Positions 1 to 64,000 of a stretch of DNA of 64,000 nucleotides are shown here, piece after piece. Every line of letters begins with the position of its first letter. Position 1 is the stretch's first letter. A model generated the notes under the pieces. That model had not been told where the DNA came from. It saw only the letters and a list, made by a program, of their open reading frames with translations, and made no database searches. A program made the position numbers and the translations under genes. Source of the stretch: Octopus sinensis. Its lineage: Eukaryota. The DNA is taken from NCBI RefSeq assembly GCF_006345805.1, contig NC_043007.1, positions 33,480,001 to 33,544,000 of the forward strand, read 5' to 3'.

Positions 1-140
<140 letters not shown>

Positions 141-349
141 GATATGTATGTATGTCATTGTTCAGTTTTACTTCAGGTTTTCTTGCAAATAGCCAAAGAG
201 TTGGTTTCTAACGTAGGGCCAAGGCTCCTTCATTGGTTTTCCAACAACATCAACAATGTATTTTTGCATTTATGTGCATAAATGTGCAGTATTTGGAGTC
301 AATGCATGTGCAGATTTGTATGTTTTGTTTAAGTATGTATTCTCATGCA

Positions 350-488
350 TCTACCAAATCCACTCACAAGGCTTTGGTCGGCCCGGTGCTATAGTAGAAG
401 ACACTTGCCCAAGGTGCTACACAGTGGGACTGAACCCAGAACCATGTAGTTGGTAAGCAAGCTACTTACCACACAGCCACTCCTGCGC
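350..488 (-). mobile_element. SINE family A, 5' part only (tRNA head + CORE-like domain)
   Basis: Reverse complement of GCGCAGGAGTGGCTGTGTGG (A box)...GGTTCAGTCCC (B box)...CCTTGGGCAAGT; matches the full copy at 58817. Confidence 0.85.
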
Positions 489-1115
489 TTATATATATAT
501 ATATATGTAGAAAAATACAAACTGGGACAAGAACGCAAAACACTTAGAAGACGATACAAAAAACACAGACGGGACACTCGAAGCCCTCAATCTTCAGTCA
601 AGATCCGGATCATCCTCGCAACTTTGGCTGATACACGCATATGTATGTGTGTGTTTATAGAATTTACAATATAGAGAATTTACAGATAGAGAAAGAACAA
701 GAGGAAGAGCGAGGCACACATACACACATTCATGTGTGTGTTATGGCTCAAAACTGTGCAAACAAGGACAGAAAAATAGTATTAAATCTATATTACAGAG
801 TTTTAACCTTTTTAGTGTAACCCAAAAACTTTATTGTTGTTCCAAGTTACATCTTTTGTTCAGGAGTGTATGTGTATGTACATTGGCAACTGGAGCATTA
901 AGTTCACTTGTTTAATTACTACCAAGTTTACTTGTGTAATTATCAATACTAATTATACACAAGCTACACCTACTTCCTTAATAAGTGAGTCATTATCACT
1001 AATATTTTCTGATTTAAAATCGTGAAAAACCACATGACATACATGCTTGTAGTTGTATATATATAACAAAGAAATTATACAATAGAAGTAACGCTAGAGT
1101 ATACACATTAACACA

Positions 1116-1319
1116 TTTACTTGTTTCAGTCATTTGACTGCGGCCATGCTGGAGCACTGCTTTTAGTCGAGCAAATCGACCCCAGGACTTATTCTTTGTA
1201 AGCCTACTTATTCTATCGGTCTCTTTTGCAGAACCGCTAAGTTACAGGGATGTAGACACACCAGTATCAGTTGTCAAGCGATGTTGGGGGACAAACACAG
1301 AAGACAAACACAAAGACAT

Positions 1320-1384
<65 letters not shown>

Positions 1385-1556
1385 TACATATATACGATGG
1401 GCTTCTTTCAGTTTCCGTCTACAAAATCCACTCACAAGGCTTTGGTCGGCCCAGTGCTATAGTAGAAGACACTTGCCCAAGGTGCTACACAGTGGGACTG
1501 AACCCAGAACCATGTAGTTGGTAAGCAAGCTACTTACCACACAGCCACTCCTGCGC
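1116..1556 (-). mobile_element. SINE family A, full length (chimeric copy)
   Basis: tRNA head, CORE-like block, internal (TA)n/(TG)n and 3' domain ending GACTGAAACAAGTAAA. Confidence 0.9.
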
Positions 1557-2183
1557 TTATATATATATATATATGTAGAAAAATACAAACTGGGACAAGA
1601 ACGCAAAACACTTAGAAGACGATACAAAAAACACAGACGGGACACTCGAAGCCCTCAATCTTCAGTCAAGATCCGGATCATCCTCGCAACTTTGGCTGAT
1701 ACACGCATATGTATGTGTGTGTTTATAGAATTTACAATATAGAGAATTTACAGATAGAGAAAGAACAAGAGGAAGAGCGAGGCACACATACACACATTCA
1801 TGTGTGTGTTATGGCTCAAAACTGTGCAAACAAGGACAGAAAAATAGTATTAAATCTATATTACGGAGTTTTAACCTTTTTAGTGTAACCCAAAAACTTT
1901 ATTGTTGTTCCAAGTTACATCTTTTGTTCAGGAGTGTATGTGTAGTACATTGGCAACTGGAGCATTAAGTTCACTTGTTTAATTACTACCAAGTTTACTT
2001 GTGTAATTATCAATACTAATTATACACAAGCTACACCTACTTCCTTAATAAGTGAGTCATTATCACTAATATTTTCTGATTTAAAATCGTGAAAAACCAC
2101 ATGACATACATGCTTGTAGTTGTATATATATAACAAAGAAATTATACAATAGAAGAAACCCTAGAGTATACACATTAACACAT

Positions 2184-2380
2184 TTACTTGTTTCAGTCAT
2201 TTGACTGCGGCCATGCTGGAGCACTGCTTTTAGTCGAGCAAATCGACCCCAGGACTTATTCTTTGTAAGCCTACTTATTCTATCGGTCTCTTTTGCAGAA
2301 CCGCTAAGTTACAGGGATGTAGACACACCAGTATCGGTTGTCAAGCGATGTTGGGGGACAAACACAGAAGACAAACACAA

Positions 2381-2423
<43 letters not shown>

Positions 2424-2434
2424 ATATATATATA

Positions 2435-2503
<69 letters not shown>

Positions 2504-2686
2504 TATATATATGCATACATATATACGATGGGCTTCTTTCAGTTTCCGTCTACAAAATCCACTCACAAGGCTTTGGTCGGCCCAGTGCTATAGTAGAAGA
2601 CACTTGCCCAAGGTGCTACATAGTGGGACTGAACCCAGAACCATGTAGTTGGTAATCAAGCTACTTACCACACAGCCACTCCAGCA
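2184..2686 (-). mobile_element. SINE family A, full length
   Basis: Same architecture as 1116-1556. Confidence 0.9.
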
Positions 2687-3699
2687 TCTATATATATATA
2701 TATAACACAATTATATGTGTATAAATAATAAAGTACTTATCATAACTAAAGTGTATGGAACAGTTATGTAGAGTGTATGTATGTGTGTATGGGTGTGTGT
2801 TTGTATGTGGTATACGTATTGTATGTTTGCATGCATAAGTATGTTCATGTGGCTTTCTGCATTGTGTCGTACCGTAACCAATTCAACCTAACATACCAAG
2901 TTAGGAAAACTGGCATCAAAACAACAGGAATGGCAAAACCTCATCAGCAACAAGAATTATAAACAAGGAGGAGAATATATATATATTCATTGCCTGAAGG
3001 GTATATTTTATATTTTACAGTTGATTTATTTATTGATAAGCATATCTGAGCTCTAGCATACATGCAGATCACTTTCTAGGTAATATACTAGCTAAAAGAT
3101 ATCACTCTCTTTCTCTCTCTTTCTCTCTCTTTGTCAGTATATGTTTGCATGCTTTCTTATTTTCGTTGTTTATGTTTTACTCCTCATTTTCTTCAATCAT
3201 CTCAAATGCTTACTGAGTCATAGAACTGAAAGAGCCTATCAGAGCTTCCGTTACATTAAGCATTAAGTTAACAGGAAATATATATATCGCTGTTGCTGTG
3301 ACATAACCCGAAGTCAGATCTGATTGAGCAAACTTAATGACGTGCAGATAATCAGCTGAATGAGTATATAAGGTTCAATGCCCTGGTGTTCTACTCTGGC
3401 AGATCTATCACCGTAGGGTCCCAACCATGATCATCCCATCTTATTTTCAGAAAATATGTTTGGAACTATATTATACAATGTATAATTTTTAAAAATTCTA
3501 CGGGGACAAGGTTTTGGTTTAAATAAAATATAGGATCAGGATCTGGGGTTTAACATAATATAGAGTCAGAGGTAATTGAAATACAGTGTTGGCTGTAAAT
3601 GTAAGGTATTTATATATGTGACTCATTGCTGGACTCAAGAAGACCTATCCACCATAGCAGAATTGAGAACCTAGAACCTAAAGTCATATAAAAAGCATT

Positions 3700-4253
3700 G
3701 ATGTGCGTGCTGTTGCCAAATAAAAAGCATTTGTGTTGGGGCTGGTGCCATGTAAAAAGCACTTGTGTTGCTCCCACATAAAAGGCATTGGTGATGGTGT
3801 CACAGAAAAAGCACTATTTCTTTATTACCCACAAGGGGCTAAACATAGAGGGGACAAACAAGGACAGACATAGGTATTAAGTCGATTACATCGACCCCAG
3901 TGTGTAACTGGTACTTAATTTATCGACCCCGAAATGATGAAAGGTAAAGTCGACCTCGGCGGAATTTGAACTCACAACGTAATGGCAGACGAAATACCGC
4001 TAAGCATTTCGCCCGACGTGCTAACGTTTCTGCCAGCTCCCCGCCTAGAAAAAGCACTAGTGTCAGTGCCACGTAAAAAGCACCCAGTACATTCTGTAAA
4101 TCAGATGGGATTAGGAAGGGCATCCAACTGTAGAAACTAAACCAAGACAGACTATGGAACTTGGTGTGACCCCTGGCTTTGCCAGTTCCTATCAAACCAA
4201 CCAACCCATGCCAACAGAGAAAACAGACATTAAATGTAGATGATGATAATGAT
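3700..4253 (+). mobile_element. Old RTE LINE 3' end, interrupted by a SINE
   Basis: Repeats of GGTGCCAYGTAAAAAGCAC, then TTAGGAAGGGCATCCA...AACCCATGC and a (GAT)n tail shared with 51411-54039. Confidence 0.75.
3817..4046 (-). mobile_element. SINE family B with 13-bp target-site duplication (TSD)
   Basis: Head GGCGGGGAGCTGGCAGAAACG, GAGTTCAAATTCC B box and GTCGACTTTACCTTTCATC domain (Deu/Nin-like, from memory); AGAAAAAGCACTA at 3804-3816 and 4047-4059. Confidence 0.85.
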
Positions 4254-4538
4254 GGTCAAATATATGGTCAGTGGTAAGTTAATACAAGCTCTATACTTAG
4301 TATTATATAAGCTCAATGGTAAGGGACTATAGGGTTGTTAGTTTTTGTTGTTGTTTAACCTCAGGTTAGAGTATAATGTGAGGGATATTTTTGCTACTGT
4401 TTTTAGTGAGTTATGCAATCAAGGAAGGAATCATTCATTAGTTCATTTAGACCTGGAATGTAATTTGGTGTTGATGAACAAGAGAGGAGGACAAATGACT
4501 GAAAAAAGTAAAAGAATAAAAGAATATACAGATACATA

Positions 4539-4569
<31 letters not shown>

Positions 4570-4645
4570 GTATATGTGACCTCGTGAGTACCGCTGGCGA
4601 TTTTTTTCCTCTGTCTTCCCTTCTCGGGATCTTTCCTTCTCCTAT

Positions 4646-4680
4646 GTTTCCGACGAAGAGCTCCGCTCGAAACGTTAAAC
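4646..4680 (+). ncRNA. Minimal type I hammerhead-like motif (U4C variant) in a PLE pLTR-like remnant
   Basis: GTTT-CCGACGA-A-GAGC(TCC)GCTC-GAAAC-GTT-AAAC; stem I GTTT/AAAC; palindromic ACGT stem III. Confidence 0.6.
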
Positions 4681-4774
4681 CCTCCTTCTTCCCTTCTTTC
4701 CTGAGCGTCCAATAATACTTTATTTGTTCCACGTCCTCGCGTTGTTGTGTTTTTTTGTGTTTTCTTGTTTGGAT

Positions 4775-4817
<43 letters not shown>

Positions 4818-4911
4818 ATTAATAATATCAGGGTAATAAAGATTGTAGAAATTTTTACTACCAGTGGCCTAGCATATAGAAAGATTAGTCAATAGATTAT
4901 ATATTATTCAT

Positions 4912-4999
4912 ATAAAATACAGTATACATTTAAACACATTAAGAGGTATCCATCAGAGTCCTATGATGGATACTTCTTAATGTGTTTAAATGTACACTG

Positions 5000-5008
<9 letters not shown>
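4912..5008. repeat. Fold-back inverted repeat next to (TA)n
   Basis: ACATTTAAACACATTAAGAGGTATCCATCA / TGATGGATACTTCTTAATGTGTTTAAATGT. Confidence 0.85.
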
Positions 5009-5040
<32 letters not shown>

Positions 5041-5209
5041 TATATATATATATATGTACATAAATAAGCAGATAAATAGAAAAATATATCTAAAATGGTT
5101 AAAATAAAACAAAATTTGTGTACTAGTTTAAAGCATGGTGATGCTAAAATAGATGCAAGATGAGAAATGTCGCAGAATTCATTAACCAATAAATTATTCA
5201 AAAATGTGT

Positions 5210-5211
5210 AT

Positions 5212-5257
<46 letters not shown>

Positions 5258-5340
5258 ATGTGCGTGTGTATGTGTGTGCATGCACACACACATATACGAT
5301 AGACAGATAGACAGACAGACAGACAGATAGACAGATAGAC

Positions 5341-5402
<62 letters not shown>

Positions 5403-5557
5403 GGAGAGAGAGAGAGAGAGAGATAAATATAGATAAATAGATAGATAGATTGATAGATAGACAGATAGATAGAGAGAGGGAGAGAGAGATAGAGAGATAA
5501 ATATAGATAAATAGATAGATAGATAGATTGATAGATAGCTAGATAGATAGATAGACT

Positions 5558-5606
<49 letters not shown>

Positions 5607-5611
5607 ATAAT

Positions 5612-5699
<88 letters not shown>

Positions 5700-5700
5700 G
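5210..5700. repeat. Compound (TG)n/(GATA)n/(GACA)n/(GA)n microsatellite
   Basis: Direct reading. Confidence 0.95.
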
Positions 5701-5797
5701 GTATGTGTGTTTGTGTAGGCACGTGTATATATTTTTACATGCAGAGGAATGTATGTGTGTCCACCATATTCTCTTGTTAACCCGCTCTCACATATTT

Positions 5798-5839
<42 letters not shown>

Positions 5840-6400
5840 TCTGCTCTTGATTTCTTTTTCTCTATGTCTTTTATATCTCTAATCTGTCTGTCTCAAGTAC
5901 CATCAATCATTATTTCTCTCTCCCTCACTCTCGTTTTCCTTTTTGTACTTTGGCTCACTTTTTGTCTCACCCCATCTCAATCTCATGAACCAATTCACCC
6001 TTTCAGTTTTTGTTATCTCTACATTTTTTCACTTATTCTATTTCTTCTGCTTATATACATACAGACACACAAGTACGCATGCACGCATACACACACAAGC
6101 ACACACACATGCATGCTTACATATATACATATATACATACCTACACAAACACACATACATATATATACATACATTATATGTGTGTGTGTATATATACACA
6201 CGCAAGCACATATATGCTTATATACATTGCTATACATAGACATGTATGTACTACACAGCGTAGTAGGGTCAGTTGGGCACCACCTTGAGAAAAACAGCTT
6301 TTGTTATATTTCTGCTGCTTTATAAAAAAAGCATATTACTCTACCTTTGGTATTTGAGTACTCTTTTTTCAACCTTGTTACACATTTATGTGCTTACTCT

Positions 6401-6445
<45 letters not shown>

Positions 6446-6599
6446 TATATTATATATATATATATATACAGCAGTGAATTTTTTTATGCTATTTCTGCTC
6501 TTTAAAAGTTTAGAAATTAAAACCAAATTCTAGAGCAATATTGTTTTAACATATTTACATAATTACAGTACCGTTCAACAGCACAACTGATCTTAATAT

Positions 6600-6651
6600 T
6601 ACTATCACTATCACCATCATCATTATCATCCTCATCACCATTATCATTACA

Positions 6652-6702
<51 letters not shown>

Positions 6703-6715
6703 GCTGCTGCTGCTA

Positions 6716-6747
<32 letters not shown>

Positions 6748-6787
6748 GCTGCTGCTACTACTACTACTACTACTACTACTACTGCTG

Positions 6788-6818
<31 letters not shown>

Positions 6819-6820
6819 CA

Positions 6821-6864
<44 letters not shown>

Positions 6865-6872
6865 GCTACTAC
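6600..6872. repeat. (ACT)n/(GCT)n trinucleotide repeat
   Basis: Direct reading. Confidence 0.95.
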
Positions 6873-7499
6873 AATTTGGTGGGTGGCACAGTGTGAAAAT
6901 GTGTTTTCACTGAACTGATTTAGTAATGAAGGCCAAGGCTGTAATAAATAGGCTTCAAGTTCCGGCCGGAACCATTTAAAATGCTTCAGTATAGATATGA
7001 ATGCCTTTTACAAAAGACATTGGCTTAGCAAAATCACTGCAACCTTCAACTAAAGGCTAATGTTTTTTTGCAGCTGTTTGTGACATGTTATTATTAGTAT
7101 TCCATTATGCACTTTGGTTGGATTAGCGCTTAACTGTGTCTGTCTTTTTCGCTATCATTATCTTTTATCTTTTTACTTGTTTCAGTCATTGCACTGTGGC
7201 CATGCTGGGGCACTGCCTTGAGAGGTTTCATCAGACAAATTGATTACAATATTTGGTCTTCTTTTTAAAACCGGGTGCTTTTCTATTGATCTCTTAGGCT
7301 GAACTGCTAAGTCATGGGGATGTAAACAAACCAGTGCCAGTTGTCGAGCAGTCCTCCTCCTCCTCCTCATCATCATCATCACCATAATCATCATCATTCT
7401 TAGTGCTTGGGCAAAAAACTCAGTCTAAGCTCTAAAACTGAGACATCGTCAGGTGAAAGTTTTAGTTTAGATATAAATCTATGAAGTGAATTCCGTCAG

Positions 7500-7900
7500 A
7501 AATCATAACAGAAATGTTATGGTTTATACAGAAGGTGGAACATGTAAAGATTCCCATTTGGTGTACGCTGCAGAATGCACGAAACACAACTTAATTTATG
7601 TTTGTTGCATAACAGAACAATTAAACAAACAGAACAATTAAAAAAATTGGCACAGATTTGACATCAGGCACAATAACAGTAGTTTGATAGAAGTTGCTGA
7701 ACATTTCGTTTCAAGTGGCTGCAATTTTGAAGAAGACTTGAAAATGCATATTCTTGGAAAATATTCTGAATCTGCTTCATTTCTCAGATTGTATGAGGAG
7801 AAAGTATGTTTGCGGGTTATTAACATCACGCCCTGGAGGAATGAATAAGATGACAGGAGAATATCATCAAATTTATACAAAACTGTTTGATGAAATATTC
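7500..7900 (+). pseudogene. Decayed PLE GIY-YIG endonuclease (Cys/His-containing type)
   Basis: Manual translation: GGTCKDSHLVYAAECTKHNLIYV..TEQLNK / HRFDI..VAEHF..GCNFEEDLKMHIL..LRLYEEK / YVCGLLTSRPGGMN, with stops and frameshifts. Confidence 0.8.
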
Positions 7901-8081
7901 TTCTTTCTCTCTTTTTCTTTCCTTTTCTTCTGTCATCTTTTTCTTTTTCTGTTTTGTTTGTTTTTCTTTTCACCTATTATAAAATTGTAACTTAAATTCA
8001 AGATCATTTTGATTACCAAAGGTATGAGCTGTCTCCCATCTGTTGTTCTCTAGTCTTACTGGCACAAACTGAGAATAGCTC

Positions 8082-8085
<4 letters not shown>

Positions 8086-8153
<68 letters not shown>

Positions 8154-8158
8154 TTATG

Positions 8159-8220
<62 letters not shown>

Positions 8221-8221
8221 G

Positions 8222-8283
<62 letters not shown>

Positions 8284-8683
8284 CCTTTCTTCTATAGGTA
8301 CAAGGCCTGAAATTTGGTGGGTGGGGAAAAGTTGATTACATTGACATCAGTATTCAGCAAGTAATTATTTTATTGTCCCCAAAGGGATGAAAGGCAAAGT
8401 CTGCCTCAGCAGAATCTGAACTCAGACAAAATACCGCTAATCCCAAGGGATTCAGCAAGCTCGCCACCTTAATGATAATAATAATAATAATAATGATGAT
8501 GAGCATCACAACAAACCACAGCACATACCCAAAGCACACAGAGCTGTGCTCGGTAGTGCAGTGAAAGTACATGATAAAAATAAGACTACTGAATAATAAT
8601 GATAATAACAGTGATAGTAATAATAATAATAATAATAATGATAATAATAATAATAATATAATAATAATAATAATAATAATAGC

Positions 8684-8728
<45 letters not shown>

Positions 8729-8810
8729 TAATAATAATAATATAATAATAATAATGATAATAATAATAATAATAATAATAATGATAATAATAATAATAAT
8801 AATAATAATA

Positions 8811-8892
<82 letters not shown>

Positions 8893-8935
8893 TAATAATA
8901 ATAATAATAATAATAACAACAACAAAAGTAACACT
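8086..8935. repeat. (AAT)n microsatellites flanking a decayed family B SINE (~8285-8470, minus)
   Basis: Direct reading. Confidence 0.9.
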
Positions 8936-9177
8936 AGAAATAACAAAAGGAAACCCTACAGTGGTGCAAAGTGATTGTAGCATAGAAACACAATCTTACA
9001 CACCCCAAAGGAGAAAGTCTGTTACACACATCAGTACCTCAAGAATGTAGATGTGCACCTGTTGGTGCGTTGGAAGTTCTCATGAAACTGTTACACACAC
9101 ACACACACACATACACACACACACACAACACACACACACACACGCGTGCATATGTGATGACAACAAAGATAAAAATA

Positions 9178-9628
9178 CAATGATGAAGGCCATGGTAGCC
9201 GTGATGATGATGATGATGACAATGAAGATGATGACGGGGTTTGTCATAATGATGATGATGATGATGATGATAACTAAGATGATGACGGGTTTGTCATAAT
9301 TATGATGATGATGATGACAATGACATGGTTACTGATGATGATGATGGGGAGAAGGAGGAGGAAGAGGAGGAGAATGAAATGACAGTGTTAGTGAAAATGA
9401 CAGGGTTAATGATGATGTTGTTGTTAATGTTGACAGTGACGATGATGATGATGATGCTACTGACACTTCTGCTACTCATGATGAGGATGACGATGACAAC
9501 AATGAACATGATGACAACGAGTTAATGATAATGATGATGATGATGATGTGGTAGTGATCATGATGAATTAATGGCGATGATGATGATGATGATGATGATG
9601 ACATTGATGGTGATGATGGTGATGATGG

Positions 9629-9670
<42 letters not shown>

Positions 9671-9812
9671 CAGTGATGATAATAACGATGATGGGGTTAA
9701 TGGTGGTGATGATGATAATGATGATGATGGAGAAAGGACAACAGTGACGATGATGTTTATGATGAAAGAATTATGATTATGATGATAAAGACAACGATGA
9801 TGATGATAATGC
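9178..9812. repeat. Degenerate (GAT)n low-complexity tract
   Basis: Direct reading. Confidence 0.9.
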
Positions 9813-10150
9813 AGATTTTTAATAATAACCGTTGAATCATTTCTCTCTTCTGGCAACAACATAAAAAAATATTTTATATCAAGCTAAGTTAATTTTCAGT
9901 TGAATTTTTTTTTAAATTGCAAATAATTACAAGCTTTATAATTTTTTGTTATTACATTTATTGTTGTTATTGTCGTTGCGATTGTTATTGTTGTTGTTGT
10001 TGTTTTCAAACTTTAAGGTAATGCATATGTAAATAACATTTCTCTGCTGCTAACTTCCCGCATGGAATTTAATATAAATTTAATATACGTTTTCATTTCA
10101 ATTTTAACAAATTTGATATCAAGTATGGTTTTTGTTTTTTTATAAGTGAG

Positions 10151-10181
<31 letters not shown>

Positions 10182-10343
10182 TTGTGTATGCACACATATA
10201 TACACACACACACATGTATACATACAGACCTAATAGATAATCTAATATACTTATATAATGTAATCTAATTTACATGCAAGGATATGCACACAAAATTCAC
10301 TTAAGGAATTCAAATATCAAAATAAATATCAATTTAGCCTCTG

Positions 10344-10390
<47 letters not shown>

Positions 10391-10516
10391 TATATAGTAT
10401 ATGTATAGAGAGAGAGAGAGAGAGGTGTGTATATATACATATATACAAAAGTAAATAAAGTCCATGTGTGTATGTATTTGGTAGAACAACCAGAAGGAAA
10501 GTGAACTCAATACAAC

Positions 10517-11175
10517 ATCACCATCTTCATTTAATGACCATTTTCCATTCTGGCATGCATTGGATGGTTTGACCAGAGCTGGCAAACTGAAGAGCTGCAC
10601 CAGGTTCCAGTCTGGTTTAATCATGGTTTCTATGGCTAAATGCCCTTCCTAATGTCAACCATTTTACTAGGTGCTTTTGCGTGGCACCACATGAGCACTA
10701 TTTTATGGGACCAGCATGAGGGCTTTTTACATTACACCAATGCAGGATTCTTATTTCTTTATTGCCCACAAGGGGCTAAACATAGAGGAGACAAACAAAG
10801 ACAGACAAAAGTATTAAGTCGATTACATTGACCCCAGTGTGTAGCTGGTACTTAATTTATTGACCCCGAAACGATGAACGGCAAAGTCGACCTCAGCGGA
10901 ATTTGATCTCAGAACGTAATGGTAGACAAAATACCGCTAAGCATTTCACCTGACATGCTAACGATTCTGCCAGCTCACTGCCTTCTCACCACCACAAGAT
11001 TCTTGTATGCCAATGCTCTTCATCTGGATGAGCAGCTTTAACACTTTTACTGTGGAGTACAAGTATTCTTGAGTATAGCAAGGGGCCAGGTATCTTGATC
11101 CTTTGTTTCAGAGTCCTGAGGTTGTCCTTCAGTACTTTATCCCATATCTTCCAAGGTCTCACTCCTCTACTTTAA
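10517..11175 (-). mobile_element. Older 5'-truncated RTE LINE with a nested family B SINE (~10748-10984)
   Basis: Minus strand reads RGVRPWKIWDKVLKDNLRTLK, homologous to RGRPRKTWDEVVKHDLRTL near 53300; shared 3' tail at 10517-10660. Confidence 0.7.
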
Positions 11176-11872
11176 GTGAAAGAAAATTTCAATAGTGAAT
11201 CTTAATATATAAATGTGTATATGAACACATTTGTGTGTGTGTGCGTGCGTGTGCAGGCATGCACATATGCATACATATGTGTGTTTGCATTTCATTTTCT
11301 CATAATCCTACTGTCTATTTAAAAAGCTGATCATTTGAGATCTCTAGTTTCCATGTGACTCTTTGAAAATAATTGCATTCCAGCAAGAATTGTGATATGC
11401 CAGCATCAAAAACAGACATTAAATGATGATGATGATTATATAAGAAACAATATTCATATCCCAAGATCCACTTTTCGAAATTTTTCCCAATTAAAGAATT
11501 TTAAAAAAAGCACAGGTGTGGCTCTGCAATGAGAATTTTGCTTCCTAAACCACAAAGTTCCAAGCTCAGTTCCACTGAATAGTATCATGGGCAAGTGTTT
11601 TCTACAATAGCCCTAGGCCAACCAAAGCCTCGTGAGTAGATTTAGCTGGGGGTACCACTTTGAAATGTTTTAATTAAACAATTCAATCCTAAGTGGGATA
11701 CTTATTCTATTGGTCGCTTTTTGCTGAACCACTATGTTTTGGGGACCTTACACCAGTTGTCAACTGGTAGGTTGGGAGACAATCACAAAGACAAACACAC
11801 ACATAAATACACACAAAGACACATACATTTATATACACACAACTAGTCATATATGAATATGTATATATATAT

Positions 11873-12060
<188 letters not shown>

Positions 12061-12329
12061 ATCATCATCATTATATGTATCTATGTGTGTGCTTGTCATT
12101 GAGTTTCCCTACCCATATCTTCTGACAACTGGTGTGATGTCCTCATAACTTAGTGGTTCAGCAAAAGGGACTAACAGTACAAGTACCATGCTTAAAAAGA
12201 GTAAGGTGCTGGGGTCAATTTATTTGACTGAAACCCTTGAGATGAGTGCACCGGTATGGTAGCAATCCAATGATTGACACAAGTAAAAGAATATATTCTC
12301 ATGTATTGAATTTTGTTGTTCTAGTAAAT

Positions 12330-12365
<36 letters not shown>

Positions 12366-13347
12366 ATACACACATACACACATACACACACACACACAAA
12401 GAAACATACACATAAATGCATATGTCCCGTTATTATGTTTGCACAAATGTATGGATATATGAGGGTGCATTGGAAAATATGTATGTAATTGTATTTCCAT
12501 AGACATAACATGCATACATGTAAATATATATATATATATATATACATACATATATATACATATATATATTTTTTTTTACATGTATACATGTAAATATATA
12601 TATTATATATATATATATATATATAAACTCATAAAAATGTATGTAAGTGTGTGTGTGTGTGTACATATACTTAGTACTGAAAGAAGAATTAATATAATTG
12701 TTGGAAACTGAAAACTTCCCAAATCATTAATCTGGATTTCTTGCGTCTGATCTTTAGTTGATTGTAATCATTAAAATAGCGGATTCAAGTATATAATAAA
12801 GCAAGCAGATTATATTTGAGTCTCATTATAAATTTTGATTTGGGTACTGAAAAAAGAAACTTTTAGATTTAATTCATGGAAATAAAGTAGTTCCCATTCG
12901 GAAATATCACTGGGAGAAATGATTAGGAAGCTGGTGGAGTTTGAGGAAATTAAAATATAGATGTAGAAAAGGAAAACAGAAAGGTAACAAAAAGGTATAA
13001 TGATAAGTTATTGCAAGGATTGCGTGTCTGTTATAAAATTGCATATTTAGGGATAAGCATTCGAATATATGTTTGTGAGGATGCAGGCAAAATATAAAAT
13101 GAAATTGCATGAAGCATTCTGGTAGGGTAAAAGAAAGCTAAAAATGATGGGTTCTTTTTTTTTTTTAAGGGAAATTTTTCAATTATAAGAAGAAACATAA
13201 CAATGATGGTTGCAAGATCAAACGGCTTCTATTATTACAAAAGGTTTTGGTATTATCAACGTGGAGGTTGGGGGAGGCATGTAATGGAATGATAGGTACA
13301 TAGGAGCATGTTGATAGATGTTCAGATCTTGCCTTCAAACTATCAGA

Positions 13348-13533
13348 GTTTTTTGGAGATGTTGACGAGATTCTTAAAGAAATCATGTGAACATTCAAAC
13401 CAAAGAATTCTTGAGATGCCTTCATTCGATATAACATCTATGTTATTTGGGACCATGAAGGCATCTCAAAAATTCTTTGGTTTGAACGTTCACATGATTT
13501 CTTTAAGAATCTCGTCAACATCTCCAAAAAACT
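13348..13533. repeat. Fold-back inverted repeat, ~77-bp arms
   Basis: AGTTTTTTGGAGATGTTGACGAG...GAGATGCCTTCAT / ATGAAGGCATCTC...CTCGTCAACATCTCCAAAAAACT. Confidence 0.9.
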
Positions 13534-13998
13534 AATCAAAATTCTAAATGGTTAAACTTTTCACTTAAAAGTGTTATTTCTGACTTATTTCTAAAAAATA
13601 TTCTGTGGTTTATAACGCTTGGGGGTGAAATAGGGACATGTTGATCTAACAATGGAAAGATTGCTATTTCCAATGTATTATCGATGTTGTTTGATAGTGT
13701 TTGACCTTGTGCAATAAATCCTTTCTTAGTATGAATCCCTAAAGAGAGAACTAAGAGATTCGTCAACCAAAAGGGCCATGATTTCAGCTGATTTGCATCT
13801 CTTTCAGATTTACTGTAGCCAAAACAACACATGCTATTTCAGTCAGACTATTTATATAGGATTTTAGTTAAGTTCGTACTTTAAATGAGTTCATATGTCA
13901 TAGGGGACTGTCCTGTCATCCATGAAAATCATTGCATTGATGAGATAAAAGAAAATAAAAAAAGATGTTTGGTTTAAAAATAACACTTTTTTTTCCCC

Positions 13999-14034
13999 TT
14001 TCCCTGATGAAAGGCTTAGCTGGGAACATTAGGT
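13999..14034 (+). ncRNA. Decayed minimal hammerhead-like motif
   Basis: CC-CTGATGA-AAGGC(TTA)GCT-G-GGAACATTA-GG, interpreted as decayed GAAACGTTA. Confidence 0.4.
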
Positions 14035-14541
14035 TTCTTGTCTCCCCATGGCATAAGAAATTATCTAAATTTACCAACTTTAGAAATAATTTTCACTGAT
14101 GTAGACAACCACAAGTTTTGATGGACTCAATCATTTTTTTTATATATTTATATTTACATTTGCTGTTTATATATCAATCAATATCTAGAATTAACCAATG
14201 GCTGGTGTAAACTTAGCAATTAGAGAGCAGACAACGAGAGAGTATTAGATATTACACCATGAAGCATATGAATCAATTTTAGGACTATAACCCCCTACAG
14301 TAAATAAAAGATTGATATAAAAGATAATAGACACAACAGGTTGTAACCTCACGGATTAATTTAAAGTAAGGCTGAATATTCATCCTGGTATTGAATTAAT
14401 ATGAAAGAGAATAATTTCTTTCATTGATGCTTTGTGCTTCAGGTCGTACTCAGTGTAAAAGTGTATTTGTTAATCAATGCTAGCTTTATTACGTACATCA
14501 CAGTCTGTCCATCGTGGCATCAATACATCTATATCTATATA

Positions 14542-14578
<37 letters not shown>

Positions 14579-14765
14579 CATGATACATACATACATTATA
14601 TATATATAATATATGCATATAATATATATATGTATTATATATATATATATATATACATGATACATACATACATATATATATATATAATATATGCATATAA
14701 TATATATATATATATATATATAATGATACATACATACATATATATATATATAATAATGCATATTA

Positions 14766-14809
<44 letters not shown>

Positions 14810-14964
14810 TTGATATTACATACATAATATATATATCATCATCATCATCATCATTTAGTATCTGTTGTTTATGTGCTTTTTATGTGACACCTGTACAGGT
14901 GACAGTTACGTGACACTTGCATCATGCACCACTATGATTTCACTTGGCTTGACAGGTCTTCTCA

Positions 14965-15320
14965 AGTTGAACAAATCGACCCCAGGACTTATTTCTCTTG
15001 TTTTTAAGTATGGTACTTATTCTATTGGTCTCTTTTGCCAATCTGCTAAGTTATAGGGTGTAGACAAACAACACCAGTTATTAAGCAGCAGTGGCAGGAA
15101 GACAAACAAGGACACAAAGACACACAGACATAGATATATATATATATATACATAACATACATACATACAAACATATATATATATATGATAGGTTTCTTTC
15201 AGTTTCCATATTCCAAATCCACTCGCAAGGCTTTGGTTAGCCTGAAGCTATAGTAGAAGTGCCATGCAGTGCAACTGAAAGTGGAACTATGTGGTTAGGA
15301 AGCAAGCTTCTTACCACACT
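14965..15320 (-). mobile_element. SINE family A, diverged
   Basis: Shares both domains with 58817-59226. Confidence 0.75.
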
Positions 15321-15325
15321 GCAAT

Positions 15326-15644
15326 ATATCTGAGACCCCCTTCGGTCATGACTGACCATGGGATTGCACCTAGAAAGTTACACTCCCAGGCACAAGTCCG
15401 AGCAAGGTTGTTTATGGAAGATTAGTCACCCATGCATACCAAGCTCCCCTCTCCACGCCACCACTGTTATCCAAGCAAAAGGCAAAGGCCAATACAGCTT
15501 GGAACTTGTGACATCGAAACTCATTTCTACAGCTGAGTGAACTGGAGCAACGTGAAATAAAGTGTCTTGCAGACCAGTCTGGGATTCGAGCTCGCAACCT
15601 CACGATCATAAACTTGATGCTCTAACCACTGAGCCATGTGCCTT
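15326..15644 (-). mobile_element. SINE family C with 11-bp TSD
   Basis: tRNA head GGCACATGGCTCAGTGGTTAGAGC; CAAGACACTTTATTTCACGTTGCTCCAG block; CACACTGCAAT at 15315-15325 and 15645-15655. Confidence 0.8.
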
Positions 15645-15778
15645 CACACTGCAATTTATATATATATATATGTGCATGCTATGCATGCATGTATGTATGT
15701 TATCTATGTTTCTATCTATCTATCTAGATAGATAGACAGATAGATAGATAGATAAATATATAATAGATAGATAAATAA

Positions 15779-15840
<62 letters not shown>

Positions 15841-16644
15841 GGATAGATAGATGCTTACACATACATACATATTTATGCGTGTGATGGATTATATGTGCGC
15901 AAAACATTAATGGTAAACATCAAAAATTTTAGACAATCTGAAAATATGAACTCAGAACTATTATTAACTCTTCAGATTATCATGTTGCATCTGTTCCATT
16001 TGCATTATTTTTTTGTTGTTGAGAATCTTAATTTAATAGAAAAAAAAGATAATTAATGATTTCCTTTTTTTCTCTTTGATATCTCTATCATAAATTATTG
16101 CTAACAAAGATAGTAACAAATGAGATTCTGTGGTTCATTTTTAGTTTTCATTCTGTTTTATTTATTTGATATTATTTTAATTTTTTATTTATTCATTTTT
16201 TTTTTTTTTTTTGCCTTAAAGTTAACACACTAGCAAGGAATGGTGCAAAAATATATTGTATCTTTTCAATGAACAGAACATAAAAATGCCAGTGATGAAA
16301 AATTTCAGGATAACATAATTAATAATGATGAAAAATAAATAGAAGAGAAGAAATATAAATACACAGAAAGCTTTAAAACTATAAAAATCAAAAATGAAAT
16401 TCTGAAATGTTATTACGAAGCAAAACAAACAGAAAGTAGAAAGAAAACAAACGGAAAACCAATGGTAAAATATGATAGAAAGTAATGAAATCAGTGTGAA
16501 AGCTAGCAACAGTTAGAAAGAAAAAAACCTCTGTTGCTCTGGTTTAAATGCCAAAAAAACAGAAGCTCTGTTTTGAGCTGCTTACAATCAATCCCTAGCC
16601 ACAGACAAAAAGAGAGATAGAGAGAGAAGCTAGCACCAACTGAT

Positions 16645-17015
16645 GATGGAAGCACTCCGTCGGTTACGATGATGAGGGTTCCGGTTGATCCGATCAACGG
16701 AACAGCTTGCTCGTGAAATTAACGTGTAAGTGGCTGAGCACTCCACAGACACATGTACCCTTAACGTAGTTCCCGGGGATATTCAGCGTGACACAGAGAG
16801 TGACAAGGCCGGCCCTTTGAAATACAGGTACAACAGAAACAGGAAGTTAAGGTGAAGAGAAAGTTGTGGTGAAGAGTACAACCGGGATCACCGCCATCCC
16901 CTGCCGGAGCCTCGTGGAGCTTAGGTGTTTTCGCTCAATAAACACTCACAACGCCCGGTCTGGGAATCAAAACCGCGATCCTACGACCGTGAGTCCGCTG
17001 CCCTAACCACTGGGC
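16645..17015 (-). mobile_element. SINE family D (tRNA-headed)
   Basis: CCCAGTGGTTAGGGCAGCGGACTCACGGTCGTAGGATCGCGGTTTTGATTCCC head; second copy at 47330-48050. Confidence 0.8.
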
Positions 17016-17189
17016 AAATTGATCTACGTTAAACTATTGGATAGCGTTCCCCGCTTCACATCGTCTTGGCTTAACAGCCCTCACCATTTGTTTTTGCTGT
17101 TTTGTTCTCACTGTCCTGTTTGTGTTAAATTATAAGGCACAAAAAGAAAATGACTCTTCCAAGACACAACAGTCTATATATATATATAT

Positions 17190-17630
17190 ATATGAAAGAA
17201 GGTTTGAAAATGCAATTTTAGAAGATGTTTATTCACTTGACCGGTTTCACTTTTTTAGAAAAAGATTGTCAAAAGTAAAATGTAAAAGCTTTGTATAAGC
17301 TTTGTTGTGTTAAGTACTGGTTGTCACAAAATATTGCAATACATATATACATTCTTTGAAAATATTTTTAAAAATGTTAAAAACAGTTTACAAGGAAAAA
17401 TCTTGGAAAAATATAACATGATCTTATTATTATCAAAGAATGTATATATGTATTGTAATATTTTGTGACAACCAGTACCTAACACAACAAAGCTTTTGCA
17501 TGTTACTTTTGACAATCTTTTTCTAAAAAAGCGAAACTGGTCAAGTGAATAAATATCTTTCAAAATTGCATTTTCAAACCTTCTTTCATATACAATTCCA
17601 CTTGTGCAGTACCTTACAACTTCACTTTGT
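17190..17630. mobile_element. PLE pLTR-like fold-back (~165-bp arms) with a decayed hammerhead in each arm
   Basis: Arms 17190-17358 and 17434-17591; ACTT-TTGACAA-TCTTTTT(CT)AAAAAAG-C-GAAAC-YG-GTC-AAGT followed by AATAAA; flanked by (TA)n. Confidence 0.75.
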
Positions 17631-18029
17631 TATATATATATATATGAATATATATATATAGGAAGGACTAGTTTGGCGAGTTGTGACCTGTCTTGCCTTC
17701 GAAACACGCTGGGGTCGAACTAGTGATAGCTGATGAAGGGGATTTTTCCTTGTGTAGTATGTCCTGTACTCTGTTTATAATGGTTTTTCCGTTTTCATTT
17801 CTCATTGAGTTCTACGTCTAGTTGTGGTGTCCTGTACTCACGTATATATATTTATATATGCATGTATATATACATGTAGATGTAGGTACGTACATATATG
17901 TTTGTATGTATGCATATATTTTATTTATTACACTATATATATATATATATACATGTATGTATGTATATATGTATGTATATATGTGTGTGTGTGTGTGTGT
18001 GTTTTGTGTGTATGAAATCTTTCATCGCT

Positions 18030-18425
18030 TACTTGCTTCATTCATTAGACTGCAGCCATGCTGGGTTATTGTCTTGATAGGTTCAGCTAAACAAATCAAC
18101 TCAGTGTTTATTTCTGTTTCTCTAAGCCTGGTATATATATTCTATTGGCCACTTTTTACCAAACCACTGAGAATCAGAGATGTAAAGAAACCAACACTGG
18201 TCTTCAAGCAGTGGTGGGGACAAGCACAAACACAAAGATGCACTCAGAGACGCACATACACATACATACAATGAGCTTCTTTTGGCTTCTGCTTATCAAA
18301 TCCACACACAAAGCTTTGGTCAGTCCAAGGCTATAGCAGAAGTCATTTGCTCAAGGTTTCTCACAATGGGACTGAACATGGAACCATGTGGTGGGAAGCT
18401 GACTTCTTATCACACACCTGCACCT
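18030..18425 (-). mobile_element. SINE family A, diverged
   Basis: Both domains recognisable. Confidence 0.7.
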
Positions 18426-18491
18426 ATACACACACACACGCACACACACACAAAGCCAAACCAGTTTGATACCAGTATTACCAAGGATGGC

Positions 18492-18750
18492 GGAGGCACG
18501 TGGCTTAGTGGTTAGGGTGTGAGCATCATGATCGTAAGATTGTGGTTTTGATTCCTGAACCTGGCTACGCATTGTGTTCCTGAGCAAAACACTTCATTTC
18601 ACATTGCTCCAGTCCACTCGGCTGGCAAAAATGAGTAACGCTGCGATGGACTGGTGTCTGGTCGAGCTGGGGAACACATATGCCATTGAAACCAGGAAAC
18701 TGGACCCATGAGCTTGGCTAGGCTTTAAAAGGGTGCATTTATTTATTTAC
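18492..18750 (+). mobile_element. SINE family C
   Basis: GGAGGCACGTGGCTTAGTGGTTAGGG head; GAGCAAAACACTTCATTTCACATTGCTCCAG (V/CORE-like block); (ATTT)n tail. Confidence 0.8.
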
Positions 18751-18809
18751 TTATATTAAATGAAAATCAAAATCAAAATCAAACCAAATCAAATCAGATA
18801 TCAGAAAGC

Positions 18810-19362
18810 AGAACCAGAATCGAAGTTGCTCAACATCAATGGAAATTGCAGCTGTGATACCAGTGCCAGTGACAAGTAAGCGAACCATCCGATCGTGGCC
18901 GTGGACAGCGCCACCCCGACTGGCCTCCGTGCCGGTGGCACGTAAAAAGCACCATCCATTTGTGGCCGTTGCCAGCCTCGCCTAGCCCCTGTGCTGGTAG
19001 CACGTAGCACCATCCGTTCGTGGCCGTTGCCAGCCTCGCCTGGCCCCCGTGCCGGTGGCACGTAAAAGCACCATCCATTTGTGGCCATTGCCAGCCTCGC
19101 CTGGCCCCTGTGCCGGTGGCATGTAAAAAGCGCCATCTGTCCGTGGCCGTTTGCCAGCTCCGTCTGGCACCTGTGCGGGTGGCACGTAAAAAGCACCCAC
19201 TACACTCACGGAGTGGTTGGCGTTAGGAAGGGCATACAGCCGTAGAAACACTGCCAGATCAGACTGGGCCTGATGCAGCCTTCTGGCTTCACAGACCCCA
19301 GTTGAACCGTCCAACCCATGCTAGCATGGAAAGCGGACGCTAAATGATGATGATGATGATGA
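18810..19362 (+). mobile_element. RTE LINE 3' UTR copy with ~5 tandem ~60-bp units
   Basis: Near-identical to 53650-54039; (GAT)n tail. Confidence 0.85.
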
Positions 19363-19591
19363 TTACCAGGGATGTTGCTGTCAGAATGTAAAGGACCAAA
19401 ACAGATACAACAAGATATCTTGTCTGATACTCTATCAGCTCGGCGAATCCACTATTGATCTCAGTGTTGGAGATTGAACTCAGAGCTCTGTTAACTGAGG
19501 CGTTCAGGCCACAAATTGTTCTTTCCAAAGCTCTAGTATAATATACATACATACATACATACATACATACATACATACATACATACATGCA

Positions 19592-19625
<34 letters not shown>

Positions 19626-19824
19626 CATACATATATATGTGTGTGTATGTGTGTGTGTGTGTGTGTGTGTGTATGCACATGCAAACACACACATAGACAC
19701 ACACACACCACACATACATGGTGCCAAAAATATAACACAAACACAGAATGCATTATTAAGTTGACACTCAGGAAATATATATGTATGTATTTGGAGTCTG
19801 TTTGATTATACATACATACATACA

Positions 19825-19858
<34 letters not shown>

Positions 19859-20333
19859 CATACATACATACATATATTGGCATTGGTAGGCACTTTTTAC
19901 CCTGTGGACATAAAAACATTCATCTTCTTATGGGGTTTTTTTCTTTTTTCTTTTTTTTTTCTTGTCTTCTTGCCCAATTTCTAATCTAACTTCATAAATC
20001 CAATTGCCAAAAATCTTTAGCCATTTAGGAGATTCTCTCAATCAAACCAGTCTGATGATGTGGCAGGCATCAAGATAATATAATGTCACTAGAGTAATTT
20101 ATGAAGCATTATATTCACATTTTCTTGAATGTATTATGCCTAATCATTTTGTCAATAGCATTTTTTTCCCCCATGAGATATTTATCTCGGAGCCCTGAAA
20201 TATTTATATTTGTATTTTCTATATTTGGAACCATTTGTGAATTATATTTGATTAAGATGAATTAAGAAGTACTGTGTTAAATTCATGTCTTATTGCTAAA
20301 ATATAAGTGTTTGCATACTTTATATATATATAT

Positions 20334-20412
<79 letters not shown>

Positions 20413-21247
20413 ATATATAGATATATATAGAATATATATATATATAAGTATATATATATATAATACAAAATGGGACAAAACACAAAACATCCGGACAGTT
20501 AGGTAATACAAAATGGGACTCTCTTATATGTAAGTATATATTTTTCTAAATCTTGTACGACTCTATTTCTGTCTACCAGCCCTTTCATGTTTATTCGTTC
20601 ATTCCACTCTTCGTTCTTTCGTTCCCCCTCTCTCACATTTCTTTGCCTTCTCTTCTTCCTCACTTTCCCACCACTTTTCGCTTCACTGTGTCCCTGCCAT
20701 TTTTTCTTGCCCCTCCTGAATTCTTCTGTTCCTCTGCTTCTACTTCTCTCTCTTCTCTTCCCACATGACCGGCGTTCGGTCAAGCCTGTTCTTTCTTTCT
20801 TGGTTTGGCCGTTGTCCGTGCAACATCAATATTCCTCCCTGTGTTTGTGAAATCCTGTATCCCTGCTGTAGGGCTTCATTTCCAGACACGCCAGCTTAAT
20901 TCAATTCGTCTTTAGTCGAAAGACACCTGTTGTTATGTCCTGTTATTATTTTTATTGTATTTGTGTAACATTGTCTGTTTTTTTCTGTCCTTGTTTTTGT
21001 ATACATTCATTGCTTTCTTCCAGGGAATTTAATGCTCTTAGCTTAGTTTTTCCTTGGGGCTTGCCAGATTGGAGCAATCTCAAGTATAATCAGCTGAAAT
21101 TATGAAGATAATCTGATACTTGACTGAGGAAAGAAAACTTCGAATGACCCATCCTTGTTTTCTTTGTCACAAACAGGAGATGGAGGAAAGTCCAAGAGAA
21201 AAGGAAGAGAAAAAAATCGTCAACGATCCACATGTGGCTACATTTTG

Positions 21248-21412
21248 AGTTGGCAGAATCGTTAGCACACTGGGCAAAATTCTTCGTGGTATTTTGTCTG
21301 CCGTTACATTCCAAGTTCAAATTCCACCAAGGTTGACTTTGCCTTTCACCCTTTCGAGGTCGATTAAATAAGCACCAGTTATGCACTGGAGTCGATGTAA
21401 TCAACTTAATCC
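21248..21412 (+). mobile_element. SINE family B
   Basis: TGGCAGAATCGTTAGCAC...AGTTCAAATTCC...GACTTTGCCTTTCA. Confidence 0.75.
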
Positions 21413-22024
21413 CTATATATATATGTTTAAGTAGTTGAATGAATTATCCTAGTATGGATAATTCGATTAACCGATACCCGGGTAGCAAATTTACGTCAGA
21501 AAGTACGGTTGAAGCTACATGTCAAGGGCAGAAATCACATGCTTTCGTGTGGAAATTTGTGTGTTTTTTTACTATAGATAAATGAAAGAATGGAGTCAAA
21601 CGACGATTTAACCAAATTCCTTTATGTATATATATATCGTCATCATCATCATCATCATTTTATACCCATTTTCCATGTTGGTATGGGTTGGTCATACATA
21701 CATACATGCATATGTACATACATATGTACATATATACATACACACATATATGTGTGTGTGTATGTCCACTCTACTTGGTGGCTGGTGTTAGGAAGGGCAT
21801 CCAGCTGTAAAAACCATACCAAAACTGACACAGAAGTCTGCTGCAGTCTTCTACCTGGCCAGCTCCTGTCAAACTATGCAGCTTTTGCTGGCATGGAAGG
21901 CAGACATTACACGATGATGATAATAACGATGGTGAGGATAATATGTATGTATGTATCCATGTATGCATGACCAACCAGTGACAGCATTATAAATGGACAT
22001 TATAAGTTGATGATAAGCAAGTAT

Positions 22025-22482
22025 AGGCGCAGGAGTAGCTGTATGTAGCTTGCTTACGAACCACATGGTTCTGGGTTCAGTCCCACTGTGTGGCACCTTG
22101 GGCAAGTGTCTTCTACTATAGGCTCGAGCCAACCAAAGCCTTGTAAGATGATTTAGTAGACGGAAACTGAAAGAAGCCCGTCATATATATGTATATATGT
22201 GTGTGTGTGTGTGTTTGTATGTCTGTGTTTGTCCCTCCAAACATATAAGAGAGTCTCATTTTTGTATCACCTAACTGTCCGGATGTTTTGTGTTCTTGTC
22301 CCATTTTGTATGGGGACGCAAATACACCAGCATTGGTTGTTAGTAATTCGGCAAAAGAGACCAATAGAATAAGTACTAGGCTTACAAAGAATAAGTCCTG
22401 GGCTCGATTTGCTCAACTAAAGACGGTGCTCCAGCATGGCCGCTGTCAAATGACTGAAACAAGTAAAAGAGTAAAAGAGTAA
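22025..22482 (+). mobile_element. SINE family A with internal insertion/inversion (~22245-22340)
   Basis: Head GGCGCAGGAGTAGCTGT; (AAAAGAGT)n tail; the insert matches the reverse complement of 20466-20525. Confidence 0.8.
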
Positions 22483-24080
22483 GTGTTTTTAACTATAAAA
22501 GCCTAAGTAAAAAAAACACTTGCTCTAAACATAGTACAGTGGGACTGAACCTGAAACCATGTGATTACAAAGCAAGCTTCTTTACCACACAGCTAATAAC
22601 ATTAAATACAACAGCTCCATTACCATAACCCTAACTTTGATGGTTACATTGAACAAAAAGGAAAGACATGTACCTCCATATTTGTGTGTGTATATGTGTG
22701 TTATTGTTTCACTGTTGTATCTTTTCTTCTGTCTAATTAGAGTGATATATCATGCAATTTTATGCTTTATGTTTTCTGCAAAGTTTTTTCAACATGATAT
22801 ATCATGCCATTTTAATTGCTACATGTACATTACATTTACGTTTTTTCATCCGTGTGTGTGTGTTTATTTATGTATTTTTTTTTCTTTCCAACTTTATAGA
22901 TGTTCTTTCTTTATATGATACTAAGCAAGTTAAAAATCTGAGCAGCAAAATAAATAAATATAAGAATAAAGAAAATAAATATAAATAAAAATAAATAAAA
23001 TTAAACAAACACATGCAAACCAATTACTTGAAACCTCAATAAATAAATATACAGAATATTACTGTAGTTATTCTTTATGCTGCTCATGGCAATCTCCACC
23101 GCTACTACCAACACAACCACCACTGCCGCCTCTGTTCCATCATGCTAATCAGAGTAATAGCATTAAAACACAATACTTAATTATAATGTAGGTTTATTTT
23201 TTTCCCTCGTTTCTTATTTCTTTTTTATTCTTCTGGCAAATTAGCATGATATTTTGTGAAAACTTAAGAAATGCATTTATATTGCTCCATCTACTTTTTT
23301 TTGTGTGTGTGTCTGCATGTGTATGTGTGTGTATATATATATATTATTACATACATAATCACATACATGTGTATATGTGGTGCAAAAGCATAGCTGCGTG
23401 CTTAACAAGCTTGCTTTCAAACCATGAGGTTTCTGGTTCATTCCTACCGTGTACCGTCTTGGGCACGTGTATTCTTTTATAAGCACAGGTATGGCTTTAC
23501 AGCCACTTGGTTTTGGATTCCATCCATGTCTGACATCTTTGGTAAGTGTCCTCTACTACAGCCCCAGGTTGATCAATACCTTGTGAGTGAATTTGAAAGA
23601 TGGAAACTATGAGGAAGCCTATGCATGACTGTGTGGCAAGTAGTTTGCTCCTCAAGCACATGAGATGTGGTTATAAGACACTTGCCAAAGGTGCCACACA
23701 GTGAAGTTGAGCTATGTTCAATCTCAATGTGTGGCACCTTAGGCAAGTCTTTTATAGCCACAAGCTGATTGGATCTGGTAACAAAAACAAAAAGTCATAC
23801 ATGCATATATGTATGTATGTATATATATATATATATATCTATATATATATATATATTATATATATATATATACATACATACACATATATATATATATAAA
23901 CACGCACAATGGATTCATTCAGTATATGTCTGTCTACCAAACCCATTCACAAGTTTTTGGTCAGCCTGAGATTATAGCAAAAGACACTTGGCAAATGTGC
24001 CACCCAGTGGGATTGAACTCAGAACTATGTGGTTAAGAAACAAACATCTTGCCACACTTGCACTTACTTAAAATTGGTAT

Positions 24081-24235
24081 ATCATCATCATCATCATCAT
24101 CATCATCGTTTAACGTCTGTTTTCCATGCTAGCATGGGTTGGATGGTTCGACCGGGGTCTGGGAAGCCAGGAGGCTGCACCAGGCTCCAGTCTGATCTGG
24201 CAGTGTTCCTACAGCTTGATACCTTTCCTAACACC
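24081..24235 (-). mobile_element. RTE LINE 3' tail fragment
   Basis: (CAT)n + TTTCCATGCTAGCATGGGTTGGA matches 53900-54039. Confidence 0.8.
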
Positions 24236-24247
24236 ACAATATTAGTA

Positions 24248-24466
24248 AATAATAATAAAGGTATTTATATAAGCTTAAAGCTTATAGCAATCACTGTGCA
24301 ATGACTAAGGAAAATAGTCAAATAATGGGGCATATTAGCCCTCAACAGAGAAGCCTTCTTTTTTCTGTCTAGGGCTTATATGCCCCTTTAGTAGACTATT
24401 TTCCTTAGTAATTGCCTGGTGATCGGTATAAGATTTAAGCTTATATAAATACCATTATTATTATTT
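24248..24466. repeat. Fold-back inverted repeat, ~100-bp diverged arms
   Basis: GGTATTTATATAAGCTTAAA..ACTAAGGAAAATAGTC..GGGGCATAT / ATATGCCCC..GACTATTTTCCTTAGT..TTTAAGCTTATATAAATACC. Confidence 0.85.
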
Positions 24467-24528
24467 ATAGGATTGTAAAACTCAGCAGCGTATAACAAAA
24501 CCATTCACACCAAATGCATATATATTAG

Positions 24529-24589
<61 letters not shown>

Positions 24590-24633
24590 TATTTATAATG
24601 TATGTATATATATATTTTATATGTATATATATA

Positions 24634-24663
<30 letters not shown>

Positions 24664-24666
<3 letters not shown>

Positions 24667-24863
24667 CTATACAATAATATGTTACATTACTCGATAGTCA
24701 AGATAAAACTCTGAGTTTCAGATGCCGAAGTGGAAATTCCACAAACCATCTCTTCGGTTATCTGGCTATTTGAAGTGATGGTGTTTCGGATTTCCACTTC
24801 GGCATCTGAAACTCAGAGTTTTATCTTGACTATCGAGTAATGTAACATATTATTGTATAGATA
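24664..24863. repeat. Fold-back inverted repeat, ~73-bp perfect arms, within (TA)n
   Basis: TATCTATACAATAATATGTTAC...GCCGAAGTGGAAAT / ATTTCCACTTCGGC...GTAACATATTATTGTATAGATA. Confidence 0.9.
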
Positions 24864-25295
24864 AATTTCCTCTATTTACATAATATTGAGGTCTCTTTCT
24901 TTCTTTTGTTATCTTACCGTTTTATCAATATATATATATAATCAAAATAAGCAACAAGGATATCCAGAGGTAATGCAGTATGATCGTTTCATGCAATAAA
25001 ACAGGGGACAACTAATGAAGGGAATGTTCTTTATGTTGCCTGTCTCGTTTCTCTATTTGTTTCTTGCGTTGTTCAAAAAAAGTTTTCCATGCTTTTGTTT
25101 TTTATATTCTCATTTCTCATTTTGTTCACGTTTTTTTGGTGTCCTGTACCCATATATGCATGTATATTTACATACATATGTAGGCATGTACATGTTATGT
25201 GTGTATATAGGAATATATATATATATATATCTATATTATATATATATATATATCATTATATCATGATATTATTATTGAATGCTACGCATCCATTT

Positions 25296-25329
<34 letters not shown>

Positions 25330-26039
25330 GTCAATTCTGGAACATGACTGTTGGTATATAAACCTGACGATTGCATAATGCATGAAAGTACTAGTTTCAC
25401 CAACCCCCACCTTCCACTTCCAAATATTTTCTTTTGATACTGGGAACTTCATTCATTTCCCTTATCTATGCTGATTTCTGTCTTGCAAATTACATAGCAA
25501 CCTCACAACTGTTGGTGATAAGAATAAAGCACCCAGTGCACTCTGTAAAGTGGCTAACAAATATGAAGGGCATCCAACCTCAGAAACCATGGGAAAGGGG
25601 GAGATTTGAGCTCAACATGGCCTTGCAGCTTGCCTGGTTCCTGTCAAACTGTCTGACAAACCATGCCAGCATGGAAATTAGATGTTAAATGATTGTGATA
25701 ACAATAATGATGATGATGATGATGATGATGATTATAGTGATGGCTTCTATTAGATATATTGCTATATACGTATTTATAACATCATCATCATCATCATCAT
25801 CATATAAATATGTATGACATAAATATACATGCATACATATGATACGAATACACATATTTGTAATATAAATACATTTTATATATATTAATTGTATCTAGAA
25901 TTTAACTTTTATAAATTCTTTTGCATTGATGTTCTTATTGTTAATGTTCTCATCTCTCTCTCCCTCCCTATCTCCCTCTCCCCTTCTTTTCCTTGCCCAG
26001 GTACAATTTAATGTTTCTTCACTGTTTTATTATTATTAC

Positions 26040-26073
<34 letters not shown>

Positions 26074-26110
26074 GTTATTGTTTTTTTTTATTATTATCAT
26101 TGTTGTTGTT

Positions 26111-26172
<62 letters not shown>

Positions 26173-26558
26173 CGTTATTATTATTTCCTTCTCTTATGCT
26201 GTCATGAAAGAAAGCATCATTAAAAGTATTGGATTTCTGATCTCTGCATTTATTCATTTACACATGCATATATATGAGAAATAAACTTAATCACAGGTAT
26301 TCACACACGTGCGTACACACACATACACACACACACACACACGCTTATATGCACAAATACTGATGTGAATACATACATTCTCAGGAATGTATATGCGCGT
26401 TTTATGTGTGGATGTGACAATGTGTGTATGTCTGCATTGCGTTTTGCATATATTTTATATGTGTGTGCGTATTTGCGAGCAGATAGTTAAGTGCATGCAA
26501 TATGTGTGTGTATGTGTGTGTGATATTTATATATGGACACAAATGCATAGTATATATA

Positions 26559-26589
<31 letters not shown>

Positions 26590-27224
26590 GTGTATGTGTG
26601 TGTTTGTGTGTATGATGTTTATATATATATGCACACACACACATATACACACACACACATATAGACACACAGACACATATAGACACACACACATACACAT
26701 ACACACATTTACACGGGGGGGGGGCTACTGATTTACTATGTCACTGCTTGCAATTTCTCAACAAATGTCAACGAGCTTAAATGATGTGAAGCGCCTTTCT
26801 CCATTAAAATACCACACACATACACAAGCATCCACACACACACACACACGCACGCACACACTCAGAGAGAAAGAAGCTGAAATACAGAAAGACGGAGATG
26901 TAGACAGACATACAAGTAGATAGATATCCACATAGACACACAGACATATAAATCTGTTGATATTCGGAAATACCTTGGGGACACCCTCTGCACACACAAC
27001 ATAGAGTTAAACGTGGCCTAACATACTTAACATAGTTAAACACATGCTTGCAAGTACGCCTGTAATGAGAAGCAAAAGTCATTAGCGTTAATGACAATGA
27101 TTGATAAATAGAGAGATTATGTGACTGAATCGATGAGCGATGCGTACATGTGATTATGTTTCTTCTCCCTGTCTATGTGCACGCGTGTGTGTGTATACAA
27201 GTCTCTTTACATATGTGTATGTGT

Positions 27225-27233
27225 ATGTGTGTG

Positions 27234-27281
<48 letters not shown>

Positions 27282-27480
27282 CATAGATATATACATATAC
27301 ACACACATACGTATACTTGCATATACTGGTAAACAGGTGTATGCATATGTGTGTGCATATGTATATAAATATACACACACACACACACATATATATATAC
27401 ATAAATATATACATATACACACACACATACATATACTTGCATATACTGGTATACAGGTGTATGCATGTGTGTTGTGTGTG
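27225..27480. repeat. ~120-bp tandem duplication of a compound microsatellite
   Basis: ATACTTGCATATACTGGTAWACAGGTGTATGCAT occurs at ~27313 and ~27433. Confidence 0.75.
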
Positions 27481-28121
27481 CATGTGTATATATATATATT
27501 ATATATATATTATAAATATATATGTATATATATGTATACATATATACATATATATATATACTTATATATATGCACACACATATATATATATGTATGTATA
27601 TATGCATATATTTATATATTATTTATATAATATATATATATATATATTATATTAATATATACACATGCATATATATTACTAGCATACACTAGTAAACATG
27701 TGTATGCATATGTGTGGTTGTGTGTGTGTGCGTGCGCATGCACACATGTGTGTATGTGTCTATGTGAGCATGTATGTGTAATGTGTTAAGAGTATTTTTA
27801 CCTCAGAGATTTTTCCTCCTCCCTCCTGATTCAAAGATTCCTCTACTAGAACACAAAATGAGGTCATCATACTTTATATAGGTGAATCTTAAAACTCTAA
27901 TTTTTTTCCTTAATATTTTTTATTTATTTTTCCTTCTTTTTTTTGTATTCTTCTTCTTTAATGCATTTAACTCTTCTTTCTCTTCCCTTTCACTAATCAC
28001 CTGCTGAGTTTGCTCCTTTGAAAATGGATATGGTATAAGTGGTTGGTGAGGGCCTACATCACTATCTAAGGCTTTTTATCTATATATGTAGTAGGCTTGA
28101 ATTACTGCTATCGCTTTCTCC

Positions 28122-28163
<42 letters not shown>

Positions 28164-28360
28164 CTATCTCTGTCTCTGTCTGTCTTTCTGTCTCCATCTT
28201 TCTCTCTTTCCATCTCTCCCAAACACTTAAGGTGCCTGGAGACAGAAGGAGAAAAAAAAACTAGAAGAAAAAAGGTAGGTAGGTGGGTGGATGGAAGATA
28301 AAAGAAAAAAAAAAACTTATTGATTTCAAACTGATTGCTGTGTGAAAAAAATATTGCAGG

Positions 28361-28408
<48 letters not shown>

Positions 28409-28421
28409 CAAAATAAATATG

Positions 28422-28453
<32 letters not shown>

Positions 28454-28517
28454 CAATATAATAATAATAAATAATAATATAATATAATCATGATAATAAT
28501 AATAATAATGATAATAA

Positions 28518-28548
<31 letters not shown>

Positions 28549-28681
28549 AACAACAACAACAATGATAATAATAATAATGATAATAATAATAGCAATAATA
28601 ATTTTAAAAATTTATAGAAAATAAAACATAAATATAAGTGTTGCTGCAAGTGGTATAAAAATGAGGAAATGGTAGATGGTG

Positions 28682-28728
<47 letters not shown>

Positions 28729-29040
28729 AAATGTGTATTAAATTTTTGTTTTTTTTAGAATTCAAGTATTTTTTATTTTATTTTCAGCATCATTGTATTT
28801 GCACTTTACAATAAAATTATTGATTTGTCGTTGATTTGTGTCGGTTGCTGCCATGGGAAAAAAAGATGGCTGGCTTATAATGATATGAAAAAATGGTCTA
28901 CTTTGTGACACTGTGACATCTAGTTTGTCGTAGACATCATAAGGGTGCACACATGTTGTAGGGGTGCAACACTGTGACATCTGTTTTGTTACAAATATCA
29001 TAAGAGATGTAAAAGATATAAAGAGATATAATGGTTGATA

Positions 29041-29434
29041 CTCTTTACTTGTTTCAGTCAGTTGACTGCGGCCATGCTGGAGCACCGCCTTTAGTCGAGC
29101 ACATTGACCCCGGGACTTATTCTTTGTAAGCCCAGTACTTATTCTATCGGTCTCTTTTGCCGAACCGCTAAGTAACGGGGACATAAACACACCAGCATCG
29201 GTTGTCAAGCAATGCTAGGGGGACAAACACAGACACACAAACATACACGCACACATATATATACATATTTACAACGAGCTTCTTTCAGTTTCCGTCTACC
29301 AAATCCACTCACAAGGCTTTGGTCGGCCCAAGGCTATAGTAGAAGACACTTGCCCAAGGTGCCACGCAGTGGGACTGAACCCGGAACCATGTGGTTGGTA
29401 AGCAAGCTACTTACCGCACAGCCACTCCTGCGCC
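29041..29434 (-). mobile_element. SINE family A, near intact
   Basis: Close match to the reverse complement of 58817-59226. Confidence 0.9.
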
Positions 29435-29826
29435 TGATGTAAGTATTGTAACAAGAAAAATCGCCAACTTTGTGACACCGTGACATTTGTTTTGCTACAA
29501 ACATTATTGGGATGTAACACATTGATTTCAAATTCTGACAAAAGGCCAGCAATTTCAGGAGAAGGACTAAGTTGAACTGGTAATTATTCTGTTGATCCCA
29601 AAAGGATGAAATGCTAAGTCAACCTCGGCAGAATTTGAACAGATCCATGCAGGCATGGCTGTGTCATAAGAAGTTTGCTTCTTAACCACATGGTTCCAGG
29701 TTCAGTCCCATTGAGTGGCACCTTGGACAAGTGTCTTCTACTGTAGCCTTGGGCCAATCAAAGCCTTGTGAGTTGATTTGGTAGATGGAAACTGAAAGAA
29801 GCCTGTTGTATACACACACACACATG

Positions 29827-29881
<55 letters not shown>

Positions 29882-30399
29882 CAGAGAGAGGCAGAGAGAG
29901 ACAGAGAGAGAGAGATACATATATATATATATATATAAAAGATGGAGGTGGAAATAGCACAGAAGTAAGTCATTTTCTACTTCCATCTTTATCTTTTATA
30001 TATGAAAATTTAATTTGTATACATCTCTAATCTTTTTCAACTATATATATATATGTATACATAACATACATACATACATACATACATATATTATAATATA
30101 TATATAATATATATATATATATATTATGTGAAATAGAAAGATGAAATAATCTTGTTGTAGATTACTCAAAAGTTAACCGATACCTTAGTAGCAAAAATCA
30201 CAGCAGTAACGCACGGTTGGAGGTACCACCCATCTGGCGTTGCAACGTGCGTTGGTGCGGATAATTGAAATTAAAACAATATGGTCCCACTTATTCAATC
30301 GGATTTTGGAAATTTGTGCCTTTCGAAAACGTGTAGAATGAAAGAATAAAACGATTTCTGTTCAATCTGCGTTCAGCTCCATTTCTTCAATTCACCAAT

Positions 30400-30435
<36 letters not shown>

Positions 30436-30439
<4 letters not shown>

Positions 30440-31080
30440 TATCTAAAGGTCACAGTACATTTATTAAAGTGCTACTAATAGTTTCTTATGTTAAGAAAAG
30501 TCAAACATATTCTTCAGGTGCAAACTAAATATCGTAACAAACTAAATAAAGGCAGCATATATTGAAAACACAGACAGTAAACAACAGAAAAATGGGAAAA
30601 GGAAACACTGCATGTGATTAAATGGAAAGTAATTGAAAAATCTATACCTTATGCAAATAAATCAAATAAATGTAGAATGTCTTTGGTTGAAAGAGCACAG
30701 ATCCTGTTCAGATCTAAGATCCCTAACTCTCTGTTGAACTCCAGGTCAGAAATGTTCAGTGTTGCATACATATGTATAAATATATTTTGAAGAAATTCGT
30801 GACTGAATTGATATCTTTCCAGCCTTATCATTTAGGGTTTAAGGAGGATAGCTTTTTTTATCTTTTTATTTTTTATTTTTTTAAATTTTAGTTTCTGTTT
30901 TTTGTTTTCCGTTTTCTGTTGTTTACTGTCTGTGTTTTTGACATGCTACCTTCTCAGACTTTTCGCGTCTCTTCTATTTTCTTTAGTTCATTGTGATATG
31001 TGATTTGTGCCTGAAGAATATGTTTGGGTTTTCTCAACATATGAAACTATTAGTATCGCTTCAATACATGTTACATGCTG
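30436..31080 (+). mobile_element. PLE remnant: inverted pLTR + GIY-YIG C-terminus + pLTR with hammerhead
   Basis: 30610-30805 reads IKWKVIEKSIPYANKSNKCRMSLVERAQILF..LLNSRSEMFS/CIHMYKYIL; 30460-30600 is an inverted copy of 30905-31075. Confidence 0.8.
31007..31056 (+). ncRNA. Hammerhead-like motif (inverted twin at ~30470-30522)
   Basis: GTGC-CTGAAGA-ATATGTT(TGGGTTTTCTC)AACATAT-GAAAC-TATTA-GTAT. Confidence 0.6.
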
Positions 31081-31794
31081 GTATGTGTTGGAGAAATGCA
31101 TCTATATGAATGTGTCTGAGTGTTCATTTCCCTTTGCCTCAATGTTGCACCCAAGTCGTAGACAAACATCACCATCTTACATGCAGTGTCACATTTTTAT
31201 GATCCTCTGTGGAGACAAGTCTGGCCATTCTGGGGGGGGGGGTGCTTTTTTGTGTTCGAAATAGGTGAACAATGGTAACAAGAAGAACACCCAGATGTAA
31301 AGCATCTGCTTCAAGAAACTTTATCTGCTCCATGCTCTTTTGGAAAAGTGGACACTAAACATGATGATGATGGTATTTTATACCATTTATTTTTTATTCA
31401 TTTCAGTCAGCAGACAGTGGCTGTGCTGGGGTACTATCTTGAAGAATTTTTGTCAAACAGATTGACCCCCCAGTACTTATTGATAACTTTTGAAGTCTGA
31501 TAATTATTTTATCAGTCCCTTTGTCAAACAACTAAGTTACACGAACATAAATGCACCAACACCTGTTGTCAGCTGATGGAGGAAAACACATATACAAACA
31601 CATACACACACACTACATACACACATGCACAGACACATATACGATAGGCTTTGTTTAGTTTCCATTTGCCATATGCACTCACAAGGCATTGGTTGGCCCA
31701 AAGCCATAATAGAAGTAACCTGCCCAGGGTGCGATGCAATGGGACTGAACCCAGAACCATGTGGTTGGGAAGAAAACTTATTACCACATGGCCA

Positions 31795-32142
31795 TGCCTC
31801 CTTATGAGAGCTCAAAATCTCTCGTGGAAGCGCCATCCAACCAAAATGCAAATATATGGGAAACTACCACCTGTGTCATCTCTTGTGAAAGGTAGGAGAG
31901 TCCAGTTTGCTGGACATTGTTGTAGAGCTGAAAAAGAAGTAATTTCTACTCTTCTCCTCTGGAAGCCATCTACTCACAATACCAGAGGGCACACACTCTC
32001 TTACCCTGATGTAATCTCCAGGGATACAGGTATCCAGCAACAGGACCTCCGTAATGCCATGATGGACCGTGAAGTCTGGCGTAGCATGGTAAATTCCATT
32101 GTCTCGACCACGGTCGAACAATGATGATGATGACATATGATA

Positions 32143-32170
<28 letters not shown>
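31795..32170 (+). mobile_element. 3' fragment of a second RTE-clade LINE
   Basis: LMRAQNLSWKRHPT..IYGKLP..RRVQFAGHCCR..LLLWKP..MMDREVWR, stop at 32124, then (TGA)n. Confidence 0.8.
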
Positions 32171-32173
<3 letters not shown>

Positions 32174-33046
32174 GTAAAATATTTTATGTTGTGATGACAA
32201 TAGTGGAAGAAAAAAATATGTGGCACATATCATGCTGTATGTTCTACATGAAAACAGGAGCTAGCCATCAAAACTGTGCCTGGCAGCCTACAGGAAGAGA
32301 TGTACCACAATGCTCAATACGCAATAATAGTGGGGGGAAGAGGAACAAAAATAAAAAAACAAAAAAAACATTCGCATTCTCTGGAGAAATGCTGTAGATT
32401 ATATTACACTAGTATTGAAGTGCAAGAAATCTAAGAATGAATGTTCTTTGAATCAATAACAAGCACATTTCTTCTAGCAAATGATGTCAAAGTAGGAAAT
32501 ATTTCTTAGTTCTATTTCCCTTACAGAACCAACTAGGATTTTGTTATTGTTGTTGTTGTTGTTGCTGTCATTGTTTTGTTTTTTTTTTGTTTTTTTTTTT
32601 TTTATTTTGTTGGTTGTGTTTTTTTTTTTGGGTTTTCTTCATGCAAACTCAAAGCGGAAGCACTGGTTGCAGAGGGTTACTTAATGGATATTAAAAAAAA
32701 ACTGAGTTAGGGGAATGGGGGTGGGTTGGTGGCGGACAGTTAGTTGGGTGTGGGTGGAAAACAAATGTGGTTAAGGTGGCTTAAAAAGTGAGCCGAGCCG
32801 AAAAAAAAGGGAAAGAAGTACATTGTTAATTGTAAACATGTCTTGCAATGGCGTCTCAGAACTGAGGATAATAATAATGATAATACTCACATGCACACAC
32901 ATAGGAATATATACATGTATATATATGTATGTATGAATGTATGTATGTATGTATGTATGTATTTATGTATGTATGTATGTATGTATGAATGTCGGTATGT
33001 ATGTATGTATGTATGTATGTATGTATGTATATATATGTATATATAA

Positions 33047-33083
<37 letters not shown>

Positions 33084-33349
33084 CATACATATATATATAT
33101 ATATAGATATATAGATATATAGATATATATTATCATTATCATCATGATCAGCATTTAACATCAGTTTTCCATGCTGGCATGAGTGGGATGGCTTGACAGC
33201 AACTGTATATATATATATGACGAGGGCCACAATAACAATAAGACACCCCTACCACCTCCAGTGATGCCAGCACCAGCAGTCCCAGCTCCAACAGCAATGA
33301 TGTCGGTGGCAGCAACAACAACAGCACCAGTAGCTACAGCACTGACAAC

Positions 33350-33660
33350 ACATACCCATGGAGATACACTGAATGTTCTGGAACTCTTTCAAGCAAAGTC
33401 TCTCTAACCACAGGTTGGAGATACATAATGTCACTGGCCAGCCATGTCTGGCAACTAAGAAACAATGGGATTCCATACTCGACCACATGGAAAATACTTG
33501 AGAACCCATGCCCCTACATCAACAGGATGAAGCATTGCAAGTTATGCATAACTGAACATGGGGGAATCCTAAAGAACTCACTTGAACCAGGGAACATCCT
33601 GACTCCAGAAAGAGGCTTTGGGGGCAATGTTTACATTTCGGGAGGTTTCTGCTAGCTTTT
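33350..33660 (+). pseudogene. Decayed PLE GIY-YIG C-terminal region
   Basis: SLASHVWQLRNNGIPYSTTWKILENPCPYINRMKHCKLCITE; same pattern as the fragments at 30610 and 55635. Confidence 0.75.
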
Positions 33661-34467
33661 TGGAGGCCACAAGATGGTGGTACAGCTGGAAGCCAATAGC
33701 CAATAGCAATGGGCGATAATCCTTTATTGTTACCTTTGAGCAGTGAGGCATTTCCTTCTCCTTATTTTTAAGCGGTCTTCTACCAACAAGTCTTTGGGAT
33801 CTGACGATACACCATTAAGCTAAACCCTTTATGGACAGGAAACCTAAGATAATCCCATAAACCAGCCTTACCCATTTTCAATATGTACATACATACATAC
33901 ATACATACATACATACATACATACATACATACACATATATATATCCCTCTCTCTCTTTCGGAGAGGCATAAGCACCTACACGCACATATACACACATGGC
34001 AGTAACTTCCGCCTACCGAATTCAATCACAAAGCTTCGGTCGGCTCGGGGCTATAGTAGAAAACGCCTGTCCAACCTAATCGTGCTCAATCAAGCCCTAA
34101 CTTTTAGCATGAAAAATTCTGACACATCAATACTTTTCTCGTTGGATTAAGTGTTCACTTCTCTTCCAGTCTTCTGCAATTTTATTTTTGGATCTTCTAT
34201 ATATATGCAGAATTTTCCTACATGTGGCTGTTTTTCACTCTACAAAACGAAAAGTTGCATTATGGAACAGTCATTTTAATGAGATTTTTTATTTATTTAT
34301 CACCCAACAAGATACTTCTGCACCACTGGATATTCCTGAACCAGATTTTGTGTGTCCCACAAGAGGAGTCGATGCTAGATGTGCCGAAACAATTGTTGTG
34401 ATTAATAATATATTCTCATATATTCCATCTTCTGTCTTTCATTTATATATATATATATGTATATATA

Positions 34468-35235
34468 TCATCACAATCAAGGAAACGGGCATAATAGCCA
34501 TTCACCCACTAGAAATAAACAGCAAAGCTTCAACCGCAAAATAACATCAATTCCGTAAACCAGGAGATGTTATTTTGCGGTTGAAGCTTTTGGCTGTTAT
34601 TTCTAGTGGGTGAATGGCCTATTATGGCCGTTCCTTGATTGTGATGTTGAACTTAAAAATGGTCTATGACTATTAATTTTTTCCCACTAGGCGCGCTGGT
34701 GGCAAAAAAATTCTACAAAATTTTTTTGCCACCCTATATTGATTAATTATGAATTTTTGGTTAATTCCGTAATGGCAATCGCGGCTTATATTTATTTGTT
34801 GCCGATAAACTTGGCGCGAGTGCGATGATTTGAAAATTTTAGGTCAGATATTGCCGAGGCAGGGACGGGAATGCCTCGTGAAAAATATCTGTTCCGACTT
34901 GGCTATTTCTTACTGATGAATCTAAGGCCTATGGTAGATTGGCTTGATTTAATTAATCAGGTTAGTTTACCATTAAACAGTAGATGAAACGGTGGCATCG
35001 TATAAGAAATTACAGGGTAAATGTTTTTTTAATTTTCTCCTGGTTTACGGAATTGATGTTATTTTGCGGTTTAAGCTTTTGGCTGTTTTATCTAGTGGGT
35101 GAATGGCCTATTTTTGGCGTTCCTTGATTGTGATGTTGAACTTAAAAATGGTCTATGACTATTTAATTTTTTCCCACTAGGCTGCTGGTGGCAAAAAAAT
35201 TCTACCAAATTTTTTTGCCCCCTATATTGATTAAA
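34468..35235 (+). mobile_element. Non-coding PLE-derived / retrozyme-like element: inverted fragment + partial tandem (~490-nt period)
   Basis: 34468-34566 is the reverse complement of ~35036-35134; 34566-34746 is a direct repeat of ~35055-35234; both ends abut (TA)n. Confidence 0.8.
34905..35010 (+). ncRNA. Type I hammerhead ribozyme with intact core
   Basis: Stem I ATTTCTTA/TAAGAAAT; CTGATGA 34913-34919; stem II ATCTA/TAGAT plus 19-bp extension; GAAA 34986; stem III ACGGT(GGC)ATCGT; GUA triplet, predicted cut after 35002. Confidence 0.85.
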
Positions 35236-35251
35236 TATATATATACTATAG

Positions 35252-35282
<31 letters not shown>

Positions 35283-36143
35283 CACAAACACACATGCACA
35301 TGTATAAATATATTTATATATACAAATAAATGCATGCATACATATATACACATGCACACACACACACAGATGATGATGACAGTGATGAAGATGATGACAA
35401 TGATGTTTGTTGCAACGTTGTCAGTTGTAGCTAATGAATTGATGATAAACAGTTTGGTGATATACATAATACATTCCCATCATGACCATCACTACACACA
35501 CACAAACACACACACACACACACACCACACACACACACACACAGAGTACACATATGTTGGTCAGACATGCTTGTCATGAATTATATATTCCCTGTGCCAA
35601 GTAGGCTAACTCTAAGAGTGAAATTATTTGCTGTGATTGATGTGTGATGTGTGATGTGGCGGCGTGGGTGGATGTTTTTGTTGATGTGATGTATTGTAGC
35701 AATGGATAAAGAGCTCTTGATAGCCTCCTTTAATATATATATATGTATGTATGTATATACACACTTGTGTGTATATGTATCTGTGTGTGTGTGTACACAC
35801 ATTCACATACATATATGTAATATGGTACATGCATACATGTACACATGCATATACAGATACATATATACATATACACAAATAGACATATATATATGTGTAT
35901 GTGTGTGTGTGTGTGCTTGTGTAATGTATCCATACATATATATATATATATACATGTGTGTGTGTGTATGTGTGTGCATGTGTATGTATGCAAACTTGCA
36001 GACACACACATGCATATATATATGGTGTGTGTGTGTGTGTGTATGTGTGTGCATGTGTATGTATGCAAACTAGCAGACACACACATGCATATATATATAT
36101 ATGTTGTATGTGTGTGTGTGTATGTGCGTGTGTGTGTGTGTGT

Positions 36144-36184
<41 letters not shown>

Positions 36185-36347
36185 CGTTGTGCGTGTGTGT
36201 ACAGAAATATTAACAATTGCACCTGCAGGATTTCATTCTATTTCTGTCTATGTCATCTCTGTTCGTCTCTTTTTTCTTCCTTTTATTACAGTTACTTAGT
36301 GAAACACATTGTCTCTCTCTCTTTCTCTCTCACACCCTTTCTCCCTT

Positions 36348-36378
<31 letters not shown>

Positions 36379-36726
36379 CTCACTTTCACTGTTCATCTTT
36401 GAGCTTCCTATAATAAACAACACGATTCAAATGAAAAATCATGCGTACGCATAGGCATGCTTATACATACACTTAATGATGTACTACTCAGATGGAATAA
36501 TAAATGGACAAAGCACTACAAAATTGATATATATATTCCTTAATACTGATATTCTTGGATATGTCATTAAAAAATTATAAGCTAGATAACCAAAACAGCA
36601 TTGGTTACATATTAATATAAGTCAATACTCTGTGGTATTTCATCTGTCTTTATGTTCCGAGTTCAAATTCCGCCCAGGTCGACTTTGCCTTTCATTTCTT
36701 CAGGGAGGTCGAATAAAATAAGTACC

Positions 36727-36955
36727 TATTTCTTTACTACCCACAAGGGGCTAAACACAGAGGAGACAAACAAGGACAGACGGATTAAGTCGATTACATC
36801 GACTCCAGTGCGTAACTGGTACTTAATTTATTGACCCCGAAAGGATGAAAGGTAAAGTCGACCTCGGCGGAATTTGAACCCAGAACGTAGCGGCAGACGA
36901 AATGCCGCTAAGCATTTCGCCTGGTGTGCTAAATTTTCTGCCAGCTCGCTGCCTT
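36727..36955 (-). mobile_element. SINE family B nested in an opposite-strand family B copy, 16-bp TSD
   Basis: GAATAAAATAAGTACC at 36711-36726 and 36956-36971. Confidence 0.85.
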
Positions 36956-37049
36956 GAATAAAATAAGTACCAGGCAAGCACTAGGGTTGATTTAATCAAC
37001 TTGCTCCCTCCTCCATAACTGCTGGCCTTGTGCTAAAATTTGAAACCAA

Positions 37050-37096
<47 letters not shown>

Positions 37097-37139
37097 GCAT
37101 CATCATCATCGTTATCATCATCATCATCATGAATATATA

Positions 37140-37630
37140 AGGCAGCAAGCTGGCTGGCAGAGTCATTACCATGTTGGGTAAAATGCTTAGTGGCATTTCA
37201 TACTGCCTTATGTTCAGAGTTCAAATTCTGCCGAGGTCAACTTTGCCTTTCATCCTTTCAGGGTCGATAAATTAAGTACCAGTGAAACACTAGGGTCGAT
37301 GTTATAGACTAGCTCTTTCCCAAAATTTCAAGCCTTGTGCCTATAGTAGAAAGGATTATTATTATTATTATTATTATTATCATCATCACCGTCATCATCA
37401 TGTATATATAAGGCAGCAAGCTGGCTGGCAGAACCATTAGCATGCCAGACAAAATGCTTAGTGACATTTTGTACTGCCTTATGTTCGGAGTTCAAACTCT
37501 GCTGAGGTTGACTTTGCCTTTCATCTTTTTGGAGTTGATGAAATAAGTACCAGTTGAACACTGGGATTGATGTAATCAATTTATCCTCTCCCTCGAATTT
37601 TCTGACCTTGTGCTAAAATTTGAAACCACT
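37140..37630 (+). mobile_element. Two tandem family B SINEs
   Basis: TATATAAGGCAGCAAGCTGGCTGGCAGA heads at ~37134 and ~37405. Confidence 0.8.
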
Positions 37631-37669
37631 ATTATCAACAGTATATTGATATATATTGATGATAATAAT

Positions 37670-38055
37670 AACAAGAGCACTCAGAGAGTGCAAACCTCTG
37701 CCAAAGCAACACCAATATCCTCTCAATGATTAGCCGGAGAGGGTTTTTAAAATGAGAATATCTGAAATATACTTGAGTGCTCTCACAAACGAGAATACTA
37801 AAAACGAACCCAACTGCTCTCAAAATTTAAGGAAAAAAAAAAAAACGAAAAATAATCCAAAATCCTTGTCCAGTACCAGATCAATCCCAAAATCTAATCA
37901 TTTTGTGCCAGTCATTGGGTCAAACGTCCCTGAAAGTTTCATCCGAATCCATTCAGCGATTCTTGAGATATCTTGTCCATGGACAAACAAACAAACAAAC
38001 AAACAAACACAACTGAAAACAATACCTCCGCCTTCCCTAAGGTGGAGGCAGTAAG
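37670..38055 (-). mobile_element. Non-autonomous Helentron (HINE/DINE-like)
   Basis: 5' TTACTGCCTCCACCTTAGGGAAGGCGGAGGTATTGTTTTC, (GTTT)n, and 3' sub-TIR TTGGCAGAGGT + GCACTC(TCT)GAGTGC hairpin + TT. Confidence 0.75.
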
Positions 38056-38369
38056 TGTTTAGCCTTTCTATGAAATTAAGTCCCACTGGGAGTTCCTTTA
38101 GCAGCTTGGAATGACATTTAAATTGAGTGGGTTTTTTTTATTGTTATCTAATAATTTATCATATTCTTTTTACCTCTGCTTCTCAAAATGTTAAGCATAA
38201 GTAGGAGAATGCTGCTCTCATTAAAAAGCAAACAAGCTCCTAGGTTCAACTTGCTTACATTATGATATCAGATGGCTGGGTATAAAATGATTGTTTATGA
38301 TTTAGCTGCTATTTTGAGCAAACCATGTGTTAGATGAACAAAAACAAATTTTGTCTGTTAAAGAACAAC

Positions 38370-38585
38370 ACTCTCTCTGCCTCTATCACTCTCTCTCTGT
38401 CTCTATCATTCTCTCTCTGTCACTATCATTCTCTCTCTGCCTCTATCATTCTCTCTCTGTCTCTATCATCCTATCTCTGTCACTATCATTCTCTCTCTGT
38501 CTCTATCATCCTCTCTCTGTCACTATCATTCTCTCTCTGTCTCTATCATTCTCTCTCTGTCTCTATCATTCTCTCTCTGTCACTA

Positions 38586-38620
<35 letters not shown>
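38370..38620. repeat. 20-bp minisatellite (CWCTATCATTCTCTCTCTGY) x~11
   Basis: Direct reading. Confidence 0.9.
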
Positions 38621-38623
<3 letters not shown>

Positions 38624-39187
38624 ACTGTGTGCATTTCTTTCATTCTGTTAGTCTTACTGTTTCATCTGCCAGTTGGAATGAAGGGAGAGTTCATTCATTA
38701 TTTCAACAAAGTAATTACTATTAGGGATGTTTTTTTGCTTTGGCTTAGCTAAGGAGACTGTTAAAGGTAAGTTTTTTTTTTGTTCACATATATGCATATC
38801 ACTGTGCAATCAATATTATAACAAGACACACGCACACACAAACATGCATATGCACACACATGCATATATACAAACACATATAGAGAAAAGATCTCAGGAA
38901 TAGAATATAAAGGAACGCTGACAAAAACAAAACAGGAATACATGATTTATAATATAAATTTGGCATTGCTTTCAACCTTTGACATATGACCAGCAGTTCT
39001 GAGGGTGGGGTTATGTAAATTATATTGACATCAGTATTCAACTGGTATTTATTTTATTGACCCCGAAAGGATTAAAAGCAAAATCAACTTCAGTGGGATT
39101 TGAACTCAGAATGTTAAGAAAGATGAAATGCCGTGAAGCATTTTGCCCAGCATGCTGACAATTCTGCGAGCTTGCCACCTTATTTAA

Positions 39188-39630
39188 CCCTTTAGTGTTC
39201 AGATTACTCTTTCAAATATAGTGCTTTTTCATTCACATTGTTTTGAATTAATCCTGCATTATCTTGTAGTTTTGAGAATTTGATGATGTGATTGTTTATT
39301 TTGAGGATGACATTGTAGGATATGAGTGAAAGGCCAGATCTAGATGGTTTGAACATAAAAGAAATAGAAAATTTGGGCCAGATATGGCCAGTTTAACCCT
39401 TTAGTATTTAAACCGGCCATATCCGGCCAAAATATTTAATCTGTTTTATGTTCAAACTGACCAGATCCAGGTTCTCACACCTACCCTACAATGCTATTCT
39501 ACATTAGGTAATTACACCATCAAAATCTTGAAGATATGAGATAATGCATGATTAATTCAAATCAATGTGAATCAATAAGCATTATGTTTGATAGAATAAT
39601 CAGAACACTAAAGGGTTAAATGCTAAAGGG
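39188..39630. mobile_element. piggyBac-type MITE with a nested copy of itself (39397-39615)
   Basis: TTAA|CCCTTTAG...CTAAAGGG|TTAA termini; inner TTAA TSDs at 39393 and 39616. Confidence 0.8.
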
Positions 39631-39929
39631 TTTAATTTGATATTGGAAAAAAGAAATATGAGGATTCCTATGTTTTGGAAAGAATTAATTAGAGCAGAGA
39701 AGAAAGGTAAAGGAAATATTCCATCAAATGATATTACAGTTATAGGCAATGCGATGTGCAATAAATGATGGACAGAAGAGAGTAGAGAAAGAATTAAGTT
39801 TCACAATCAAGAAGACAATGGGCAATTGAGTTCTTTGATAAAGTGAAATGGGGTTATGCAATCTTGAATGTTTTCACTGTAGCTCTGCAGTTAGTGGGTG
39901 CTTGTGCATGTGTGTGTATGTTTATGCAC

Positions 39930-40340
39930 TCTTACTCTTTTTACTCTTTTACTTGTTTCAGTCATTTGACTGTGGCCATGCTGGAGCACCGCTTTTAGTC
40001 GAGCAAATCGACCCCAGGACTTATTCTTTGTAAGTCTAGTACTTATTCTATCGGTCTCTTTTACTGAACTGCTAAGTTACGGGACATAAACACACCAGCA
40101 TTGGTTGTCAAGCGATGTTGAGGGAACAAACACAGACACACAAATACACACACATATATATATACATATACATATATACGACGAGCTTCTTTCAGTTTCC
40201 ATATACCAAATCCACTCAGTAGGCTTTGGTCAGCCTGAGGCTATAGTAAAAGACACTTGCCCAAGGTTCCACACAGTGGGACTGAACCCGGAACCATGTG
40301 GTTGGTAAGCAAGCTAGATACCACACAGCCACTCTTGTGC
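39930..40340 (-). mobile_element. SINE family A
   Basis: Full architecture with (ACTCTTTT)n tail. Confidence 0.88.
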
Positions 40341-40354
40341 TTGTGTGTATAAAA

Positions 40355-40600
40355 GTTACCTTCTCGAGTCATACTGACTCACAAGGAGTGGTTTCCCAGT
40401 TTGCATGGTGTATATATTCCCCACCTGGAGGGGACACCATTCTCTTGCAGGATTACTCATTATTGCCAGCTTAGTGGACTAGAGCAACGTGAAATGAAGT
40501 GCTTTACTCAAGAACACAATGCATCACCTAGTCCAGGAATTGAAACCACAATCTTATGATCATGAGTCCAATGTCCTAACCACTAAGCCATGTGCCTCCA
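40355..40600 (-). mobile_element. SINE family C
   Basis: Reverse-complement match to the head and central block of 18492-18650. Confidence 0.75.
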
Positions 40601-40962
40601 CTGTATGTATGTATATGCATATGCAGATAGGTGTGTGCACATGTATAAGGCAGTGAGGTGTGTATCCACATATGTGTTGTGACATATGTACGTGGTGCAT
40701 GTTGTTACACTGTGTGTGTGTGTGTATATATGTGTTGGTAGGTGTGTATGGGAAGGTGTACGTAAGGATGAACATGCATGTGTGTGTGGTATGTAGCAGT
40801 ATAGTGTCGGGGAGGAAATGAAGTAGCGTGCACATGTTGTGAATGGAAACATGGTGATATGCATCATGTTGATACTGTAAATGTAAGCACATGTGTGTGT
40901 GTATGTCTCTGAGTGTATGCATTTGTGTATGTGTGTACATTTATGTGTGTATGTGTGTATGT

Positions 40963-40993
<31 letters not shown>

Positions 40994-41322
40994 CACTAGT
41001 ACAATTGCATGCATTTCCTAAAAACAGGTGAAGAAATTGTAAGCCAATATATATATATATACATATATGCATACATACAAGCACATACAAGTGCAAGCAC
41101 ACACACACTCACACACACACACACACACACTTACACATACATACACAGACACACATTCATATGTACATTAGCCCCAAACCAAACAAGCTATTTCAAAAGT
41201 GTTTTAATATCTGTACATTAGCATTAAGTGAAGAGTAGCTGCACACTATATTGCATTAATAATGGATACGTATAAGCAAGGTGTGCAGCTAGGGAAACAC
41301 ACTCATATACATGCATTTACTC

Positions 41323-41358
<36 letters not shown>

Positions 41359-42105
41359 TATTATTATTATTGTTGTTGTTGTTGTTGTTATTGTTATTAT
41401 TATTATTATTATTATTATTGCTGTTGTTAATATTATTATATTTCAAAAATTGAGACTTTATGCCTGCTTAAGTAATTAATATTTCTTTTCTGCTATTGGC
41501 ACAAGGCCTGAAATTTTGGTGGTGGTGGGGAGGGCTAGTTGATTACATTGACTCCGGTGCACAACTGGTACTTATTTAATCGACCCTGGAAGGTATCAAA
41601 GGCAAAGTTAACCTCGACAGAATTTGAACTCAGAATGTTCACTATACAAGGTGGTGTGAGCTGGCAGAACTGTTAGCATGCCGGACAAAATGCTTTGTAG
41701 CATCTCATTCAGCTGTACATTCTGAGTTCAAATTTCACTGAGGTTGACTCCACCTTTCAGCATTGATGGAATAATGCTGAAATTACATCAACCCCCAGTT
41801 GAGCACTGGGGGTTGATGTAATTGACTTACCCCCTAATCTGCTGACCTTGTGCTAACATTTGAAGTCAATATTATCATTATATTTCTTATTTACATATGG
41901 CTTGTACCAAAGGACATTCTTTTACAAATTATCAAATGGTTTGTCAATAAATCATCAATTATTTTTCCTGCAACCCCAGAAGATATTCTAACCCTCCCTA
42001 TCAAAAGGTTTCGTCTGACACTTTAATCATTTCTTCTTTCTCTCAGCATAAAATTTCTTCAATATCGCCTCCATGCTTAACAAATTTTCATTGAAATGTC
42101 AAGAG

Positions 42106-42512
42106 TGGCACAGGAGTGGGTGTGAGGTAAGTAGCTTGCTTACCAACCACATGGTTCTGGGTTCAGTCCCACAGCGTGGCACTTTGGGCAAGTGTCTTCT
42201 ACTATAGCCTCAGGCCGACCAAAGCCTTGTGAGTGGATTTTGTTGATGGAAACTGAAAGAAGCCCGTCGTATATATGTATATGTATATATGTGTGTGTTT
42301 GTGTGTCAGTATTTGTCTCCCCAACATCGCTTGACAACCAATGCTGGTGTGTTTATATCCCGGTAACTTAGCGGTTTGGCAAAAGAGACCAATAGAATAA
42401 GTACTAGGCTTACAAAAAGTAAGTCCTGGGGTTGAGTTATTTGACTAAAGGTGGTGCTCCAGCATGGCCACAGTCAAATTACTGAAACAAGCAAAAGAGT
42501 AAAAGAGTAAAG
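42106..42512 (+). mobile_element. SINE family A
   Basis: Full architecture. Confidence 0.88.
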
Positions 42513-42718
42513 AGAAAGGTTTGTTTTTCTTTTTCACACCATCATTGAGAAATTCATCGTTTCTTTACTAAATAGTGTAATTTTGATCCTTGAGATACCA
42601 ACCTAACTTAAACTGCTCCTTGTTTTATGATAGATGCTTCTTATTTCATCTAAATTAAGCTGTCCCTCTTAATTTTCATGCTTATTTGTGTTTTAAACAG
42701 CAGCTCAAATTTTCAATT

Positions 42719-43120
42719 ATGAGGATAGGTTGGAAAGTTCTAATAACTGCATTATTTCTTTCCGGGTTCAAAGAAGACTTCAAAACTAGTAGCAACTTCT
42801 TTTGAAAATAGACAAAATTTAGCATCGTGTTGTTATGAAGTACCTGCAGAAAAATGGTTTAGTCTCCAAGGACATTTATGCTGACATGGTTGCTCCAGCT
42901 TTATCAACAGTGCAAAATAGGTAATTGAATTTAGGTGGAGAAGCCAGTGTCTTGAAGGTAACCCAAGGTCTGGACATCCTGCAGTTGACACCACTGAGGG
43001 AAACATTGATTGTGTTCACCATAGAGCAATGGGCACGTTATTAGGCCATTGGCTATACAGCAAATATCCAATGCTATTAGCATATCATATGAGAGAGTTG
43101 AGAATATTCTTCACAATGAA
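42719..43120 (+). pseudogene. Decayed mariner transposase N-terminus (HTH region)
   Basis: HRVVMKYLQKNGLVSKDIYADM..APALSTVQ / EFRWRSQCLEGNPRSGHP..TTEGNIDCVH. Confidence 0.7.
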
Positions 43121-44079
43121 AATATTTCTGTTGAAATAGACTACCAATGTTTCAATTAATTTTGAAAATCAGTATTTAGTTGAATAGCTTATAATTATCA
43201 ACCAGGTTTTGGAACACAAACTAACAAGAAATTTTGATGAAAGGTTTTTATTTAGACAACTTTAAAACAGGAAATTTGTTTCATTGTACTGGGTATTTAT
43301 TTAAAAGAAAATAAATACTTGGATTCATTCATGTGAATAAAGCCATCAAGGTAGTGTCTCAGCATGGCCACAATCCAATGACTGACATAAGTAAAAGATA
43401 AAAATAAAAACATGCATGTTGCCCTCTGGTTATTGAAGGTTAAGTAGGATATCTACTTTTAAGATAATGGTGAAAAGAATAATATGACAGTTACATTCAA
43501 TCACTTAATTACATATGTGTCACACATTCATTTAAAGAGCTGTTGTATTATTTCATGAGAAGGGTAGGAAATGTTAAGTTCCTTTAATCCTTTTTATAAC
43601 GTTGGTTGGTATTAAAAATATTAAGGTGTAATGCTAACCTAGTTCATTCACAAATGTTCTCTATACACTTCTAAATATTTGAAGATCTGCACTTAGACCA
43701 TGCTTCACTGAGGAGGTTGAATAAGACTGAAATATATCATGTGTTATCGTCATATTCTTGAAGATCAAAATCTCCCTCAACCACTGCATTCCATATTCAA
43801 TCAATTTCTGGTTTTCGCTGCACACCTTTTTCTGAGTAAAATTAATCATTCATTCAGATAATGATTGTTCTCATCATTAAAATTGCAATTTTAATTAATT
43901 AAAACTTTCCGTACTGAATGACCATTTCCCTATATAGAACATTACTAGTTTTCTCACATACTGCAGTTTCATACAACTGAATTTTTAGCTTCACTTTGAA
44001 AGCACATAGCATTATATACACAATCTTTTGCTTTCAAAAAAAATCTGGACTGCTATATACTCACAAACATACATTGGTA

Positions 44080-44760
44080 CGGCTATAGCTGCGTGGTAAG
44101 AAGTTTGCTTCCCCCCAAAATGGTTCCAAGTTCAGTCACACTGCATGGCAGCTTTAGAAACTGTCTTCTACTATAGCCCTGGGCTGACCAAAGTCTCGTG
44201 AGTGGATTTTGTAGATAGAATCTGAAAGAAGCTTGTCATATATACAGTAATGTCTTGATATAGGAGTTAAATTGTTCCCGGAGGCTGCTAGTAAAGTGAA
44301 AACTCGTAAAGCAGAGCAATAATTTCCCATAGTAACAATGACATTTTTTGCTGTCATTTTACTCTGTCACTGTGTAGATGCATCAGAACCATTGTTACCA
44401 CATGTTGCTACATTGCCATACACACAAAATGACTGTTTAACCTTTTTATATTTATTATAAAATAAAACTCATAAACCAAGGGTCTCATAAAGCGGGTTCT
44501 CATAAAGAGAGGTATTACTGTATAAATAACTATTTTCCTATGTGTGTGGGATTTTGTCTGTCCCACATGACTCTTTAGCAAACAGTAATGGTTTGTTTAC
44601 ATCCCTATATCATAGCTGTTTGGCAAAAGAGACCAACAGAAGATGTACCAGGCTTTAAAAGAAAATAAATACTTGGATTGATTTGTGTGAATAAAGCCAT
44701 CAAGGTAGTGTCCCAGCATGGCTACAAATCCAATGACCGACATAAGTAAAAGATAAGAAT
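44080..44760 (+). mobile_element. Diverged family A SINE split by a MITE
   Basis: Head at 44080-44240; 3' domain at 44540-44760. Confidence 0.7.
44245..44520. mobile_element. pogo/Tigger-type MITE
   Basis: TA|CAGTAAT...GAGGTATTACTG|TA termini. Confidence 0.6.
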
Positions 44761-45228
44761 AAAAAAATGCATGTTGCCTTCTGGTTATTGAAGGTTAAGT
44801 AGAATATCTCGTTTATGATAATAGTGGATGGAATAATATGACAGTTACATTCAATCGCTTAATTACATATGTGTCAGCCATTCATTTAAAGAGCTGTTGT
44901 AGCATTTCATGAGAGGGGGTAGGAAATGTTAAGTTTTTTTAATCCTTTTTATAATATTTGTATTCGGTATTATTGACTTATTCTTGCTGTCTTCTCCACA
45001 TACCTATCATTTATATCCTATACACACATTATATATATATAAACTTAGACTTAGATAAACTTAGATATGTTTCGACCAAAGATTGGTCCAGGCCATGTCT
45101 AACTTAATAGCACCACCTGATAGGATTATTCAAGAGATAATGGTGTCACTGAGACCCACTTTCCTCCACCTCACTCTCTATTTTGTATTATATCTAAACG
45201 AACTATCACTTAATCATCCTCTCACACC

Positions 45229-45280
45229 ATCTCCAATGAAGGGATATAATTAATAACTATCCTGGAAACAGCTGTAAGAC
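45229..45280 (+). ncRNA. Decayed type I hammerhead-like motif
   Basis: ATCT-CCAATGA-A-GGGATA..TATCCT-G-GAAAC-AGCT-GTA-AGAC; palindromic stem III ACAGCTGT. Confidence 0.6.
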
Positions 45281-45354
45281 CTTCTATCTATAAATGTTCT
45301 AATATCTACACAGCCTTGGTTTTTATCTCATTGCGCAAAAAAAATCTTATATAT

Positions 45355-45409
<55 letters not shown>

Positions 45410-45760
45410 CATATATATATACACACATATATATATACACACACACATATATATGTATATATGTATTGTATATATATATACATACATACATATATCTATC
45501 TATCTATCTATCTATCTATATATATATATATACACATACGCACACATATATGTATGTATTTATTTATGTCTTTGTGTCTGTGTTTGTCCCTCTGCCATCA
45601 CTTGGTGTGCTTACATCTGCATAGCTTAGTGGTTCAGCAAAAAGAAACTGATAGAATAAGTACAAGGTTTACAAAGAATAAATCCTGAAAGAGCTCCAGT
45701 ATGGCCGCAGTCAAATGACTGAAGCATGTAAAAGAATAACAGAATACATACAATACGTAC

Positions 45761-45857
45761 GAAAAATAAGAAAATGGAGACAGTGAAGTTAATAAGGATT
45801 TTTTGCTGACGAATAAACTCCTTATTAACTTCAATATCTCCATTTTCTTATTTTTCA
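45761..45857. repeat. Fold-back inverted repeat, ~38-bp arms
   Basis: GAAAAATAAGAAAATGGAGA..TGAAGTTAATAAGGA / TCCTTATTAACTTCA..TCTCCATTTTCTTATTTTTC. Confidence 0.85.
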
Positions 45858-46013
45858 TTTGAATGATTATAGACCGTGGTTTATATATAAACCTGTTATT
45901 TTATGGATATTAATTGCCACCCCACCAAATATTTTTGTATTCAACGAGTATTTCCTTGGATGACACCATCCCTTCATGAGGCCCAACATGACCTCTGATC
46001 AAACTCTAAAATA

Positions 46014-46054
<41 letters not shown>

Positions 46055-46456
46055 GATAGATAGACAGATAGATAGATAGATAGATAGATAGACAGATAGA
46101 TAATTGTTTATTCCTTTACCATCTTATTTTATTAGTATTGCACTGTACTTGACTAGCGCTTCAGTCTAATGTATATGTACAATGAATTCTACACTAAGTT
46201 ATTATCTTAAGTGAAATACACACACACACACACACATGCATAAAGTAAATTTGTTGTTGAAAATGTACCTAAATTTCGGTGCATTTTCAATGACAAATTT
46301 GCCTATATTATTTCCTGGGTGGAAATATACCCTCTCTTTTGTTGTATTATATATATATATATATATACATAAGACTATTTGAGGCACTAAATTATATGTT
46401 CTCTGCATCTTGTATCTGAAACGGCTGTAAGCTAATGAAATAAAATAACTGCTCAT

Positions 46457-46487
<31 letters not shown>

Positions 46488-46548
46488 CGTTGCTCCAGCA
46501 TGGCTGCACTCAAATGACTGAAACAAGTAAAAGAATAAAAGAATATAC

Positions 46549-46584
<36 letters not shown>

Positions 46585-46796
46585 ATATGTATATGTATAT
46601 ATATATATGTTATCATATATATATATACACACACACATACATACATGTATACATGTAATCACTTAGATATAAGCAAGTATATAAGAGTGCCACACAGATC
46701 TTAACCAAATAATCTAGTCATCCATTTATACATATGTAACATTTGTATGTCCACGCATACACAGGCACTTAGTTACACCCTCATGCATACATCATG

Positions 46797-46847
<51 letters not shown>

Positions 46848-47329
46848 TCATATGCATACATGTATAGGTAGAAGCATTCTCAGATTTCCTCCCCCTCAAA
46901 AACCTAACCTACCACACCAACACCCCCAACTGCATTATATACCTTCACACTTACTCAACTTATTCAAGAGATGCAAAAACATTCATTTTTCATTGAAGGA
47001 CACTTTGATGCACAGGTACGTATGCACATGTGTCAGTATTACAATAACTATGCTGCACTTGTTGTCTCTCTAACAGCACATCTTGCATTTATACATCCAT
47101 TATCAATACAATATAGTTTACAACTAATCTTTACTTAATACAAATGTACAGGTATTAGAGCACATATCTGAAATAGCAGGTCTGATGTTTCACCATTCGT
47201 TTTTGTTTGTTTGTTTTGGGTTTTTATAGTGTTGTTTGGTTCTGTATATCTGAAAAATATGTGCAATTGTACCCTTGAGAGAAAGAGAGGGATAAAGTGT
47301 CTGTGTGTTTTTGTTTGTGTTTGTGTATA

Positions 47330-47630
47330 TAACGTGGCACTTTGTCGCTTACAATGACGAGGGTTCCAGTTGATCCGATCAATGGAACAGCCTGCTCATG
47401 AAATTAACATGCAGTCCTCATGGCTGGCTGCTGACAAATTTTTGACCGATAGAATAAGTACTGGGCTTACAAAAATAAGTCCTGGGATCAATTTGCTTGA
47501 CTAATGGCGGAGCTCCAGCATGGCCACAGTCAAATGACTGAAACAATTAAAAGAGAGTAAAAAAAAAGAGAAAGTGGCTGAGCACTCCACAGACACGTGC
47601 ATATAAGTTGAATATAAAGATTGCCTTTTG

Positions 47631-47669
<39 letters not shown>

Positions 47670-48050
47670 TTCATCTACATTGACTCTATATCTCATTACT
47701 AGTAATACTGCTAAGTAAGGTATATACTTAACTACTATACTGGTAGCAAATGGGAATATGATAGCACTCCACAGACACATGTACCCTTAATGTAGTTTTC
47801 AGGGAGATTCAGCAGGACACAGAGTGTGACAAGGCTGATTCTTTGTAATACAACAGAAACAGGAAGAAAGAGTAAGAGAAAGTTAAGGTGAAAGAGTACA
47901 GCAGGGACCGCCACCACCCCCTGCCAGAGCCTCATGGAGCTTTAGGTGTTTTCACTCAATAAACACTCACAATGCCTGGTCTGGGAATCAAAGCCATGAT
48001 CCTACGACTGCGAGTTCACTGCCCTAACCACAGGGCCATTGCATCTCCAC
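47330..48050 (-). mobile_element. SINE family D interrupted by a family A fragment and a templated insertion
   Basis: Collinear with 16645-17015 once ~47415-47570 and ~47597-47778 are removed. Confidence 0.8.
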
Positions 48051-48177
48051 TTTGTATATATGTTCACAAGCATGACTGGAATGGTTGCTTTTATAATAAT
48101 TAGTTGTGTCACCTTACTTGCATTTCATTAACAATTAAATACAGTATATTTGGCATCCAATTTAAATCTAAACAGGA

Positions 48178-48582
48178 CTACATACATACATACATACATA
48201 CATACATACAGACATACATACATACAGACATTCATACATACAGACATACGTACATACATACATACATACATACATACATACGTACATACATACATACATA
48301 CATACATACATACATACATACATACGTACATACATACATACGTACATACGTACATACATACATACATACATACATACGTACATACATACATACATACATA
48401 CATACGTACATACATACATACATACATACATATATACATATATACGTACATACATACATGCATACATATATACATATATACGTACACACATACATATATA
48501 CATATATACATATATACGTACATACATACATACATACATACGTACATACATACGTACATACATACATACATACATACATACA

Positions 48583-48616
<34 letters not shown>

Positions 48617-48660
48617 CATATATACATACATACGTAGATGCATACATACATACATATATA
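48178..48660. repeat. (TACA)n microsatellite
   Basis: Direct reading. Confidence 0.95.
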
Positions 48661-49313
48661 CATGCATGCATATTATATTCATATGCATACAATATATTCA
48701 TATATATATATTTATATTTACATACATACACATATATATTCAACACCAATGTCATCATCATCATCATCCTCATAATATATTTATTAATATATTGGTTTCA
48801 AATTTTGGCTCAAGGTTAACCATTTGGGGGAAGAGGATAAGTTGATTACATTGACCCCAGTGATCAATGGTACTTATTTTATCGGCCCTGAAAGGATGAA
48901 AGGCAAAGTCGACCTTGGTAGAATTTGAACTCAGAATGTAAAGATGGACGAAACGCTGCTAAGCATTTTGCCTGCCATGCTAATGATTCTGCCAGCTCAC
49001 AAAACATTTTAGAAAAGTACATGTTAATTAGTTAATTATGTTAAGTCTGCAGCATGGAATTTTGTCAGTGAACAGGTCGCAGTCTCAAAGCGATGAAAAT
49101 ATTTTGACAAATTAAATTTAAATGTTGAAGTGAATCTAACAGTTTTTGCGCGTTTCTTAATTGGCTTATAAACACCTTCCACACTGCAATTGTTTTCATT
49201 CCAGCACACGATCTCAGATCAGGTCACTTGCTATGCAAGTACATCTCCATGTTAACCTTTATGAAAATGACATAGACATTGACCTCAATGTTTTGGCTCA
49301 ATTGCCTTCATAA

Positions 49314-49346
49314 CTCTGATGAAAGCTAACGAGCTGAAACATCAAG
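49314..49346 (+). ncRNA. Minimal hammerhead-like motif (duplicate at 50389-50421)
   Basis: CT-CTGATGA-A-AGCT(AACG)AGCT-GAAAC-ATC, with GTC>ATC consistent with CpG decay. Confidence 0.5.
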
Positions 49347-49712
49347 GCCATAGGCAACATTTGTAAAATTTATTGTTTATGTATTACATTTATATTACAA
49401 AGCCTAGTGAGTGGATTTGGTTGATCGAAACTGAAAGAAGCCAGTTATTTATACATACATATATCATCATCATTTTAAGATAGACTTTTCCATATTTTCA
49501 TAGATCAGATGAAATTTGTTGAGGCAGATCTTTTTACAGCTGAATGCCTTTTCAGTTACCAACATTCACTTGTTTTCAAGTAAGATAATATCTCTCCGTA
49601 GCCTGACATATTTTCATGGAAGATAGGAAATGTAGTCATTGCTTTGTACGACAGTGAAACTCATTTGCTGCTGTCATGCAATGTCAAGACAAGGAGACTA
49701 AAACACACACAT

Positions 49713-49780
<68 letters not shown>

Positions 49781-49917
49781 ACACACACCCATGCACACAC
49801 ACACACACAAACACAGGAATACATATATGCACAGCATGGGCTATGGTATTTGTGAGTGTGTATGTGTATGTTTAGCTCTGTGTGTGTGTGTGGTGTGTGT
49901 GTGTGTATGTGTGTGGT

Positions 49918-49967
<50 letters not shown>

Positions 49968-50067
49968 NNNNNNNNNNNNNNNNNNNNNNNNNNNNNNNNN
50001 NNNNNNNNNNNNNNNNNNNNNNNNNNNNNNNNNNNNNNNNNNNNNNNNNNNNNNNNNNNNNNNNNNN
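49968..50067. other. Assembly gap (100 N) with duplicated flanks
   Basis: N run; 48993-49967 is repeated at 50068-51058. Confidence 0.95.
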
Positions 50068-50811
50068 CAGCTCACAAAACATTTTAGAAAAGTACATGTT
50101 ATTAGTTTAATTATGTTAAGTCTGCAGCATGGAATTTTGTCAGTGAACAGGTCGCAGTCCAAAGCGATGAAAATATTTTGACAAATTAAATTTAAATGTT
50201 TGAAGTGAATCTAACAGTTTTTGCGCGTTTCTTAATTGGCTTATAAACACCTTCCACACTGCAATTGTTTCAATTCCAGCACACGATCTCAGATCAGGTC
50301 ACTTGCTATGCAGTACATCTCCATGTTAACCTTTATGAAAATGACATAGACATTGACCTCAATGTTTTGGCTCAATTGCCTTCATAAACTCTGATGAAAG
50401 CTAACGAGCTGAAACATCAAGCCATAGGCAACATTTGTAAAATTTATTGTTTATGTATTACATTTATATTACAAAGCCTAGTGAGTGGATTTGGTTGATC
50501 GAAACTGAAAGAAGCCAGTTATTTATACATACATATATCATCATCATTGTAAAGATAGACTTTTCCATATTTTCATAGATCAGATGAAATTTGTTGAGGC
50601 AGATCTTTTTACAGCTGAATGCCTTTTCAGTTACCAACATCACTTGTTTCAAGTAAGAAATATCTCTCCGTAGCCTGACATATTTTCATGGAAGATAGGA
50701 AATGTAGTCATTGCTTTGTACGACAGTGAAACTCATTTGCTGCTGTCATGCAATGTCAAGACAAGGAGACTAAAAACACACACATGCACACACACCACAC
50801 ACACACACACA

Positions 50812-50871
<60 letters not shown>

Positions 50872-50984
50872 CCCATGCACACACACACACACACACAGGA
50901 ATACATATATGCACAGCATGGGCTATGGTATTTGTGAGTGTGTATGTGTATGTTTAGCTCTGTGTGTGTGTGTGGTGTGTGTGT

Positions 50985-51061
<77 letters not shown>

Positions 51062-51410
51062 CATGTTTGTGTTTCTTTGTCTTGACAGCCTCGTCATACA
51101 AGCAGTGTTGTTCATTTGCAATATTCCAAGAAAACATGTCCAGCTATTGTATTCAATGGCTTCAAAACATTAGAAGAAATAATTTTCCTTGCTTGAAAGC
51201 AGCTGAGAATTGATGACAAGAAAACCATCCCAGCCATAAAAAAAATCTATTTCAACAAATTATGTTTGACCCATGCAATCATGGAAGGTACGCTAATGAT
51301 GATACACCCAGCCTCACACCCACACACATACACACATACATGTGCGTGCGCACATACATACAAGTTGAATATAAGGATTGCCTTTTGGTTTGTGTATATA
51401 TATATATATA

Positions 51411-54039
51411 GAGAAAAGAGACAGGCTTGAAGGTCTGGAAAATGGGGGTAGCAGGGAATTGTATCATACTGCCAAAAGAAGCTAGGAGACCAGTTTTATT
51501 TAGCCAGTAGGGGAAGCAGATAGAAAAAATTTGCCAATGTTCTGCGCCGTGAGGACCAAAGACTGGAGTGTGTTTCGTGTTGCAAGACAGTGTTTTGAGA
51601 GAGAATCGTGATGTGGTAGGAGAGAAGTGTGTTCGCATGGAAATGGTTCACTTGCGCTAAATGAGGATGCGAAGAGAGAGGTTTGGAGATGCACTATGAA
51701 AGGTTGCTGAATGAAGAAAATGAATGGGATAAAGAGAGTCTGCCGAATGTTGACCCAACAAAGGGACCAGCTATCCGAGTTGATAGTTCTGTGGTAGCTA
51801 AGGCAATTAGAAGCATGAAGACAGGGAAAGCCCCAGGCCCATCAGGATCACTGCAGAGATGCTCAAAATGTCTGGTAGTGTCGGCTATAGCCTAGTCACC
51901 CATATAGTTAATCAGGTGATACACAAAGGGGTCATACCCAATGACTGGTGTAGCAGTATAATAGTCCAACTGCTACAAGGTAAAGGTGATGCCCTATATA
52001 CAAATAACTACAGAGGTATCAAGCTGTTGGACCAGGTGATGAAGGTTACGGAGAGGGTCATAGCCCAACAATTAGAGAGAGTTAGTTTAGATGAGATGCA
52101 GTTTGGGTTTGTGCCATGGAAAAGTACTACTGATGCTCTATATTCCTGGTAAGGCAGCTGCAGGAGAAATACCTAGCCAAAGATAAGCCCCTGTACCTGG
52201 CTTTTGTTGACATGGAGAAAGCCTTCGACAGGTCCCCCGATCCCTTATCTGTGGGCAATGAGAAAACTAGGGATAGATGAATGGTTAGTGAGAGCTGTGC
52301 GGGCCATGTATAGGGACGCCGCTAGTAGGGTGAGGGTTGGAAATGAGTACAGTGAAGAATTCCGGGTAGAGGTAGGGGTCCACCAAGGCTCAGTACTCAG
52401 CCCCCTCCTATTTATCATAGTCCTCCAGGCAATAACGGAGGAATTCAAGACAGATGCCCTTGGGAGCTCCTCTATGCTGATGACCTTGCTCTAATTGCTG
52501 AGTCGCTATCAGAACTGGAGGAGAAGTTTCAGGTGTGGAAACAAGGATTAGAATCGAAGGGCCTCAGAGTCAATCTAGCTAAAACCAAAGTCGTAATCAG
52601 TAGGAAGGTAGACAAATCACAAACACCTTCAGGTAGATGGCCCTGCTCGATCTGTAGAAAAGGTGTAGTAGAAACTCTATAAGATGCACCAAGTGTAAGC
52701 TATGGACACATAAGAGATGCAGCAATGTCAAAGGAAGGCTAACTAGGAAGATGGTTTTTTGTATGTGGCAGATGCTCAGGAACAATAAACACTGAAAATG
52801 CTCTAGACCAACTTCCGTCACTTTCTTTCCAGGGAGAAAAACTAGAAATAGTTGATATTTTCCATTACCTAGGTGACCAAGTCAGCAGCGGGGTGGTGTG
52901 CTGAAAGTGTAACTGCTAGAGTAAGAAAAGCTTGGGCAAAGTTCAGAGAGCTCTTTACCTCTGCTGGTGACAAAGGCCTCTCGCACAGAGTGAAAGGCAG
53001 ACTGTATGATGCGTGTGTACGAACAGCCATGCTACATGGCAGTGAAACATGGGCCGTGACTGCTGAGGATATGCGTAAGCTCGCTAGAAATGAAGCCAGT
53101 ATGCTCCGATGGATGTGTAATGCCGGTACTCACACACTCGGCAGAGTGTAAGTACCTTGAGAGAAAGCTGGACCTAAGAAGCATCAGTTGTGGTGTGCAA
53201 GAGAGACGTTTGCGCTGGTATGGTCATGTGGCGAGAATGGATGAAGATAGTTGTGTGAAAAAGTGCCACACCCTAGCGGTTGAGGGAACCTGGGAAGAGG
53301 CAGACCCAGGAAAACCTGGGACGAGGTGGTGAAGCACGACCTTCGAACTTTAGGTCTCACTGGGAAATGACTAGAGACCGAGACCTCTGGAAGTGTGCTG
53401 TGCGCGAGAAGACCCGGCAGGACAAGTGAGTCCACAACCCTGGCCTTCTACATGGGATGGAGCCAGCCTACGTATGCATACCTTCCCTTCTTGGGACACA
53501 AAACTCTACTTGTGAAGACGTGTTGAGGCAAGTGAGGATCAGAATCGAAATCGATCATGGAAATTGCGGATGTGCTACCAGTGCCGTGGCATGTCGAAAC
53601 TCTGCTTGTGAAGACCCATTGAGGCAAGTGGGATCAGAATCGAAATCGTCAATGGAATCGATCAATGGACATTGCAGATGTGTTTACCAGTGCCCGGTGG
53701 CATGTAAGAGAACTTTCCGTTCGCGACCGTTGCAGCACCGCCCCGTTTCGTGTCCGTTGCCAGCCTCGCCTGGCCCTCGTGCCGGTGGCACATAAAAAGC
53801 ACCCATCCTTTCGTGGCCGTTTGCCAGCTCTGTCTGGCACCAGTGCGGGTGCACACTAAAGCACCCACTACACTCACGGAGTGGTTGGCGTTAGGAAGGG
53901 CATCCAGCCGTAGAAACACTGCCAGATTTGACTGGGCCGATGAAGCCTTCTGGCTTCACAGACCCCAGTAGAACCGTCCAACCCATGCTAGCATGGAAAA
54001 CGGACGCTAAATGATGATGATGATGATGATGATGATGAT
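51411..54039 (+). mobile_element. 5'-truncated RTE-clade LINE; frameshifted reverse transcriptase
   Basis: MKTGKAPGP, NYRGIKLL, QFGF, FVDMEKAFD, GVHQGSVLSPLLF, LYADDL (YADD 52473-52484), LHGSETW, RRLRWYGHVARM; (GAT)n tail; inserted in (TA)n. Confidence 0.95.
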
Positions 54040-54263
54040 AATATATATATATAATTTCATCTACATTGCTTCTATATTTCATTACTAGTAATACTGCTAA
54101 GTAAGGTAGTTACTTAACTACTATACTGGTAGCAAATGGGAATATGATAGCATACATAGAGCTCTAAACACAACAATAACAGTCATACATCTGTTTTGTG
54201 TTACACAATATATATATATATATATATATTGTGTATAGATAGATAGATAGATAGATATACAAG

Positions 54264-54294
<31 letters not shown>

Positions 54295-55265
54295 TCTTTG
54301 TATATCTATCTATCTATCATCTATCTATCTATCTATCTATCTAACTACCTATCTATATATATATATATATACATATATATGTATATATATATATGTGTGT
54401 GTGTGTGTATATATGTATATATATATGTATACACACGCATATATTCATACATACATATATACATATGCGCAAATATACGTAAATATCTATACATATATGT
54501 ATGTATGTTTGAATATATATATATATATATATACATTCATACATATATACATATATATGCATACATGCACACAATCACACACAAACACATTAACCATTTG
54601 CTGCCTGCACAGTGAGATGGAACCAAGGACACCAGGACCAGATGGATGTGAAGGTAACCGCTTAACCACACACCAATACCTGTTTATTTGCAATAACAGT
54701 ATAAACAAGCCAACCGCCTCAAGATATATAACCTACTTTTATATAAACACACAAATATTTTCAGCAATTTCAGCAACAAGATGTTCAGCGTTGGATGTAA
54801 TATTACTTCATTAGTTAGATTATAAAAATCTCTGTCCAGACTTAGAAGTTGGTGTAAGATGAACAATAACAGATTTCGTTTTATATGTCAGTATAACCTT
54901 TGTCACACGTAATGTTATATATGACCTGAGGATAAATGAAAAAGTAAAATAATAAAATAATAAAATATTACAGTAATTTATTTTTTCTTTTCTTTCGGTA
55001 AAAATTTACAGTGTGCGGTATTGAAATAAAATCCGTGTGAATGTTTTAGTTAAAAAATCCAAATTCATTATGTTTTATGCTTGGCATATAAGATTTCCCA
55101 AGCATCTTAAAAGCCCTCCTTAGGGGTTTCAAAACTGAATATATTTTATTTTGCATCTCATTAAAATGCTTCAAATTGACACATTTTTGTTTCTTTTACT
55201 CTCTTTCTCTCTCTCTCTCTTTCTTTGTCTCTGTCTCTGTCTGTCTGTCTGTCTTTCTGTCAGTC

Positions 55266-55302
<37 letters not shown>

Positions 55303-55634
55303 TTAGTAATTATTTTCAGTCACAAGAATCCATGTTTAGAGGTGCTGACATAGTGGTGAAGAAGTTCACTTCACAGCAACATAGTCATGGTTTCAATTCC
55401 TCTGCACAACTCCTTGGACAAATGATTCCTGCTATAGCCCTAAGCTTAGCAAAGCTTAGGGCTACAGAGTGTATTGGCAGATGGAAACTGAAATTCTTTA
55501 TGTGTCTGTATATATATATATATGTCCAACCCATGTCCAACCCATGCTAGCATGGAAAACGGACGCTAAATGATGATGATGATGATGATGATGATATACA
55601 TGTACATATATGTATATGAGAAACTATAGCCTAT

Positions 55635-55920
55635 GAAGCATATGTAGAATAAACTAGCATCAATGCCATGACAAACATACATAATCACAAATTCTCTTTT
55701 AGAATCCAGGAAAAGCATAATGTTATAGCTTTGGCTAGTTTTGTATGGTAATTAATCAAAGAAGCGACACCATATATTATTATTTGGAGGTTGCTGATAC
55801 CTTCTAGGCCTCAGCTTAATGGATTTAGAAGATACAAACTCTGCTTGACAGAAAGGAGAACTACTAAGTGATTTTCTGAAATCAAAATGAAAAAATGTTC
55901 AGCTGCTGTCCTCATGAGTG
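55635..55920 (+). pseudogene. Decayed PLE GIY-YIG endonuclease
   Basis: One frame: AYVE*TS..HNHKFSFRIQEKHNVIALASFVW*L..PYIIIWRLL..RPQLNGFRRYKLCLTERR. Confidence 0.75.
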
Positions 55921-56303
55921 AAAATCCAGTTTGAAGACATGGTCACATCCATTTTTGAACTATGACATATACTCACACATACACAGATTACATGCTTCAC
56001 TCATGGGTAACACCAATCCAAAAGAATAACTCTTCCCTAAAATAATATTTTTCTCTACATTTCATCCCATTGTATTTTGTTCTACTTTTTTGCTACCAAG
56101 TCAACCTAGAGTCCCTGTTCCTCTTGTATGAAAGAGGATATGCATTGCTGATCAGTATGTCTGAAGAGAAGTCAATATTTTCTTGTGGCAATAATCGGCA
56201 TGGGACCTACAGTTACATTCTTACTATTAGGTTGTCAAGTAAGTTCTTGTAGTTTTTAACCTTTAAATTCAGATGCACATATCTCGCCTCAAACAAAATT
56301 TTA

Positions 56304-57322
56304 TTAATCAAAATAAACACCATCAGAATCAACACTCTTTTGCCAATGCGAGACAAGTTTATTTATTCCAGTAGCATAAAAATCCTGCATTCTGGTAGTG
56401 ATGAAGTCGTTGAAGGCATATTTGGCATTGTCTTGATTTTTTAACCATTTCTCATGAAGGAAGTTGTCAAGATTCTTGAAAAGTGGTTGTTGGTAGGTGA
56501 GAGGTCTGGTGAGTATGGCGGATGAGGCAGAGTTTTGTAGCCCAATTCGTTCAACTTCTGCAGGGTCAGTTGTGCGACATGCAGCCAAATGTTGTCGTGG
56601 AGAAGAATTGGTCCTTTTCTATTGACCAATGCTGGCTGTTGTTGTCAGAGTTTCTTAGGCATTTCATCCATTTGCTGACAGTACTTCTCCGCCATAAAGG
56701 TTTCGCTTGGATCCAAAAGGCTGTGATGGATGAGACTGGCCGCAGACCACCAAACAGTCACAATGACCTTCTTTTGGTGCAACTTTGGCTTTGGGAAGTG
56801 CCGTGGAGCCTTTTTGGTGTCCAACCACTGAGCTGAGCATCTCCGGTTGTCATAGAGAATCTACTTTTCATTGCAAGTCAAAATCCGGTCGAGAAACAGG
56901 TGGTTCTTGTTGCATAAAAGAAGAGAAGATGACACTTCAAAATGGCATTGTTTTTAGTTGTTGTTCAGTTCGTGCAGCACTCATTTCTCAGGTATTTTTA
57001 TTTTCCCAATCTCTTTCAAGTGGTTGAAAATTATCATATGCATTACATCTAATTCAGAAGGAAGCTCTTGAACAGGTGTGCAAGGATTGGCTTCCACTAA
57101 GGCTCTTAGTTGATCGTTATCAACATCCAATAGCCAACAACTACGCTTATCCTCTTCAAGACTCTCGTCACTGCTACGAAATTTTTTGAATCACGATTGT
57201 GCTGTACATAAATTAGTGGTTCCTGGGTTAAATGCATCGTTGATATCGCGAGCTGTTTCAGCAACTTTTCAGCCTAGCTTGAACTGGAATAAGAAAATTG
57301 TGTGAATTTGCTTTTTGTCCAT
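56304..57322 (-). pseudogene. Mariner transposase pseudogene
   Basis: IFLFQFKLG..AETARDINDAF; GPILLHDN; LPHPPYSPDLSPT; FYATGINKLVSHWQK..DGVYFD*; several frameshifts. Confidence 0.92.
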
Positions 57323-57459
57323 GTTGTATTCAACTTTCCGGAAAAAATGGCGTAATCACTCAAAGAGAAAAAGAGTAACAGGATTAGATAGAGCGAAAAA
57401 CGGGCTTTAAAAGGATATATAAAGACAAAGTAATTTAACAAAAATAAATTTTAAAATTA

Positions 57460-57797
57460 CGGAGATGTACTCACATAGCAAGTGATTTGATCTAAGATCG
57501 TGTGCTGAAACGAAAACAATTGCAGCGTGGAAGGTGTTTGTAAGCCGTTTAAGAAACACACAAAAGCCGTTCGATTCACTTCAACATTTAAGTTTAATTT
57601 GTCAAAATATTTTCGTCGCTAAAATCCGCGACCTGTTCACTGACAAAATCCGAGATGCAGCAGGATTTTTGTCAGTGAACAGGTCGCGGATTTTAGCGAC
57701 GAAAATATTTTGACAAATTAAACTTAAATGTTGAAGTGAATCGAACAGCTTTTGTGTGTTTCTTAAATGGCTTACAAACACCCTCCACGCTGCAATT
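57460..57797. mobile_element. Fold-back pair (~133-bp arms) of a ~200-bp repeat, inserted in the mariner
   Basis: Arms 57518-57650 and 57663-57797; a monomer occurs at 49050-49250 and 50125-50325. Confidence 0.8.
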
Positions 57798-58119
57798 TTA
57801 AAATACATCATTTAAAACCAAATTTTAAATTCCACTTCTTAACAACTTAATGCCTATCATATATATATATATTATAGTTATATATATTATATATATATAT
57901 TCAGAATTAATCTGCCGAAATTGCTAAGATGATCCGGTTCCTGACTGAAGATTAGAGGCTTCGAATGACCTGTTTGTTTTTTTTGTGTCGTCTCTTTGTG
58001 TGGTTTGCGTTCTTGTCCCCTTTTGTAAATTTTATATATAATTTTTATACATATATTATTGTGGCATAACGTACCCCTTTCTCCTATGTATATATATATA
58101 TATTTATTTTATCTTTTAT

Positions 58120-58725
58120 CTTTCGTTCATTTGTTTCAGTCATTAAATTGCAGCCATGCTGGGGCACTGCTTTGAATATTTATCCAATTAAATCAACCAC
58201 AGTACTTATTTGTTAAGACTGGTACATATTTTATTGGTTATTTTTGTTGAAATGCTAGATTATGGGGACACAACAACAACAACACCAGTTGTCAAGCAGT
58301 GATGATGGGGGGGGGACATATTATATATAGACACACATATATACACATACACACATATATACAACACATGCATACATACATACATCATACATACAATGCA
58401 TACATACTACATACATACATACATGCATGCATGCATACATACATACATACATACATACATACATAACTACATACATACATACATACATACATTCATACAT
58501 ACCTACATACATATACATACATACATACATACATACATATATGTATATATGTAAATATATATATAACAGTGGGTGCTTCTTTCAGTGTACCAGATCCACT
58601 CTCAAGGCTCTGGTCAGACTGAGGATATAGCGGAAGACACTTGCCCAAGGTGTCATACAGTGGAACTGAAACTGGAACCAGTTTGTTGGAAGCAAGTTTC
58701 TTACACACACCACACCAGCACCTAT
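58120..58725 (-). mobile_element. SINE family A, diverged, with expanded (TACA)n
   Basis: Both domains recognisable. Confidence 0.7.
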
Positions 58726-58816
58726 ATATAATATATAGTATGTATATGTATATATATATATAATGGTGTACTACTGCTTATTACTACTCCATCTTCCCAG
58801 AGTATATATATTATAT

Positions 58817-59226
58817 AGGCGCAGGAGTGGCTGTGGGAAGTAGCTTGCAACCAACCACATGGTTCCGGGTCAGTCCCACTGCGTGGCATCTGGGCAAGTG
58901 TCTTCTGCTATAGCCCCGGGCGACCAATGCCTTGTGAGTGGATTTGGTAGACGGAAACTTGAAAGAAGCCTGTCGTATATATGTATATGTATGTGTGTGT
59001 GTGTGTATATTTGTGTGTCTGTGTTTGTCCCCCTAGCATTGCTTGACAACCGATGCTGGTATGTTTATGTCCCCGTTACTTAGCGGTTCGGCAAAAGAGA
59101 CCGATAGAATAAGTACTGGGCTTACAAAAGAATAAGTCCCGGGGTCGAGTTGCTCGATTAAAGGCGGTGCTCCAGCATGGCCGCAGTCAAAAGACTGAAA
59201 CAAGTAAAAGAGTAAAGAGTAAGAGT
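58817..59226 (+). mobile_element. SINE family A reference copy (tRNA head, CORE-like domain, microsatellite linker, 3' domain)
   Basis: GGCGCAGGAGTGGCTGTG..GGGTCAGTCCC..TGGGCAAGTG..(TA)(TG)n..CTCCAGCATGGCCGCAGTC..(AAAGAGT)n. Confidence 0.9.
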
Positions 59227-59235
59227 ATATATATA

Positions 59236-59600
59236 TCTCTCTCTATATAAACGGCAGTTTGTCTGTGCGTGTTTCTGTGTGTCTGTTTGCTTGTACCCTC
59301 ACCCTGACCACGGCTTTCAACCGATTCTGATGAAACTTGACACACACATAGCCCAATGTCATAATCAAAACTAACGCAGCGAAAATTTTGAAAAGTTCCC
59401 CAGTTCTGAAAAAAATCGATAAAATCGACATGGGGTCGAGAATCAGAAACAAACCACAGACTGTCTAGGGCGCAACTCAACCTTTTTTAACTCAAAAAAA
59501 ATTTACCATAATTTTTTTGCTATTTTTTTGCTATAACTCTCTAAAAATGCTTTATAGTTATTTCCCTTACAAACCTGAGCAACGCCGGCGATACTGCTAG
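59236..59600 (+). mobile_element. Non-autonomous Helitron
   Basis: 5' TC..TATATAAA; 3' CCTGAGCAACGCCGG hairpin remnant then CTAG|T at 59597-59600. Confidence 0.75.
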
Positions 59601-59632
<32 letters not shown>

Positions 59633-60694
59633 ATATTTATAATATGTATGTATGTATGTATGTATGTATAAATGATTCAAACAATTTGTAATTTTCATTT
59701 CAGAACTGTCTCATTAATCCTGTATTGTAGTGATGGTATCAATTACAGGAAATTTGATCAAGTGGAATAAAACAATAATCATGCACTTAAAAATTGACAA
59801 GACACCATAATCATATTGCCAATATATAAATTTTATTACTGCTATCTCAGAGGTAGCATGACATATACACATACACAATCATTTATGGAGATAGAGAAAT
59901 TATATATGTCCCTCTTTACACCCTCTCTCTCCCTCTTTTCCAAATATGTGTATATATATATGTATTTGTGTATCTATGAATGCATATTTGCATTATGTAT
60001 GTATGTATATATGTATGTATGAATGTATGTATGAGTGTATGTGTATGTGTGTATAAGGATGTCTTTTCAAAATTGGTCCAGAAACTGACATAGTTAATTC
60101 CTGCTGAAGCTGATATATATATGTGTGTGTGTGAGTGTGTGTATGTGTGTGTGTGTATGTGTGTATGCGTGTGTGAGTGTGTGTGTGTGTGTGTGTATGC
60201 GTGTGTGAGAGTGTGTGTGTGTGTGTGTAAATATCAATAAAAATACATACATACATACATACATACATACACATGAATATGTGTATATATACATAAATAT
60301 ATCTATATATACATAAATATATCTATGTGTTTATATACAGAAACACACACATGCATTCACATACAATTATACATCATATACAATACAAATCCACAGACTC
60401 TAACAAACACACACATACACACATGTATACAATATCTACTGATTTTACATCTGATAAATATTCTTAATGGAGCACTGTCAAGGTGTGGACTAAAACATGG
60501 TCATGTGTGTAATAGAGATGAAGAAGTTAGCTTCTTGAATCAACATGATATCAATTATGCCTGTTGAACATGATTCTGCTTGTAAAACCAGAAGACATAC
60601 AGTGCAAGTATTACAATATATCACCAGGAAATTCTTATGTTATGGCAAAACAATAAATGGGAGGAAACACCATGAGAGTCACTTATTATGAGGT

Positions 60695-60731
<37 letters not shown>

Positions 60732-60776
60732 TTACATATATATACATGTGTAATATATATATATTTGTGTAATATA

Positions 60777-60808
<32 letters not shown>

Positions 60809-60941
60809 GTTTTTAATCCTTTCTTGTTGCTTTTTTTCTATATATGTATATATATATATATTTATTTACATATATATACATGTGTAAATATGTAATTGTG
60901 TGTATATATATATTATATATATGTATATATATAAATATATA

Positions 60942-61010
<69 letters not shown>

Positions 61011-61337
61011 ATTAGATAGATACCATAGTGGTTGTGAAAAGCACTAATGACAATTTTTGGTAATATGGCATGTGATTAATGGTGAAAGATAAAGCGCTGC
61101 AAATAAAATGATGATTACAATGTGTAATTTTGCAGCAGTGCTTGGCATAGCAAAGAGCAGTCATAGCTGTGTAGTTTAGAGACTTTACTTTTGAAACTGC
61201 ATGCTTGTGGGATCAATTCCATTGCATACCATCATTTAGGTGTCTGTTTTCTGTTTTAATTTTGAATTGATTATTGCCACATGAATGCAATTTGCTAGAG
61301 TGAAGGAGTACAGGAGCCTTTTGTGTGTGTGCGTGTG

Positions 61338-61338
<1 letters not shown>

Positions 61339-61377
<39 letters not shown>

Positions 61378-61705
61378 TTAATGTCCGTTTTCCATGCTAG
61401 CATGGGTTTGATGGTTCAACCGGGGTCTGGGAAACCAGGAGGCTGCACCAGTCTCTAGTCTGATCAGGCAGTGTTTCTACAGCTGGATGCCCATCCTAAT
61501 GCCAACCACTCCGTGAGTGTAGTGGGTGCTTTTGAAGTGCCACCAGCACAGGTGTCAGGGGAGGCTGGCAGCGGCCACGATCGGTTGGTGCTTTTTATGT
61601 GCCACCGGCACAGAAGCCAGTCAAGGCGGCGCTGGCATCAGCCACGTTTGGATGGTGCTTCTTACGTGCCACCGGCACAGGTATCACAACTACTATTTCC
61701 ATTTG
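61339..61705 (-). mobile_element. RTE LINE 3' UTR copy
   Basis: Reverse complement of 53700-54039, including the ~60-bp units. Confidence 0.85.
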
Positions 61706-62337
61706 ATATTTATTTTTATGTGTGTACATATATATCTATATCTATCTATCTTAGACACAAAATATACTGTCATGTGGCACTAATGCATGGACATAGCGGA
61801 GAAATGTACAAAGGTTCTAAGTTTAATCATGTGTTCATTCTCTACAAACACTTAACAAAAAACATTCAGAGCATTTTTCGTTTGATACTGTCACTAAGTC
61901 AACTGTGTTAGCCTTAGTTTATGATGTGAAACATTATGGAACCTACAAAAATTTCTAAGACTATCCTCTACCAATCAAATCCTATTCATAATATATATTA
62001 ATTTGAACCATGTACTCCCTATAAAAATAGGGCGGGCTTCAAACACTAGTCAGAAGTAGGACACCTGTGAAATAAGCCACATATTTTTATTTCAACTTTT
62101 CGAAAATCTGTGTAAACTGTGAAACCAGTTAAATCTTTAAATATGATAAAAAAATATTTCAACTATTTTAAGTGCTTTCTCAAATTCTATTTTTCCCATA
62201 TACCCGAGTGGAATAAAATAGCTTTGTTTTCTATATATATATTTATATATATATATTTATATATATATATTATATATGTCCTACTCATGCTAGCATGGAA
62301 GGTGGAGCTTAAGCAATGATGATGATATGATGAATAT

Positions 62338-62385
<48 letters not shown>

Positions 62386-62444
62386 TATAATATGTAGAAA
62401 TGTATATATATATGTATAAATTGTATATATATAATGTATATATG

Positions 62445-62476
<32 letters not shown>

Positions 62477-62599
62477 ATATTATATATGATATATATATAT
62501 ATATATAGTTGAAATTTATATAAAAACACAAAGACGAAGACAGGTGTAGGAACATCAAGCAGGTATATGTAGTTTGACGCTCAGAAAAGTGTAAAAGTC

Positions 62600-62632
62600 T
62601 TTTACATTCAAGTCTACACTCTTCATCAGAAA
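62600..62632 (-). ncRNA. Decayed minimal hammerhead-like motif
   Basis: Minus strand TTT-CTGATGA-A-GAGT(GTAG)ACTT-GAA-TGTA-AAA; downstream CTGAGCGTC shared with the 4646 locus. Confidence 0.5.
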
Positions 62633-62677
62633 GGAATAACAGAAAATAAACAGAGAGGGAATAAAAATGTATATATC

Positions 62678-62791
<114 letters not shown>

Positions 62792-63119
62792 CACACACAC
62801 ACACATAAATATATATTCATATGAGCATGTATATGTATGCATGAATATGTGTGAGTTTGTGTGTGTGTGTGTGTGCGTGTGTGTGTGTGTGTGTGTGAGT
62901 GTGTGAGTGTGTGTGTGTGTGTGTGACCTTGTTTCTGTATAACTTTCCATTAACATAGCTGGGGAGTAATAAACTTTGTTTTTCTAAAACCAATATTTCC
63001 TGCTCATGAAGTTCAATGCGAAAAGACCATTGGAATTAAGTACTTCACATGAAAGCAAATAAAGGCAGCATCAAAAAGAGTCTCCAGACATAGAATATTG
63101 TCTCAATAGATCTTGTCTA

Positions 63120-63189
63120 ATGCATCAACATCACCCTCACCACCATCATCATCGTCATCGTCGTCATCGTCATCATCATCATCATCATC

Positions 63190-63225
<36 letters not shown>

Positions 63226-63445
63226 TCAATCACCACCGTCCACCACCACCACACCACCACCACCATCACCATCACCATCACCATCATCATCATCATCATC
63301 ACCACCACCACCACCACCACAACCACCACCACCACCATCACCATCATCATCATCATCATCGTCGTCGTCGTCGTCGTCATCATCATCATCACATCATCAC
63401 CATCATCATCACTGACATTGCCACCATTGCTACCGTTGTCATCAT
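63120..63445. repeat. (CAT)n/(CAC)n/(CGT)n trinucleotide tract
   Basis: Direct reading. Confidence 0.95.
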
Positions 63446-63769
63446 TTTATATCCACTTTCTTTGCTGGCATGGCCTAGGCAAACTCATTACACTTCAAGT
63501 CAGTTGTTTTCAGAATCAACTAATTTTTTCAGCTCACCTTGAGTCTTGTATAGCAATTTAGGCACCTCTTCACCATTGTCTCTTGCAGCTCCTGTTGTTA
63601 ATTTTCTCTTTCTTTCCTCTTTCCATACTAGGTGTGAGTATCAATGCAGATCCTCTACAAGAAACTGCAATGCCCACCCCTTAGGGTTTAATCCCTAGTA
63701 TGAAACTGCTCCCTTCCTTAAATACCACTAGAGCATGTAGTTCTGCAAGCTGCATAATGAATTCCCTGG

Positions 63770-63911
63770 TGCAAGTGGCATGATAAATGCATCAAGTCTG
63801 TAAAGTGGTTTGCATGAAGAAGGGCGTCCAGCCATGGAAACCATGCCAGAGAAGACAAGGGAGCACAATGCAGTTCTTGGACACATTTGACCAGGGACAT
63901 TAAATGATGAC

Positions 63912-63971
<60 letters not shown>

Positions 63972-64000
63972 GGTGGTGGTGGTGGTGGTAGTGTGGTGGT
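63770..64000 (+). mobile_element. Diverged RTE 3' tail with (GAT)n/(GGT)n
   Basis: GAAGGGCGTCCAGCCATGGAAACC..GGACATTAAATGATGA. Confidence 0.65.

Follow-up and report, generated by a model that had tools for sequence, protein, structure and literature searches.

A strict two-site end rule in the two-armed insertions of a candidate non-LTR retrozyme family of Octopus sinensis

The non-LTR retrozymes of animals, as described in the accessible text of a study on coral, mussel and axolotl, are AT-rich, non-coding tandem units with a type I hammerhead ribozyme in each, for which expression and circular RNAs have been shown (PMC7229834). Unit lengths of 150–450 nt are given there, and of up to 972 nt in a survey of vertebrates that reports dispersed copies ranging from dimers to multimers (10.64898/2026.07.22.740005). 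Mobilization by Penelope-like elements (PLEs) and synthesis of tandem cDNA from a circle have already been proposed for retrozymes (PMC7229834; 10.64898/2026.07.22.740005). Among invertebrates the accessible text of the vertebrate survey names only insects and coral, and 235 Rfam hammerheads are given for the giant squid in that of another report (PMC6962438).

PLE insertions are described as having head-to-head arms, a microsatellite target and, often, a tail of 30–40 bp on one end (PMC8557442; PMC3846280). For the Poseidon PLE, the accessible text reports that both target strands are cut and extended from two internal reverse transcriptase (RT) start sites, with no difference in start site between the strands and the pairing of sites per DNA molecule left untried, that a dimer is predicted, and that hammerhead cleavage is not needed for insertion in vitro (PMC11167929). 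The Hydra clade of PLEs is defined by DKT and RWK motifs, a CxCX5C linker, CxxC and CxH, a C-terminal endonuclease and a (TA)n target, and one element, Hydra-1_Obim, is given for Octopus bimaculoides with a (TA)n preference (PMC8557442). Retrozymes, the circle-to-tandem route, a PLE origin, the one-sided tail and the two start sites are thus all in print as far as these texts extend. Two questions are open: how animal retrozymes enter genomes, and why the Penelope tail sits on one inverted end only. In the twin priming of L1 elements, primers from both ends of a break copy one RNA and the copies are joined at microhomology, resulting in an inversion; the internal position at which the second primer anneals varies.

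The locus described here lies in a window of 64,000 nt (the whole stretch of O. sinensis DNA analyzed). Its left flank is a (TA)n tract read from the sequence at 34444–34468, followed on the minus strand by an inverted arm of 98 nt (34469–34566) that corresponds to unit positions of about 473–489 plus 1–81 and whose 3' end, at 34469, falls at a point termed site A. The inverted arm overlaps by 1 nt, at 34566, with a plus-strand forward arm of 673 nt or 1.4 units (34566–35238), composed of one 489-nt unit (34566–35054, numbered q1–489; unit GC 37%) and 184 nt of the next, with its 3' end (35235–35238) at a second point, site B. The right flank, (TA)n at 35236–35245, passes into (AG)n, and target-site duplications are unreadable inside (TA)n. 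Two direct repeats (34566–34750 and 35055–35238) are spaced by 489 nt and are 93–94% alike. A first-pass annotation, made from the letters of the window, had proposed a tandemly arranged hammerhead element of this kind, and the core, the 8-bp stem, the repeats and the (TA)n setting that it named were all recovered at the positions it gave, as was its reading of the element as non-coding: no ATG open reading frame (ORF) longer than 47 aa lies wholly within the element. The inverted copy of the repeat that it placed ahead of the direct repeats is present at 34469–34566 as an inverted segment and is not a copy of the whole repeat; it matches 35037–35135, beginning 17 nt upstream of the repeat and ending about 105 nt short of the repeat's end.

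The type I hammerhead motif (34905–35010, plus strand) comprises an 8-bp stem I (34905–34912 with 35003–35010), the core CUGAUGA (34913–34919), a helix II region of 66 nt (34920–34985) lengthened by a 19-bp hairpin, the GAAA element (34986–34989) and a near-palindromic stem III reaching up to U35001, with UA at 35001–35002 and the predicted cut after A35002. All the elements of the type, that is the CUGANGA core, GAAA, UH and helices I–III with helix I open, are in place. It is the sole type I pattern match on either strand of the whole 64-kb window, in agreement with the single ribozyme reported earlier; as a locus with one ribozyme, the window insertion is a product that could not release a unit alone. 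The check that had been proposed, a search with Infernal and Rfam, returned no hammerhead family at E up to 10 in an 821-nt region, and over the whole window the best 150 of 337 Rfam matches were all microsatellite-like miRNA models. The 66-nt span of helix II, which sets this element apart from the non-LTR retrozymes cited above, is probably responsible for the Rfam miss.

In folding calculations a 126-nt region containing the hammerhead folds better than all of 200 shuffled sequences (z −4.5). The lowest-energy structure predicted for the window copy pairs the core with stem III; this misfold is 0.8 kcal/mol more stable than the active structure, which among the copies folded lies 0 to 5.5 kcal/mol above the minimum. 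Stem III, of 12–13 nt, is self-complementary, with a calculated energy of −16.4 to −18.7 kcal/mol as a duplex of two strands against −0.2 to −1.1 kcal/mol as a hairpin, which suggests that cleavage may need two units; in axolotl, according to the accessible text, a weak palindromic stem III accompanies poor cleavage of monomers (PMC7229834). The window copy has one extra G in loop III that is absent from the family, in which the form of stem and loop III is GAAACGGTGCATCGTA; the shorter loop III form is also found in contigs of three of four sequencing runs, all four of which cover the element but carry no information about its expression.

The unit belongs to a young and abundant family. More than 1,400 units occur in the 2.72 Gb of genome searched. 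A 311-nt query gave 2402 candidates, of which the 40 scored yielded 43 matches near 97%, full-length ones included, scattered over many contigs. For the window's subfamily an exact pattern matched 330 times (control 0), while a pattern for other subfamilies matched 1082 times (control 1) and a hairpin pattern common to a sister family 4504 times (control 13). Divergence within the window subfamily is about 1%, with substitutions averaging 1.1% over 313 units at 57 loci, and the copies are dispersed and recently mobile. The BLASTN search for tandem multimers suggested by the first-pass annotation detected arms of up to 14 units and 21 units in one locus, so that at least two consecutive hammerhead units occur in the family; the window locus has one. 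Units are non-coding and carry no attached RT. The same annotation had held that copies attached throughout to a PLE ORF, with multimers and circles absent, would mark an ordinary pLTR; none of the 81 insertion blocks mapped is continuous with one, and the PLE fragments found near some loci (tblastn with two PLE proteins) always lie beyond the (TA)n flank and are never continuous with an arm. Judged by these genomic features the element is a non-LTR retrozyme, and the non-autonomous reading put forward earlier is supported by the multimers, by the lack of any ORF-joined copy and by the abundance in the genome of PLEs with similar hammerheads and end pairing. Its 489-nt unit compares with the lengths of 150–450 nt (PMC7229834) and up to 972 nt (10.64898/2026.07.22.740005) cited above, and the type I hammerhead in each AT-rich, non-coding tandem unit and the dispersed multimers are shared with the published retrozymes, whose expression and circles were shown experimentally (PMC7229834); the octopus element is known from its genome sequence.

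The ends of the insertions follow a rule that the first-pass annotation missed and that constitutes the new point of this report. Mapping covered 77 loci holding 81 insertion blocks: 24 loci from the best BLAST matches, 33 new ones from the first 100 exact-pattern matches listed and 20 picked by hand from the first 100 hairpin-pattern matches listed. Ends were classed as site A (unit positions 76–85) or site B (180–189), which are 105 nt apart. Every block (81/81) has at least one 3' end at A or B, and all such ends meet (TA)n. Seventeen blocks have one classed end; in the remaining 64, which have two, the pairing is A+B in 63, A+A in one and B+B in none (p 3.5e-18 against an expectation of 50%), and in the two sets of loci not selected by BLAST score it is A+B in 43 of 44. 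In the 60 A+B blocks for which BLAST detected both arms, these have medians of 644 and 670 nt, both arms exceed one unit in 29, and the A arm is the longer in 31, so that either arm can be the longer one. Junction overlaps in these blocks peak at 1–3 nt (25/60), and both 5' points fall within 20 nt of each other in 11 (5 expected). At three loci (L101, L157 and L161) the second arm measures 12–25 nt and contains nothing but the site-B motif. The unrelated 5' points and these tiny site-B arms accord with two independent primings with random stops and are at odds with fold-back at most loci. The sole A+A insertion (L111:3303-3963), whose arms have nearly the same 5' points (249 and 251), may be a product of fold-back or conversion.

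Head-to-head arms, a tail on one end and a microsatellite target are features shared with insertions mobilized by PLEs, in which the tail is 30–40 bp (PMC8557442; PMC3846280) as against 105 nt in this non-coding element. Two internal start sites with both strands cut and extended are likewise described for Poseidon, for which the accessible text reports no strand difference in start site in vitro; one site per arm was counted here in 63 of 64 blocks (PMC11167929). Strict A+B pairing in two-armed insertions, and the covarying RNA platform treated below, are not described in the accessible text of the retrozyme reports (PMC7229834; 10.64898/2026.07.22.740005), and neither an octopus retrozyme nor a counted one-site-per-arm rule was found in the openly accessible literature searched. 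Where L1 has one variable point, the insertions here have two fixed ones, and either of their arms may extend over many units.

Both sites belong to a predicted RNA structure, supported by folding and covariation, that was also missed by the first-pass annotation, as was the self-complementarity of stem III. Copy 1 of this platform (34577–34696, plus strand) consists of predicted helices P0 (34577–34581 with about 34691–34696) and P1 (34603–34610 with 34683–34690), which together enclose hairpin A. Hairpin A and the site A that follows it span 34612–34646, with site A at q80–81 (34645–34646; q76–85 elsewhere), and hairpin B, just outside P0, and the site B that follows it span 34698–34750, with site B at q182–185 (34747–34750; q180–189 elsewhere). 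Each site is placed about 12–17 nt behind its own hairpin, after a similar motif; the hairpin of site A is enclosed by P1. Copy 2, in the second direct repeat (35055–35238, plus strand), terminates at site B.

Covariation of the platform was examined in 13 sequences of five families (the window family, counted together with a subfamily 70% alike, and families 2, 2b, 3 and 6), hairpin B being omitted as it was misaligned by MAFFT: 95% of cells pair and 8 of 18 pairs are changed on both sides. For the hammerhead, 11 variants gave 96% of cells pairing, with both partners altered in 7 of 35 pairs. Because the sequences tested are the related ones from which the structures had been drawn, the shuffle counts, 0 of 500 reaching the observed level in either case, are to be taken as support and not as probabilities; in slid controls for both structures, pairing drops to 29–52%. 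Helices I and II of the hammerhead show compensatory changes and N7 is U, A or C across variants with the core unchanged; core and helices are kept in this way between families about 70% alike.

Further retrozyme-like families share the platform, as represented by a 534-nt family (L142:1819-2352) and its subfamily (L190-L193), family 3 (L102:4089-4640), family 6 (L245:1497-1812) and a 475-nt subfamily (L272:1449-1923). The 534-nt family aligns to the platform with a score of 104 against 43 +/- 7 in shuffles. Both ends could be classed in 11 of 23 loci of this family and its subfamily, and all 11 are A+B, two of them being near-identical duplicates. In the 475-nt subfamily, found through the A-hairpin pattern, four of four two-armed loci are A+B. 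A 404-nt family of tandem hammerhead units (L187:3005-3408; L186-L189 and L194-L196) has P0, P1 and the terminal hairpin without hairpin A, and is single-armed in seven of seven loci, one of which (L194) abuts an assembly gap; the contrast has a Fisher p of 5e-5. The copy of family 3 at L102 has a damaged hammerhead core.

Whether both arms descend from one template was approached through substitutions seen in a single locus only, 'private' meaning absent from the 76 other loci mapped, out of the many hundreds of loci that exist. Of these substitutions there are 221. Most, 147, are confined to a single unit, and for another 35 one unit alone covers the position. Partial variants number 19 within one arm and 3 within both. 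Twelve, at 11 loci, are fixed in all covering units of both arms, as against 1 that is fixed in one arm and missing from the other; 4 more are fixed where coverage comes from one arm alone. At 15 of 44 loci no other arm is closer to an arm than its partner in the same insertion, and at 31 of 44 the partner ranks within the top 5%. Distances are 0.87% within arms, 0.94% between arms and 1.89% between loci. At L128 both arms have the same low-complexity expansion. The shared private substitutions may reflect small source lineages instead of one molecule, and arm-to-arm gene conversion or assembly polishing could homogenize the arms.

The 5' ends of arms lie away from the predicted cut in 136 of 145 cases, which indicates that the template is mostly not a cut linear monomer. 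Nine of the 145 lie at the cut site against 3.0 expected (p 0.003 for that window), a pile-up that was rejected as weak, as 43% of random sets cluster somewhere. In one case, at L160, a 48-nt deletion that stops at the predicted cut recurs in two successive units; its junction has 3 nt of microhomology, and it is at most an indirect hint of self-cleavage. In the 21-unit locus (L134+L036; C22, about 28.190–28.201 Mb) some variants recur five units apart and across the arms, for which a multimer template, a later duplication or an assembly effect is possible. A lag analysis of five arrays gave no clean period, and inspection by eye detected no fixed register between arms for partial variants. 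The five-unit spacing at C22 and the partial variants are not explained by a single monomer circle.

An enzyme able to drive the family was sought among the PLEs of the same genome. Those positive for a GIY-YIG endonuclease have frames of 775–883 aa. A young family with a 781-aa RT/GIY-YIG frame (L081-L084 and L093, e.g., L081:2173-5873; ends in L051-L080) has a second frame of 280–480 aa overlapping its upstream side, and a hammerhead-like motif at its 3' end with U3 and A8 replacing C3 and G8; about 40 nt separate its two ends. This family and its relatives were rejected as partner on account of different ends and no likeness to the unit, and BLAST found no match between the unit and 50 GIY-YIG loci. 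A PLE fragment beside a sister-family insertion (L190) proved to be a separate insertion, and patterns based on variants of stem III or of hairpin A led to more non-coding subfamilies only.

A second PLE group (11,804 candidates, 140 scored) has many frames longer than 750 aa. The motifs DKT, CxCX5C and CxxC occur in L240 and L242, with CxH in L242 and RIRW replacing RWK, and from these motifs the group likely belongs to the Hydra clade. Hydra-type frames gave no Pfam RT or GIY-YIG match, and no solved structure matched a Hydra-type ORF; the RT region aligns with a Pfam-positive PLE at 26% over 318 aa (E 5e-8), a weak alignment. Three frames of 890–1124 aa (L238, L239 and L240) have long asparagine-rich inserts between RT and endonuclease, like those reported for rotifer Penelope elements in the accessible text of PMC3846280. 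Hydra-type copies carry canonical hammerheads with a long helix II and a palindromic stem III, target (TA)n and have ends about 75–110 nt apart; 6 of 21 loci are two-armed, and the short end is paired with the long end in all six. The fold of the Hydra-type tail in the genome differs in sequence from the P0/P1 platform, and the sister family alone aligns to the pLTR (BLAST E 8e-4). Comparisons of the 534-nt family and its subfamily with the Hydra pLTR gave z of 3.4–6.3 in 7 of 10 cases, against 1 of 8 for other PLEs. Against five Hydra pLTR segments the window family reaches a z of at most 1.3, which is not significant, and by BLAST its unit matches none of the pLTRs in 50 Hydra-type loci, a small separate insertion excepted. 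A Hydra-type PLE is likely the driver of the window family, the sequence link running only through the sister family.

With somewhat more confidence than doubt, the element is read here as a non-LTR retrozyme integrated by the RT-endonuclease of a PLE, probably of the Hydra clade, that would cut both strands of (TA)n and prime one RNA at two sites; the template RNA of this twin priming would probably be a circle. Tandem loci would be transcribed, two units would join by their self-complementary stem III into a double hammerhead that cleaves, and the freed unit-length RNA would be ligated into a circle. A PLE protein dimer would sit on the P0/P1 platform, its two active sites lying at A and at B, both RTs would proceed round the RNA by strand displacement, each stopping independently of the other, and the two cDNAs would be joined head to head over 1–3 nt of microhomology.

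The same twin priming might instead use an uncleaved linear read-through transcript of a tandem locus, with the hammerhead incidental and the arrays growing and being homogenized in place by unequal exchange and conversion, an alternative that we regard as unlikely but of some weight. Unit-level variants do recur within arrays and across arms, folding calculations for the hammerhead alone give a misfold or a structure equal in energy to the active one, Poseidon did without hammerhead cleavage in vitro (PMC11167929), and in the accessible text of the vertebrate preprint eight of nine frog retrozyme dimers remained uncleaved in vitro and local amplification is favored (10.64898/2026.07.22.740005). 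A read-through origin is harder to reconcile, however, with young arrays of 5–21 units that still end exactly at A and B, with private substitutions fixed through all units of both arms, with the repeated L160 deletion that stops at the cut site, and with a core and helices conserved through compensatory changes across families about 70% alike.

The remaining explanations concern the arms and the autonomy of the element. An inverted arm could arise by fold-back or self-priming of the first cDNA or of antisense RNA, leaving one target-primed end, as proposed for rotifer Penelope elements with palindromic junctions (PMC3846280, accessible text). Such an origin leaves the stop of the second arm at the other fixed site without account and is improbable here: the 11 of 60 junctions with 5' points within 20 nt (5 expected) speak for it, but the points are unrelated in the other 49, and the arms of 12–25 nt holding only the site-B motif (L101, L157, L161) cannot have copied the end of the adjacent arm. 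Fold-back is thus largely refuted for most loci and may hold for the minority with symmetrical junctions. Least probable is that the copies are what is left of an autonomous PLE, as solo or truncated pLTRs, and not an independent element, since the units stand head to tail without an ORF, none of the 81 blocks continues into a PLE ORF, and neither the 50 GIY-YIG loci nor the 50 Hydra-type pLTRs match the unit, one small separate insertion aside; this holds even though PLE insertions have inverted arms and a one-end tail (PMC8557442; PMC3846280) and, according to the accessible preprint text, frog retrozymes derive from pLTRs (10.64898/2026.07.22.740005).

Within the preferred twin-priming reading, a more specific and tentative proposal, to which we give slightly less than even credence, is that the conserved platform seats two Hydra-clade PLE subunits on one circular RNA, with both cut ends priming rolling-circle reverse transcription at the two fixed sites. 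If true, PLE tails and inverted arms would amount to obligate twin priming, genomic proof would be at hand of retrozyme circles as integration template, a signal of roughly 190 nt for double-ended RNA-templated insertion would be defined, and a family that lost one hairpin would change over to single-armed insertion. As a substrate the family is short, young and present in many copies, its two start sites are mapped and its fold covaries; a family with one site serves as a natural control, and candidate enzymes whose open frames measure 750–1100 aa occur in the same genome, so that both the entry of retrozymes into genomes and the one-sided Penelope tail can be tested with a published in vitro assay. 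Together, the near-absolute end pairing, the platform, the one-site family and the matching autonomous elements allow a known PLE signature that lacks an explanation to be tested directly.

Hammerhead families seem very numerous in the genome. A pattern for the long-helix-II hammerheads of other families matched 2296 times (control 0), and hammerheads of this form, missed by standard Rfam models, number in the thousands. Additional families occur as chance neighbors within the loci analyzed (L018, L042, L087, L093, L110, L125, L129, L132, L135 and L178-L183), most with a long helix II and a palindromic stem III. At L035:3915-4196 the 5' end of a window-family arm directly adjoins a small insertion, itself two-armed, of the 534-nt family, possibly by nested insertion or template switch. 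Elsewhere in the window, at 31648–32124, lies a 158-aa frame that we take to resemble the C-terminal end of a LINE ORF.
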